From: Leidyana gryllorum EB-2025a
Lineage: Eukaryota; Protista; Apicomplexa
Assembly (NCBI GenBank): GCA_048772705.1
Contig: JBLWGC010000213.1
Span: forward strand, 372,001-436,000
Length of the DNA stretch: 64,000 nt
Direction of reading: 5' to 3'
Under the pieces are notes generated by a model. It was given only the letters and a program-made list of their open reading frames with translations, did no database searches and was not told where the DNA came from. The translations under genes and the position numbers were made by a program. Positions 1 through 64,000 of this stretch are shown one piece after another. How positions within the stretch are numbered: the stretch's first letter is position 1; each line of letters begins with the position of its first letter.

Positions 1-553
1 CACTCTTTGACGCTTCCGTTCTTCTCAGGGCAGGAAATCTTTGCGGCAGATGTTCTTAAGTACAGTGTCCTCGGCCCTGTCGGGAGTGCGTCCTGAGGCA
101 CTGCGTCCCTGGCTCTCGTCGCGGCTGGCCAAGCAGCTGATGGAGCAACCAATAGCGCTGTTCGATGGGGTTCTCCGAGGTGCCATGGAGTCGTATATCT
201 GTGTTGACGGCCGCTTATTGCCCGGAATCATAATGGGAAGCACATTCGTCTTTATCAGCTTGGCTGTGCTCCTTTTGTCCTTCGGCATCAAGACTAGACA
301 CGTCACTGACCTGTGGTTCAAGCGACCCGATGACCACGCGGCCATTATTGAAGCCTTCCAGAAAGCGCGGGCTGAGGAGGCTCGAACGTCACCAAAGACG
401 GCTCAATCGCCTGACAGCTCCGGGGGGACCCCCCAACGGACAATTCCCCTCCAGACCTCACCGGAAGGTGTTCCAACTGTTCATATCGAGACAGTTGCAA
501 CGCCTACTCATTCCGACCGAGTCGACAGAACTGTGCGACGCCGACGATCATGA
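1..553 (+). CDS. 3' end of a hypothetical membrane protein (starts upstream of the window)
   Basis: ORF 41..553 with one hydrophobic segment (IIMGSTFVFISLAVLLLSFGI) and a polar tail. The stop overlaps the convergent gene. Confidence 0.5.
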
Positions 554-2139
554 GTCTTTCTTGATGGGAAGAGAGTGGAAAGGAATCTCGTGATCTAATT
601 GACCATCCGGTATCTCAGCTGCAGAGCAGAGGATGCACAACGACTGAGCTTTGTGAGATTTGCACAAAGACCACAACATATGTTTTCCCTCGGCGCAGCA
701 TTTGTCGATGGCTCCCTCTGCATTGGAGAAAAGAATATCAATGTCGTCAAACACGATGACTGCTGGTGCCAGTTGTAGAGCTGCTTCAAACACTCCTGTC
801 AGATAAGCCTAAAGACGCTAATGATATTAGACCAGAAACTCCTCCTACCTGAGTTCCACCGACTGTGGCCGAGAATAGTTCAGTCAGCTGGACAAACACC
901 GCTCTTTTATGTTTCCACCACCGCTCTCTCAGATAGGATGTACGTCCGCTACCGGGGGGACCCACTATACAGTACATCGGGACCGCAGTGCCTTGTTCTT
1001 TCGTCAAATTAATCTCCGGCCAGCGGCCGCGCCCTATATACGGGCCCGGATGGGGTTCTGGAAAATCGTTCGCCTGACTCTGCGGCGTGAAACCCAACCT
1101 CAGAGTGATATCTGCCCACTCTGTGCCGAGGTGTTCAGAGAAATTAGTACCGAAACTACTACAGCTTACCGGAGACACACTCATCAACCTGTCCGGACAC
1201 CAACACCTTTACAGTCTCTTCATCGTTCAGAGACGAGATGACGGCAGTCGACACGCGTTGGGTCTTTGGGGAGGGGGAGGAGGATTGCGCGCTCTCTTCC
1301 GGTGAGCTCGAGTTGAAGCGACTCGAGGCGTCTGGTGCGTCGCGAGCCCGAATCTCGTTGACCACCCCGAATTCTGCTCGAGACTCACTCCGAGCCTCCT
1401 GCGCGTACCCCTGCCCCTGATATATATGCCACACCTCGCAGTGGTTCCGGAAGGGTTTCTGTACAGCGACGTCCTGAGGACCGGAGAGCAACCGATGGTC
1501 GACCACATATCGCCAACGCCATGCGTCATTCCCGACTACAAAGCCGTCAGCCAGAGTCTTTATCCATTCCTGCGCCAACTCGAGCGCTATCCGGCGATGT
1601 TTGGCCGTTATTTCCAGCCAATTAGGGGGCAGAAAAGGGAGGGTGAAACCCTCACTGCGCTGGTCGACGGCAACACTCAGCATTTGTTTCCTCTCACCCT
1701 CGTCTCCACCCCCAAAGAACCTCGTATGAGATGGGCTTTCGCCGAGAAGCTCTTTCATCAACAAACATGGCTCATCACCCTCAATCGTCGACCCCAGTTT
1801 TGCTGCACGTAGCCGAGTCCCCAGGGGAACATATGGTAGCAGAGACTTCCAGACTCGGATTCCTACTCCTCCTCCTCCTCCTCCTCCCCCTCCCACTCTC
1901 TCGGCGTTGCCTTCGTCACTTGTTGCGTCTGCGTTGGAGACTTCCAGCAACCAGTCCTGATAGTCGCTTGGTCGATTCAACTTTTCTTCTTCGCCATTCG
2001 GTTTCGGTTCGAGCCGTTTGGTGTAGCACGGGGAGTAAAGCTTTAGGTGGGGATGCTTTGATAATAAGGCCTGATTCAATAGCCCCTTTTCAATGCTTTC
2101 GGACGGCGCTGACTTGGGTGGTTGTACCCTCAAAAACAT
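548..2139 (-). CDS. Multi-exon protein with a degenerate C-terminal AAA+ ATPase module
   Basis: Exon ORFs 1159..2139, 786..1187 and 548..793. Walker A-like GPPGSGRT and Walker B VIVFDDID; the context 'VFEAALQLAPAVIVFDDIDILF' is typical of AAA proteins. Confidence 0.55.
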
Positions 2140-2145
2140 TTTGCG
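2132..2145. promoter_or_regulatory. A/T motif (AAAAACATTTT) at a minimal divergent start-codon junction
   Basis: Lies across two divergent ATGs only 6 bp apart. Similar motifs precede many other starts. Confidence 0.4.
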
Positions 2146-3899
2146 ATGGATAGGGGGGTCATCTATCGGGCCACCACGGCCGACCCCGCTCCGGCCTCGG
2201 AGATGGCCATTGCGGAGGTCATACAGCTCAGTCTACACTCTCCGCAATGCTGCCATGACATGGTCACCTTTTTGGCTCACCGACTCAGCAAAAGTGATGT
2301 GAACATCAAAATCAAGGTATCACGGCTGATCCGCCGATTGGCCGAGTCAGGCAGACCAGAATTTCGACGGATCGCGCAACGTGAGCTGTCGGACACTCTG
2401 CGAGGTCTCCAGTCTTACCAGTCTGACACCACTGGGGAGTCCCGGGAAGCTCAAGATGCTCGGTAAGCTCGCGAGCGAGACATTCTCATCCTCTGTGGCC
2501 CCAGAACACTGCGGAATGTGGCTCGCGACGCACTGACTGCCCTATATGCGACCGAGAATCGAGAGCTGGACAACTCTCCCATGTCGACCCACTCGCCTGT
2601 GGTGGTTCGACCGCCCACATACACTGGATACGAGTCGGCCTCGCCTATCACCAACCGCCAGACATCGAAAATGGTCGGGTTTGGGAATCCTCACTATCAG
2701 GAGCCACCACCCGAGAAGACCGCCACCCAAATGTTATATGGCATTTGGGAGACAATGTCCGCCAAGTTACCGGCCTCTATCACTTCCACTTTTGGTCTGC
2801 GACCGGGTCCACCAGAGCCCAATTTCTCAACGTATGCGGCAAATCCAAACAGACAATTCGGTCTCCCTCCCACCAGTGAGTCGCAACAGAGAGGGTGATG
2901 GCGTCTGAACTGTTCAATCTCAGTGAGCGAATACCACGGAGCAGCCCTGGAGAGCTCTCCTGTCTCGGCTACCCTCCCCTCGAGTATTCGACTCGACTCC
3001 CTGCGGAGATCGGGCAACTGGCGTCAAATGGACACTGACAGACACGAATCGCCCAGTGCACCGGCCTCTGTCTCGCGGAACGATCCTATTCTGATGTCTG
3101 GCGCGCAAGACGCAGGTGCGGTTTGGCTGTCGGAATGGTTTATATCCAATCATCTCTCTGTATTCTCGTTTCAGGCGCATTCGAAGCTCGACTGCTCGAC
3201 AGGATCATTGAGCCGGGCGGACCAAAGGTGGCACCGCCACCAAAGGCCTTGCGGGAGTTCTGTGAGACCTGTCTGACCATTGATCTGGAAGCTGTCTTGT
3301 TGCTGTTGATTGGGAAGCTTTCGAACCGTCAGTGTTCCTGGCAGCACTGGGTGAGAGGACTTTTAGTGCTGGAGGCCTTGCTGAAGGGCGATAGTCTGAT
3401 GAGGCCGGACGGACAAGGGTCCTTAGCCGAACAGACACGGACCTATTTGCATCGACATCCGTCGTCCATCGCTGTGATCCAGGAGTTGCGAGGCGAGAGC
3501 CCCTGCGCGGCAGTTGCAGCCGACGTACTCTGCCTGTTGGGGATGAACAGTGCGAGCAGTGCCACTCGAGTGCCCGGAAGGAAGGAGAAACTGCCCAAGA
3601 AGGGCAACTTGTTGGATGTATCAGACGACGACGACGAAGAAGGTGGGGACAGCGAGGCGAGTCAATCAGACTCACCCGCGATAGGGCTGGAGGAGAACGA
3701 CGAGGAAGAAGAAGAAGAAGTTGTGGAAGCTTCCCCTCCGAGCGCGTTGGTGAAGACGGTTGATCTATTGGAGAGCAAAGAAGACAGCAGCAAAGCAAAC
3801 CCTCCACCAACCTCAAACTTTGCTTTTGTTTTTGGCGGCTCGTCCACTGTAGACACAAAAAGGCAGCCAGCCCAAGAGACGACATTGTTGGACCTTTGA
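2146..3899 (+). CDS. TEPSIN: Tepsin-like AP-4 accessory protein (ENTH plus VHS-like domain), multi-exon
   Basis: N-terminal ENTH-like 'IYRATTADPAP...LAHRLSKSDVNIKIKVSRLIRRL' and a second helical domain 'EARLLDRIIEPGGPKVAPPPKALREFC...WQHWVRGLLVLEAL'. GT-AG introns near 2463, 2897 and about 3150. Confidence 0.7.
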
Positions 3900-4630
3900 A
3901 TGGCATACATAGAAATTACCGAGAGCGGACGACCATTTGGGTGGATTACATTCGAACTGTTCGAGGATCAATGTCCAAAGGCCTGCCAAAACTTCAGAAT
4001 GCTATGTACTGGGGAGAAGGGTATCGGCAGGTCGCAGAGACCACTGCATTACAAGTAAGCGATCGCTCTCACGTATCAGGCGACCGCTGGCTGAATTATC
4101 AATAGGGGTACGAGCATTTTTCGCATAGTGCCTGGTTTTATCATCCAAGGAGGTGACATCGTCAATGACAATGGTACATCGGGGGAGTCTGTTTTCGAAA
4201 CGACGTTCTTTCCCGATGAGCGGAGCGCACAGCGCCACGACTGCGCAGGCCTCCTCTGCACGGCTTCCTTGGGGCGCCCGAATACTAACACCAGTCAGTT
4301 CTACATCACAACCGGTCCGTGTCCTTGGCAGGACGGCCGGGATGTAGTCTTTGGCAAGGTATGAAAAGATCTCATTTAAGTGACATTAAGGGGTACCATC
4401 AGGTGGTGGGAGGGATGAAGGTCGTTGCAAGACTCGACAGTCTTGGCTCTCCCCGAGGCTCTGTCGCAGCAGACATCCGCATTGGCGATTGCGGTGCCCT
4501 GCCCTTCAAACCAGCTTCGGATGTTGACAGCTTCATGCAGCCGAACTCTTCATCGAGACGCGGCACTCGCTTGTCGCACTTCCAGAGCAACGGCTTTCTG
4601 AGTACCGACAACTGTTCTGAAGGAGACTAA
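3900..4630 (+). CDS. Cyclophilin-type peptidyl-prolyl isomerase (3 exons)
   Basis: Spliced '[26 protein letters not shown]...LHYK|[17 protein letters not shown]...[22 protein letters not shown]|VVGGMKVV'. Introns at 4055..4105 and about 4359..4402. Confidence 0.9.
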
Positions 4631-7600
4631 GCTACTTGCAGAGCTAGCTTTGGGTAGATTTGCATCGCCATCAATTCCTGGAAGAGCAGTTTGCAAGCGT
4701 AAGGAAGGAATACTTGGGAGATCTGGGTCTCGTTGTTGCACCCTCCACAATGGTAGTGGTTGGTAGACAAGTCCGCTGTACAGAACAAACCGCAAATGTC
4801 GCACACGTGGATGCGATATGCGTCAGACTGGTCGAACAACCTCTCTTTCAGCATCTTCGCTGCTCCGTGGGCAATCATACAATCGCGTTCCATTTCGCCG
4901 AAACGTAGACCACCTTCGCGCGACCGACCTTCCAGTGGCTGGCGGGTTAGGGTTGTGATTGGCCCTCGAGCCCTGCTGTGAATCTTGTCATCGACCATAT
5001 GTTTCAAGCGTTGGTAGAAAGTGGGACCGAAATATATCAGATTTGGCAACGGAATGCCCGTGAAACCCGAGTACAAACACTCGTTTCCATGACGTTGGTA
5101 ACCCAATCCATGGAGATTCGAGCAAATGTCCTTCACCTGAAGCTCCGTGAATGGCGTCGCGTCCCCCTCAGCCCCCTCCATAGAACAATACTTGCCGAGC
5201 AAGCACTCGACAAGATGCCCGATGGTCATACGAGATGGAATAGCGTGTGGGTTCATAACAATGTCCGGAACGATGCCTTCGTTGTTGAACGGCATGTCTT
5301 CTTGACGGTAGGTGATACCGATCGTTCCTTTCTGCCCGTGTCTTGAAGCAAACTTGTCACCGATCTGAGGAACACGCACACTTCGAACTTTGACTTTGGC
5401 GAATCGGAAGCCTTTGCCATTGACTGAGAGCATGACTTGCTCCACGACACCGTTTTCGGAAGTTCTAAGGATGTGTGACGCATCTCTCTTTGTTTTCTTT
5501 TGCACTTGGTTCTCTTGTTCCTCCACCGCAACTGGCATAGTTTTGCCAATAATAACATCGTCACCCAGGACCTGGGAGCCGGGCTCGGCCAGTCCATCAT
5601 CTGACAGTTTGGAATAGTCGCCGCGTTTCAATCCGAAGCATGTGGCCGGATCCGGCTTTTCAAACGTCTCCACCTTCAGTGAGCCTTTTTGTCGCTCTTC
5701 AGCCACATACGTCCGGAAGAACATTGATCTGAACAGGCCTCTGTCGATTGAGCTTTGATTCATAATCAACGAATCTTCTTGGTTGTAGCCGGAGTAGCAC
5801 ATAATGGCAACAATGCAATTGATTCCAGCAGGGAGCTCTCGGAACCTCAGGTAAGCCATGCCTCGAGTACACACCAGGGGTTTCTGTGAGGAGGAAAGAT
5901 AGTGAGAAAGGGGGAAATGTACGTACCTGTGGGTAGAAGAGGACATGGGCGGTGGAATCGAACCGCAAGTTGAAGTTCGAAATGTACACCCCCATTGCTT
6001 GTTTACCCATAGCGGATTGGTAGACATTACGAGGAGACTGATTGTGATCGGGGAAGGGGATTAGGGTTGCGCACACTCCGAGAAGCATAGCTGGATGGAT
6101 TTCGCAATGTGTGTAGGTCTTGCAGTATTCCGGGTCGTCACTGGTGCTTGGGGGCATCTCTGCAGTGGGTTGGAGGTCTCGAATGAACATAGCGATCATC
6201 GCAGTTTCTTCTTCCTCGCAGTCCAGGAACTCGACGACACCCGATTTGACAAGATTATCCCAGTCTTCATGTTGTTGAGAGTCGCAGACCCGTTTGATGT
6301 GATGTTTCCGAATCACCAACTTGTTGTTCTTGACCAGATACAGGGCTCTCATTGACCGCCCACCATCTGTGAAGACGCGGACCTCCCGATTGACAATGTC
6401 GTATACAATAGAGGCCTCGGCAGAAATCCGGCCTTCTCGTCGCATTTGCTTCAAGAGCATCACAATGTCAGTGGTATCTGGGAAACAACCGACCCAAGCG
6501 CCGTTTACGAAAACACGCACTAATTCGTGCACAGATTCCGGCACCAGTTCTTCCAACGCTTCCATACCACAGTCCCACAAGAATCGCAGAATTATATCAG
6601 ACGAGAAACCGACTGAAATACGGCACATTAAAGCCAAATTCTTGACCAGCCCGACGGATTGACCCTCTGGTGTCTCGGCTGGGCAGATCATACCCCAATG
6701 CGTGTTGTGCAGCTGACGAGGCTTTGCCATTTTGCCCTCGCGTCCGAGAGGTGTATTCAGCCGCCGTAAATGACTCAAAGCAGCCAGGAAAGTCAAGCGA
6801 TTGAGCACCTGACTGACCCCAGTTCTCACAACAGCGCCGTCCTTGTTCTTTCCCCAATTCCCCGTCGCCAACTGATACTGAAGGCCCTGCGTGATTGGTG
6901 AGACCACCCGCACCGCCCCCGCGACATCAAAGTTTCGAGAATTCTCGACCTGTTTCTGCAGTGCCCGGCCAACGTCTTTAGCCAATTTGCGAAACAATTG
7001 TCCGAAACTGCTGGCCATCAATGCTCCTGCAAGATCAATCCGCTTCTTCCCAAAGTGGTCACGGTCATCCTCCTGAATACGACCCAATTCTCCTAAACAC
7101 AGCCGATGTACCATGTACCCAATGAACCATGCCTTGTCGTTCTCGCAACCTTCCTCGTATCCGACGTGGGCCAACACCTCTTTGTGCAGAAGCTGCGAGA
7201 AACACGAATGTGCTCAGTCGCTGGAGAAACTTTATGAAAAAACTCACCTCGCGAGCGTATCTGATACGCAACTCCCTGGGGGCTCCGACGGTGGGCCCTC
7301 TGCGGCCGATAAAGTCCAGACATACAGACTGAGTGAGGAACGGCGCGCCCTCTTCCAGCGATGGTTTCAAAAGATTGAGCATCTGCTTATCCTTCATATC
7401 GTAGACAATCCGCTGGCAGACATCGCGGTCGCTGAGGACTCCCAAAGCTCGAAACAGGATGACAACGGGGATTTCCGTCCTGATGTATGGTAGTGTCGCC
7501 ACGATCTGACCGTAGGCTTTACTTCTGCCCATGACACCCTGTTTCGCCTTGAGCTTGACCGAGAAGGGACTCGTAGCTTGCATTCCCTCCCGCTGAGAAC

Positions 7601-8668
7601 GGATTTCAGCCATCCAACTAAACTTTGCCGGAGGGCTCTTCTTGAAGACATATATAAAGTTTGAGGCCATTTTCTCCTGAGCAATCAACACCTTTTCCAT
7701 TCCGTTGATGATGAAGTAACCGCCTTGATCAAATGCACATTCTCCCATATTCGTGGCTTCTTTATCCTCCACACCCGATAGCCAACAATAGGCAGATCGA
7801 AGCATCATAGGTATCTGCAGCAGAGTCAAATCAATTCATTGAAAAACATTCAGTCCGCTCCTCTTCTTACCCTTCCGAGGGGAACACCTGGATATGTGTG
7901 GCTCTGAACCTTCTTCTCGGTCCCGTCCGAATGGATTTTAACCGCCTCCTGCAGAATATCAACATACAGAGGCGCGGCGTAGGTGAGGTTCCGCAGTCGC
8001 GCTTCCAGTGGCCAGATGGGTCTCGTTTCATTCTCCTTATCCTCAATACTGGGACGCGAGAGCGTCAATTGTCCGAATCGCAGACGATAGACCAGCTGGA
8101 CGTCTCCCTCCTCATCGTTTGAGTAACTTGGCGCAGTTATTTGAATTGGTGGGTGATTCGAAACTATTTCTTGCATCTTGTATGTGACAAAGTCATTGTA
8201 GGAGTCCACCTGTTGGTGAACCAACCCGTACCGCCGGAAAAAGGCAGAGATAACGTGCCAACTGTCCGTATCAGCTATCGGGTCGCCCAGCTCGTCTTCC
8301 TCCTCTTCCTCGTCACTCTCCTCCTCCACCTCAACGTCAGGCGTCGCGGGTTCCGCTTCTTCTCCAGCAAGCCCGTCGTCTGCGTCTTTTACTAACCGGG
8401 GATCTGCCATATCTTCGTCCTCATCATCATCGTCAAGGCCGAGGTCGTCCTCCCCAGAACCCCCATCTGCAGCTCCTGCATTCCCCTCGTCTAATGTGGG
8501 ATCCATTTTGATATGCATCCCACTCGGATGATGTGCCGGGCCACCCATGTCTTCATCCTCGCCATCGTCTCCTTCGTCCTGACTGAAGATAGCGTTCTCA
8601 TCTTCTTCCTCAGCAAACACTTCGTCACTGACAGTGTGGACGGCTTGTGTACCCCATGTATCCTCCAT
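4627..8668 (-). CDS. RPB2: RNA polymerase II second-largest subunit (4 exons)
   Basis: [39 protein letters not shown] and the C-terminal zinc finger, spread over ORFs 7850..8668, 7065..7829, 5699..7177 and 4627..6027. Confidence 0.97.
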
Positions 8669-8702
8669 GGTCCCTCACACACTAAAATTTTTCACCCCAT
8701 AT

Positions 8703-11198
8703 CTACCTCCGCCCTTGAGATACATTGCTCTGCACCTTCTTCAGACACTTCTTGCGGACCTCCAATGCCTTCTTCACGATCTGATCCCTTTTCTCCTTAT
8801 TAATCCGCGGTCGGAAGCTCGTAATCTGCTTCAAGAGGAAGAAACACGTGTCTTTGCAACTCCAGTATCCCAAATGGGACGAGAGCAGTCCAATTGGGCT
8901 CATCATCAGCTCAGTCATTGTCTCAGATACTGCGTAATCCACCCTCACTGGTAACTCGTTCCCTCCCTCCTCTTCCCATTCACTCAACTCGCCGTCGATC
9001 TCTCTGCGGATCTCCTGCTTAGCGCTCTCCTCCAGTCGCTCGAGATCATTGTTTCGACTCTGCACTTTCCAGGCCGCCGCCTCTTCCGCTGTCATTGTCT
9101 CCCCAACAAACTTATTCTTCGTTGTGGGAACGGTCTTTGTAATCGTGGCGTAAAGATCCTCAATTTCTGTCTCGATGGCGCGCCATGCTGAAGCTCGCCG
9201 CTTGTCGACTTCGCTCTCGACCACCCTGTCTGCCAACGCTTCTTCGATCCGTTGCGCACACGTCTCCCTAATGCGACTCCCCAACAGGAGCACCAACTGA
9301 CGAACAGTGAAGGGTCGGGCACGACGGCCCATCTTCACTCGCCGGTTCAGCCCGAAAGGATCATAATGGGCTCCTTTCGACTTGGCGTCTCCTTTGGCAA
9401 CCACAAAGGTATCTGGCAGAGGAGCGTGGGCAGCTTCCGAGTCTTCCTCCACATCTGAGGGAACAGACGCGGGAACTTCTTCCACAAAGGTAACTGCCTC
9501 GAGTTGGATCGAGGAGCGCTCAGCCGCCGAACGGTCGGCTGCTGAACCCTTTTGCTCAGCCGAAGAAAGATAATCGGCTGATGTTGCGGGATCAGGGCTG
9601 GCAATATCTTGGAAGGTTGAGTCTGCGGCCGCCTGAGGTTGCGGGGTTGTGATGGTCGGCCTTGGAATGTCATCGCCAACATCTCTGGGCGAGATGGTAT
9701 CCAACTGCAGTCCACTGGCGGTCAGAACTATTGTGGACTGGTCAATATTCTCCTCGAGATCGGGAGAGTCATCGACATTCCCGGCTCCACCAACATTACC
9801 TGTGGCATTGTCTTCACCCTGGCGCGCGGGAGTGCTCGGCACGGGTTGAAGGGATGGCGTTGCACTCGATTCTGCTGCGACGGGGTCAGAGGGGTGGTTG
9901 GAGAGTTGGCCATATCTGGTCATCTTGTTCAACTTGTCGGGGAGTAAGTAGCGGCGGGATTTCACGAAGCGGTTATATTCCGACTGCGAAAGCTCTGGAA
10001 TACCTTCGCCTACGGCCGATGAGCTGAAAAGTCGGCGGAATGCTTTGGTAACAGCCCGAAAACCTCCGCGGGTGCTGGTTAATCCCTCCAGTTCTCGTCT
10101 CCAGTAGACGTGATCAGGCACAGCGTTGCGAGTGTAGTTGGGCAGTATCACGGGAGGAGGCACTCTATCCCGCAATTCTGGGAAAAGGAGAGGTTCGAGT
10201 CGCAGAGCGACGGGGTCTTGTCGATGGAATATATTGTACAAACGTGTCTCTCGAGGCCACTTGCTCCCCGACCGATACACCAGCTCGCTGCTGTTCTTAA
10301 GTACTAAGAAGGCAGCTAAGGGGCTTCCCCACATAAAGTAGTGATCAACCGTAAAGTCCAAAGCGCTCTTATGCGGTGACGGTGCTTCAACGATGGGAGG
10401 CACTTCCAAGTCGGGAAAGACACCTTCCTCAGGTTCTGTTGGTTGCAGTAGTGTGATGCTGCGAGATGCCATACACTGTTAGTCACCCACCCGAAGGCTT
10501 CTCGATCCGGGTCTCTCGGCAGGGAGACCCGCTCAGGAGCTCATAGAGCATCACACTGCCCAATGAATGGCCGATTAGGACCACTCTTGAATCCCGAAAC
10601 CGGCCGGAGGGATCCTGACGTAATTGACGGACCTTCCGATTCATCAACTGCTGTAATTGGGTGACCATAAAGTTCCCGTAGCGAGGAGTCATATAGCACA
10701 TGACATCGGCAACCACATTGTGGAAGTACACACGAAGACCGTGACGTTTAGCCAAAATGTCAAAGTCCGACCCTTCGCCAACTGGGTTCTGACCATCATG
10801 CGCCTCGCTTGGTCCAATTGGTGGAGCCGAAGCTGCCACGGAATCGTCGTCTCTGTCCCTTCTGCCACTCTCAGTGGTAGAAATGATGCGAGCCAGAGAC
10901 GGATTCTGATAGGTGGAGAGAACAGACTTCAAATCTATCAACTCCACGTGTATATCGAGACTCATCTCCCAGAACCAGTGCGTCTTGAGGTATTCAATGG
11001 TTGTGAGGAGTGACTCCAAGTTGTCCACCAACATCTGCATCGTCGAGTACGGTGCCCAGTCGAGAGGGTTACACAAAGACCTACTTTCGAAGAGGGCGCA
11101 GCCCCATGCGCTATCATGAGTATGACATCGCAGGCCGGCGGCAGCGTTTCTCTTTCGCCGTCCACATCGGCTTTACTGTCGGTAGTGTCAGTGGTCAT
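8703..11198 (-). CDS. DDHD-domain phospholipase A1 (PA-PLA1 family), multi-exon
   Basis: 'DVILMIAHG', lipase GHSLG, 'YFMWGSPLAAFL', 'YNIFHRQDPVALRLEPL' and C-terminal 'RVDY...SHLGYW'. Confidence 0.85.
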
Positions 11199-11252
11199 TG
11201 CCACGCCTGCATGTGTGGGGGTGTCGAGCCGGCAGTCCGCACGACTATCGTA

Positions 11253-11928
11253 TTAAAGTTTATTGATGCAGAATTTCACACTCTCTCGCTCTGTTCGGCT
11301 AACGGAGTTGAATCCGCTTTCTCGCCCTTCAATAGGGCATACTGGCCACGCTGAGCAAACTGGTCCACCGACCACGACAAGTGCACACCGAAGAGTGTGC
11401 CAACCAAACCCACAATCACGAAGCACAGAATGTACTTGGAAGCTTTGGTACTCTTGTCAGTTGACGCCTCCCACTGATAGTTAAGGACTGATCTTTCGGC
11501 AAAGGTTACACTGACTCACCGCGAAAGTGCTCACACAGACGGCCAGGGCGAGCAGATGAAGAGCCAAAGTACTGTAGACACACACAATCGGCTGCTGGTG
11601 GCGGGCGACTCACATCAAGTATCCCCAGAAGGCGAGTTTGGTGAGTTTGGGGGAGAGAGTCTTGGCGGCAGCTACAGTGACACCGCAAACTACCAACTGC
11701 CACAGGGCTAAGTCTGTTGGACACACTTGTTTGGCAGTCTCCTCGAAAGAACCTACGGTAGAATTGATTCAAGTAGAGGCCGAGGACGAGCACTTCGATG
11801 AAGGTGGCCACTGCTAGAACTCGCAACCCATCTTGCAGGCTGAATGGCCCCAAGCCGCGGAGAGGGCGGCAGTGAAAGAAACGAGCAGACGGTTCGTCAC
11901 CAGGGTGCATGCTGACAGTGATACTCAT
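11253..11928 (-). CDS. Small multi-exon membrane protein, unknown function
   Basis: Hydrophobic exons 'LRVLAVATFIEVLVLGLYL' and 'YILCFVIVGLVGTLFGVHLSW'. The 3' end is uncertain (11253, or about 11195 if a further intron is spliced). Confidence 0.45.
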
Positions 11929-11949
11929 GCAGGGCGTAATTCCATCTAT

Positions 11950-13354
11950 CTATCTGGGCGGAGGATCCCACGTAGAATGCGACCGATTGTGCGTTGTGAC
12001 CAGGGGACTCTGCTTCATAGGATTAACATTGTATGCTCGGGGGGGAGGGGGTTGCGACATCTGACGGGAAGGAGGGGGTAAGGGCATCATCTGGTGTGAC
12101 CCCGATGAGAACACTCCGCGGGGCGGAGGGGCGTTTGACATCGGAAAGGGGTGGAGATTACGTCTACGAGGTTGGGGCACACTCTCGGAGGAGTGCGAAA
12201 CACCGTCCACGACCTTCATTTGAGCGGGCGGTTTCGAAGTTCTACATACTTGATGGCACCCTCTAAGGGAATTTCGTGGCCTGGAAAGCGGGCAGTGAGG
12301 TTGGTGGGACCGGACCTCGTAGGAGTACTGGCCGGACGCGGACTCTGGACTGGGATGTGGATGAGTCTGACTGCTGTCCTCGTAACTGGACGACGGCAGA
12401 TTCGCATGATGGTGGTGATGATATGGATGGTGTTGCATGTGAGTGCTGTGCCCCGTCAAGTGATGGTGTACTTTGGCACTGATAGTCCGTCGGAGTGAGG
12501 GCACCGGGACTGTAGTAGTGGCCTCGTCGCTCTTCCGGGTGATCCCACGACGAAGCTGGGGACCCTGGGCACTCGTCGTCCTCCCGTGCTTGAAGATCTT
12601 CTTCATTTGCTTCGGGGACAAATAGACCACTTCGTTATCCACCAGTGGAGCAGAAGCCGTTGGCGGAGGATATTGAGATGGCACCTCAGTCACTGTTTGA
12701 CAGGCTGGACAATACATAGGCAGAGGATAACCTTCCTCCCCTCCAGTCCATATAGCGGGAGGATTACACGAGTGTCGTGGACACCCTGGCTGATGGTAAT
12801 TCGTGCTCATTACCGGGCTCAAAATAGCATGGCTTCGGGGGTCAATAATCGGATGTTCTCTATGAGGAAGCATTTCTTCGTCGTCAGGGGTAAGCAGATC
12901 GTTCAATCCCTTCTTCATCACACGCCCAAGTGTTTTCAAAGCGTTTGGCCGAACTCGAATGTCCACACCGTTCATTTGCATCTATTACACTTTGTCGGCC
13001 CCGCTAGTTTCGCCTAACCACTCACCGTGACAACACCGGGTAACGTGGTATAACACAAACGTAGGAGACCTATACGACCCTCTTCGATACGCATGTCAGC
13101 TTGCGCTTTCTGAACGCGTCGATCATTGTAAAACGATGCCCTCAGGCGGCGGCGGTACCTCTAATTCATGATTGATGGCCTCTGGCCTCAGAATGAGGTC
13201 CTTCACGACCAGGCCATCAACGAAAGATATTTCGACGCCTTCCTTCTTGAGCGCTGCATTATTCAGCTGTAGTCACCACTGGTCACCAGGTCAACTCACG
13301 TTCACAAAAGGCCTGTAAAAAGTGGTTGAATACTGTGCGAAGGATGGCGTCCAT
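11950..13354 (-). CDS. Short protein with an N-terminal Chorein_N (VPS13/ATG2-like) domain and a His/Pro/Ser-rich tail (4 exons)
   Basis: Spliced N-terminus 'MDAILRTVFNHFLQAFCE..LNNAALKKEGVEISFVDGLVVKDLILRPEAINHELEKAQADMRIEEGRIGLLRL..MQMNGVDIRVRP' follows the Chorein_N pattern and joins ORF 11950..12981. Confidence 0.6.
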
Positions 13355-13396
13355 AGTTACGAAAACAAAACACAAATTTACGAGAGGAATCAACCA

Positions 13397-15092
13397 ATGG
13401 AAGGATTCTTGAACGAGTGTTTGAACGCGTGTGTCTCGCGTGACCACATCCACGCTCCGGCGTACAACTCCAAGCGTACTGAGGTTGACTCCTCTCACCC
13501 CAAAGCGGACCGGGGCAACAGAGTCGTTCCCCCGGTGTACAACAGTGCTGTCGAGGCAATCGGCAACACGCCCATCTTCCGCTTGCACAAGCTGGAGAAA
13601 AAGTATGGATTGGAGTGTGAGTTTTATGTGAAGGCGGAGTTCATGTCCGTCGGAGGATCCGTGAAGGATCGGATTGCTCGCCGAATGGTGGAGATGGGGG
13701 AAGCGGAAGGGTCCATCAAACCTGGTGACGTGATTATTGAAGCGACAAGTGGGAACACGGGAATTGGCTTGGCCTTGATGTGCGCTGCTCGTGGGTATCA
13801 AATGGTTGTGGTCATGCCAGAAAAGATGTCTGCTGAGAAGGCGAATGCTTTGAAAGCCTTGGGGGCCAAAGTCATCAGAACACGCACTTCAGCAACATGG
13901 AGTGATGATGACTCACACATTGTGACAGCCTATCGCTTGCTGGAGGAAATCAACAGTCGGTGCGAGAACACCGGCATTCGGGCTTTCCTATTTGACCAGT
14001 GAGTGCTGACAGTTGAGAAGAGCGCGTGTCATTGATTGGGTTGTTAGGTACCAATCGGTTGGTAATGTTCTGGCTCACTATCAGGAGACAGCGCAGGAGA
14101 TCCTCGATCAGATGGACAACAAGGTGGATGTGTTGGTTGCAGGAACAGGAACTGGGGGTACGATGACTGGGATTGCGCAGCGACTCAAGGAGGCCCTGCC
14201 CAACTGCCGGGTTGTCGGTGTAGATCCTGAAGGCTCCCTACTGCACTATCCTCGATCAGAGTGGGACAAGCACACTACCAGTGCGTACGAAGTGGAGGGC
14301 GTTGGCTATGATTTTATGCCTCCCGTATGCCACACTGACCTCGTGGACGAGTGGCAGGTGGTGAACGACAAGGATGCGTTCAACCGGGCTCGTGAGGTGG
14401 TGGCTTTGGAAGGGCTTCTGATGGGCGGCTCATGTGGGTGCTCGTTGGAGGCTGGGTTGCGAGTGGCCCGTACGTTGGAGAAAGGAAAGCGAATCGTTGT
14501 TGTGCTGCCCGACTCCATTCGCAACTATTTGACCAAATATGCTTCTGATCCCTGGATGCATTTCCACGGTTTCAAGCCGGTGGAGTTTGGTGCCGACAAG
14601 CGGAGTGTGAAAGAGTTACTGGCGAAGGCGGATCTCAAGCTGACAAAGCTGCGCGATCTCCCGCAGATGGGCCCGAAAACCTCGTGTATCGAGGCGTACA
14701 GGTTGCTGAAGACGGCACCGCATGGGGCTGGAATCGTGAAGGACGGGGACAAGGAGATTTTGGGATTCATCACACTGGACGATCTGGTCCCCACCCTGAC
14801 GAAGAGCGATGGGAACCCGCAGAAACCCGTGGATGAGATCGTCACTTTCAAATCGTTTTTCCCGATCTCATACGAGTTGGATGCGAGTGCCCTGAGTACA
14901 GTGATCGAAGCTTGTCGGATGGGCTCGAAACAGAATGCGGCGCTCGTTGTGTTGATGCCCAGTCTGAAAGCTGATGAGGTCGACGCTAATTCTAACCGCC
15001 TCAAGTTCAAGGAAACGACGCCCGAGGAAGCCTTAGATTGCGAATTTTTGAGCACGCCACAACAACTAGATATTCTGGCTGCTCGATTTTAG
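13397..15092 (+). CDS. CBS: Cystathionine beta-synthase with a C-terminal CBS-domain region (2 exons)
   Basis: GGSVKDRIA (PLP lysine), EATSGNTG, GTGTGGT, EGVGYDF and LPDSIRNYLTK. Intron 13999..14047. Confidence 0.92.
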
Positions 15093-15754
15093 ATGGATTT
15101 AGCAGCATTTTGCCGTGGCGGAGCCCGCTGGACGGGTCTCGTGGGCTCACTGCTCACGCTTCTACTTGGCCTCATACACATCTTCTCAATAAAAGCACGC
15201 GTCTACTGGCCCCGTCAGGGCATTAACTGGAAAGCCTGGAATGGCATTTCGGATTGGCTGGGCAATGACTTAGGCTTTCCGAACGAGCAGTTGGACGACT
15301 TCAACATGAAGTGGAGTGATGACTTGCAGCAGTACACTTGGAGAGGGCAACTCTTCAGCCTGCGACCGGATATACTCTGTAAGTGTGAGAATCTCTTCAA
15401 AACTCTTTGGCAGTGGATGTGTGGACTCCCTTCGTCGTCGGGCTGATTGGATTCGCTGCTCATTGTAAAGACTATCGTCGGCTGCGATTCGTAACCGAAT
15501 CATTCGTTAATTACTTCGTAAGATACTGGGAAGAGAGAGAGACCGTTCGACACAACTTGCAGATCTGGAACATGTTCCAAGGCCTATTTGCCACCATAGC
15601 CTACGAAGGTGGCATTGGTATTTTGTTCTCCATCCCCGTGTGGATGTCGGCTTTCCTGAGCTTCATGTCGCTAATGCTGGACGACGGGGACGCTTGTCTG
15701 GAACTCAACTTGAGGTGTTCCCTGAGACCTCGTCGCTCAGAGCCCGTGTCATAA
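15093..15754 (+). CDS. Multi-exon membrane protein, unknown function
   Basis: ATG immediately after the CBS stop, several hydrophobic segments, and an intron with a GTAAGT donor near 15378. Confidence 0.5.
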
Positions 15755-15767
15755 AAAAAGAGTAGAG

Positions 15768-16719
15768 ATGTGGGAGCCTTCCAAACCCCCCACGCTGCAC
15801 TGGATAGCTATCCTGAAGCACTTGGGTAAAGCCAGTTGGGATGCAGTTCGATCGATTGCTCCCCGACCTGTTCTTCCCGACCGATCAGTCAGGATCTTGC
15901 TCTGGGGATCCAAACGGTCGGGAAAGACGACCATACTATACAGATGGAAGCTTGAGTCCTTCATTCCCACTGTGAGCCGGACGCCTCAAGAAGAGGAGTG
16001 TCAATGAAACTTCTCCACACTCAGGCCCCCACTTTCGGAATGCTGGAGGAGTCGTTCACTTATCAATGCCCTGCCTCTAATGGACTGTGCTCCGTAACGG
16101 TGGCAGAGATCGGCCGAGATCCGCAGAGTTATGAACGCCAGACTAGTGTGGTTTTGTCAATGAAGAAGGACTATGACGACGATGAGGACGACTCGCCCCG
16201 TGCGAGCAAAGGAGCGAACATATGTCGATGCCTCAGACTCTGCTGCTCGGTGTGCTTCAAATCACGTGCTCGACCCCGCGTGGTGGATTTCGGTGTCGAA
16301 GTCTGGACCCGTGTTGCTGGTGTGAGTGACCCCCCAACGAATGCAAACTCGAACCAATATAATGACGCACAGAGAGCTAACGCCGTGGTGTATGTGGTGG
16401 ACGCCTCCTGCCGGGCCTCCTTGATGGAAATGTTCGATGACATCAATGTGATAATGGAAAATGATCATTTAACGGCGCAAACCGCCAAGGTAGTCATCCT
16501 GGCCAACAAACAGGTACGCATGCCGAACTGAAACAACGCTCTCTCTGTTCGCAGGATGTTGTAGGCGCGGTACGTCCAAACGAAATAGAGAAAATGTTGG
16601 ATCTGCCTGTGCGACTACGAGATCGCTGCCGAATATGGGGCTGCAGCGCCCTCACTGGCGACAATGTCGAAGAAGCCCTATCTTGGCTGGCGAGAGCAAA
16701 TGGCTGTAAAGCTGAGTAA
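15768..16719 (+). CDS. Divergent ARF/ARL-family small GTPase (3 or more exons)
   Basis: 'ILLWGSKRSGKTTILYRWK', 'PTFG', 'VVYVVDAS', G4 NKQ|D, G5 'GCSALTGDNVEEALSWL'. Confidence 0.75.
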
Positions 16720-16765
16720 TTCGTCAATCTGAATGGAAATAGTTAGTCAATGTGCCAACCAATTC

Positions 16766-18361
16766 CTATATCTGCGAGGTACAACCTCTTTGGAGCTTTG
16801 TGATGAAAAATCCGCGACAAGCATGCGATTCAGGACCCGCTCGAATACATAAAGGGGCCCATTCCGGCATCTCGGGCACCTCTTCCGAGCAAACACTCTC
16901 GATCTTTGCAGTCCTCGGCCACGTGGGGAAAGGGTCTGTCACAGTCCATCCACACTCTGCCCCCACCTCTGACAAAACTCGGAGGACGACGTGCTCGTTC
17001 TCCTCAACGAATGTCGAACAAGTCGAGTAGCAAACGGTATCCGCTGAGGCTATCCGTAAGGCCTTTTCAAGCATTGTCACCTGAAAATCAGCCAATTGCC
17101 TCACACGCGCTTCCATGGCTGTGGCATCTTGCTGGTCTTTGCTATGCTCAGCTAATCCACTGCCACTGCAACTTGGATCTAACGACACCTTCAGGTTCTT
17201 GTGAGGCGGCGGAATCCCTAACGCTATTAGCAGACGACTTATACACATCTGCGAGTCACATTCGCACGTCGCCTGCCCGCAGTAGTCCACATCTTTGAGG
17301 AAGTCCGCTCTCAGGGCAACGGCCACCAGTTTCCCGTCGTCTCCACTCATCTTTACAATTGTTGAGTTTTTGTCGTGCCCCACCGGCAGCAATGTGTCAG
17401 GACTTAGAGCTGCTACCTGGTCAAGACCACTCTGAGTACTCACTCGCTTAACCAAGGTTCGAAATCGGGTCAAGTCTCGCTCGACCATAATCAAACAACC
17501 TCGCCCACTCAAATGACCTGAACAGAAGAAGATCGGACTCTATTACCTATCTCGATGCTTACTGAGAAAGCTGAGGGACTTGCTTCCGGGCGCAGCACAC
17601 ACATCCAGAACCACGTCTCCCGACTCAACACCCAGTGCGTGTGCTGATAAACACGACGCTCTATCCATCAATACCAACACCCCCTTTCTGAACATGTCTT
17701 CACTCTGCAAAAGAGGCTGGAGCGGTTTAGGATTGGTAGTTGAGATCACATTGGGCACCAAAGTGTCTGGTTCGGACTCAATTTTGGCTCGCTTGAGGAA
17801 TGCAATGGCTTCCTCCCTGGTAGAGCGGGACAGGTCCACTCGAATGTAGCGGGGTATGGCTTGTGTCCCCTTAGCAGATGCCTTTGGATCGCCCCCTTGT
17901 TTTACAAATGCAGCTTTCAGCTCGCTTGACTTAGATGCGAGTTCCTTGCGAACTCCGCCGCCCCCCCAAATTCGCTTTCCCTTGACCAAATCGTGGCATA
18001 CGACCAGCTGCAACAATCCCTGCAACAAATCTCTCTTGAGCTGGGCAGCTTTATGATCCTTCTTGGATATCGCTACTGGCCAATGCTCTTTGAGGGGAAG
18101 TTCGCTCCCTGGTCTAATTCGGCATTCTTTCAAGGTGGCTCTGAGGGTATCGAAGCTCTCCAGTGAGGCCACCACCAGTCCCAATATCTGTTATGAGATG
18201 ATAATTTATCATATAGTTCGGGAGGCCGCTTCGCCTACCGCCGGCACTTCTCGTTTGAAGCCTTGACCCTGAAACAAGCCGTAGACGGCGCTCTTGGGGG
18301 ACGCCTTGGTGCTGATTATCCTTAACAAGGCATCAGCGGCGTGCTGATATATCTTTGACAT
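16766..18361 (-). CDS. NSUN5: NOL1/NOP2/Sun RNA cytosine-C5 methyltransferase, NSUN5/Rcm1-like
   Basis: 'IPRYIRV', 'MDRASCL', 'LDVCAAPGSKS', 'LDPSCSGSG', 'YSTCSTFVEENEHVV' and C-terminal GFFI. The N-terminus 'MSKIYQHAADAL' resembles Rcm1. Confidence 0.85.
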
Positions 18362-18394
18362 CAATTTTTGTTTTCCGCTAGCTACTAATTGTAT

Positions 18395-21300
18395 TTAGGC
18401 TGAAGTTGGTTCTGCTTCTGTCACTTCCTCGTCTTTGCTCTTAGATACATCCTTTGCGCTTTTCAGCAGCGCCATGTGCAAAAGAGGGCTCAACGGCCTG
18501 GTGCGTCCAGCCTGCTCGATAAATTTGGCCCCCCGGCTGACAACAAACTCTTTGCGCCTATCTTCATCAAGGCAAACGGTCAAATACTCGGCAACCAACT
18601 TTTTGACTAAGGAGTGGATCAACTCGATGGTCGAGATCTGCGAGTTCTGCGTACCTTTGTAGATGAACTGATCCATACTCGGAGACTTTGTAGCTACGAA
18701 GTCCTCTCGTGTAGGATTCGGGAAGAGCCAGTCGGGAACATCTGTAGTGGAGGCGTGAATTGGACAGAAAGGCTCCGCAGAGAACTCACGGATGATTCCA
18801 GTACAGGGGAACATGAAACATGGACGTCCTTGGAAGTGTTCCGGTGGGTCTGAAAGCGAACGATCGATGTCAACAGCGAACGAATACTGAGACTCACATT
18901 TCCGTCGTCCGAACCGATCCAGGAGCTCTGCTGGAGCGGGGAACGGAACGAAGAGTCGCTTGATGAGCCTTTCACGGTAGTAGAGAAGGATCCCCGCTTC
19001 ATAGGGACGGTTGGGCTCGATCGGCTTCCCATCGTCGATCAGTGTATCGAGAGGATTCAAGAAGCCTAATAGTCCGTACGTCTCAGCCTGGGCGTCCGAG
19101 GGGTGGAATAAGTAGTCCAACTCCACCTGAGTATTCGTAAGGATGGGGAATGAGCCATAGGGGAGCAGAAGTAGCCTACCATTCCGTGAAGCGAACCCTT
19201 CAGATACCTGTATAGAGAGTGGTGGAAGGGGTCGGGCTTATCTGGGTCGCCAGCCGGCAAAGTCGCGTCGAGTTGCTGTAGATGGTGATTTGATGGTATC
19301 AAACACCGACCGGCGTGCCAGATTTTCGCAGGATTGAATAGCAGAGACCAGTACAGGAACGTCGACAGACTGTAATCGATGGAGTCCCGTGCAGTACTCC
19401 ACAGAGGAAAGTTCCCATCCTGCTGCTGCGGAGAATCACTCGCCGATTGCGGTGCCTGACTTACGACGACGGGTGTTGTCTCGTCAGTCATAGTATTCGA
19501 ATCATCACCCCCAAGGACGGCCTTCATTTTGTCCCCGAAGGGATTCTCCGCGAGGAGGTTGGACGCCGCCCGGGAGTCGAAGAGGGTATAGGCCCGCGAA
19601 GTTTCGCTGTTGCCCACAGGATATATCTTGACCCGTCCATCAGAGTTGACAAAGCTGGGTCTCCATGTAGAGGGCGACTCTGCTAATTTAGCCTTGTCGC
19701 TATCGGAACACACTTCGTCGAGAGAGGTTAAATCATCATATTTGACATGATAGGCTCCAGACGCAGGAGCAGCTGTTCCCGCTGCCTCATAGATTGACCT
19801 GTCTGGGGTCGACGACAGTCTGCAGGAGCCGTCTTCCTTATCTATAGCCAAAGTCAGAGGGAACGTCGGTCGCCAGTCAAAGAATATCAGTCTTGTGCCA
19901 CTCTTGGCGCCCAGCGTATTTATCTGCTCCGCCAGTGCAGAGGGGGTGTCGAAGGGTGAGAACTGCTGAATTTTCTGTTGATTCTTCCAGTGCTCGTGCT
20001 CCGGATACACTGGTTCCTTGGAGGGCAGTCGCCAGAAACAGCTGGGACAGCTCACGACCTGACTGTCGGTGTGGAAGTGGAGCGCCTGCGACAGCAAAGC
20101 CATTCCAATAGTCCCACGAGTGCGGCTGAGCAGCAATGCACTTTGACCCAGACGCGAGAAAGCAAACTTGAGCCCCATTCCGTACTGAAGAGTGGGATGA
20201 CCACGTGTTGTATCACGTCTCTCCATGGGCCCGTCCCAATTGCCAAATCGCTTGAGGGCCCGATTGAATGTAGTGAACGCCAGACCCCTTCCATCATCCG
20301 TGATACTCAGATACAGCCCGCCTGTCGCTGCAGCTACACCAAAGTCCACACTGATATTAGTTGCTCGGGTGCTCAGAGCGCCAGAATTCTCCAAGAGGTT
20401 CCCGATGACGCTGAACGGCCATGTCACCATTGCTCCTAAGGTTGAGAAGAGACCGGGACAGAAATTCAGGCCACAAACCCATGGCGCTGAGTGACGAAGA
20501 TGCTCGGTGAATAATCTGCAAATCTCCTGACTGTTCACTGGCTCCATGCCCGCTTCCTTTCGACGCTTCAGGGCCTGCAGGGAATCCACATCTACTGGGC
20601 CGTCTTCTCCTGGGGGCGCTTCACCCGGAGCTGATCGCTTCCTTTTGCTCGGTTCCGTTTGCTGATACCAGTTCAGTTCGAACGGGTCCACCGACGGCAG
20701 TGCAACGATCCACGTGGTGGCATATTCGTTGTCCTGCCGAGGCGTCAACGTTCGGGTGGAAGTTCTCGAATATCCACCGTGGAACAACAATGCCGGCACA
20801 GGCGGCCGGGGACGAGTGGAGGGCAACGGGGAGAAGCAGTGGAAAAAGCTCACTGTCCCCCAAGCACGAGGCAGAGGATTCAGAAGCCGATCGCTGAAAG
20901 GCCTCAGTTGCGGAGCGATGGTTCGGATGAATCGAGCAGCAGTCAGTTTCGCCCCACTGCCCTGCAAGTCGAGTAATAGGAGACTTTCTCCAGTTTCCTA
21001 AAGGTTGACGTGGTCCAAAGTTTATTTCCTGGGGTCGACTTACCTCAGCAGCGGTGATGCCTCCGGCGAGCAGTAACACAATTCGAGTGGACCCGTCACA
21101 TGTCATCGAATACATTCCCAATTCGTACGCTCTGATCATTGCGGGCTCGATGGACAGACAGACTCCCGAATGCAGTGCTCGTTTCAGCAAGTCTGGTTGT
21201 GAAACCTCGGCTATCTCCAGAGGTTTGACGGTTGCTCGCCAGGCACCTTCCGTATCGCGGATGCAAAAGCGCTGGAGCCCTCCGGTGAGGACCGTTTGAC

Positions 21301-23291
21301 CTGAGTTGGGATCAAAGGTGAACCCGCCATGGTGCAATTGCTGATTGAAGCCAGCGATCACGGAAGCCTGGCCGAAGGCAGTGATCTCGCCCTGAAGAGG
21401 GATCTCAGACCAGGTGCCTTCCTGGAAGCTGAATAACCAAACGTCAGACAGGATTTCTACACGGCCTTTGGGCGAGCTCTTGTGGATGCCACCCGCCACG
21501 TAGAAGCCAATCATTTCACACTCTTCGGGATTGTCGGTAGCCTCCTTGAGCACTATTCCAGAACTGTGGAAAGCGCGTTTGGGAGGCCAGGCGCCTCCAT
21601 TGTGCGGAATTTGGATCCACTTGGCGTTTGTGAGGTCTAAAGCATACATGTCTTCGAATACGGCGAAGTCAGAGTCGGTCAAGGCATCCCTAGCTTTGGG
21701 GAAGTCGACTGGCTCGCTGCAGCCTCCGAATACCAGAAGCACTTCATTCTGGATGTCTAAGGCTTTGATATCACCAGCCATAGCGACGCTGGACCCACAA
21801 GCGACCGTGGGAGCGCTCCCTGTGACATTTCGACTTTCACACCGAAAATCGCATTGGTTAATCATTGATAGGACTTGCCAGCCGTTTTCAAGCTTTCGTG
21901 GCCTGTGAAATAGGGGTAATGGCAGACGAGGCGGGCCGGGAGTGACTCACTGGCGGTACGGGGTGAAGCTGAACGAGGACTCTTGGATTGCCCCGCCGAT
22001 GACCATCCACACGCCGCCGAGATCCAGTGTGTGATGACCTGTGCGGAGGGGCATGCCATCGCTGCCGGGCAAGTCCACCCAGAAAGGCGTTTGATACGAT
22101 GTGGAAACATTACGCAGATAACTTGGAAGACGTGGATGAGCGTTGAAGAAAGAAGCTTGTTCTTCGGGAGTTTTGAACAAGTAACTGGGTGGCGGAAAGC
22201 CAGAGGAAGAAGATGCAGCCGAACCAAAGTACGACCGAAGCGATTCTGTTGCAGCAGGCGGATCGGAGAGACGGACGGGCGCAGCTGGTCGCTCATCGGT
22301 GGGTCGTTGTTGGCCAGAGGGAGATATCGAGTTCATCAGCTCTTGTCTCCTTCCCACAGAACGAATCACTGACCTCAAGGTACTGTACCCCGTTATGTGC
22401 GTCAGGTGAGAGTATAACTTGGGCAAAGATATCTCGTTCTGTAGGAAATGGAAGACCACCTGATTTATTTGCTCTCGCTGCTCAGCCGTTGTCACATCTT
22501 CGGACAAAAGTGTGCTGAGAACCCCTAACAGCGTGGGACGCGACGACTGCTGTCCCTGCTGTTGCGTAGTCTCCCACCCGGGAAGTCCAACTTTGGTGGC
22601 TCGACCCAATCTGGACAACCGCAGTTACGTCGCACAAGTGTGTTAAAAGACTTACTCAGCTTCGAACTCCTGATGAGCGTCCATTGCCCGTCTCAAAGCT
22701 TCTTGCATGTCATGTCTACAGAGCAGTGTGAGCGACAGAGCGTTATGACGGAACTCACGTCTGGAACTCAGGTATCTTGCACTCAATGGCTATGACCCGG
22801 CAGCTGGGCATCGAGGGCAATGCACCGGACTGTTGAGAATTGCTGTCTCCAGCCGGCTGCCGCCCCTCTTCTCTATGTAGTACGTACACAACGCGCACGT
22901 CGGGCACCGAACGAGGGGCATATACCTTAATAAGGAAGCGATGACACAGGCAGAACGGGTGGGAGACAGACATACTCGTTGATGAGTGCTCCACTGGCTC
23001 AACGGCCGAGTGTGCATAGTACCCTCGGTCACATCCAGAGGGGGATTTAGGTTCCGCCATAAACTGGAATCGACAGCAAAGACAACTGAATGGTCACTAG
23101 TGGACGCAACGCCTGAAGGAACCGTTATATGAAGTGCAACTTGACTTGAACTGACCGAGCGCAACGCGATGCGGCTCCGCGGGCTGCTCTGCCATCCCGT
23201 TGTTTCCAGGAAGCTCAGTGGTCGTGGGGGGAGGGTTCTCCGCCCGAATGGTCTCGGACAAGGGTGCGGTATTGTGGGAGTCGCCCTCCAT
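18395..23291 (-). CDS. MORC: Apicomplexan-type MORC chromatin ATPase (Kelch repeats plus GHKL/S5), multi-exon
   Basis: Kelch motifs (LLVFGG, WPPKRAFHS, YVAGG, SDVWLFSF) spliced to GHKL motifs 'SITDDGRGL', 'QYGMGLKFAFSRLG' and 'GTIGMALLSQ'. Kelch-MORC fusion is characteristic of apicomplexans. The 5' exons were reconstructed by eye. Confidence 0.85.
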
Positions 23292-23317
23292 GAGCTGCAA
23301 AACTAGGATTTTTGACA

Positions 23318-24120
23318 CTACTTGTTTGATTCAGAACCTCCTCCTCCCCCGAAGCTGAACATGGCCGCTACTCGACGACGCCAGAATTCAAGTACCACTA
23401 CCACGCAGCAGTACAGAAAGAGTAAGATGGCCAAGATCATGAACCCCCACAAGACTATGATGGCCCAAGCTGCGAGCGGCTTCCCAGTGCCTCCTATACC
23501 ATAACTGATCTTCTCTGTTCGACGGGATGTGAGCGCACAACAAGCCTGAGGGAGTCAGTACCTTCACAAAACTCCCCTTGGAAGCCAGCCGCGCAGATAC
23601 AAAGGAAGCGCTTTTCCTCAAACGGGAAGTATTGGCACGTTCCTCCGTTTAAACAGGTAGTTTCCGTTAAGCAGGGGTCATTAAATCCTGTAAACGGCGT
23701 GAGTCGACCAGTCTCCGCCAACAAACGTACGTTCACAACGCCTTCCAGTGTATGATTCCGGACATTCACAACTGTACAGCTTGGGCCTGTTCGTAGAGAA
23801 TGGGGCTCTGGCAAGCAGCATTCCGTCGGCTTCAGGGCTCACGCTTCCTCATTGTAGCATATTCCGTCGTTTAGACAAACAGTGAGCCCGATGTCCTGGG
23901 CATAGTCACAAAGACTGACAACTGAACATAGCTGGTCGCTGGCGACACCCGTTCTCTCGGTCCTACCCTGACATATTTCGGTGGGATAAAGACTGTTAGG
24001 AGTATAACCGGTTTGACACAGACAGGTAACCGAATCGGAAGTGACCCGCAAACAGTATCCGTGAGCCCCACATGACGTAACGCCCACCACATCAGCCGGA
24101 CAAGCGCCCGTTAAGCTCAT
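23318..24120 (-). CDS. Membrane protein with about 3 EGF-like domains
   Basis: 'CGAHGYC..CLCQTGY', 'CLNDGIC..CECPESYTGRRCE', 'CLNGGTC..CICAAGFQGEFCE', then a TM segment 'WAIIVLWGFMILAILLFLYCCVVVVL' followed by RRR. Confidence 0.8.
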
Positions 24121-24160
24121 CGTGTGTGTTTTGGGCAAAATTGATGTGAAAGATACGGCT

Positions 24161-25423
24161 ATGAGAAAGCGGTCGAGTTACCGCCCAAATCAACCGACCT
24201 ATGCCAATCATCTCTTCCGGTCAGAGGCAGACGAGGAGGAGCTCGAGGTTGATTTATCCGTGCTGCGAATTCGAGCCGCTTCAGGAGTAGCTGTTCGAGT
24301 GACTGCAGCTCCTCATCCTCGCTTCGAAAAACGAGCCATGTCTGCCACCACCACCACAATGCCTCCCCATAGTGACAAAGTGACTCGTCGATCTAATCTT
24401 TCCCCTCGGGTACCGATCGGTTTGCACCCGCAGTTTGTCCGACGCGCCTCCTCGGCGGCTGCCCTAGAGTTAGACAATTCACTCTCCCTTCGTTCAGAGC
24501 TCAATAAGAGGTCCTATTCCTACCAACGGGCGCGACACCCTCCCAATTTTTCGCCCATGACTAATACATCGCCTACACAGGCACCCACTGAGCCTCGTAT
24601 CGACTCAGCTCTCTCCAAATGGCTGTCCTTCTACGGCAACTCTTCGGATGTCTACTCTACCTCTGATTTACATATGATGCGGCGAGAATACTCACCATCG
24701 AACGAATTGTCGCCTCGACACTTGCACACAAATTGTCCTCTCAAGTTATTGGGAGAGTGGATCGCGGCGGCTGTGAAAGCCCACAATGTGACTGAAGCCA
24801 ATGCGGCTACCTTATGCACGGTAGACGCTGATGGCTACCCCACTGGAAGAGTGGTCTTGATAAAGCAAATTACTTCAGAAGGCCTCGAATTCTACACAAA
24901 CTATGACAGTAATAAGGCTAGGGAACTGGAGGCGGGGCAGAACAAGGCTTCGCTGTGTTTCTGGTGGCCAAGCTGCGAGCGGCAAGTGCGCTTGCGAGGG
25001 GTCTGCGCAAGGCTCTATCCTGAGCAATCTGATGCCTACTTCAGAGTGAGGCCAGTGGCCTCACAAGTTGGTGCATGGGCAAGCAGACAATCCAAAGTTG
25101 CCCTCGGGGGACGAAGCGAAATTGACACAGCGTACCAGGCCAAGACGAAAGAGTTTGAAGGTCAGATTGTGCCACGTCCACCTCATTGGGGCGGTTTTGT
25201 CTTACGAGTAGATCAAGCGGAATTCTGGCAGGGGCGTCCCAATCGTATGCATGATCGTGTGCTATTCCGATTGCGCTCACCCACTGCCCCAACTCCCGCG
25301 CTGAAGCCCAAATTGACACCACGATCTGGCTCTCGTAACGAATCCGACGACCTCAGCTTCGACGAGAATGGCTACGCAGTCCTTCCTGGGGGCCGATGGG
25401 AAGTTGCACGCTTGTATCCCTAG
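24161..25423 (+). CDS. pdxH: Pyridoxine/pyridoxamine 5'-phosphate oxidase with a long N-terminal extension
   Basis: 'EANAATLCTV..GYPTGRVVLIK', 'FYTNYDSNKA', 'ERQVR', 'SQVGAWASRQS', 'PRPPHWGG', 'EFWQGRPNRMHDR' and terminal 'RLYP'. Confidence 0.93.
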   Translation: MRKRSSYRPNQPTYANHLFRSEADEEELEVDLSVLRIRAASGVAVRVTAAPHPRFEKRAMSATTTTMPPHSDKVTRRSNLSPRVPIGLHPQFVRRASSAAALELDNSLSLRSELNKRSYSYQRARHPPNFSPMTNTSPTQAPTEPRIDSALSKWLSFYGNSSDVYSTSDLHMMRREYSPSNELSPRHLHTNCPLKLLGEWIAAAVKAHNVTEANAATLCTVDADGYPTGRVVLIKQITSEGLEFYTNYDSNKARELEAGQNKASLCFWWPSCERQVRLRGVCARLYPEQSDAYFRVRPVASQVGAWASRQSKVALGGRSEIDTAYQAKTKEFEGQIVPRPPHWGGFVLRVDQAEFWQGRPNRMHDRVLFRLRSPTAPTPALKPKLTPRSGSRNESDDLSFDENGYAVLPGGRWEVARLYP

Positions 25424-25698
25424 AGATGTGTGTGTTTGCAGCAGATGGGACTATCTGCAATTTCGTCATTTGCATTGTGGCCGACAGCGGGCCTGCGGGT
25501 GGTACCAGGTGCAGCAGTAGTGTGCCACACGTCTCCACACACGCGCGTTTTTTCACGCCACACCCGGCGCCAGCCCATACGTGCCAAAAAACGACCCCGT
25601 CTCGCACACCATTGGAGACGTCCACACCTCTCACCCTTTGGTCTTCACCACCGGAATTGCTTAGTCCCTCCGGCTGATCATTTCCTTGTCGCCACACA

Positions 25699-28311
25699 AT
25701 GGATCGAACCAAATCGCACCTGCTGACAACACAGGTAACCCCGCAGTATGGTTGATATTTCGCGTAGGTGGCCTCGGCTTCCATACTACTGTTGTGGTCG
25801 CAACTAACGGGACTTCTCACGCATCTCGAACAAGATGCCGGCCTGCCGGAAGATCGACACATGAAGGACGCGGTCACCAGCTATCGTGAAAGCCCGCTAT
25901 GTTTGTCTCAATCGGTCACGTCGTCTTCTGAAGCACCTGAACCAACTGCACACTCAGCTTTTCCCGCAGAGGCCGCTGCTCAGGGAGACTTATCCGCCTC
26001 AGAACGGCGTTCGGCATCTTTACAACGGTCTCTCCTCTCTGCCTTCCAGAAATTAGAGGCCAAAGTCACTGAGAAAACTCAGACCTCGTTGTCAGAAGAA
26101 GTCACACCGAATATCGACGGAAGTTCGCTGAAAGAACAACATGGTGAGGGGAGTGCATGGCATACATCGCGTGTTTCTGCCGTTATTGAGCTTCACATGA
26201 CATTGATCACTCCTCTCAGATGCTGGGGTGGTATCCGCCTTTCTAAAGTCGAACATTGTAGATCTGCTGATTGAGTTTCTCGACGAGCTGCGGGAGATTC
26301 AGCTTCCGTCCCCCACGTCCACTAAGAGCATGGCAGACGACTCCACACGCCACGAGACTCTGGAACTCTCTTCATCATCCACGGATCGAATGGTAGATCG
26401 GTCTGATTCAGATGCGAGTTCCGAAGACGAGAGTCGTTTGCCTCTTCTAGAAACAGTTGACTCGCGGCACTTGATCTCTCACATCTTCAACAGTTCACTA
26501 TTCAACTTCTGCTTGGACCGAATCGTTGAAGCTCGCAATCGCTTTCACGCGAAGGAGCTGTTGCGAGCTGAGTACCGACCACCGGTCCCGGGGCCGCCCA
26601 CTCTAGGACTTCAATGCTTCAGCGTCAATCCCACTACCAGTGTCACCAATGGTAGCGAGCCATCAACTGAAATTCAGGTACTTGTGACTGCGCTTCTCGG
26701 AATGATGGTCTATGCAGCACCCACCTAAGGCTACTGATAGTGATCAAGCCAAGCGAATCCAACGTCTCACTGAACTGAAGCGCATTCGAGAGACAGAGTT
26801 GCGCGATCAGGCGAAAGCAAAGAGAAACTTGAAAGTACAGGTTTCTGCCCATATGTCTCTCTTCAGAGCTTTGGCTGATTTGGCTTCTTTCCCAATCGAA
26901 GTCATCAATGATGTGGATAGTGACGACACTGATCGTCAAATTACGTCATCCACCGAGCTCAATGATACCGAAACCGACTCAAGCACTGTGGACAAGTCGC
27001 GCGATCCGCGCGCAACGTTCCATAGACTTCCGAGAATGTTGCGCGGACGCCGTCCACGTGTTGCTGTACCCAATGTTCCACCTGAGATAGCTGCAGTTTT
27101 GAAGAAGGAGAAGCTGCACGGACTACAGGTCAAGAGGGCTGTCGAAGCTGTGGTAGCCTTGAAAGCTGAGCAGCTGGATTTGATAGTGGCCAACCTATCA
27201 CTGGAGAATATGCTTCAGGTAAAGTGGAAAGTGAAGAGGAATTGACAGTTGTGATGCAGTTTGAGAGAATGGCTAAACAAGAGTCCATGCTGGCTCACAC
27301 ACGACAACTCTCACAACGTCCGTCGCACATTCTCCGACCGCCGACAATTCAAGAGTCACCTGCTGAAAGTGACTATGTTCCGTCGTCCCAAATGAGATGT
27401 CGGAATATAGGAATGGTGAGTGTAGGGCATTTGACACCTAAAGCCTATCTTAACAGTATAATCAATTGGATCCTTTGATCCCACCGCCCAGAGGTGTGTC
27501 CCCAATGCTGCGACCACTCCAATCGTCTCCTCATGTGACAGGGAGCGATTATCATGTTGTCAGCCGGCCAAACTTTGCAGCCCCTGGCGACGACATGGGG
27601 CCTTTGTCACCCCCCTACTGTCAATATAGTGTTGGCTCTGCACCCTATGCGACTGTGCGGAGGCCCCTACCCCCGGCGCGTTGGTCTCCCGAAATGTTGA
27701 GTTGTCACCGACGCGGAGTTGAAAGAGTCCCGAGCTTGCGATACCCGGCGACCGGGGCACCAAATCACGTGCACCCGATGGCGCCCTTCGCGAGCTTCGG
27801 CCAAGGTCCATTCACTCATAGACATGATGCTGACGGATTTGTACCGACGGAGGTCGATGCTTCATCTGAGTGTGATGGAACTCATTTGCCTATTTCACCC
27901 CGCTTGGACGGTGGACTGCACGTTTGTTATCCCCATCAGCACAGCCGTCCTCACGGGGGTCTAACAGGATCGGGAACAGGTTTCCGGCAAAGACCATTCA
28001 GCATCAACAGGTCCCGAAGCTTCATGACGTATCAGCATCCCGAGACCGCCCGAGAACTTTGTCAATCCATGAGTGTCATGATCAATGACGGAGGGGAACT
28101 GACGCCTTCACAGACAATAGTGGAGGATGAAATACATCGCGGCATGGAGGAACGGACTGAGACGAATCATTCCGCTCGGGGGAGCTTAGCGACCCCGTCG
28201 CGGAAGTCGAACAAGGGGGGAGCCCTGGCTGTTTCGTGGTCAAGTGTCAAGAAGACGTTCCTGAATGTGACACGTGGTGCGAAGCACAAAAAAGAAGAGC
28301 TTGGGGAGTAG
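25699..28311 (+). CDS. Hypothetical multi-exon protein
   Basis: ATG at 25699, a 33-nt intron at 25735..25767, then chained ORFs 25768..26274, 26228..26728, 26712..27245 and 27466..28311 with GT-AG junctions. No recognisable domain. Confidence 0.5.
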
Positions 28312-28934
28312 GTCTATTGCGCCCTGCTTGATGGCTGCCTCCTCAGTCTGCTTCTCACTCCTACCGTTGCAAATCCACGTCCTCACCTCTCTCAGAACTT
28401 GATCTGCCCAGTGCTTGCACACCAGTATCTTCACACACAGACACTCAGCAGAGGCCACATGTATTCTGGTTTATCCCATAAATAGTCCGTGTGCAGGTGG
28501 CCGACGATTGGGAGAAGCTCTTAGCACTCATGGTACCATCTGCTAACACATTGGCCAGACTAGTTTGCGTGGAGGGGTTAACTTTTATTTGACCATAAGT
28601 GGATCTCCAGCTCAGGGATGCTTCTTCTGATCTCTCTTGTCTCTCCAGCATGGTGCACACAACCCACAACAGAAGTTCAGATCTGACCTCTGGAGCTGAA
28701 CACCTTCATGTAACGTTGTTTTCGCATGAAATCTGGATTTATTGTTCGGTAGAATACAGAATGCTTGAAAAGCTCTGACGCAAAAAAGCACACCTACCAG
28801 CACTTGCCCCAATATGAAAGCACTAGTGACCTCCCCGGTGTTCCAGCTGGGGTCGCGCAGTGCGGTCTGTGGGGGGTGGTGGCGACGTCCGCCTGTACAC
28901 AGGAAGGTTGAGTACCGAGGAGTGTAGGGTGTAC

Positions 28935-30101
28935 TTACACAAAGACACTCCTCAACGGAGGAAATCCATTAAATTCGACAGCTGAGTAGCTCGCGGTGTA
29001 AGCACCCGTGGACAACCAATACAACCGGTCCCCCATGGCGACATTTAGCGGGAGGTTGTATTTGTGTTGTTCGTACATAATATCCGCCGAGTCGCAGGTG
29101 GGCCCGGCGATAATTACCTCCTCAACCTCTCCCGTCTTCTCCGTATAGATGGGGAACTTAATGGATTCATCAAGAGTTTCGATGAGACCAGAAAACTTGC
29201 CAACATCTGTGTAGACCCATCTTTCAACTGCCGTACGGCTTTTGCGTGCGACTAGCACAACTTCTGAGGCCAAAACACCTGCATCTGCAACTAATGATCG
29301 GCCAGGTTCCAGGATAATCTCGGGAAGGTCGGTACCAAAACTTTCAGTGAGGTACCGCGTGATCTCGGACGCATAGACCGACAGTTCATTGGTCCGCGTC
29401 ATGTAATTGGCGGGGAAGCCGCCGCCTAAGTTGATCATTTTCAAATGAATGCCATCCTCTTCGCGAAGACGTTCGAATATGACCTTCACTTTAGCTAGCG
29501 CTGCATCCCATGCACTAATTTCACGTTGTTGGGAGCCCACATGGAAGCTGACGCCATACGGAATCAGCCCCAATTCTCTAGCAAGAATCAGCAGATCCAT
29601 AGCCATATCAGGCTGGCAACCAAATTTGCGAGAAAGAGGCCAATCTGCAGTGCTCGACCCTTCGGTCAAAATCCTAACGTATATCTTGCTTCCTGGCGCA
29701 GCTTTGGCGATGTTGCGTACGTCAGCTTCCGAGTCGGTGGCGAAGAGTCGAACCCCTTTCTCGTAGAATGATCGGACATCTCGTGACTTTTTGATTGTGT
29801 TGCCGAACGAGAGGCGATCGGGGGATACTCCCGACTTGAGGACTTTCTCCAACTCGTAGATCGAGGCAATGTCGAAGTTGGAGCCCTTTTCCGCCAGCAT
29901 ATCAACGATTTCATTCGCTGGGTTTGCTTTGACGGCGTAGTAGATTTTGGCGAAGGGAAAGCCCTTGACTAAATCGTCATAGGCCTTTGAGATAGTTGAT
30001 AAGTCGACGACAAGTACCGGAGTCTCCTGGTCATCAGCGCAAGCTTTGATCTGCTTGAACACCTCAGGAGGGTAATAATCGGCAATTTTGGCGACCGACA
30101 T
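28935..30101 (-). CDS. speC: Ornithine (or lysine/ornithine) decarboxylase, fold type III, bacterial SpeC-like; intronless CDS
   Basis: YAVKAN (PLP lysine), FDIAS, FHVGSQ, GGGFP, EPGR, GPTCD and GAYT. Bacterial-style segments ADWPLSRKFGC and YSAVEFNGFPPL. 388 aa. Confidence 0.93.
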   Translation of the reverse strand: MSVAKIADYYPPEVFKQIKACADDQETPVLVVDLSTISKAYDDLVKGFPFAKIYYAVKANPANEIVDMLAEKGSNFDIASIYELEKVLKSGVSPDRLSFGNTIKKSRDVRSFYEKGVRLFATDSEADVRNIAKAAPGSKIYVRILTEGSSTADWPLSRKFGCQPDMAMDLLILARELGLIPYGVSFHVGSQQREISAWDAALAKVKVIFERLREEDGIHLKMINLGGGFPANYMTRTNELSVYASEITRYLTESFGTDLPEIILEPGRSLVADAGVLASEVVLVARKSRTAVERWVYTDVGKFSGLIETLDESIKFPIYTEKTGEVEEVIIAGPTCDSADIMYEQHKYNLPLNVAMGDRLYWLSTGAYTASYSAVEFNGFPPLRSVFV

Positions 30102-30115
30102 ATCCGAGAATCACC

Positions 30116-30160
30116 CTAACGAGAGGGAGTGGCCACACCGCTGTGTATGAGACTACTCAC
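30116..30160 (-). other. Putative 45-nt spliceosomal intron in the ODC 5' UTR
   Basis: The minus strand reads CAGG|GTGAGT...CTCCCTCTCGTTAG|, ending 14 nt before the ODC ATG. Size and donor match other introns in the window. Confidence 0.7.
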
Positions 30161-30372
30161 CCTGCCCTCCAACTTCGGACCTTTTCCGCCTACCTCGCCA
30201 CGAAAACTTTTTACTAATCTCTATTCACAGATCCTTATTGAGGGCCTAACATCGCACGGCCAGGATTTTTCAATTGAGGAAACACCCATTAGGAGATTCT
30301 AGCAGGGTTTGCTCTACACCAGAACCTCCAACCTGGAGTCGCCTTCGGATTGGTCACCTCCTTGCGGAAGTG

Positions 30373-32109
30373 TCAGATGTCGGAGCGTACTTCCATAGTA
30401 ACGGCCTCTTCGCTGTCAAAATCAATCATTGAACTATCCTTGCCATGCCCGAGGCCAATTTCGATGTCTAGGGGTCATTGGGGGGAGAATAAGGAAGTGG
30501 GGTAGGAGGAGGAGAAGCGTTGGGGGGGTAAGACTTGCCGCTGACGTCCACAGCCGTTCGCGCTCTACGTTGCTGGTCGGCCACAGTGGCGGGTAGGCAC
30601 AGCCCAGCACATTCTCCGGTTACGCCTCGCTGCAAAAAACATTGTCAGCATAGGATCGCGCTACGAGGAAGATGGGGGGGGAGCGATGGGACCCCCGTCG
30701 TGAATATCTCCATGCTCATGCTCGATTGGAAGGTGATCCACCGCCCCCGACATGCCTCGTCGTACAAAGCCAAACTCTGTCTTTCATGCCAGTGGTTCCA
30801 TTTCTACTTACCGCTGATAGCCATATAATCGAGTTGGACGCAACAACAGGAAGTACGCCGAGTGCTAGAACTACTTGCGGAGTCATCGGTCCCGGTGTGT
30901 CAACGATATGTACTACAGCCACTGAGCTGCTGGTGACCACGAAGAAGGCCACCAACCCCACAATGTCCCACGCGACACTTAGATAGAAGCTGCAAATCCG
31001 TCAATTGATCGAGACTGATTGCAACCCGTCTCACCGAGGTACAAGAAACATGATAATACAGTACAACAAGTTACCACCAGCGTAAAGTTGTAATACCCAG
31101 TGACCGTGGATAGACACGGCGGCCGCCATAGTGGCCAAAGTCAGACTCAATCCACTCAAGGTGAAGATATAGCCCAGGGGCCGGATGTTGTAGCGCACAT
31201 GCGCAAGCAAGAACCATATTATCCAGGTCTGTAGATTGCCAATAGCATTAGGCAGGCAGGCATCTATCGTGTGCTCACCGCGAACAAAACAGCAAGAGTT
31301 GCATAGATGTAGGGTGTGCCGGACCACGAGTGACCGTTGCTGATGCAGCCCATGGGGGTGGTCCAGCAGCGATTCATTGCATCAAATACGTTAGAGAAGG
31401 ACTGCACGGGTTTACGGCTGAGCAGGACATTGTCTTCCGCTACGCGACGGAAGTGCCATGTGAAAGTAGTCACAATTGTCATGCCTGTGCAGAATGCGGC
31501 ATCCAAGCCTGCGCGTGCGTGTGACACGAGTCCGATTGCGCACGCTGAGCTCACACACGATATGAGATAGAGGATCACTCAAAGCGGATGCAGTGAACCA
31601 TTTTTCAACATTCAGGAGCCATGGCACCCATACACAACAATACATTGCCAGTAATGGTACATGGGCTGCCAAATGGAGAGCATAGGCTCCGGGAATCGCA
31701 GATAAAAGGACGGTTAACGCGCAGACCTGGGCAGTACTTTCAGTAGACGGGTCTATCCAGCACTCACGTGTAATATAATTGCACTAACAGACGTTCGAGC
31801 GTGCGCAACAGCTCGAAGACGACGATTCTCAAGACTGGGACTTAGCATCCTGGCCGGATTGGTCCCATGATACTGCCAGTTGGGGGAGTCGGCACCTGGG
31901 CGGGGCACACTAGATAAAGAAGAAGATAAACGCTTCCGCGACTGACTGCGGATATAAGATCCCGCAGTAGTCCGCGAGTCAGGTGCCTGACTTGTAGGTT
32001 CGCTGGCAGCCGTAACCATCCCGAACGTCACGACACATTGCATAGGCGGAGGTTCATGAGAGGCTATCACCGGCTCAGTTTGAGGTCTAGGAACTTCCTC
32101 GTCGCTCAT
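30373..32109 (-). CDS. Orphan multipass membrane protein, multi-exon
   Basis: Hydrophobic exon ORFs 31264..31578, 31031..31327 and 30716..30961, with a polar N-terminus and a Pro-rich C-terminal exon ending 'EVRSDI*' at 30373. Some junctions are uncertain. Confidence 0.55.
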
Positions 32110-32238
32110 GGCGAATCAATTGACACCAAAGATGCAATTAAGGATTTCGCAGAGAAGTGAGATTACAAAGATTCAATCAACATCTATGAGCCAACCCCTG
32201 CATGCACCACCCCCCAAGTCTGGTCACTACGAAGTCCA

Positions 32239-33210
32239 ATGTTCTGTGGTTTCTTAAAGCTGGTGGGTGCAGTTATAGCACCCCAAATCGTTCTCGGTCA
32301 CGGCACACTCTACTGGCCGACTGCTCGGAATGTAGCCAAGAGTCACACTTGTCCAACGTGTCCTAACGGGCCCTCAGTTTGCGGATCGGGGGCTGGAGGG
32401 CAATGGCTGGCAGACGACACGGAGGCCACGAAGCTGAATGGCGACTACACTACGGCCTTGACCCAGATCCAAGCTGGTGGTACTGTAGAAATTCAAGCTT
32501 ACTTTTCGGCTGCTCACTTGGGTCTCTTCGTTATTGAATTATGTTCTAATCCAGGGAACGTTATCACTGACGACTGTTTCGTACGTCTACAGCGTGATCC
32601 GACGGATACCCGCTGGGGTCCTTATGTGGCTTCTACCCCCGACGTCTTCTACCTGCCGGATGACACCTGTACAACGTCTACCACGGCCACGAGCCCCCTG
32701 CGAGCGAGGTTCCTCATTCCCGAAAGTGCTGCGACCAGTCATGGCATCTTGAGGTGGCACTGGCAATCGGGCAATTCGTGTGATGCCCATCCCAACCAAT
32801 TCCGGAACTCTTTGGCCCCTGAGCTGAGTGCATGGACATCTAATCAGAATGGGCTGACTTGTCGTGCGGCCACTAGTGGGTTGCACATGTCATGCGGTAC
32901 CAACTGCCCGACGAAAGCGTGCAATGGCGAGCAGTTCCGCTCGTGTGCCGACGTCCATGTTGTAGCACCCGGTGGTTCCATTACGACCACGCAGCCACCG
33001 ACTGAGACTGTGGCGCCAGGAGGATCAACGACGATGAACGCCGCACACACTACGACCTGTCATCATGTGAGTACCACCACACCGTGTCCTCTGCATACCA
33101 CGGAGGATCATCATGGTGGACATGGTGGTGGTGATAGTTCTGACACTGACCCAACCGGGGGTTGTCATTGTCAAGCACGTCACGGTGCCCATGTATTTCA
33201 CCATGCTTAA
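32239..33210 (+). CDS. Secreted lytic polysaccharide monooxygenase (AA15/AA10-like) with a Thr linker and His/Cys-rich tail; intronless
   Basis: 20-aa signal peptide, then mature His1 'HGTLYWPTARN'. Second His in 'AAHLGLFVIELC', plus 'ILRWHWQSGNSC' and 'EQFRSCADV'. Confidence 0.85.
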   Translation: MFCGFLKLVGAVIAPQIVLGHGTLYWPTARNVAKSHTCPTCPNGPSVCGSGAGGQWLADDTEATKLNGDYTTALTQIQAGGTVEIQAYFSAAHLGLFVIELCSNPGNVITDDCFVRLQRDPTDTRWGPYVASTPDVFYLPDDTCTTSTTATSPLRARFLIPESAATSHGILRWHWQSGNSCDAHPNQFRNSLAPELSAWTSNQNGLTCRAATSGLHMSCGTNCPTKACNGEQFRSCADVHVVAPGGSITTTQPPTETVAPGGSTTMNAAHTTTCHHVSTTTPCPLHTTEDHHGGHGGGDSSDTDPTGGCHCQARHGAHVFHHA

Positions 33211-33304
33211 AAACAGAAACTACTAAGGACCACAGACAAACAGCTCAATCCTTCAGAAAAACCTCAGTCTTGGGTATAGCTGTGGACGTGACATCGACCT
33301 GCCC

Positions 33305-33562
33305 TCATCGCGCAGTGTATTGCAAAACTGGTATGGGATCAAGATATGGGCAGAAGCTGTTAATTGGGCGGCACGCTCACCTCGCTTGGTTCTCATCTTG
33401 TTCAATATACGAGCTCCACACGACCGGCATCTCACTGTGGCTGTAGTTTGTAGAGTGACTCGGTCACCACAGTCTGGAGGTGAATGATGGGTGGTATGGC
33501 TCATTCTACTCACCTGCGCATCGGTAGGCCACAACTTCTTGGTTTCGTTCAGTATCCCCCAT
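33305..33562 (-). CDS. RPB12: RNA polymerase I/II/III shared subunit RPB12 (3 exons)
   Basis: Spliced 'MGDTERNQEVVAYRCA|DCG...VRCRSCGARILNKMRTKR|VLQYTAR*', a zinc ribbon. Confidence 0.9.
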
Positions 33563-33584
33563 GGCTGAAACTTTTTTTTAGCGC

Positions 33585-35545
33585 TCACCGTACTGCGGGG
33601 ACTGGTTCGGATGCTCTTCGTCGGCGCCATGGGCCTTTGGGAGTGAGACTGTGGATTTTGGGATCCTCAGAGGGGATGTCAAAATCTGTCCAGTCATCCT
33701 CAATGATCTCACACATTGCATTCGGATGAGTTCGGCGTCGTAATCGGCCGAATATCTTCCACAAGATGCCTCCTCTCCGGTTTAAGTCGGAATGTGGATC
33801 TTCTTTGGGTATCATGAACACGGCATACTCTTCGCTGCCTCGGTCCGAGTTGGCCCATTCATCCTGTAAAAATGCGGCATAACTGCTCGAGGGTGAAATG
33901 GCGTTGATTTCCGACTTGAATTTGACCAAGCGGCCTTCTCGTTGGAACTCGGACGAAGTGGAGGCCCGTCTGTAATCGCCAACGAGGTGTGCCCAGTCGT
34001 GCCCAATCTGATGGGCTCCAGGGACTACGTAGGCTTCCCCAGCCCCCAGGATGGTCTGTGCGTGGGCTGCCTCTTTCTCCTGTCTTCGTTGATCTTCGGC
34101 CTGCGCCTTGATCAGCTCCTCCCAATCTGTCGGTCTATGTACCGCGCCCATTGATCTGCTGTCCATCGCAGTTTGAGGCGGCACCTTTCCTGTTGCTTTC
34201 CGTTTCCCGCGCAGAGGTTTTGCGGCTTTGGTGGCTGCTGTCCTCGGCGAGGGCGGTGCGGGTGCCGCGCTCTTGTTGGAGGACGTAGAGCCTCTGGGAC
34301 TGGTCATACTATCTTTGGACCCACTCTTGGAACCGCTTTTGCGTGGGCTGCTGGCCGCTTTGGCGCCTTCGACTGCTGCTGAAGGGGCGGGCACATCGGG
34401 CGCTTCGGGCATGGCATAGGCAGCTGCCCACATGTCCAAGCTGGGGTCGACGGTTCCTTTGCCACCACCCCTGGGGGAGGCGGGTGCCGGGATGCTATCA
34501 TGTAATTTGACACCCCCCTCTCCCCCTCCCATGAGATCCGGGTGGAGATAGGAGGATCCCTCGCTAGCTGACGGATTGTCTAAGGCTGCTTGCATCTCTG
34601 GGGTCAGAGTTGCCCTGAACCGCTGTAATCGGGGACTAAAATGTCGTAATGCTTTAAAGTTCTCGTTATCCAAATCGCCAGCCTCCTCGTCGTCCATTTG
34701 ACGCTCTTCCGGCCCGCGATCCTTGTGTAACAGCTTCCAATTCAAAATGGGGATGTGATGAGCCAAAGGTGTGACCAGACTCTTGCTGGTCTGTTTGGGT
34801 GGGGCCGCCGGTTGCACGTCCCATATCTTCTCCCCGGGACCTAAGGGGAGGTTGACTGAGGTACGTCGCTGGGGGACTGCCTCTGGCATTTTTTTCTCGT
34901 CGGTAGCGAGCACCACTGCTGGACTGCTGTGCCGTCGGGGGCTGAATTGCAGCCGATCCGGGTCAGGCGGCGTGTCACCGAGGGGCTGAGCGGTGGTTTC
35001 CGCTGCTGGGGGAGGGTTAGTAGCGGGTCCGGGTAGAGGCGGGGGGCGACGTTCATTTGTTTGGGAGGCCGCTCTCGGCGGGAGATCAATAGCTTTGACC
35101 AGCGGGTCTGCCTTGGGGGAGGAGGACACCGCCTGCGACGATTTAGACTTGGCCAAGTTTGTTAGAGATTCCTCATTGACCCCTTCCATTTGGCATAATC
35201 TCAGAAAAAGAGTGTTGCACAATTGATTAATGTCAGCACATGCACCCGTGGACCAACGCCTTTCAATGGCACACATCATTAGAACCACTCTACGGTCGCA
35301 AGTAAGACGACACCAACTGCCTCGAACCCCATTTGTACAGGTTTGGCTTTTGATACCCTTCGGTGTAGTCGTGACCTTCACATTAGGCCTCTTAACAGCA
35401 ATGTGGAGAGCAGGAAAATGTGAGTCCCGAATTCTACTTTCGAAATCCTCTCCCACTCAGACGACTTTCCCCAATGGCCATAGAGGCCACAGGCGCGCTG
35501 CAACAAGTAATTCACGAGTAGAAAAGCTCCTCCGCGGAGGCACAT
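33585..35545 (-). CDS. Hypothetical, largely disordered Pro/Ser/Ala-rich protein (5' end overlaps or fuses with ALG13)
   Basis: 623-aa ORF at 33585..35456 plus an upstream exon joined through a candidate intron at 35391..35437. Confidence 0.55.
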
Positions 35546-36239
35546 TCGAAGGTCGGGGGGTGACGACGGATGAATAAGTCTCTGCCCACAGTGGCCTCGG
35601 CGATTGCTTCAAAGTTATCTACGGTTTCGTCCCAGCTGGCTTTTAGTGTGTCTCCGTTGTCTCTGTAATCTGAACTCATAGTCAGAAGTCGGTCCACTGC
35701 CTCCGCCAAGTCTCCCCCCTCCGTACTCAAACGCGCTCCGTCAAGGAATACCGCTACCCCGATTGTGCTCATAGCCTCCCCCAACTCCTGCTGATGGTCG
35801 TCCATCAAATGAGGATTCGATACCACCAAAAGTGGTTTCTGTGTCGACGAGTGTGTGTGAGTGTGAGTGTGTAGATCACTCACATTTTGTTGGATGGCTT
35901 CGATAACTGTCCCAGCCCCACAATGAGATATGATGATATCAGCCTCTCGCATTAAATCTGTCATTGCGTAGGAATACTCCAGAGTCGCTCGGGAATAGCT
36001 CGACGCTTCCAACTGGGCAAAGCCATCCTCAGGACCCAAGGGTAAACTGTCGGCGATCTTTACACGGCCTCTGTCTGTATGTCGAGTCGAATCCCCGAGA
36101 CATCTTCTCACCTCCCTTTCTGATAAATGACGTGGCTTACGCCCCTCTCATCCAGGACCCTCTGTACGTCCGGATCACTGCTGATTCGTTCGATAAGCTC
36201 ATCAAATTGAGTTGTTCCAACGGTCACAAGCAACCGCAT
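35512..36239 (-). CDS. ALG13: UDP-GlcNAc transferase subunit ALG13, multi-exon
   Basis: 'MRLLVTVGTTQFDELI', 'ADIIISHCGAGTVIEA' and 'KPLLVVSNPHLMDDHQQEL'. Confidence 0.9.
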
Positions 36240-36280
36240 GTGACCAAAAAATATTAGAAAAAGTGTCTCAGCTTAGGGTC

Positions 36281-37545
<1,265 letters not shown>

Positions 37546-37650
37546 TGGTATTGATGTAGGCAGAGAAGGGAAGGAATGCAAGACAAAAGTTTTTAGAATC
37601 CAAGCGGTGCGGCTGCTATTGGGAGAGCTGGGAACGATCCCTTTTTTGGG

Positions 37651-40150
37651 ATGTCACCAAGCGGCGCACTTCAATTTAAGGGAGACCCTTTGATACAAGA
37701 GATCGTAAACTCGTTTGGAACGGCTGGTTTCGAGAACACTGTCAAAGAGGCCTCTTGGCAAGTCAGCAACGATGTCTCCGATGCCGAGTCAAAGTTGTTG
37801 GCCCACATCGTCGAGCGTCGTGATGCCGTGATCGAGATGCAACGACATCTCGAAACTTGCTCCTCGACTCTGGACGGGTTGGGCGAGACGCTAATGACGT
37901 TCGGCGAGACTATGAGCGGCTTCATGGCCGACGTCGGTACCCTCCAACGTCAGTCTGAGACCGCGAACGGAATGGTCCAACGCCAGCGGGACCTCCAAAT
38001 GATGCTCACCGCCTATATCGACCGAATCCTTGTGACTCCGACGCTGGCCAACACCATCAAAGAGGCACCCGTTGACAATCCTGCGTACGCCAAGGCTGTG
38101 GAAGAGATGGAACGCAAGTTGTGCCATGCTGAAGAGCCAGGATTCAATGAGTACCCCAGCGGGAGAGACAGCCGCAAAGCTCTCTATGACTTGCGGTGCA
38201 TCGCAATCGAGAGGTGTCGAGATGCGGTTATCAACAAAATCACTCAGACACTCACTGGTGGTCCCAATATCAACCTGTACATAATGCAACAAGTCATCAA
38301 GAATCAGACGAAGCCGTTGTATACATTTTTGTACAATCACAGCCCGATGGCAGCGCGCCAAATTCATCAACAATATGTCAACCACGTCCAGCTGATACAT
38401 TGGCGCCAGTGCCAGACGTACATTTCCCAAATGGAACGGATACCTTTGAGGATGATCACTCGAGATTCTCTGGCTCGCCAACTCACAGAGCTCGGCTGTG
38501 TGCCTACTGCACTTCAGAGCCTTTCCAACAATGGATCAGCCACGTTGTCAGGAGTCCGTTCCGCCCCTGCCAGCAATCCAGCGGGCCCAAATCCACCATC
38601 ACCGGAGCTCTTTGAGGAAATGGAACAGCTATTCAAGCGCCGACTCACCATCATCGACGACTGGGATCAGAGTATCATCTCCCCAGCTGCCTCAACAGCC
38701 CCTGCCGAGCCGAGGTTCCCGGAGGAAGTGTTCCGATCGGTCTACAAGAATCTGGCCGATCGCACCCTAACAGAGTGGAACTTTGTCTGCGACTACTTCT
38801 TCAGTGACGACCATAACGACTTGACGTCTGTCGAAGGTCAAAACCGCTTTGACCAAACTGTTCCGCTCTATGGCGATAATTCACCAATGATGTTATTCGA
38901 AAACACGTGTTTGAAGTGAGTGTTGCCACTCAACTATTCACTCTCCCACACCTTTCTGTCCAGAACACAGTTACTTTGCAAAGAGTGGCTGGAAAAGGAG
39001 TGCTTCGCCGTCCACGATGTCATAGCTTTGGCTTTGATGTGGCGGTTGATGGATGCCTACGAGTGAGAGCAGCCTTTCTTCCCTCCTTCCATTCACTTGC
39101 CTTCCTCAGACTGAATACTCCGGAAAGAGCCCGCACAGCTTTGGGAGGCCCCATCCACTCCCTTCAAGTGGCTACATGTACTCAACTCAGCCGGGTGCTC
39201 AAGGTGCTCACCGAAGCATATATTGCTACCCGTAACAGCCTGCGTAACGGAACATATGCGACCGATCTGTATGGAGACTCATTGGATATGACCTCAATTG
39301 GCCTGAGGCCTTTCTTCATGTTCATGGGACTGGTCTATGTTCGCATTGCTGTTATCCTGTCACACGGGGGACCTGCGGTATCCCAATCGTCCATGATTAT
39401 CCCACACCTTATCCGCATCAGTGCCTTGGTGCTGGACTCATGCTCGGTAAGCTCGCTCAATCAGCCCTCCATCTCAACCCATCCGTATAGCTGTGTCTGT
39501 CAACTACCGGCTCCCCGAAGAGACAGATGGACGCGAAACTCCAAACACTGCAGTGTCTGGAGACCTTTGCTCAGCAATTACAGGGTGTCAAACCCTACGC
39601 GGAAGCTCTGGACGACGATGTACAGGACTTCTTGGGACGGGTTACTGAGAAGATTGGAGCTTTGACTGAACAGATCGCCGGCGATCATCTCGATTATCTA
39701 TGTACCAGCCTACGGGACGCTGTGCGGATGGTGGAGATGTGTACGGTAGAAGGACAGGCAGTCGTTCCAGAAGTCCTGAGGACAATCAGCAATCAAGTGA
39801 GTAGATGGTCTTTGGTGCTCCTTCAGCCACTTTTTTTCCAGTTGAGTCACCAGGAGAGGGACTGGAAGTACGATTTGACCAGGATTGAGCAGTGCGTGCG
39901 GGACGCGCCATCGGGTGTCTCCGTTGCTACGGCGCAATCCATACTGCAAAATACCTATGCTGCCTACTTGCTGCAGCATACTCGGCTGTTGCGGGGCTGC
40001 GAGTCACTGACAGCTGAAAGAGGGGCCCATCCTGGCAATGAGCTTTTGATGGAAGGCTTAGAGCGCCAATTGCAAGCTTGTCCACCAGCGCACGTACTTA
40101 TGGCTCATATCAAGCAAGGAGGTCGAAAAAATTTGTTTCTAGACGGGTGA
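37651..40150 (+). CDS. VPS52: GARP complex subunit VPS52, multi-exon
   Basis: N-terminal coiled coil 'HLETCSSTLDGLGETLMTF..DVGTLQRQS..LTAYIDRILVTPTLANTIKEAPV', plus 'NLYIMQQV' and 'FPEEVFRS', matching the VPS52 pattern. Confidence 0.8.
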
Positions 40151-40183
40151 AGCAGCAAGTTCAGTACTTCTTGGGCTGTCAAG

Positions 40184-40595
40184 ATGGCGACGATGTCGAA
40201 TAGAAAGCTTCAGAAGATCATGACGATCCCCATCGTAAGGATTGCGCGGTGTGTGGCGATTTACAGGTTGTAATCTTGCGTTCAGAACCAGGTCTTCCGT
40301 TTTTTCACTGCTCAAGAACCTGTAGAACTGTGGTTGGTTGACCGGTTACAAAGCCGAATTATTGGCACTATAAAGGTGAGTGGTGGCCGAGTGGCCAAAC
40401 GGTGAGTGGACGCAACGTTAGGGGTTTGATGAATACATGAACATTGTATTGGACAACGCTGAGGAGGTGTGGTTGAAGAAGCCGAACGAACGAACTCCAA
40501 CCGATATGTACGCCAAGCGCGAACCGTTAGGCTGCATTCTCCTAAAGGGAGACAATATAACCTTAATGGCACCCGCCAGAGTAGAGCAGCCTTAG
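40184..40595 (+). CDS. SNRPE: Small nuclear ribonucleoprotein Sm E (4 exons)
   Basis: '[10 protein letters not shown]|NQVFRFF...RIIGTIK|[15 protein letters not shown]...[10 protein letters not shown]'. Confidence 0.92.
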
Positions 40596-40655
40596 CTTTT
40601 GTGCACCAACACCTTCTTTGGTTATGTCAATGAAAATCTGATCCGAAATTAATCA

Positions 40656-41661
40656 ATGCCTGGGAAAGCTGGTGAGCAAACATCTAGCTCACCCCACCAT
40701 AGACGAGTGTTGTCGCCCAAGTTCAGCACAGAGGCTGAGCTGATCGAGTCGGACGAAGATGCTCACCCGACGGCCAGTGTGATCTCAATTGATGACCATC
40801 CCGATAGGCATACTGCCTCGCAAGACGGGCAGGAGATCGAGTACGTCGAAGTGCTGGTGCCTGAAACAGAGGAGAGGTTTGAGGAGAAAATAGTGCCGGT
40901 GGAGGTTGTCAGTGTGGTGGAAGAGATCCGCTATGTACCTCGCATTTTCGAGGTTGAGAAAGTCATCGAGATTCCGGTGATTGAGTACAAGGAAGTTTTG
41001 GTGAGTGAAGTGTTCTGTGGCTGTCCGAAGGCGCTTGGGCTCTTTTGCTGAGAATGCGTTCGAAGCTGTGCGCCTGATCTGCTCTGCTTTGCTTTGCTGT
41101 CTGATAGCCCGCCCTATTTTGCAGGTGGAACGGGTTGTGGAGGTGCCGGAAGTTGTGGAGCAGGTGGTGGTCAAGGAAATTGCGGTACCTAAGTATGTAG
41201 AGATTGACGATCCAGTGTTTATCGACCTAGAAAAGGAGATCGAAGTACGGAGGCGTATTCCAACCGCCGTAGAATCTATCCAGACGGTGGAGTTTCTGCT
41301 CCCCAAGATGAGAGTGGAATACGAAGAAGTACACGTTCCCTGCTACGTTCCAATGTTCATCGAAGTCCCAGTGCCCGTCGAGCAGATGTGCGAGGAGAGT
41401 CGGGCTGAGGCCGAGGCTATTAATCGTGAAATCGTTATGGCCACCTCTACACAATTGCCAAGCTTGTGTGTCTTGGAGGAATTAGCGAGCCGGGTGAACA
41501 ACTTCCACCCGGAACTGGCCACTGATCCCAACACTCTTATTGCCCAATGGCAGCATATTGGGAGCAGCGGTAGTCGACGTACAGTGCCCCGCCCCTGTCT
41601 TGTCGACAATCAGCCTGAGGTTTCGCATGACCCCCAACTCAAATCTGTTGATCTAGTCTAG
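40656..41661 (+). CDS. Alveolin / inner membrane complex (IMC) protein
   Basis: Val/Glu/Pro repeats EKIVPVE, EKVIEIP, ERVVEVPE and KEIAVPKYVE. One intron at about 41001..41124. Confidence 0.85.
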
Positions 41662-41691
41662 GCTGACAGAAAAAACAATTATCAGTCCGAC

Positions 41692-42992
41692 ATGGCCCAG
41701 TCACCCAAAACCAATGAACTACATATAGAAGGCCTCAAACCTCGATTTGGTACCGTCTGTGCCGCCCTGGAAGAGGAACTCAGGTCGTCAGTGGGGTCAC
41801 CTCGCAGCTGCGTACACGGCTTGTCCCCCTTCAATGCTGCGTCGGATCAAGAGATTCTGCCCGATGACGAGGGAGGAGGAGGAGGAGGTGGTTCCCCCAC
41901 CACCACAACCGTAGGAGCTTTCCATTGGTGGAGCGATCCTTTGCATCGCTTGTGCATCCCCACCCACAACAACGCTGATCCTTCCGCTGACCTAAACAGT
42001 CTGGCCGACGCCGTGGAGGAGATAGTCAGCCAGAATGTCACGGTCGATGCTGCCGCCGAGACGCCCACCCAACGCACGCGTCGTCCGGACATTGCGCTCA
42101 AAATCAATACGAAGGCCATACTCGGAGTCGTCACCGGAACCGAAACTCCCCGCAGCGGGAGAGATTCCAGGCGAAACATCGATAAAGTGCCGAGTAACCC
42201 GTCCGTACTCGACCGGATCTTAATGATTTTACATCGCAAGCCGATAATTGTGGTCCCAAGCGGACCGTCCAAAGACGCTTTTGGTGGTACTGACAAGAAG
42301 GTATGCTGCCGCTACACATGGCTGGCTGGGGAGTGGAGTCATTCATTCGCTTCACTACAGATGTACTCAGTGCTCCACGTTGACAATGCAGTGGAATTCC
42401 TCGACAAGGGAAGATTGAGCATGGAGCAACGAGGTCTGAAAGGTGAGTGTGCCATCACTGATGACGTCGGCTCACACTCGCATCGCGCTTTCAGAGGACT
42501 TCTCGTCAGCTCGTCGACAAATGATTTGTCGCAAAATTGGATACAAACACCATACCGTCAAGTTCAGTGTCATTGATGCCTCAACAACTCATCGTTTCGA
42601 AGAAGCGGATTGGGAAAGCGTAGTCTGTGTATTCGCCAATGGCATGGACTGGCAATTTAAGTCCTGGCCGCTAAGAAGCTCAGAGGAGGTGTCTCAAAGA
42701 ATGTGGTGAGTCGAAGCTGCTGATCTATCGCTCCACATAGACAGTGTGTCTCAGTACGTTCTATTGCGGGCTCAAAGATCGACCACTTCCGAGAATCACA
42801 CAAACCGGGAACTGCCACCTGCTGCTGTTCCCTCAGATGCTCCGTCACACTGATGGCGAGCTCCAGGTAAAGACTAAATGTTTCAGAGTGGGCTCAATAG
42901 CTTCGTTGCCATCGCAGCGGCTCTTCTGGGATACTTTGACTGAACATTTAATGCGGCCAGCTGCTGATCTCCCTGCTTTGACATTGGGGTAG
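41692..42992 (+). CDS. CDC73: CDC73/parafibromin C-terminal-domain protein (PAF1 complex), multi-exon
   Basis: 'KPIIVVPS', 'LHVDNAVEFL' and 'DWESVVCVFANGMDWQFKSWP'. Confidence 0.8.
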
Positions 42993-43015
42993 TCGAAAAT
43001 TTTTGGTCCCCCAAG

Positions 43016-44021
43016 ATGTCAGGAGAGCAGCTTTTCGACACAGCTCACCCACGGATTGTGGTAGACCCACTTGCCATAGCAACCATTATTGACACTGCGG
43101 CTCGTACGGGGGGCAAATTGAAGGTAACAATCCCAAATGTACTCCAATATACGGTCTGATAGAACTGCCTTTGTACATTAGTGGGACAAGTGCTCGATGA
43201 TGGTTCCGTTCACGTGGAAGATGCCTTTGCGAATCATGTGATCTTGTCCGAGACGACGGGGTCCGAGAGCTGCATACTGCCAGAGTTGACTCATCATGAC
43301 TTGATGTGGCAAACCCGTCAGAAAGTCAACCCTCGCGAAGTCATTATAGGATGGGGGACCACTGACATTGACTTCCAAGGACTGCAAGCTCTTGCAGAAT
43401 GGGCACGCACTGATCGCAAGAATTCCCGGTTTGCGCCTCGTAAACGTATGCCCGGTCCCCTGATGGTGAAGATTGACTTGCCGACAGAGACTCAGGATCT
43501 CACGATACGTGTAAGCGCGATAGTCAGTGTGTGTGTGTCTCCATATCAACGTTACAGGGGTATATGAAAGGACCAATAATGGAGTGTCTGATGAAGCCTA
43601 TGCGGCTGATTGTGGCGCAGACTACACCTGGGATGGATTTAGTGGCCCTGTCAGATCCTGAAACTGGCGTTTTGGAAACCGCCCGCCTGTTCTCGGTCCA
43701 AGGCGAGACCAATCAGTTGAACACCAATGGTTTGAAGAGACTGAAGACTCGCATTGACGAGGTTTCGCAGATTGTTCAGGATGTTCTGGTAAGGAGAGCG
43801 CTTTAAGAGTCCACTAAACTTTGTACTCTCAGGATGGGAAACGCCAGCCCGACCCCGCCCTTGGGCGCCGTATATACCAGGCCGTGGCAGCTCCCATGAG
43901 CGTGACACTCGATACACTGACTAAGGTGGAAGCACAAGATAATATGTTGTCTGTCTACATGGCGAACCTTGCAAAACTGCAATTCGCCCTTGGTCAGAAA
44001 CTGCATCTTCTCCTTGCGTGA
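43016..44021 (+). CDS. EIF3F: MPN-domain protein, eIF3 subunit F-like, multi-exon
   Basis: 'VVDPLAIATIID', 'TLVG..VHVEDAF', 'REVIIGW', 'DPALGRRI' and 'QDNMLSVYMANLAKLQFALGQKL'. Confidence 0.8.
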
Positions 44022-44034
44022 ATGTTTTTTTGGC

Positions 44035-45406
44035 ATGGCAACGCGCCGAGCGCGCCCAATGGCTCCGCGCTCGACTGCTCCCCCATCAGAAGAGACCACA
44101 GACTTACGTCCTTCCCAATCAGTCCCTTATCAACCACGTGCATTTCGCGATTTTATCGCTTTGGTGGGGCGTCAGTTTTACGATGATGGATGTATTGTCC
44201 TATTGGATTTCCTGGCACGCGAACAGAAAGCATTCACAGATGCAGAGCTACGAGAGCGCCTCCGGTGAGCATTCAGGTCTCAAGGCAGACAGACTACCCC
44301 CACAGGTGGCGAGAAACATTACTGCACCAGAAACTACACAACTTGGAAAAGCAGTTACTGGTGGAGAGAGTGACCGAAGTTGAAAAAGGCTCTAAGCCAC
44401 TACAACTCTGGCGGCTCCAATGCCACGCTTTCGTTTCTGTAGAATGGCGTCTGAAAGCCATGGAGGAGCAAGTCCAAGCCGAGTTGCGGCGCGCTGCTCG
44501 GCATTCTGACTTTCAATGTTCAAACCCCGCCTGTGGGATACGAGTGTCACTCATGGATGCCGCTGTTGGTCCCACGGCACTCGACGATGATCATCCGCTC
44601 TGTCGAGACTGTAATAGTCCCCTCACCACGGCAGTAAGACGAGCTCCTCCCGAACTCCATCTTCTCTAATCCCGTAGGATTCGGAAGAAGCTCGGAATAA
44701 AGCGGAAGATAAATTACGTCGCTGCCGGGAACAAATGATCCGTCTCCGAGAAGCTCTGAATAGAGTTCGCGGCATGAAGATACCAGAATTCAAATCCACT
44801 CAAGTGGTACCCGAACCTGAAACCGCTGAGTTCTCAGCGGAAAGCAGCCCCCCACCTCCACCCAAAGCAGTAGTTACTGATCCTGGTGAGTTCTCCTGAC
44901 AGTCACTGGGAAAGCTAATTAACACCGTCTCTTCAGTCGCTGCGCCCCAAGAGAATCTCGTCAACCGTAATATCCCGTGGTTCAATGGCGCACCGATGGC
45001 GGAAAAACAGCCCCATCCCCCCAGCCCGGCCCCTGGCGGAGGATCAGGAGCACCATCGCCTCCTCAATTGGGAGGCAGCCGACCTCAAAGTGCGCCAGAC
45101 CCCGGGACAGCGCCTTCTCGCCATACCTTTGGAACCAGTGCCCAAGGTGCCGCCAGCTTACCAATGGTTCGACCGTTGACCATAAAATCGCTCAATTTGG
45201 GAACAAATGGGGCGAATGCCAATCAAGAGGGCTCCCTCACGTCCCTGTCGCCTTCTGCCGGCAACACCGACGGCGGACAAGGTGGAGAGAAGAAGGATGC
45301 GGCGAGCAGTCGCAGCCCACTCAAGTTATCGTTCGGCAGCGGCTCGAGCGGAGTCGGCGGCAAACTCTTCTCAATGTCCCTGCGTGGAGGAAAGGGCTCA
45401 GAGTAA
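44035..45406 (+). CDS. GTF2E1: Transcription factor TFIIE alpha subunit, multi-exon
   Basis: Winged helix 'FIALVGRQFYDD..IVLLDFL...L.ERL' and zinc ribbon 'FQCSNPAC...LCRDCNSPL'. Confidence 0.75.
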
Positions 45407-45440
45407 GCAATTATTACGTCGACATCGTAATCATGGAATC

Positions 45441-48400
45441 TTAGTGTTGGTTCATCAACCTCCGCAAACGAACGCACGTCGCTGTCAGATATTGGGGGTA
45501 AACGTAGGGCAGAAAGCGATCTTCAGGCCACCTTTGGCATCAAGAGACTGCGGTTCTGAGACTGATCCATCGCCATCGGTGTTGGATGAAATTGTGTCAA
45601 TATCCAATCTCGAAGATTGCCGCGATCAGCTGGGGCTGGGCCACCCTAAGTGGGCTTGCACTGACTGACTAAGGACTGAACACACCGCGACCACGACGCC
45701 TCGGTGCTGAGAACCACCCCAGAAACCCCTGCTATCACTCGTCCACGAACTCCCCAGTGGTGCAAAGCTGATGTGAGAAGATCAAGGTATGGTGTGCACA
45801 TTTCCTTCTTGTGTCTGGCGAGAAAGGCTATCGGGTTGGTATATTCGAATATTCCTTCGAAAATTTGAGGATCTGTGGGTGCTGCTCGCAAAGATGCGAT
45901 GGTATGCAGCACAGCTGCAGCCTCATCCTTGGCTCTGGAAATCAAATTGACAAAATAGACACTCAAGGTCTTGGTATCCACAGATGACGTTGAGGATACG
46001 GGCTCTCGTGCGCTATACTTCACCCATTTGGATTTTTCGACGTCGGCCATGTATGTTAGGGGGATAGTTGGGTGACCGAGAGCAAATGATAGTGGACCCT
46101 CGTCAGCATGGCCTAAAAGTAAGATTGGCAGTGACAGCAGACGCGGATAATCGGCCACAAATGCCTCGAGTGCATCTTCCTCCGACTCTCCTCCATCGTC
46201 TGCAACGCATCTCTCATAAAGTCCCAGTGTTGTAGCCGGGATCCGCAATTTGCTTCCGTCCAGAGTTGACGCTGTTTCACGATCAGCGTGATGACTCAAC
46301 AGCCACCAGTTTAGTCGAATCTTCACAATCAGGCGGATAAAAGCTTCCAGTAACTGCTTTGGGCGCCGCATGTGGATCGAGAGGGAAGGTACCCGGGAAG
46401 TTGCATTCGGAGCCGTTTCCTTGGCCGTGATGCCCGTTTTCATCATGCAGGAAATGAATAACCGGGCAATCATAGCTTTAAGAAAGGCTGGATGGTGAGT
46501 AAGAGGAATGGATATGCATGTGTCGAGCCACTCCGCAGCCTCCTTGACATCCGCTGGTACCAATCGGCATGTAGCAAGAAGGTAGAAAATGTTGGGTAGA
46601 GTGGCTTGAGCGTCGTCTAATCCTGTGAGCAATAAGTTCAGATCCAGCAGCGAGCTCGGGGTCGCAATAGCTGTGAGATCCGGAGGAATGGAAGAAAGTG
46701 TCTCTTGCCATGGGAGCATCATGTCGGCATCGTTCAGGTGTCTCAGTAAAGTGAACGCGGGACTGTGCCGCTGACGCGATTCCCGTCTTTTCCGCAACCG
46801 ACAAACGACTTCGAGTTCCTCGGCTAGATCAACAGTGAAGTCACTGGAGCGAGCCAAGTCGGTCCAGGCGTTGACAAAACCTCGAGACAACCTCGCCGCC
46901 CCCCGGAGAGCCGTTCTAGATTTGGCAGCAACAGTTGTGCTACCAGCTTTGCTGCCGTGCTCCGTCGACCCATCCGAGTACTCACTCTGACTAGGGGAGT
47001 CGTCAACGCCCGGTATTGGATCGTCATGCGCAGCTCTGAATGGCGAAGCAGAAGCCATTCGACGCCGGGACCACTGGCCGATGCGAGCTAGTTGGAGGCA
47101 CCAAAGCTCCAGAGACATCTCAAACTGACCTCCAATCCAAAGATTCAATCCCAATGTCGCAATGCATTCTCCAAGTAGCGATGAAGATGGGGAACGCAGA
47201 GCCTCATCAGTTAAGCAAGTCTACAGAAAGCAGTCAAAATTTCAGATCACACACTCACCAGAACCGCTACTGACGCCAAGTCTATAGATCTCTTGAGTGA
47301 ACGGAATCTCAGATGGGTTGGAAGTGAATCCAGCCTGTCCCGATTGCCGATCACGGCTAAAGCGCCCAGTACACCTGACTGCTCGCAGACATTTTGGATT
47401 GAGACGGTCGAAATCTGCACTCACCAGAGCTGTTGTAGTCCGTATGTACCGCTTCTTCAACCCCTGTGTGACACTGGATATCTGAATGCATATCGTCGTA
47501 CTCACCTCCCCTCTGAAACCGACAGCGGCGAGCCACAAAGCCCGTGCGGCTAACTGTAGCTTAGAAGACACAGCTATGGGAGCCATTCTGGCTAGTTGCG
47601 CTTCTCGGGCCTTCTGGACGTCGGCTGCCAAGCCCGCAGACATCTGTACACCCGTCACGCCGACTTCAGTTAGATATCTGCTCCTCAAGACAGCTTCTCC
47701 GCCTGCCAGTCGACTCGAGGCTCGGGCTCGCATCACATCTAGCAGGGGTGTCGGACTCGCAGGAGCTTTTCTCGCTTCGATCTCTTTGTGTACCGCTCCG
47801 ATCAGTCTCGAGCCTGGGGCATCGTGCTGAGGGTCCTGGTTCTCTTTGCGTCCCTTATCCGTTGTGGGTACTGCTGGCAGATCGGAGATGTTGGATCGAC
47901 CAGAATCCAGGTTGTCTTCATCACTGTCACTCCGATTTGTTCGATGCTCCTGATCAAATCCCAGCCCTGCCATTAGGGTAACACGGCGGGTGGGAACCTG
48001 TGCATTTGTCTGCCGACTCTCGGGTCCCCCTGGAGCCTGCCGAAGGATTGATCGTTTTGGATTGCGGACAATATCTTCGGTCAAGGCTTTGTGTACCGCG
48101 GCAGTTGCGACTTTGCTATCCTCCTCCCGTTTGGCTTCAGTCGGTGTCCTGAGAAGGTCTTTAGGAGGCTCCAGTGGTGTGCTCTCCTGTGCCATCTGTG
48201 TTGCTCTCCCAGAAAAGTGACTCTTGCCCACTTTGATGTCTCGGTCCGGGAGATCGTCGACGCTGACAGCCGAAGACAAGTGGCGTGGTGATTTGTGCCG
48301 CGCGGGTTCAGGGAGCCTCATTGGCGCGGTCTTCGGAGCTGTTGCAGGGTGCTGAACAGTCTTGTGCGGTTCCTGTTTGAGTCTCGCAGGCTCCACCTTC

Positions 48401-51400
48401 GCTGCTCGACTGGAGATGGCCTCGTCGGTGGAGTGCTGGCTGCTGCTGGAATCTGTGCGTTGAGGATTAGCCTTAGATCTCTCCCTGTTCTGCTCAATGG
48501 GCGCTTTCTTAGCAGGCGACTCCGGAATCGTGTTTTTGACAACTAGAGGTGGGGCGGAATTGCTCTCAAGGGTCCGACTCGACCCGCTTTTCTTCGGTGT
48601 CCCCATCATAGTGGGAGTCTTCGTGGCCTTCGGAGCTTTGGATTTTGACTTATAGGATGGAGCTCGTTGAACAGCCTTGCCACCCGAGCGCTCATCCGCT
48701 GGAGCCTTCTTCGCGCTGGGTGTATCAATTTTCAAAGCATTAGGCGACTTGACCTGACTCTTGGTATATTCGGCAGGTTTCGGGCTGGCGATTCGTGGCC
48801 TGGCAATGTCTTCCGCAATGTAACTCTTTCTGGGTCCTTTAAGATTCTGTCCCTTGCCTCTTAGACTTTTTGCCTGTGAGTCTGGAACTACGAGGTCTTC
48901 CAAGCTGGCTTCAAGGTCGCTCGACACTTGAGACAGAGGAGGAGGCTGTCGTTCTTGTGGCCCCGATTTTCCTCCCGCGGGCATCTTTCGAGGAGGACCG
49001 GCGATCTTAGCTTTTGTAGCCGAGGGGGATTTTGTCTTTGGCATACTCTCCTTCATAGGTGAGGGCGACTTGTTCGCGTCGCCAAACCTGGGAGGCAACC
49101 TCGGGATATCAGGAGGCGCGGCCCCGAATGTTTCATCGATAGAGAATTGACGGGACTCAGGTTCGAACTCTTGCGATCTGTCGGCTCCAAAGGGCTGAAC
49201 GCCCTGCCACAAACCCCCAACGACCGAACTGCCTGCGGAATAAGTCGTCGGCACATCAGCCTGTTGGAACTCCTTGCTGGAATGGCTAGTTTCCGTCCCT
49301 CGCCGGATCATTGAGGTAAATTCAGGCTGTCTCACACCAGTTCCTTCTTTTGCGTGCCCCGCTTCCACACGTCTAACCAGTATCCACGTTACTATCTCCT
49401 GTAGATAGGACTCTTGATGGAATGGTGATCTCTGCACGGCTAATTCTTCACACGAACAGCACTGCTGCACCAGTGTGACGCCAATGAGAAGCGCAACATC
49501 GACTAATCCAACCGGTAAATTTTCCATCATTTCGTACCGAATCCCAGTGATCTGTTCGACTTCGTGTATCGTAGAACAGCTATTTAGCAACATTTCCTTG
49601 TCATCTGCCATGAAGATCCCGGCGACTGAAGTGGCAGACTCTATAGGGATAGGCAGCCACGGACTGTTCAATACAACGGGCAGGTCGACCGTTTGGACTA
49701 AATGCTCCTCAAATGCTCTGTAGGAGTCAGTATTGCGGTTCAATCCCACTCGTGCAGGACCGCTTGAAGTTGGCGTCCTCTTATAGGCATTCAAACCTGG
49801 AATGCGCCTTCCAACTTCAGCCAGGGATGACGCATAGGCGAGACTGAGTGAAACCAGGGCTGAACGGAAGTCACGGCAGGCCGCATGCCACCTATTGTAC
49901 AGACACATGGATCTGCATGATACACTAGCGCTTACCAACTGATGGCAGTATACCAAAACCGAAGATGTGGAACTAAGCGCGTACCCCACTGCAGAATCAA
50001 CGCTTCTATCGAATCTGACAGCAGCTGTGCTATGTTTGTGCTGATGGTCGTAGACTTGGGGTCAAACTCCCACACGGTAGCCAAGAACATGGCTTTCAAT
50101 CTCACGAAACCCTCCACCTGAGTGAGAACAGACGAGCCCATCGCAACAGACTCCTGATCAGTCGGGCCGGCTGACCAATCTGAGAAGCGTGCCTCAAGAA
50201 ATTGGACCCAAAGAGCCTCAAGCCGAGTATAAGCTGACAGGAACAGAGCCTGCAAGCGTTCAAACATGTGACGAATCTGCGGAAAGTGAAGAGAGAAGAA
50301 TTGAATATGAGTCGTACCACACTGACGTCTAGCCGCCCCAAATTGTCGATCAAGCTTTCGCTGAGAGCGGTTCCCAGATGGGCATCACTTTCCGAAATTG
50401 CCAAGCGCAAGGCTCGTGGCAAACAGCCGGTAAGCTCAACCCTTGAGTTTTGCATAGGTTGAATGATGTAGTCGGTGGTCACTGCGGAGGCATTTGAGCC
50501 TGTATGCAATAGCGAACGCCTGCTGGATTGCGGAAATCCGCGTTCTACTTCAGCATATCGTAAGCTCTGCTCGAGGTATCCGATAGTTAGGGCACGTAGT
50601 GCACTGCGTCGAAGGGCCAGTCCAGCTTGTCGTGATTCTGGAATGCTGGTAGCCTCGGCCAATGTGGCAGGGAGTGGTTGAGTGTCCGCTAAAAGTGCGT
50701 AGATGACATGATTGCTCATTATGCTGCGGTGGGTGTGAGTGACTCCGACGGATCTGGCATCATCACCCACCTCTCCAAGGTACTATTCAAGTCCTCAGTT
50801 GCTGGCTTCAAAAGTTCAGGCTGAAACGGGAAGCCATGCACCGCGGGGTCTCTCAAGACATTTCCAAGTTCGTTCGGGCTAAGGTTGAGGGACCTTCTAA
50901 GATGGTACTGTAAGGCCGAGAACAGCGCCCCTTCATACAGATCTCGTCTGTCCAAGTCTAATGTGGCATTAGCTGCCGCGTTGACCATCGCAGGATGAGC
51001 ACTGCTCCGAGTCGTTGTCTAAGAGATGGAGATGGTACAGGACTATGCCCTTACTCACTTTGTCAGATCCGTCTTCCACTATAACACCACGTCCAGTGGC
51101 CCACGGTAGAATAAAAGTTCTCCAAATACTGTCATTCGCTTTGGAACGCCCGAGGAAGAGATTCAAAATGTTGAGAACAGCGATATCGTCTCTGCGAGAC
51201 ACATATACTGCAATTTCAGAGTACTTACAAAGTCAATGTTTCCCGTTCCAGCTTGCGTTGCAGATAAACCTCCTTATGCAGAAGACGCTCTGGGATCAGC
51301 TTTCCCTTTCCTAGCGACACTGTACTCACCTGTGACATGGGGAGGGAAGGGTAGGCATGTGGCGAATTTGGGATCATCCCAGCCCTGTTTGCGGCACTCA

Positions 51401-54164
51401 AGAGCCGCCTCGCCAATGGACTGATGTATTCGACCAGCAACCCGGCCAAGCAGATCAGTGAAGAGCATTATGCGGTTTGTGGCAACGGAGGAGAGCTGTA
51501 TGAGACGTTGCATCAGCTGTCGGGTCACGTCGAAACTGGTAGACAGGTTTGGCAGACATCGTCTTCTCAAGAATGTATCCAATTCTGCTGAAGTGAGCGG
51601 TCCATAAAGTGGGAGTGCGTCTAACTCCGCTGCCACTCTGCCTCGAAATGTTGGCGAAGAAGTGCGCAGTTGACTCACGATTGCAAGACCCGGTCAAGAT
51701 ACTCCCTGGTGATGTGACTGCCCACTGCAACAGGGTCATGTTGTATCTTCGGGGGCAGTGATTGTATGCTGAAGCCTTTGCGACTGATTGCTTGCTGATA
51801 TGGCTCGGAGATATAGGCATCAGTCATTTCCAAAGGCACTCGCTCCTCGTCGGATACCGGCTCGATAGCCGTACAAGCATTCTTGAATACATACTTGGCC
51901 TTGCCAAGCAGGGTGGGCCCCGCCCTTTCGATGTTTTCAAGCGCCAAGGTAGGTGGACAGCAAGAGGTTAATCTAAGGGCATCTAGGAATACTCTCCGGA
52001 TCGATCTCTGCAAGAGTAGCCCCGGGTTGTGCAAAGCCTTTCCTATTCTGTGATCCACAGAGTCTTTCACCTCCAATCGTGGCAAGATCGCTCTCATAGC
52101 ATTCGGTCTGATCGAAAGGCACGATTCTCCAGTCTCGTCCTGCATGGGCCATTGTGCCAACGAAAAAGTGACACCAGTCTCATCTGTCAAGAACAGTGGC
52201 GTGTGTACCTGTGTCTCTCTTACCCTCGCTGGGTTTGATCAACTTGGCTAGTATAGTCGTGAAGCCCATCTCGGATTGGAGACGTCGGATCTCGTTCTGC
52301 AGTCTGGCCAACCAACGTCCATCGCGGCCTGCTTCGAGGCGAACGGGCCACTTAATCTCGCTCACGCCATCTTTCATTGGTTCACATACACAAGCTTGGC
52401 ATCCTTGGTATATGAAATGTCCTGTGTAAACCAGTCCAGCCAGGGTGAGTTGATGACTGCTCCCTTGCAGAGGGGAGTTGTTCGCCAGAAACGACTCGGC
52501 CATAGTCATCTCTGTCGCCAGAATGGGAGAAGCTTCGGTGCCAGGAGCCAACAATCCCCGGGCTCGTACACTACTCCTGAGCTGCTGAAGGGTCGCGGCA
52601 TTTCTGTAAGGAGCCAAGGTCAGAGGCGCTGGAGCAGCAGACCGATATGATTCCCAGTCTCTCATCGCCTGGTCTAATTTCAAACGCATCACCGCAGCAT
52701 TCCACAATTTGAGCGCTTCGATTTCTTGTGAGAACACACTGATTGAATGTGTCTAGAAGCGTTTCTTCACTGCGAGCTCACCTGGAACTGTCCGACTGCG
52801 ATAAGGCTCGGCTTCCATCTCCACCTGGCAAGATGACGAGCCATTCGAGCTGGTTCTTCCTGTCCTCGACCTTGTAGGTTTCGTCGTCCGCCAAGAAGGG
52901 AGTATTCTCATTAGCGCGGTGAAAAACCATATCTCCTGTCGTCCATTCGGATAACCCTGCCAAGACCTTTGTAATGACAAACTTGCAGCTAGCGATTTGG
53001 CTCGTTCTGATGGTTCTCAGCATGTTGGTGAGCCGTGGCAGTAGATCAAGAGCTTTATACAGGAGAAAGTAATATAGTTGACAACCTTCCGAATAGAAGG
53101 TCCCTGCACTCATCCTTCCGTGACTGATACAAGCAGCCTCGAGGACTTGAGACGTGTCTATAACACTCTTCTGCATGGAGTCGTAGGTAGCCAGTACAAC
53201 AGAGCTCCGCACAGATGCATCCACTAGGAACTCCAATGTAGACAGGTAGTCAATGTTTTTGCCAGGTCGGGTTTGTGGCACAGCTTGAGCATCTCGGAAC
53301 ACAAACTTTGGGGGAGCGAAGACTCGAAGGATGTGACGCAACGTGCTCAATTTGGCGAATTTCAGGAGCCTCAAATGTGACACCTGAGTGAGACGATATT
53401 TCGCAGATTGCTCCAAATCAAAGAACTTGGCTGTCAATCCGTCTATAGCGCTCTGAGGAGGTCGAAGATGGATCGCTCGCTCCGGCGGTAATGGACCCTG
53501 CAGAGCCGCTATTACGGCGTTCTCAGCTTCCTCTTCCTCCCTCCATGATTCATGAATGTCAGAGTCACGGGCTACCCCTGCCTTCTTGCCAGCCAACAGC
53601 GTTTCACCAGCTTGGAATGCAATGGTCAGACGACATGAAAGGTCAACCTGTGGCTCCCTTTGCGTTCTGCAACGTGTAACGAAGGTGCATCGACGCCGAC
53701 CAGTTTCTAGCACGGCATAGTTCTGTCCTAAGGGAATTGACACCCAAGCGAAAGGTCTTTTGTCCGCCAATGTCTGTAGAATAGATTTGTACTGGGTGCC
53801 GCCTGGATAGTCTCACCTGGTATAGATCTACTTCAACTACGGGCTCGCCCAGGAAAGGTGATACAACAGGTAGTACAATTTTCCCCTCAGTATTGCACAG
53901 CACCTAGCTCCAATGTTCTCTGCTTCACTTTGTCACCCTACCATATCGCGAACTTTGCGCTGGAGCAGTCTTAAGGATGCACTACGACTGTCCTTCTGGG
54001 CTGCTGCCGTTCTTGCTTCTGTGGTGTAATGTCCAACTGCTGTGAGCGTCTAGAAGTATAGTTTTGAGGCTGAGAAGGAAGAGTGCACGCACCAGAGGAC
54101 AGCTCCCGGCGGGTCTGACAGCCAGATGGGTAATCCGCAGCACCAGTTGACCACCTGTCTCCAT
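45441..54164 (-). CDS. Very large multi-exon hypothetical protein (possible N-terminal C2-like and divergent CLU-like regions, long disordered middle); may be more than one gene
   Basis: Chain of same-strand ORFs (52778..53770, 52180..52737, 51675..52190, 50102..50770, 47242..49989, 45646..47154) separated by GT-AG intron-like gaps. Domain resemblance is weak. Confidence 0.4.
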
Positions 54165-54186
54165 GACGAACACCTTTATCGTGTGT

Positions 54187-57130
54187 TCACACAACGGCGA
54201 AATGGCGTTTGAATCCTTGATGCTCTTGCGACAAGGCAGCCTGGCCAGCCGGATGTCGGTGAGACCACTAATACGTACCTTTTCTCTCTGATCGAGAAGA
54301 AGAATGATTGTTCCTACTGTTGCGAGACACACGCAGGTGATCTGAGAAACATTTCTGCTCTGAGCCGGACATGTCTGTACGTACCACTACTATTGCGACG
54401 ACTTGCCGACCCGGATGCACTGAAAGGGTCAATGTCCACGCCCGATGATTCCAGCGCGGATTGCTAGGAATCATGGTGATCTCACTGTTAGGTAGCAAAG
54501 CTATCCAACGGCGTGCGAAGAGGACCAGAGGATTTGCACTGATCGGACTTGTGGGCATCCAGTAGTCTGCAGTTAATTTTCGTCCAGCCACAGCCCCCGT
54601 GTGAGCGTTGTTGTTTGTTGTCAAATTCGCACTCTCGCACTTCGGAGCGATATTGGTCACGTAGGGCAGACCAACAAAGAAGGACTCTATGTATGAGCTT
54701 GACTGACCCAACCTGTGCCGAGTTGTGTATACTTAGTTGTGCAGCCGCCTGTCTTACCCGATGAAAGTGGATTGTGGATTGAGCGCTCCATATACACCTC
54801 GCGGACTAGGGAGAGATCGACGAACTGGATACTTAATACCATCCAATCCAGTCACAGTGAGAGCAAAGGTAGTGCCAGGCAAGGCTTGACCATATCTAGC
54901 CGCGTTGGGTTCTCGACACGACTCATCTACAGAATTGAGAGCAGTCGCGGCAATGAAGAAGTTCGTATCGGCCACAGTGGAGAATGAAAAGGCCGACAGA
55001 TTGGAATCTGTAAGTTGTATTGATCTGCACATGTTCGAACCTTACCGGCGTGGCGGAACAGATGTACCATCGATTCGTTCTTATCGCTGGTCCCAAAGGC
55101 CAAGAAGTTCAGAGTGCCCTGAAGAGCGCTAAAGGATGTTGAAAGGGGCTACTCACGGGCTGGAACCAATCTTCTACGAAGCCTCCAGCGTACAACGTCG
55201 AGTTGCTTGCCTTAATACTCGTTGCGGCCTCGAAACGACGAGCTTTGCTCGGATCTCGCGACACTCTGTTTCGGCCCAATAATCTATCAGCAATTTGTTG
55301 GAATATTGCTCTACAGGCTCGGTATATTGAGTAAGTAGTCTCTTTGATGTTTTCGACGGCGTTTAGCTCTGCCGACCAATTAGTCAGATCTAATTGGAAA
55401 GTAAGGCCTTCCGAGTAATGCCATGTCCTTTCCCCCACAGGCAGCGTATTTCGCAGGAGTCTGAAGGATGTTGCCGCTGTTGCAGTCTCATTGACGAGAA
55501 CCACAAGGTCTAGGAATCCATCTCGATCGATGTCAGCCGGTCGCAGAGTGGTCGGGTATCCCGGAAGGCTGGCTAGGCGCACACTACCTTCCTCATTGGT
55601 GAATCGGATATCTGACACACTGACTCCTAGCCGACGCATACCTTCGTCAATTCCACCAAAGACGAATGGGGCTGACGTGCATACATTGTCATTCTCTCGG
55701 CAGATCGGATTTTGTAACGGTGGTGACAGATGCGTTGAGGTACAGAGTGGCGGTTGAAAGAGCTTGAACAAGAAGACCCTCTCGGAGCCCGCACAGAGAG
55801 TCGACCTCCCGCTAGCGCCCTCAGCCTCAGGGACCGGATCGCATGCCAACACCACCAGATCACTGGCTCCATTGTTACTGAAATCATCTAAGGCGATCGC
55901 CTGAGTACCTGTGGTAATGCGTTCGTGCCGGTCAGGGACTGCGACAACGCCGCCTCACCTTCGGGCAGTAAAAAGCGTTGGCCTCGCCACTGTCGCCATT
56001 TGACGGCCGATGCTCGTTTATTGAAAGGGGTAGGAGAGAGTTGGAAGTCAGTGAGCCAAACTTCCAGCTCATACCTTCCGATGAAGTCCGGCGACTCCAC
56101 CGCCTGGAACGCTTGTGGGACAGAAGGGCTCTATCGAGCTTACCAGCACGAGATCGGCTACACAATCGCCATCCACATCTACAGTTGTGTGCCCAGCGAT
56201 GGGTGCGATTCGCGTTGCGTCCTTGAGGGGTAAAGGTCTTGGTTGCCACCTTCTGTCTGCGTCCAAAGGTCGCTTGAAGTGAGCATCCAGCTCATGGCGC
56301 TGGAGATAGTCATCGCTTGTGGATTTATTTTGTGTCAGTTCCACTTCACCTTTACCCATCCGCTGCCAGACGCTCTTCATGAGCGACAAAATCCCCCCCT
56401 TCTCTGTGTAGTTGGCGACGGGTGGGGCTTCCAGGAAGTGTTCTAACGATTCGCTCAGCGCCAGTTTTGGTACATTGCTATAATACTCCAGATCGAGCCA
56501 CTCTCCCAAATCTGTCCACATGAGGGGGATGAAAGAGTGCTGTTGGTTGATATAGACTTTTCGCGAATCCGCTTCGTCATCGTACGTCAACAGGTCTGGC
56601 AAACCGTCACGATTAATGTCCACCATAATTGGAGGTATCGCATCCGTCTCATTGGAAGACCAGAGAAGCTTGAGCGTTTGAGGAGGCGTGTTGTTGGCAG
56701 ACACTCGATACAGTGCCAATTTGTACCCTTGTTCGCATCCGAAGACACCCAGTACAGCCATCCGATTGTCTTGTTCGAAATCTGCAGTGAGTGCACTTTG
56801 GAAGGAACATCCCGGTCCGAACTCCTTGGGAGTTTCGGCCGTTGCGTTGAGGCACACATCGTAGCGATATGAGCTCATATCGGCGCAGTACATATACACT
56901 TGAGTACGGGTCGCGTTTGTGCGGTCGAGGAAGAGGACATCGGTCACCCCATCGCCATTCAAGTCAGCGAAGCCCCCGACAGCTGCTTGGGTGCCTCGTA
57001 ACCCACCAAAAGCGCGCAAAGGATCTTCGTGGTCATCGTAGGTGTGAATCTGCTTGTTGAATAACCACCATAGGTCATCGGCAGCACCAACGACAGATAG
57101 GGTGAGAAGACCCCACCTCACCAAAAGCAT
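54187..57130 (-). CDS. ITFG1: T-cell immunomodulatory protein / ITFG1 (LINKIN) homologue: FG-GAP repeats and a C-terminal TM, multi-exon
   Basis: Signal peptide; repeats DLNGDGVTD, DINRDGLPD, DVDGDCVAD and DIDRDGFLD; 'GQSSSYIESFFVG' and 'WIALLPNSEI'; a TM segment and the tail 'LDQREK..EHQGFKRHF'. Confidence 0.85.
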
Positions 57131-57155
57131 TGACGTCTCCCCTCAAAACTTTGGA

Positions 57156-58085
57156 ATGGTCTCTCTCTCTCTACTCTTGGGGTTGATAGCAACTCTACGA
57201 GGGTCCGCAGGTCTGAGAACAGTCCTAGCAGGAGGAGAAGAAGGTACATGAGTGAATTAATTGATTGTATTGCCAACGTTCTATTCTGATAGAATGTATA
57301 GTAATCAGGAGCCACCCGCAAGCCGAAGTCATCCTGAATTATGAGGTGTTTCCCGACGAGGCCAAAGTCCGCGTCAATGTTGGCAAGGGTGATAATCTGC
57401 TGTCCCCACACAACGCCCGGAAGTAGGGTTGAAACACTTGAGTCGCAAAGTCATCCCCGATTAGAGCGCAACGAGTTCGGACCCTCCCAGCGATGCGATT
57501 GAACAGTTTGAATCTGACATCGGAAGTCGGTGGTGAGCAGACACTCGAGTGTGGAGTAATCACATTGGGCTTGCGACCCCAGCTCAGGGAGAAACTCACT
57601 TCCAAGCGTGTTTTACAAATGCTCACAGAAATCAGGCGATCGAAATGATGTTCAGCGTCCGGTGAGTTCAATGCTAATACGGTTTGGTATAAACAAAGCT
57701 CTTCAGAGCCGACACATTTGAATTACTCCATGATGTCGCTACTCGCGGTGAGTTGGTAGTTTTAGGAGGAAGGCGGCGGACAATGCTTTATTGTCTTAGA
57801 ACATGCAAGAGGTCTGCTTGAGGCCATCGCCGACCTGTCCCAAGCGACCAAAGGGCTATTGGATCAGCAAGACTTCACAGTCGCTCGTCAACTGTCACAC
57901 CAAGAAGGTGAGTTTAGTACCTAAGCATGCTAAACACCAAGCCCGAGGGCATTGCAGTGTTGGAAGGAACACACCACCGGATTTTGCGATGGACGGTAAT
58001 CCAAGCCGGGTTCCTGATTCTCCTGGCGTTTGCCCAGATTTATTACATTAAGGGGCTGTTCCGAGCTTCCAAGACTATTCTTTGA
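57156..58085 (+). CDS. p24/EMP24/GP25L GOLD-domain cargo receptor, multi-exon
   Basis: Signal peptide, 'GEE|ECI', 'FQACFTN', a coiled coil and 'RILRWTVIQAGFLILLAFAQIYYIKGLF'. Missed by the ORF track because the exons are short. Confidence 0.8.
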
Positions 58086-58995
58086 TCAGGATGCAGTGTT
58101 TGCGCACTGCCGATCCTTGCGCCTTGATCGATCGTTCAAGAGTTTCTGGAGGGGGGGATTGGTTTATGATGATTCCGCTGGCGCGAGAATGCTTACCTCT
58201 CTGCAACGCCGCACTTCCGCTTCATAAGCTTCAGCATTCTCGGCATTGTCTCCACACACGTTCTTCAACGTCTCAATGATCTATATACAAGTCACGCTCC
58301 TATGTAGTTGTGCGCGCCCGCTCACTCACCTTATGTGACAGTGTCCTCAATGCACCCAACTGTATAGTTGTACTGGCAGCTCGTAATGTCTGTAATTCCT
58401 TGGTAACCCCGAGATCCGCAAAGTCGAAGGTGCGCACGTTCAGCAGGTTCTCAATGCTAACGGAAGACTCAGCATTGAGCGAGCCGCCGCGCGCATAGGT
58501 AAAAGCAGCGCCCAATATCTTGGAGAACCAGGGTCGCGTCTTCTCATTGACCCTCGCCATGAGCGCTTGTGGCGAAACCACATGGCAATAGAGGTACATC
58601 GTGTGCAAGGCACTGAAAGATGCCTCGAAACGCTTTATATCAGAGGCGCCGCGTCGTGCAACGTAGCACAAGTGAGTCAGCAGATTATCGAACATACTTC
58701 TGTCCTGTATTTGCTCAACACTTCTGCGGTTGACTTGAGTCTTGGGGGTCAAAACAGGAAGTCCGACCGAGGGAACATCCTCTGGAGATTCCAGAGGGAG
58801 GAATGCGGCAGTTAGTTTCTCCATCTCCTGACGCAATTCTGCTCCCTCTTCCATCTCAGCATCGTCAATCGCGTTAGGCTCATCACTCTCAGCACCCCAG
58901 TCGGAAAAAGAGAAGCTGTCCTCTTCATCTCCTGACGTCCCGCTGCTGCCCTCCTTCTGAGAACCTGCCTCTATTTCCCATTGCTCCGGTTCCAT
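58086..58995 (-). CDS. Hypothetical protein with an acidic N-terminus (3 exons)
   Basis: ORF 58300..59124 read from MEPEQWE, two GT-AG introns, stop at 58086. Confidence 0.5.
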
Positions 58996-61672
58996 GATGA
59001 CGCAATTTTTTTTTCCGGCTATTGAAATGTGGTAAGGGCTCAAGGGGCACTCGGTGACAGAGGTCAGTACTCGAACCAAAGTTCCCACCCTGATGCATTG
59101 ACAAAGAGTCTGAGCCGCCACCAACCTCGTTCAAAGGAGGCAACCGCCGGCTGGCATATTCATGAGCACGCCCGATACTCGCGAGCAGAGGCCGCTCTTT
59201 CTCTATCTTGTTAGTGTATCCATGCGGGTTTCTACGCCGTGGTGGGGCATTGGAGACGCTCGGAGGGCTGCAAATCGAGATAGTTTTCTGAGTGGTATGA
59301 TGGTGTCGGGAACCCGATGATCTAGTGGGTGGAGGCTGATCAACTACAACCTCCTCTGACGATGTCACAGCACTCTCATGATTCGAGTGACCGTTATTAC
59401 TCGTGTCAATGGTGGCCCCTGGCGAACGCACTCTCCTCAGTCTCAGCAACTGGAGACGCGCTTTAACAATGAGAATCCCTCGCTCGAGAACACACACGCG
59501 TTTCCGCACTCGCCAACCACGCCACCAGGCCTGCACTCGTTTCGCCATTCGTACCCGTCTTGCGTACGCGTAGAGCTCCAGAACCCGGTTGCAGAAGAAC
59601 GCAGCGTCAAACGCTTTCCGGACCGCAACGTAGGGAGATTTGGACTCTAAGTAGTCTTTGAAAACCTTCTCGTCCCACTTCTCAGCCACAATGGCGGGCA
59701 AATCAGTCACTTCGCCCCGAAGCTCCGCACGAAAGAAGGCGTGGGTGATCCCGATACGGTAATGTGCAGGATTCACTTGTGCTACTTGCAAGGCAGCTGA
59801 GACAATTTTGCTCATCGGCGTCGAGGGCGAAACCACCTTGTTCCATACATCATCTCCAAGGCGACTCCGAATGCTTTGCTGTAGATCCCGCAACCCAATC
59901 CGGCACGGATAGCCGCTCGTCATGCACTGGAGCACCTGGAAAATTCCTCCCGCGACCAGCTGTCGCTCAACAAACTTGTTGTCAAAAGTCGGATCCAACA
60001 AACCTGCGTTCGGTTTCAAGCAGCGCACGAATATGGTGGGGTGATCTCCGCTCAAAGAGTCTATCAATCGTGCCACTGACGCCGTATAGGTTGCGGCCAG
60101 GGAGGGCGGCTTTTGGGACTTGACCAATCCTCCTGGTGGGCGAGGGAGTGCCGTAGCTCGCAGGATGTCATACGTATGGGCTGGGAGATCATCTCGATTG
60201 CTTGCTCCGAAATCCTCAGTATTGTACTCTACCCGGCCAGCGAAGTGTGTGAAGCAAAACTTGTTTCTTGGCACCAAGAGAGGGGTGTTGGTCTCTTGTC
60301 TCGCCAGAGCCACAAAGGCTGCAGCGCGATCTTTCACGGCTCCAGGTTGATAACTACTGTCGTGCAGAGACCTAAATATCTTCTCCAAGCAGCGTATCCG
60401 CAGCAATCCTTCATCCTCCAATCGAGCGGCAGCCACCTTGAGGTCACTGACCAACCCACTCTCCAAGACACCCTCAGTTGTGTACTGATCCACCTCTCGC
60501 AGAAGCAGTGCTTGGATGAACAGGTACTGAAGCCTCTCGTTGGCATAATTTATGCACAATTGCTCCAGCCCATTGGTGGAGAGAGCCTCGAAGCCGTAAA
60601 TGTCAAGAATTTGCACTTCGTGGTCGCCACCGTTTCTAAGAACCTGGGTGAGTTGGTTCACCACGTAGTCGAACAGATTCTGGTAGACCACCCGCATCAG
60701 TATACTGCGATTGCGATCGGCTTCCATCTCGTCCATCTGACGTTTGGTTTCGCAAACGGGAACACTCTGCAGAATGTCTTTCAAATCCTCCAACCCTACT
60801 TCCCAGGCGTCGCGAATGGTCTCCAGATGTCGAGTGCAGGACTCGACGAACTGGAGCTCGCCGTTGGGCGCCCGGGTGAACTCGATTTCCCCCAAAGCCA
60901 AAAGAGACAGCAGTGTACGCTGCACCAGGTCGACCGAGATGCCACATCCCACTAGTGCGTCTTTGACGATGTCGAATGGGAACAGTGTGACTACATCAGA
61001 ACCACCTTGGGTCAAACAGCGCCATTTTGAGGCCTCAGCGCCAGCAATGGAGTATAAGATATGGAAGTTCTGCTCTTCACGCGCTTGATGTGATACCCGA
61101 CCCCTTCCCAAAAGATAAGTTTGGAGGCTCGCGCCCAGCAAGTTGAGCTTCCCATTCTGGGATGACTTGTGATACTGCAGAGCGAAGAGTTTGCCGAATC
61201 GAGATGAGTTTGGATTGTTGGTGGTTCGGGCATTTCCGAAAGCCTCGAGAATGACGTTGCTATGCTCAATGATTTTCAAAAGCTGCGAGCTCACATCAGC
61301 ACTCCCTTGAACTTGCTGTCGATGAGCCCAAGTGAGATACTCTGAAATCAGCCTCGCACTTTCTGTCTTTCCCGAACCGGAATCGCCCGACAGCACAGCA
61401 ACGGATCTGGTCGCCCGCGGTAGGCCGACCAAGGCGGTTCGGAGCAACTCTGCGACTCCAAAGATATGGGGGCTATCGGCCAGTTGACGACGGCCTATGT
61501 ATTTGCTTTTCCACTCATCTCCGTAAATTGGCACAGGCGTCCACGGATTGATCGCCACCAACAATGTACCAACCCAGGTATAGATGTGTGACTCTTCATA
61601 CCGTTTCCGAAGATTCTCGGTGACCCCGTCCACGCTGAGTTGAGCGAGGAGGGTACAGTTGGGAACCCCCAT
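58925..61672 (-). CDS. Divergent myosin: motor, one IQ motif and a short tail
   Basis: 'LLVAINP', 'PHIF', GDSGSGKTE, 'EAFGNA.T..N.NSSRFGK', LDIYGFE, 'EQLCINYANERLQ', 'FVRCLKPN' and IQ 'VQAWWRGWRVRK'. Confidence 0.93.
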   Translation of the reverse strand: MGVPNCTLLAQLSVDGVTENLRKRYEESHIYTWVGTLLVAINPWTPVPIYGDEWKSKYIGRRQLADSPHIFGVAELLRTALVGLPRATRSVAVLSGDSGSGKTESARLISEYLTWAHRQQVQGSADVSSQLLKIIEHSNVILEAFGNARTTNNPNSSRFGKLFALQYHKSSQNGKLNLLGASLQTYLLGRGRVSHQAREEQNFHILYSIAGAEASKWRCLTQGGSDVVTLFPFDIVKDALVGCGISVDLVQRTLLSLLALGEIEFTRAPNGELQFVESCTRHLETIRDAWEVGLEDLKDILQSVPVCETKRQMDEMEADRNRSILMRVVYQNLFDYVVNQLTQVLRNGGDHEVQILDIYGFEALSTNGLEQLCINYANERLQYLFIQALLLREVDQYTTEGVLESGLVSDLKVAAARLEDEGLLRIRCLEKIFRSLHDSSYQPGAVKDRAAAFVALARQETNTPLLVPRNKFCFTHFAGRVEYNTEDFGASNRDDLPAHTYDILRATALPRPPGGLVKSQKPPSLAATYTASVARLIDSLSGDHPTIFVRCLKPNAGLLDPTFDNKFVERQLVAGGIFQVLQCMTSGYPCRIGLRDLQQSIRSRLGDDVWNKVVSPSTPMSKIVSAALQVAQVNPAHYRIGITHAFFRAELRGEVTDLPAIVAEKWDEKVFKDYLESKSPYVAVRKAFDAAFFCNRVLELYAYARRVRMAKRVQAWWRGWRVRKRVCVLERGILIVKARLQLLRLRRVRSPGATIDTSNNGHSNHESAVTSSEEVVVDQPPPTRSSGSRHHHTTQKTISICSPPSVSNAPPRRRNPHGYTNKIEKERPLLASIGRAHEYASRRLPPLNEVGGGSDSLSMHQGGNFGSSTDLCHRVPLEPLPHFNSRKKKLRHHGTGAMGNRGRFSEGGQQRDVRR

Positions 61673-61749
61673 TTCTCACCAGGGTGCAACCTTCCATGCA
61701 CCTCATGGTATGTGGGCGTAGCACGATTTTTTTTTATCTCGTGGACCCT

Positions 61750-64000
61750 GATGTTGGGGACCCTGGGCGACTGGATTCCGACCAATAAAGCAGTAACCGT
61801 AGAACAAGAGCGTACGAAAAGGTCCATATCTGCACTGGGGGATGACTCTAGCGACGAGGACATGCCAAAACATCGCCTCAAGAGGCTAAGGGCTGATACC
61901 GCCTCGTCTCCGGAGCCTGTGCAAGAACAGCGTCCAGGTCCCCCGCCAGGCTCACAGAGCTCCTCCCGCGCGCCTTCGGTAATTGCCGAAGACGAAGAGG
62001 CTGAAGAAGGACCCGACAGGACGGGAGAGAGTGACTATTTGGAGTTCCGTCGGGTCACAGAGAACATCAAATCGATTTTGGTAGACTCCCTGGGAGGCAC
62101 TACAGACGAAGAGCAGCGTGCTATTGTTGAGAGTCAGATCCAAAGAGGGCGATGTTCCTTTATGCGATCCTACGCCCCTCCAGAGGACATTCTGAAAGAC
62201 AATCCCAGCTTGAAGCCATATCAAGTGAGTACATTGGGCATCGTTTAGTCGTAGATTCACCATTCCTTGCAGGTGGCGGCCGTCCATTGGATGCTGACAT
62301 TGTATGAGAACGAGTTGAATGGACTGGTTGCAGATGATATGGGGTTAGGGAAGACAGCGGAGAGCATATGTTTCTTGAAACGTCTTTTCGCTGATCAACG
62401 ATTGGATTATCCCATCGTTGTGGCTTGCCCAACCACTCTGTTGGATAATTGGTGCGCCGAGTTCCGTAAATGGGCCCCGAGAATCAAAGTGCTCAAATAT
62501 CACGGGTCCCAGAACGAGCGACGCGCACTGTGGGTGAAGTTTGCCACTGGTTTCTACAGCGAAGAGATGGAGAGTGACGGGTCTGGTAGTATAACCGGCG
62601 ACGAAGAGGAGCGCGAAATTGTTGCTGATGATTCATTGGAGAAGGAAGAAGCCGATCAGGAAGACGATAACAAGGATGAGGAGACGGGTAGCACTCTGCT
62701 TCCCAAAGAAGGGGACAGCAATGTCGAGGGGGGCGGCGGTGCGGCGCCTCTCGATCCCGTTGACGGGGAAACGGTCCCATATGAGCTCCCCCGCAAAGGC
62801 GACTGTGCTTATCACGTGATCGTGACCACTCATCAGACCCTGGCGAACCCGTTTGATCGACAGTTCTTTTTCAAGACGCGATCATTCAGTTACTTGGTGG
62901 TCGACGAGGCTCACTCATTGAAGAATTCGGCGAGTCAACGGTACAAGAAGATGAACAAATCGTTGAACGCTGTGAACCGTCTACTGCTCACTGGCTCTCC
63001 TGTCCAAAATCAGATCTCTGAGCTGAAAAATCTCCTCTACTTCCTGAACCCCTATCGGAAGGCAACTTTCGACATCAATGCTGCGCTCGGGTACCACACA
63101 CGCGTCTGGCGTCGTGCAGTTCAGGAAGGTGATGAGGCGACACAACGAGCGTCGGTGGAGTCGACTCAAACTGCGCTCAACACGAGCGGCACCACGACGA
63201 GTGTCGAGCCCCCTGCTCCAAGTGGCTCAGCGAATAAAAAGGGTAGCACCACAGACCCTGAGGTTGTGTTCTACCAACAGCTCTTGGCACCATTGATTCT
63301 TCGACGTCTGAAGGTTGAAGTCATTGACAATTTCCCAAAGAAGACCAACAAGATTGAGTTGTGTGATATGGAACCAGTTCAACAGGAGATGTACCGGGCG
63401 GAGTTACTGGCTGCCAAACCGATGTTGGCGAACGTCACTCCGAGCGGTAGACGACGTCGTCCACCGAAAAGCAAATCTCCCGAGGAGAGCACCGACACGG
63501 CTGGAGGACCGAGTACACCGACCTTCATCAAGGGACTGCTGTTTCGGCTGCGGCGCATCTGCAACCATCCTCTCTTACACGTGCGCTACTTTTCGCAGGA
63601 GAAGCGAAAAGCTTTCGCTCAATATCTGCGGCTGAACAGGGACGACTATCGTAATTTCACTCTTCAGCGGGTATTGGAGCACATATCTGATTGGTCGGAT
63701 TTCGACATTCATACAGAGTCAGCCAACTTTCTGCCAGACATGGCGGAATTTCGATTACCCGACGAGGAGTTTTTGAAGGCGTGTAAAATCAAGAGGATGT
63801 TGGAACTTCTGGATCAACTGTGTATCGAGAAACAGCAGAAGGTACTGGTCTTTTCCCAATTCACTACATTCCTGGATGTGATACAAGAGACTCTCCGTAT
63901 TCACAGACCTACGTTGCCCATGCTTCGGTAAGCAGCACCAGCTCGCAACGCTTCTTTCCAATCCCTCTGGCAGTCTGGACGGTTCAACGGCGGTGGATGA
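61750..64000 (+). CDS. SMARCAD1: SNF2-family chromatin remodeller, SMARCAD1/Fun30-like (runs off the window)
   Basis: 'LKPYQ', 'ADDMGLGKT', 'VDEAHSLKN', 'LLLTGSPVQN', 'LRRICNHPLLHVRYF' and 'KVLVFSQFT'. The start could be 61750 or 61862. Confidence 0.8.

Follow-up and report, generated by a model that had tools for sequence, protein, structure and literature searches.

Apicomplexans are usually pictured as obtaining putrescine either through the Plasmodium fusion enzyme or by salvage from the host. Plasmodium falciparum makes polyamines de novo with a bifunctional fusion of AdoMetDC and ornithine decarboxylase (ODC) (PMC3912857). A published table lists Cryptosporidium and Toxoplasma as lacking polyamine synthesis from ornithine (PMC5146892), and Toxoplasma, Babesia duncani and Cryptosporidium have been reported to lack ODC or the ODC step. 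Among bacteria, speC is the ODC gene of Pseudomonas syringae DC3000, where putrescine is very low when both speA and speC are mutated and recovers with either gene (PMC10017717). The S. meliloti lysine/ornithine decarboxylase Odc2 accounts for about 90% of putrescine and shows a ten-fold preference for ornithine (PMC10385936). Bacterial acquisitions described in Cryptosporidium include IMPDH, thymidine kinase and trpB (PMC545779). The locus described here, from the gregarine Leidyana gryllorum, is best explained as a whole as a captured Pseudomonadaceae ODC gene that has been domesticated and would supply putrescine, a probable reading in which we infer contiguity, splicing, expression and substrate.

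The window, a 64-kb stretch that forms part of contig C213 (at least 436 kb) in a 15.5-Mb assembly, carries an ATG-initiated ORF of 388 codons (Table 1) that, judged by its sequence, is a genuine fold-type III PLP decarboxylase gene. The initial annotation had described a 388-aa decarboxylase of this fold with all its motifs, and this description was confirmed: all four peptides that it quoted are present, and PF02784 (E 1e-52) and PF00278 (E 1e-14) both match over their Pfam cut-offs. Both the N-terminal PLP barrel and the C-terminal sheet domain of the fold-type III (alanine-racemase-fold) PLP decarboxylases are found, with the catalytic and PLP residues intact: K58, H187, the GGG loop (G226-228), EPGR (E265-R268), C336-D337, FNGF (F377-F380) and Y368. 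The first six of these can be aligned with human ODC, where they correspond to the Schiff-base Lys, the His stack, the GGG phosphate loop, EPGR, GPTCD and FNGF. The checked active-site and specificity-helix residues match those of the Pseudomonas homologues, the sole difference being Leu310 for Met, and the protein scores below the NCBIfam cut-offs for lysA, speA, nspC and DokD (DAPDC, long ADC, CANSDC and D-ODC, respectively). A profile search of the assembly returned this gene as the only PF02784 match, and its region is single-copy. At a distance of 3.5 kb from this PLP-dependent enzyme is a gene for pyridoxamine 5'-phosphate oxidase, an enzyme of PLP salvage, and two further PLP enzymes are encoded in the window; the clustering of PLP-related genes near the ODC gene is probably coincidence.

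Table 1. Positions of the ODC-type gene, its candidate processing signals and neighbouring genes within the window.
Feature	Position	Strand	Remark
PLP enzyme	14013-15092		
Pyridoxamine 5'-phosphate oxidase	24122-25423	plus	
Candidate second coding exon, 22 residues then TAG	28823..28892	minus	hypothetical; includes four consecutive prolines
Candidate 46-nt intron, GTAAGT donor, pyrimidine tract, CAG acceptor	28893..28938	minus	contains TAA stop
ODC-type CDS, 388 aa, bacterial length	28935..30101	minus	ends at bacterial stop-codon position
Leader exon segment, 14 nt, before ATG	30102..30115	minus	read from sequence
Candidate 45-nt spliceosomal intron, 5' leader, GTGAGT...TTAG	30116..30160	minus	ends 14 nt above ATG
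A/T motif AAAA-n-TTTT	30203..30213	.	like motif just above RPB2 ATG
22-codon upstream ORF	30221..30289	minus	putative
Hydrophobic gene	30716-31672	minus	directly upstream of ODC gene
Cys-rich ORF, 323 aa	32239-33210	plus	
PLP enzyme	36556-37581		

A bacterial origin of the gregarine ODC is well supported by sequence comparison. The best 120 matches listed are 76-80% identical to it over the full length, and the named members are Pseudomonadaceae, Halotalea and Marinobacter. Nearly all of the best 80 matching GTDB loci belong to Pseudomonas, and the best bacterial match scores 710 bits versus 132 bits for human ODC. Judged by annotation, the gene is presumably orthologous to the SpeC loci PA4519 and PSPTO_4572. 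The protein fell inside Pseudomonadales in three trees: in a Pseudomonadaceae clade in the quick tree (96 SH-aLRT) and the careful tree (94/90), and in a 15-row gammaproteobacterial (Pseudomonadales) clade in the third (99/95), with eukaryote-type ODCs far outside. Its sister group is unstable (Halopseudomonas-like sequences at 97/88 in the careful tree, no resolution in the tree with the 15-row clade), and its branch is long, at 0.5 versus a median of 0.1 in the careful tree, or about five-fold. Eleven changes occur at positions near-invariant among 120 bacterial homologues, most of them conservative.

Grouping with eukaryotic ODCs, an approximation of the refuting test named in the initial annotation, was rejected (p-AU 0.0047), the eukaryote-type set consisting of one insect and two viral ODCs. 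The lack of alveolate ODCs in the tree could accommodate a native, vertically inherited alveolate ODC that looks bacterial, but such a gene is hard to reconcile with a protein 80% identical to those of a single bacterial family; with the protein nested deep in one bacterial order and the eukaryote-type ODCs so distant, the chance of native descent appears minute. Transfer of the gene from a bacterium to the gregarine is, by our assessment, highly probable. No gregarine orthologue was present among the matches listed for the whole protein, for residues 225-388, for the 50% representatives or for JGI metagenomes; these lists were filled by bacteria, and a native gregarine ODC would rank lower.

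Other relatives were considered as sisters of the gregarine protein. A JGI sequence (P0136, L129) was its long-branch sister in the quick tree only and moved into Pseudomonas in the careful tree; the first ~90 residues of this sequence look like another ODC lineage and the remainder is Pseudomonas-type, and it is probably an assembly chimera. Sister placement of P0204 was also rejected (AU p=0.0012). This ODC-family protein, 50% identical, is encoded on a 1.5-kb contig (Logan SRR28594499, L092) with a GA-repeat leader and the look of a eukaryotic transcript, and possibly represents an independent capture of a bacterial ODC by another protist. Separately, a 75% identical homologue is found on a 555-kb P. 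aeruginosa plasmid record (L210, LT969519.1) among putrescine uptake and catabolism genes, indicating that the bacterial ODC family also occurs on large extrachromosomal replicons.

Genuine residence of the ODC gene in the parasite chromosome is likewise well supported by the assembled sequence, and contamination is an unlikely source. The surrounding genes in the window are of eukaryotic type and encode RPB2, myosin, SNF2, Vps52 and a pairing of Kelch repeats with a HATPase domain, an arrangement found in apicomplexan MORC. The initial annotation had placed the gene among intron-rich eukaryotic genes; the neighbours are indeed eukaryotic, but "intron-rich" was an overstatement, RPB2 having three introns of 43-56 nt with GTRAG or GTACG donors. 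Directly upstream, the hydrophobic gene is apparently spliced, and its pieces gave no Pfam match. The Cys-rich ORF looks secreted, with a His right after the signal-like N-terminus and a His-rich tail, and it gave no match in Pfam or NCBIfam.

The codon usage of the ODC gene resembles that of the host. Its GC3 is 0.56, versus 0.59 in host exons and 0.73-0.88 in Pseudomonas orthologues, and it distributes its codons for Arg, Leu and Gly as host genes do. Codon fit was -1.73 bits per codon under the host model versus -1.84 under a mid-GC gammaproteobacterial ODC model, and since its codons fit the host model better, a mid-GC donor fails to explain the composition; the ten ODC genes from which the bacterial model was built all favour that model. 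At four-fold sites, identity to the best bacterium is 32% versus 28% at random, while the protein is 80% identical, a combination which indicates that the gene has long resided in the host under purifying selection.

A bacterial fragment joined into a gregarine contig, as an assembly chimera or contaminant, would account for a protein so similar to those of common bacteria of the environment and the gut, and would fit an integration known from the assembled sequence of one gregarine. However, the bacterial-like part coincides exactly with the CDS: the 84 bacterial loci compared are similar only at positions 28930-30093, at ~70% DNA identity, no bacterium exceeds ~71%, and the flanks match none of the neighbouring genes of those loci on either side. 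Further arguments against such a join are the host-like codons, the eleven changes at near-invariant positions, junctions with neither notable repeats nor mobile-element repeats, and, at each end of the CDS, intron signals of host type in the right orientation. Together these make a chimeric origin very unlikely. Matches to sigma-70 promoters and terminators were at chance level. Nesting in a bacterial clade, host-like composition and eukaryotic flanks all uphold the earlier proposal of a captured bacterial gene, as far as sequence can speak to it.

Expression of the captured gene would probably involve splicing. A scan of the whole window for intron-like elements (GTRAGT donor, 38-62 nt, pyrimidine tract, YAG acceptor) found 23, versus 3.7 per strand in shuffles, with a chance share of 7.4 of the 23, about one third. 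The initial annotation had called the gene intronless and without a C-terminal tail. Its coding body does lack an intron and its TAA lies at the bacterial stop position, but both descriptions are doubtful because two host-type intron-like elements bracket the CDS, and the gene model probably needs one or two introns. The chance of finding an element like the 5' one within 100 nt is ~0.006, and the in-frame TGA between the 5' element and the ATG places that element, untranslated, in the leader. Nearby, the AAAA-n-TTTT motif (five in the window versus 1.7 +/- 1.6 expected) is a possible, weak candidate for a host promoter or start element, and transcription may start below the 22-codon upstream ORF.

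At the 3' end, the donor of the candidate intron starts at the third base of the last ODC codon; the same kind of exon ending is seen in the host genes for Vps52, an aminotransferase and SNF2. Splicing here would remove the stop and add a short polyproline-containing tail (the candidate second exon was translated on its own, apart from the ODC body), which is presumably too short between basic residues for a textbook PEST region. Alternatively, the gene could be transcribed without this splice, the donor over the stop being coincidental and the protein ending as in bacteria, with the transfer itself intact. The TAA stands exactly at the stop position of the bacterial homologues, so that the unspliced protein is complete, and the element was found after the fact; yet it agrees with host introns in its donor, its length of 46 nt, its pyrimidine tract and its acceptor, and the chance of such an element at a given stop is ~0.2% by rough arithmetic from the scan. 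On balance we lean towards a real intron over the stop codon, and regard the unspliced ending as a tentative but serious possibility.

The remainder of a polyamine pathway can be traced in the assembly. As the initial annotation had stated, there is no AdoMetDC fusion: AdoMetDC is a stand-alone gene on contig C216. Every named relative of this AdoMetDC comes from a gregarine (Blabericola, Gregarina niphandrodes, Protomagalhaensia or Gregarina sp.), which marks the host as a gregarine. Its leader contains a 40-codon upstream ORF (uORF) ending Pro-Ser-stop (L003:909-1031). Such uORFs in AdoMetDC leaders serve in polyamine feedback. The uORF is near-identical in a related gregarine (L011:2493-2615), with 87% DNA identity over 136 nt versus 71% for the main ORF, which suggests that polyamine feedback may be live in these organisms. 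An intron-containing spermidine synthase gene is also present. Searches of the assembly found neither an AAT-fold decarboxylase nor an agmatine deiminase; an antizyme search of the genome was blank, as was its control search.

A single ureohydrolase (arginase-family) gene was found in the assembly, as one ORF on contig C21 (L006:1165-2127). It resembles bacterial clusters of Bacteroidota/Zymomonas type, and the solved structure closest to it is that of the Zymomonas enzyme (6KSY), which has been shown to be an arginase (PMC6988801). It has Cys at the position of the first metal-binding His and falls below every NCBIfam cut-off. A homologue was detected in 1 of 301 sampled Pseudomonadota and in none of five close ODC-bearing genomes. 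This rarity and the lack of a match in those five genomes point to a separate capture, and the ureohydrolase is, from its sequence, a probable second bacterial transfer in the same pathway.

An ODC role for the 388-aa protein is quite likely, since the family is annotated as ODC, putrescine production by the 50% identical S. meliloti Odc2 has been characterised, and genes for the other steps of the pathway are present. The protein would act as an obligate homodimer, with PLP on Lys58 and Cys336/Asp337 of the other subunit completing the site, as in its family. It would decarboxylate L-ornithine to putrescine, possibly with minor lysine activity, as the only putrescine-making step between the bacterial-type arginase-family enzyme and a eukaryote-type AdoMetDC and spermidine synthase; putrescine would then lead to spermidine and to eIF5A hypusination. 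A genuine transfer could also have delivered an enzyme with another main substrate, making cadaverine from lysine, or agmatine from arginine with the ureohydrolase as agmatinase. In favour of this, the solved structures nearest to the protein are those of bifunctional lysine/ornithine decarboxylases, at least two switches of ODC homologues to arginine are documented, in Pelagibacter and in a chlorovirus (PMC9992855), and the low NCBIfam scores of the ureohydrolase would also agree with such a role. Against this, the checked residues agree with the Pseudomonas homologues except at Leu310 and with Odc2 at nearly all positions, the nearest solved relative of the ureohydrolase is a demonstrated arginase, and the arginine route would end in putrescine too. 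A main substrate other than ornithine is improbable, and ornithine is the one we favour.

Under the favoured reading, a gregarine ancestor would have captured one fold-type III ODC gene from a member or near relative of the Pseudomonadaceae. Its residence in the nuclear chromosome would have been so long that silent sites became saturated and codons came to match the host, with purifying selection preserving 80% identity in the protein and all of its catalytic residues. The gene would now be expressed as a spliced host mRNA, probably with a leader intron and perhaps with the stop-removing one. The initial annotation inferred that the lineage had regained putrescine synthesis; replacement of a native ODC and regain after loss are about as possible as each other. 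A more elaborate history, which we consider speculative and rather unlikely, is that the lineage lost putrescine synthesis and rebuilt it through two independent bacterial captures (the Pseudomonadaceae ODC and the Bacteroidota/Zymomonas-type arginase) feeding native AdoMetDC and spermidine synthase. The bacterial ODC stop would then have become a splice donor, putting ODC under host control, with the polyproline tail as a possible polyamine-sensitive or degradation handle in a genome whose antizyme search, like its control, was blank.

If this account is right, a stand-alone bacterial ODC would constitute a third apicomplexan arrangement for putrescine, and gene capture would be a way to reverse or circumvent polyamine auxotrophy in the phylum. 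With an intron-like element at each exact edge of its CDS, the gene would also offer a compact, testable example of foreign DNA fitted to spliceosomal expression. A literature search with most subscription journals outside its scope found no report of this gregarine ODC or of its transfer. Bacterial gene capture by gut apicomplexans is already well documented, and this one is a new instance involving ordinary enzyme chemistry.

Compared with known systems, the gregarine ODC is closest to those of Pseudomonadaceae (Halopseudomonas, Stutzerimonas and Pseudomonas). The near-colinearity with Pseudomonas-type ODCs noted in the initial annotation holds at 77-80% identity over 99-100% of the length, and these enzymes are of equal length and share the same active-site residues; in contrast to them, the gregarine gene is nuclear, with host codons, an accelerated branch, and candidate introns and tail. 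Odc2 of S. meliloti, at 50% identity, has the same checked catalytic and specificity residues except one, but belongs to an alphaproteobacterial sister clade. The P. falciparum enzyme, likened here by description rather than by sequence, shares the reaction and fold family, but its ODC is fused to AdoMetDC, whereas in the gregarine the two are separate genes of different origin. In the Cryptosporidium transfers, too, individual enzyme genes of proteobacteria entered the nuclear genome of an apicomplexan living in the gut, though unlike the gregarine case these transfers do not include ODC.

What the first reader, a model, noticed from the sequence alone, without database searches (positions are those of the whole stretch)
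32239..32965. Secreted histidine-brace LPMO in an apicomplexan-like parasite
Seen: a signal peptide cleaving before His21, a second His (AAHLG), 'LRWHWQSGN' and 'EQFRSCADV', with many Cys and no introns. Known: this is the copper-dependent LPMO architecture (AA15/AA10, related to insect-virus fusolin/GP37 proteins that attack the chitinous peritrophic matrix). LPMOs are not a recognised part of the model apicomplexan toolkit. Inference: an oxidative chitin-cleaving invasion or attachment factor for an arthropod gut, or a cyst-wall remodelling enzyme.
Basis: partly seen in the sequence, partly recalled or inferred. Interest (0 to 1): 0.85.

Follow-up and report, generated by a model that had tools for sequence, protein, structure and literature searches.

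The report
Gregarine parasite's secreted AA15 copper LPMO
A probable gregarine (an invertebrate-gut relative of the malaria parasite) encodes a secreted copper enzyme of the kind that oxidatively cuts chitin, part of a gregarine-specific subfamily not found in the literature searched, and its genome also holds a full chitin-digesting toolkit, which suggests these parasites erode and may eat their host's gut lining.

Summary
The gene is longer than flagged: 32239-33210, 323 aa. It has a signal peptide before His21, plus Ala91, His93, Glu231 and axial Phe233. The AlphaFold model (pLDDT 97) best matches AA15 (5MSZ, Z 17.3), ahead of AA13, AA10 and fusolin (Z about 11), so it is AA15, not AA10 or fusolin. 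The genome has three intact copies. Its nearest relatives (43-55% identity) include hand-picked cockroach-gregarine trophozoite transcriptomes and form one long-branch clade (100/100), which also contains brace-less paralogs. Most members end in a six-cysteine helical module with no Pfam or PDB match; this genome also puts that module on a GH18-like and an expansin-like protein. This copy has a His/Cys-rich tail instead. The genome encodes GH18, GH19, GH20 and NagA; no chitin synthase was found. Best reading: a chitin-oxidising enzyme acting on host or dietary chitin in the gut (about 0.6). Own cyst-wall remodelling is disfavoured. Activity, substrate and expression here are untested. No paper on apicomplexan LPMOs was found; AA15 in other alveolates and in the crayfish-plague oomycete is known. 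First-stage readers noted both paralogs on other contigs of this genome.

The parts
32239..33210 (+). Complete LPMO gene, 323 aa, single ORF
   Evidence: self-match with no internal stop
32239..32298 (+). Signal peptide (aa 1-20), Val/Gly at -3/-1
   Evidence: heuristic; same layout in 11 homologs
32299..32967 (+). AA15-type LPMO catalytic domain (aa 21-243), beta-sandwich, 12 Cys
32299..32301 (+). His21 = mature His1 (first brace ligand)
   Evidence: aligns to TdAA15A His1
32509..32517 (+). Ala91-x-His93 = TdAA15A Ala89-x-His91 (axial-shielding Ala and second brace His)
32749..32775 (+). LRWHWQSGN strand, conserved AA15 motif
32782..32892 (+). Roughly 40-aa insertion relative to TdAA15A (approximate limits; mature 162-198), with conserved Trp179 and Cys188
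   Evidence: profile positions 159-195 unmatched in 5MSZ; alignment
32929..32937 (+). Glu231-x-Phe233 = TdAA15A Glu182-x-Tyr184 (second-sphere Glu; axial Phe)
32968..33045 (+). Thr/Pro/Gly-rich linker with a duplicated VAPGGS
33046..33207 (+). His/Cys-rich tail (12 His, 4 Cys) in place of the six-Cys module of the paralogs; possible splice donor at 33067 untested
32199..32206 (.). TGCATGCA, ApiAP2-type motif 40 nt upstream; the only copy in the window, about the number chance gives; not upstream of the paralogs

Best explanation
A gregarine nuclear gene encoding a secreted AA15 lytic polysaccharide monooxygenase. Steps: (1) signal cleavage exposes His1 (inferred from sequence); (2) His1 and His73 bind one Cu, with Ala71, Glu211 and an axial Phe213 in mature numbering (residues shown by alignment; Cu binding inferred); (3) after reduction it uses H2O2/O2 to cut crystalline chitin, probably at C1 (inferred from AA15 precedent); (4) the nicks give access to the parasite's own GH18 and GH19 chitinases and GH20, and GlcNAc is routed through NagA (genes shown; joint action inferred). 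The likely target is chitin the parasite does not make: the host peritrophic matrix or gut cuticle, or ingested chitin. That would serve crossing and attachment, and feeding in the trophozoite stage. The His/Cys tail of this copy probably binds or buffers metal (inferred).
For: All brace residues align to TdAA15A. AF2 pLDDT 97.3. Best structural match is AA15 (Foldseek E 1.3e-9; Z 17.3). Axial Phe marks the chitin-specific AA15s TdAA15B (PMC5823890) and AaAA15A of the crayfish-plague oomycete (PMC8393829). The brace is intact in all three copies in this genome and in 9 homologs. The genome has at least 5 GH18 genes, at least 5 GH19 genes, a GH20 and two NagA-like genes, with no chitin synthase hit. 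The six-Cys module of the paralogs also sits on a GH18-like and an expansin/GH45-like protein. Orthologs come from washed, hand-picked trophozoites (PMC8051059). Gregarine sporozoites sit in the ectoperitrophic space (PMC3332534).
Against: No activity or expression data exist for this gene; no sequencing run was listed. By alignment this copy lacks both surface tyrosines that flank the TdAA15A active site (Tyr24 aligns to Thr17, although most orthologs keep Tyr; Tyr166 aligns to Cys161). It also lacks the six-Cys module. Axial Phe is only a correlate, and it is equally present in the dinoflagellate and other protist AA15 relatives found here. Several gregarine paralogs, including the only G. 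niphandrodes hit, have lost the brace, so catalysis is dispensable for part of the family. The negative chitin-synthase search is on an assembly of unknown completeness, and the PF01644 control did not ring.
Confidence: 0.6

Rival explanations
1. An active LPMO on a dietary non-chitin polysaccharide in the host gut lumen (cellulose, hemicellulose or starch).
For: TdAA15A cuts cellulose as well as chitin (own knowledge of PMC5823890). The second-best structural and profile match is starch-active AA13, which shares the N-terminal CPxC motif (Z 14.2; E 3.6e-8). The nearest Atlas clusters are algal AA15s, one with CBM1 (TM 0.77). An expansin/GH45-like protein carries the same module.
Against: The axial residue is Phe, not Tyr. 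The accessory hydrolases found are chitin and GlcNAc directed. Cellulases were not searched for.
Confidence: 0.15
2. A non-lytic copper or metal-binding protein, or a redox or adhesive protein (like X325/Bim1 LPMO-like proteins, or GbpA-like adhesins). The His/Cys tail would scavenge Cu or Zn in the gut.
For: His/Cys-rich tail; a His-bearing disordered tail of an AA14 binds copper (bioRxiv 10.1101/2025.11.04.686606). Brace-less paralogs persist in gregarines. The flanking tyrosines are missing in this copy.
Against: It has the complete catalytic constellation, including the second-sphere Glu and axial Phe. It is far closer to AA15 than to X325 (Z 17.3 against 10.0). The tail is private to this copy.
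Confidence: 0.13
3. It remodels the parasite's own gametocyst or oocyst wall.
For: AA15s remodel self chitin in insects (PMC5823890) and occur in walled protists.
Against: No chitin synthase was found (PF03142, whose control rang; PF01644). Orthologs are transcribed in wall-less trophozoites.
Confidence: 0.08
4. A host-arthropod or other contaminant gene, or a recent transfer from host, virus or bacterium.
For: Arthropods are the best-known AA15 carriers.
Against: It lies on a 466-kb gene-dense contig with RPB2, Vps52 and myosin. Its GC3 is 0.57, like its neighbours (0.56-0.62). There are three paralogs on three contigs. The nearest kin come from hand-picked gregarines and form one clade. No close relative was found in viral contigs or GTDB genomes.
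Confidence: 0.03

Closest known systems
CAZy AA15 LPMOs: TdAA15A (PDB 5MSZ) and chitin-specific TdAA15B of Thermobia (PMC5823890)
   Same: Signal peptide then His1; Ala-x-His; Glu-x-aromatic before the NCAD motif; beta-sandwich; many Cys; best sequence and structure match.
   Different: About 22% identity over aligned residues; axial Phe as in TdAA15B, not Tyr as in TdAA15A; CPxCxNG loop; about 40-aa Cys-stapled insertion; no equivalents of Tyr24/Tyr166 in this copy; His/Cys tail; apicomplexan host.
AaAA15A and kin of Aphanomyces astaci, crayfish plague (PMC8393829)
   Same: Secreted AA15 with axial Phe in a parasite of arthropods, often with a small uncharacterised C-terminal module; the functional precedent.
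   Different: Oomycete, 31 copies, attacks external cuticle; the gregarine has 3 copies and a different, all-helical module, and lives in the gut.
Protist AA15s of dinoflagellates (Amphidinium, Crypthecodinium), Ichthyosporea and algae (EsV-1-166-like)
   Same: Nearest named non-gregarine sequences (24-33% identity); share CPxCxNG and axial Phe; nearest Atlas folds have TM 0.77.
   Different: Gregarine sequences are separated by a long branch (1.36 changes per site, 100/100); a sister relation to dinoflagellates is not resolved.
AA10 LPMOs, including fusolin/GP37, CBP21 and GbpA
   Same: Fold, His brace, Ala and axial Phe.
   Different: Lower structural scores (Z 11-14; fusolin 11); no AA10 passes the profile search of the PDB; no close relative among viral or bacterial contigs.
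Plasmodium ookinete chitinase (own knowledge)
   Same: An apicomplexan secreted enzyme against the arthropod peritrophic matrix.
   Different: Hydrolytic GH18, not oxidative, and unrelated in sequence.

Membership tests
LPMO (general) | Signal peptide removed to leave His at position 1 | tested here: met
   Heuristic only (-3/-1 rule, hydrophobic core, same layout in 11 homologs); SignalP and N-terminal sequencing not available
LPMO (general) | Second His and axial aromatic residue at the conserved positions | tested here: met
   His93 and Phe233 align to His91 and Tyr184 of TdAA15A
LPMO (general) | Immunoglobulin-like beta-sandwich LPMO fold | tested here: met
   AF2 pLDDT 97.3; top 45 Foldseek hits at E<=1e-3 are LPMOs or LPMO-like
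LPMO (general) | T-shaped brace geometry (inter-residue distances) | not testable with these tools
LPMO (general) | Cu binding and oxidative polysaccharide cleavage | not testable with these tools
   Needs recombinant protein
AA15 | Closer to AA15 than to AA9, 10, 11, 13, 14, 16 | tested here: met
   Profile to PDB: 5MSZ E 4.7e-24, AA13 3.6e-8, AA11 0.04; Z 17.3 against 14.2 and lower
AA15 | Ala two residues before His2; Glu two before the axial residue; Cys-rich | tested here: met
   Ala91, Glu231, 12 Cys
AA15 | dbCAN/CAZy AA15 HMM above threshold | not testable with these tools
   No dbCAN library. Pfam LPMO_10 gives 22.9 bits against a cut-off of 23; the C211 paralog passes it (35.9 bits)
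AA15 | Surface tyrosines flanking the active site (Tyr24, Tyr166 of TdAA15A); a common feature, not a family-defining one | tested here: not met
   Thr17 and Cys161 by alignment; most orthologs keep the first Tyr
AA10 / fusolin | Closest sequence and structural relatives in AA10 | tested here: not met
AA13 (starch-active) | Axial Tyr and best match to AA13 | tested here: not met
   Axial Phe; AA13 is second, not first

The most novel reading that the evidence does not exclude
Terrestrial eugregarines run a complete secreted chitinolytic system: AA15 LPMOs, GH18 and GH19 chitinases, GH20 and an expansin-like loosener, several of them tethered by an undescribed all-helical six-cysteine carbohydrate-binding module, feeding a GlcNAc catabolic pathway. 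They would therefore graze on the host peritrophic matrix as a carbon and nitrogen source. Brace-less paralogs would serve as chitin adhesins, and this copy's His/Cys tail would capture copper.
Probability: 0.3. Interest if true: 0.78.

Novelty: new member of a known kind. Interest (0 to 1): 0.56.

Why it matters
The literature searched holds no report of an LPMO in Apicomplexa; AA15 was listed for algal alveolates only. How gregarines feed, and how they cross and live against the chitinous peritrophic matrix, is an open question (own knowledge). This gives it named, expressible enzymes and a clear prediction: oxidative chitin attack coupled to GlcNAc use. It also yields a divergent LPMO subfamily that sits at or below the Pfam cut-off, natural brace-less paralogs, and a candidate new carbohydrate-binding module with no structural match. 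The chemistry itself is expected to be ordinary LPMO chemistry, and a precedent exists for AA15 use by an arthropod parasite.

Tried and rejected
Pfam on the full-length protein found nothing; the mature domain had to be cut out. Armadillo-repeat hits in the PDB are summed low-score artefacts. An RPB2 homolog search to name the organism was uninformative, and two SSU rRNA searches failed, so the gregarine identity rests on the LPMO's kin, the genome size and one weak G. niphandrodes match. No sequencing run was listed. Motif scans of metagenome, viral and GTDB contigs found no close relatives. The six-Cys module has no Pfam, Atlas or PDB match, and no copy lies near this gene. The TGCATGCA motif was rejected as evidence: about one copy is expected by chance, and the paralogs lack it. 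Ten literature searches found no gregarine or apicomplexan LPMO paper.

Full report
Observation. The window holds an uninterrupted ORF at 32239-33210 (+), 323 aa. A 20-aa leader with a hydrophobic core and Val/Gly at -3/-1 precedes His21, and 11 full-length homologs have the same leader-then-His layout (heuristic, no SignalP). GC3 (0.57) matches the neighbouring genes, and the contig is a 466-kb gene-dense piece of a 15.5-Mb assembly carrying RPB2, Vps52 and a myosin.

Family. Pfam misses the full-length protein. It scores the mature domain at 22.9 bits against LPMO_10 (cut-off 23) and matches all seven close homologs. A seven-sequence profile finds only TdAA15A in the PDB (E 1.8e-9). A 43-sequence profile gives E 4.7e-24 for TdAA15A, 3.6e-8 for AA13 and no AA10. 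That alignment maps His21, Ala91, His93, Glu231 and Phe233 onto His1, Ala89, His91, Glu182 and Tyr184. The AlphaFold model has pLDDT 97.3 and pTM 0.93. Its best match is 5MSZ (Foldseek E 1.3e-9; Z 17.3 over 166 residues), then AA13 (14.2), AA10s (about 12-14) and fusolins (about 11). The nearest Atlas models are algal LPMO_10 clusters at TM 0.77. It is therefore an AA15, and the fusolin link is distant. Differences from TdAA15A are the axial Phe, a CPxCxNG loop, an insertion of about 40 residues, and no counterpart of the two flanking surface tyrosines in this copy.

Distribution. The genome has three copies (C213, C211, C173; 45-52% identical), all with the brace intact. The closest outside proteins (43-55%) include Protomagalhaensia wolfi, Blabericola migrator, Gregarina sp. 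Poly and Gregarina sp. Pseudo, plus unnamed Logan and JGI contigs. The named ones come from washed, hand-picked trophozoites of cockroach gregarines (PMC8051059). This shows that orthologs are transcribed in the gut feeding stage and are not host genes. In a 41-sequence tree the 21 gregarine-type sequences are one side of a long branch (100/100). Their position relative to dinoflagellate, ichthyosporean and other protist AA15s is unresolved, and animal AA15s could not be included, so vertical versus horizontal origin is open. Twelve complete members keep both His and an axial aromatic. Six have lost one or both His by alignment, among them the only Gregarina niphandrodes hit, GNI_141260. No Plasmodium, Toxoplasma or Cryptosporidium protein was among the hits I could name; this does not prove absence. 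No close relative was found in viral, GTDB or metagenome contigs. The organism is most likely a gregarine. That rests on this kinship and on genome size; direct marker tests failed.

C-terminal parts. Most family members end in a roughly 60-aa module with six conserved Cys. It folds confidently as four helices (pLDDT 98) and has no Pfam, Atlas or PDB match (best Z 3.8). In this genome it also terminates a divergent GH18-like protein on the same contig (weak hits, all to GH18-family proteins), an expansin/GH45-like DPBB protein, two mucin-like secreted proteins and a small secreted protein. This distribution is what a carbohydrate-binding module would show; that function is inferred. The window's copy lacks the module. 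It has a Thr/Pro-rich linker and a tail with 12 His and 4 Cys. A GTGAGT at 33067 could be a splice donor. In one search I translated hypothetical joins of this tail locally to see whether they would restore the module. None did, and none was sent to a search tool. The read-through frame stays open and His-rich, which no shuffle reproduced. A His-bearing disordered tail that binds copper is reported for an AA14 (bioRxiv 10.1101/2025.11.04.686606).

Genomic context for function. The genome encodes at least five GH18 genes with intact DxDxE motifs in the four read, at least five GH19 genes, a GH20 with a signal-peptide-like N-terminus and two NagA-like genes. Neither chitin synthase model found a candidate (the control for the second did not ring, and completeness is unknown). 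The organism thus seems equipped to degrade and catabolise chitin but not to make it. Gregarine chitinases are already annotated in G. niphandrodes and seen in cockroach transcriptomes (PMC8856671).

Mechanism. Shown: the gene, the fold, the residues, the paralogs, the companion genes, and trophozoite transcription of orthologs. Inferred: secretion, Cu loading, oxidative cleavage, chitin as the substrate, and the target. Axial Phe accompanies chitin specificity in TdAA15B (PMC5823890) and in AaAA15A of the crayfish-plague oomycete (PMC8393829), but it is a correlate only. [quoted passage not shown] I put chitin attack on host or dietary chitin at 0.6, another dietary polysaccharide at 0.15, non-lytic metal binding or adhesion at 0.13, own cyst wall at 0.08, and contamination or recent transfer at 0.03.

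Novelty and verdict. AA15 was already listed for algal Alveolata, Ichthyosporea, oomycetes, animals and viruses (PMC5823890). Ten literature searches found no LPMO in gregarines or other Apicomplexa; that library is incomplete. This is a new member of a known family, in a lineage where it appears unreported, forming a distinct subfamily with an undescribed appended module and brace-less paralogs. Its value lies in making gregarine feeding and gut colonisation testable. Earlier first-stage notes on this genome flagged the same gene, both paralogs, the module and the chitinases. I treated them as leads and checked the presence of these genes myself. Interest 0.56.

Noticed in passing
L002:2362-2550 (+), L003:1285-1479 (-), L023, L025, L021, L022, L024: Six-Cys, four-helix module of about 60 aa with no known match, appended to LPMOs, a GH18-like protein, an expansin-like protein and mucin-like secreted proteins; candidate new carbohydrate-binding module.
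   Followed up: partly
L028 (G000:C213:293500-298500, minus strand): Tandem, intron-containing, very divergent GH18-like domains with a DFNME motif in place of DxDxE, missed by Pfam; the last one carries one clear and one weak copy of the six-Cys module.
   Followed up: partly
L025:709-1671 (+) (G000:C82): Secreted expansin/GH45-like DPBB domain plus Pro/Val/Thr linker plus six-Cys module; unexpected in an apicomplexan.
   Followed up: partly
window 28935-30101 (-): Intronless fold-III ornithine/lysine decarboxylase that reads like a bacterial type, 2 kb upstream of the LPMO; possible horizontal transfer, not tested by tree.
   Followed up: no
P0011, P0012, P0013, P0014, P0016, P0021 (GNI_141260): Gregarine AA15 paralogs that have lost one or both brace histidines but keep the disulfide framework; candidate non-catalytic chitin-binding proteins.
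   Followed up: partly
L026 (G000:C143:43500-53499) and L031-L038 (G000:C230 about 1.675-1.681 Mb): Tandem arrays of four GH18 and four GH19 chitinase genes; a NagA-like gene lies about 29 kb from the GH19 array.
   Followed up: partly
L032 (G000:C42): 702-aa open frame with a signal-peptide-like start, Trp-rich bacterial-type chitin-binding-like repeats and a GH19 domain.
   Followed up: no
window 41005-41661 (+): Val/Glu/Pro-rich repeat resembling alveolin (IMC) proteins; Pfam did not score it.
   Followed up: partly
window 3936-4361: Weak match (29%, E about 3e-6) to a G. niphandrodes hypothetical protein that lies 4 kb from its brace-less LPMO paralog; possible relic synteny, untested.
   Followed up: no
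L012:2299-3557: An LPMO homolog from another sample (SRR31860988) appears to be split by short introns, so the intronless state is not family-wide.
   Followed up: no
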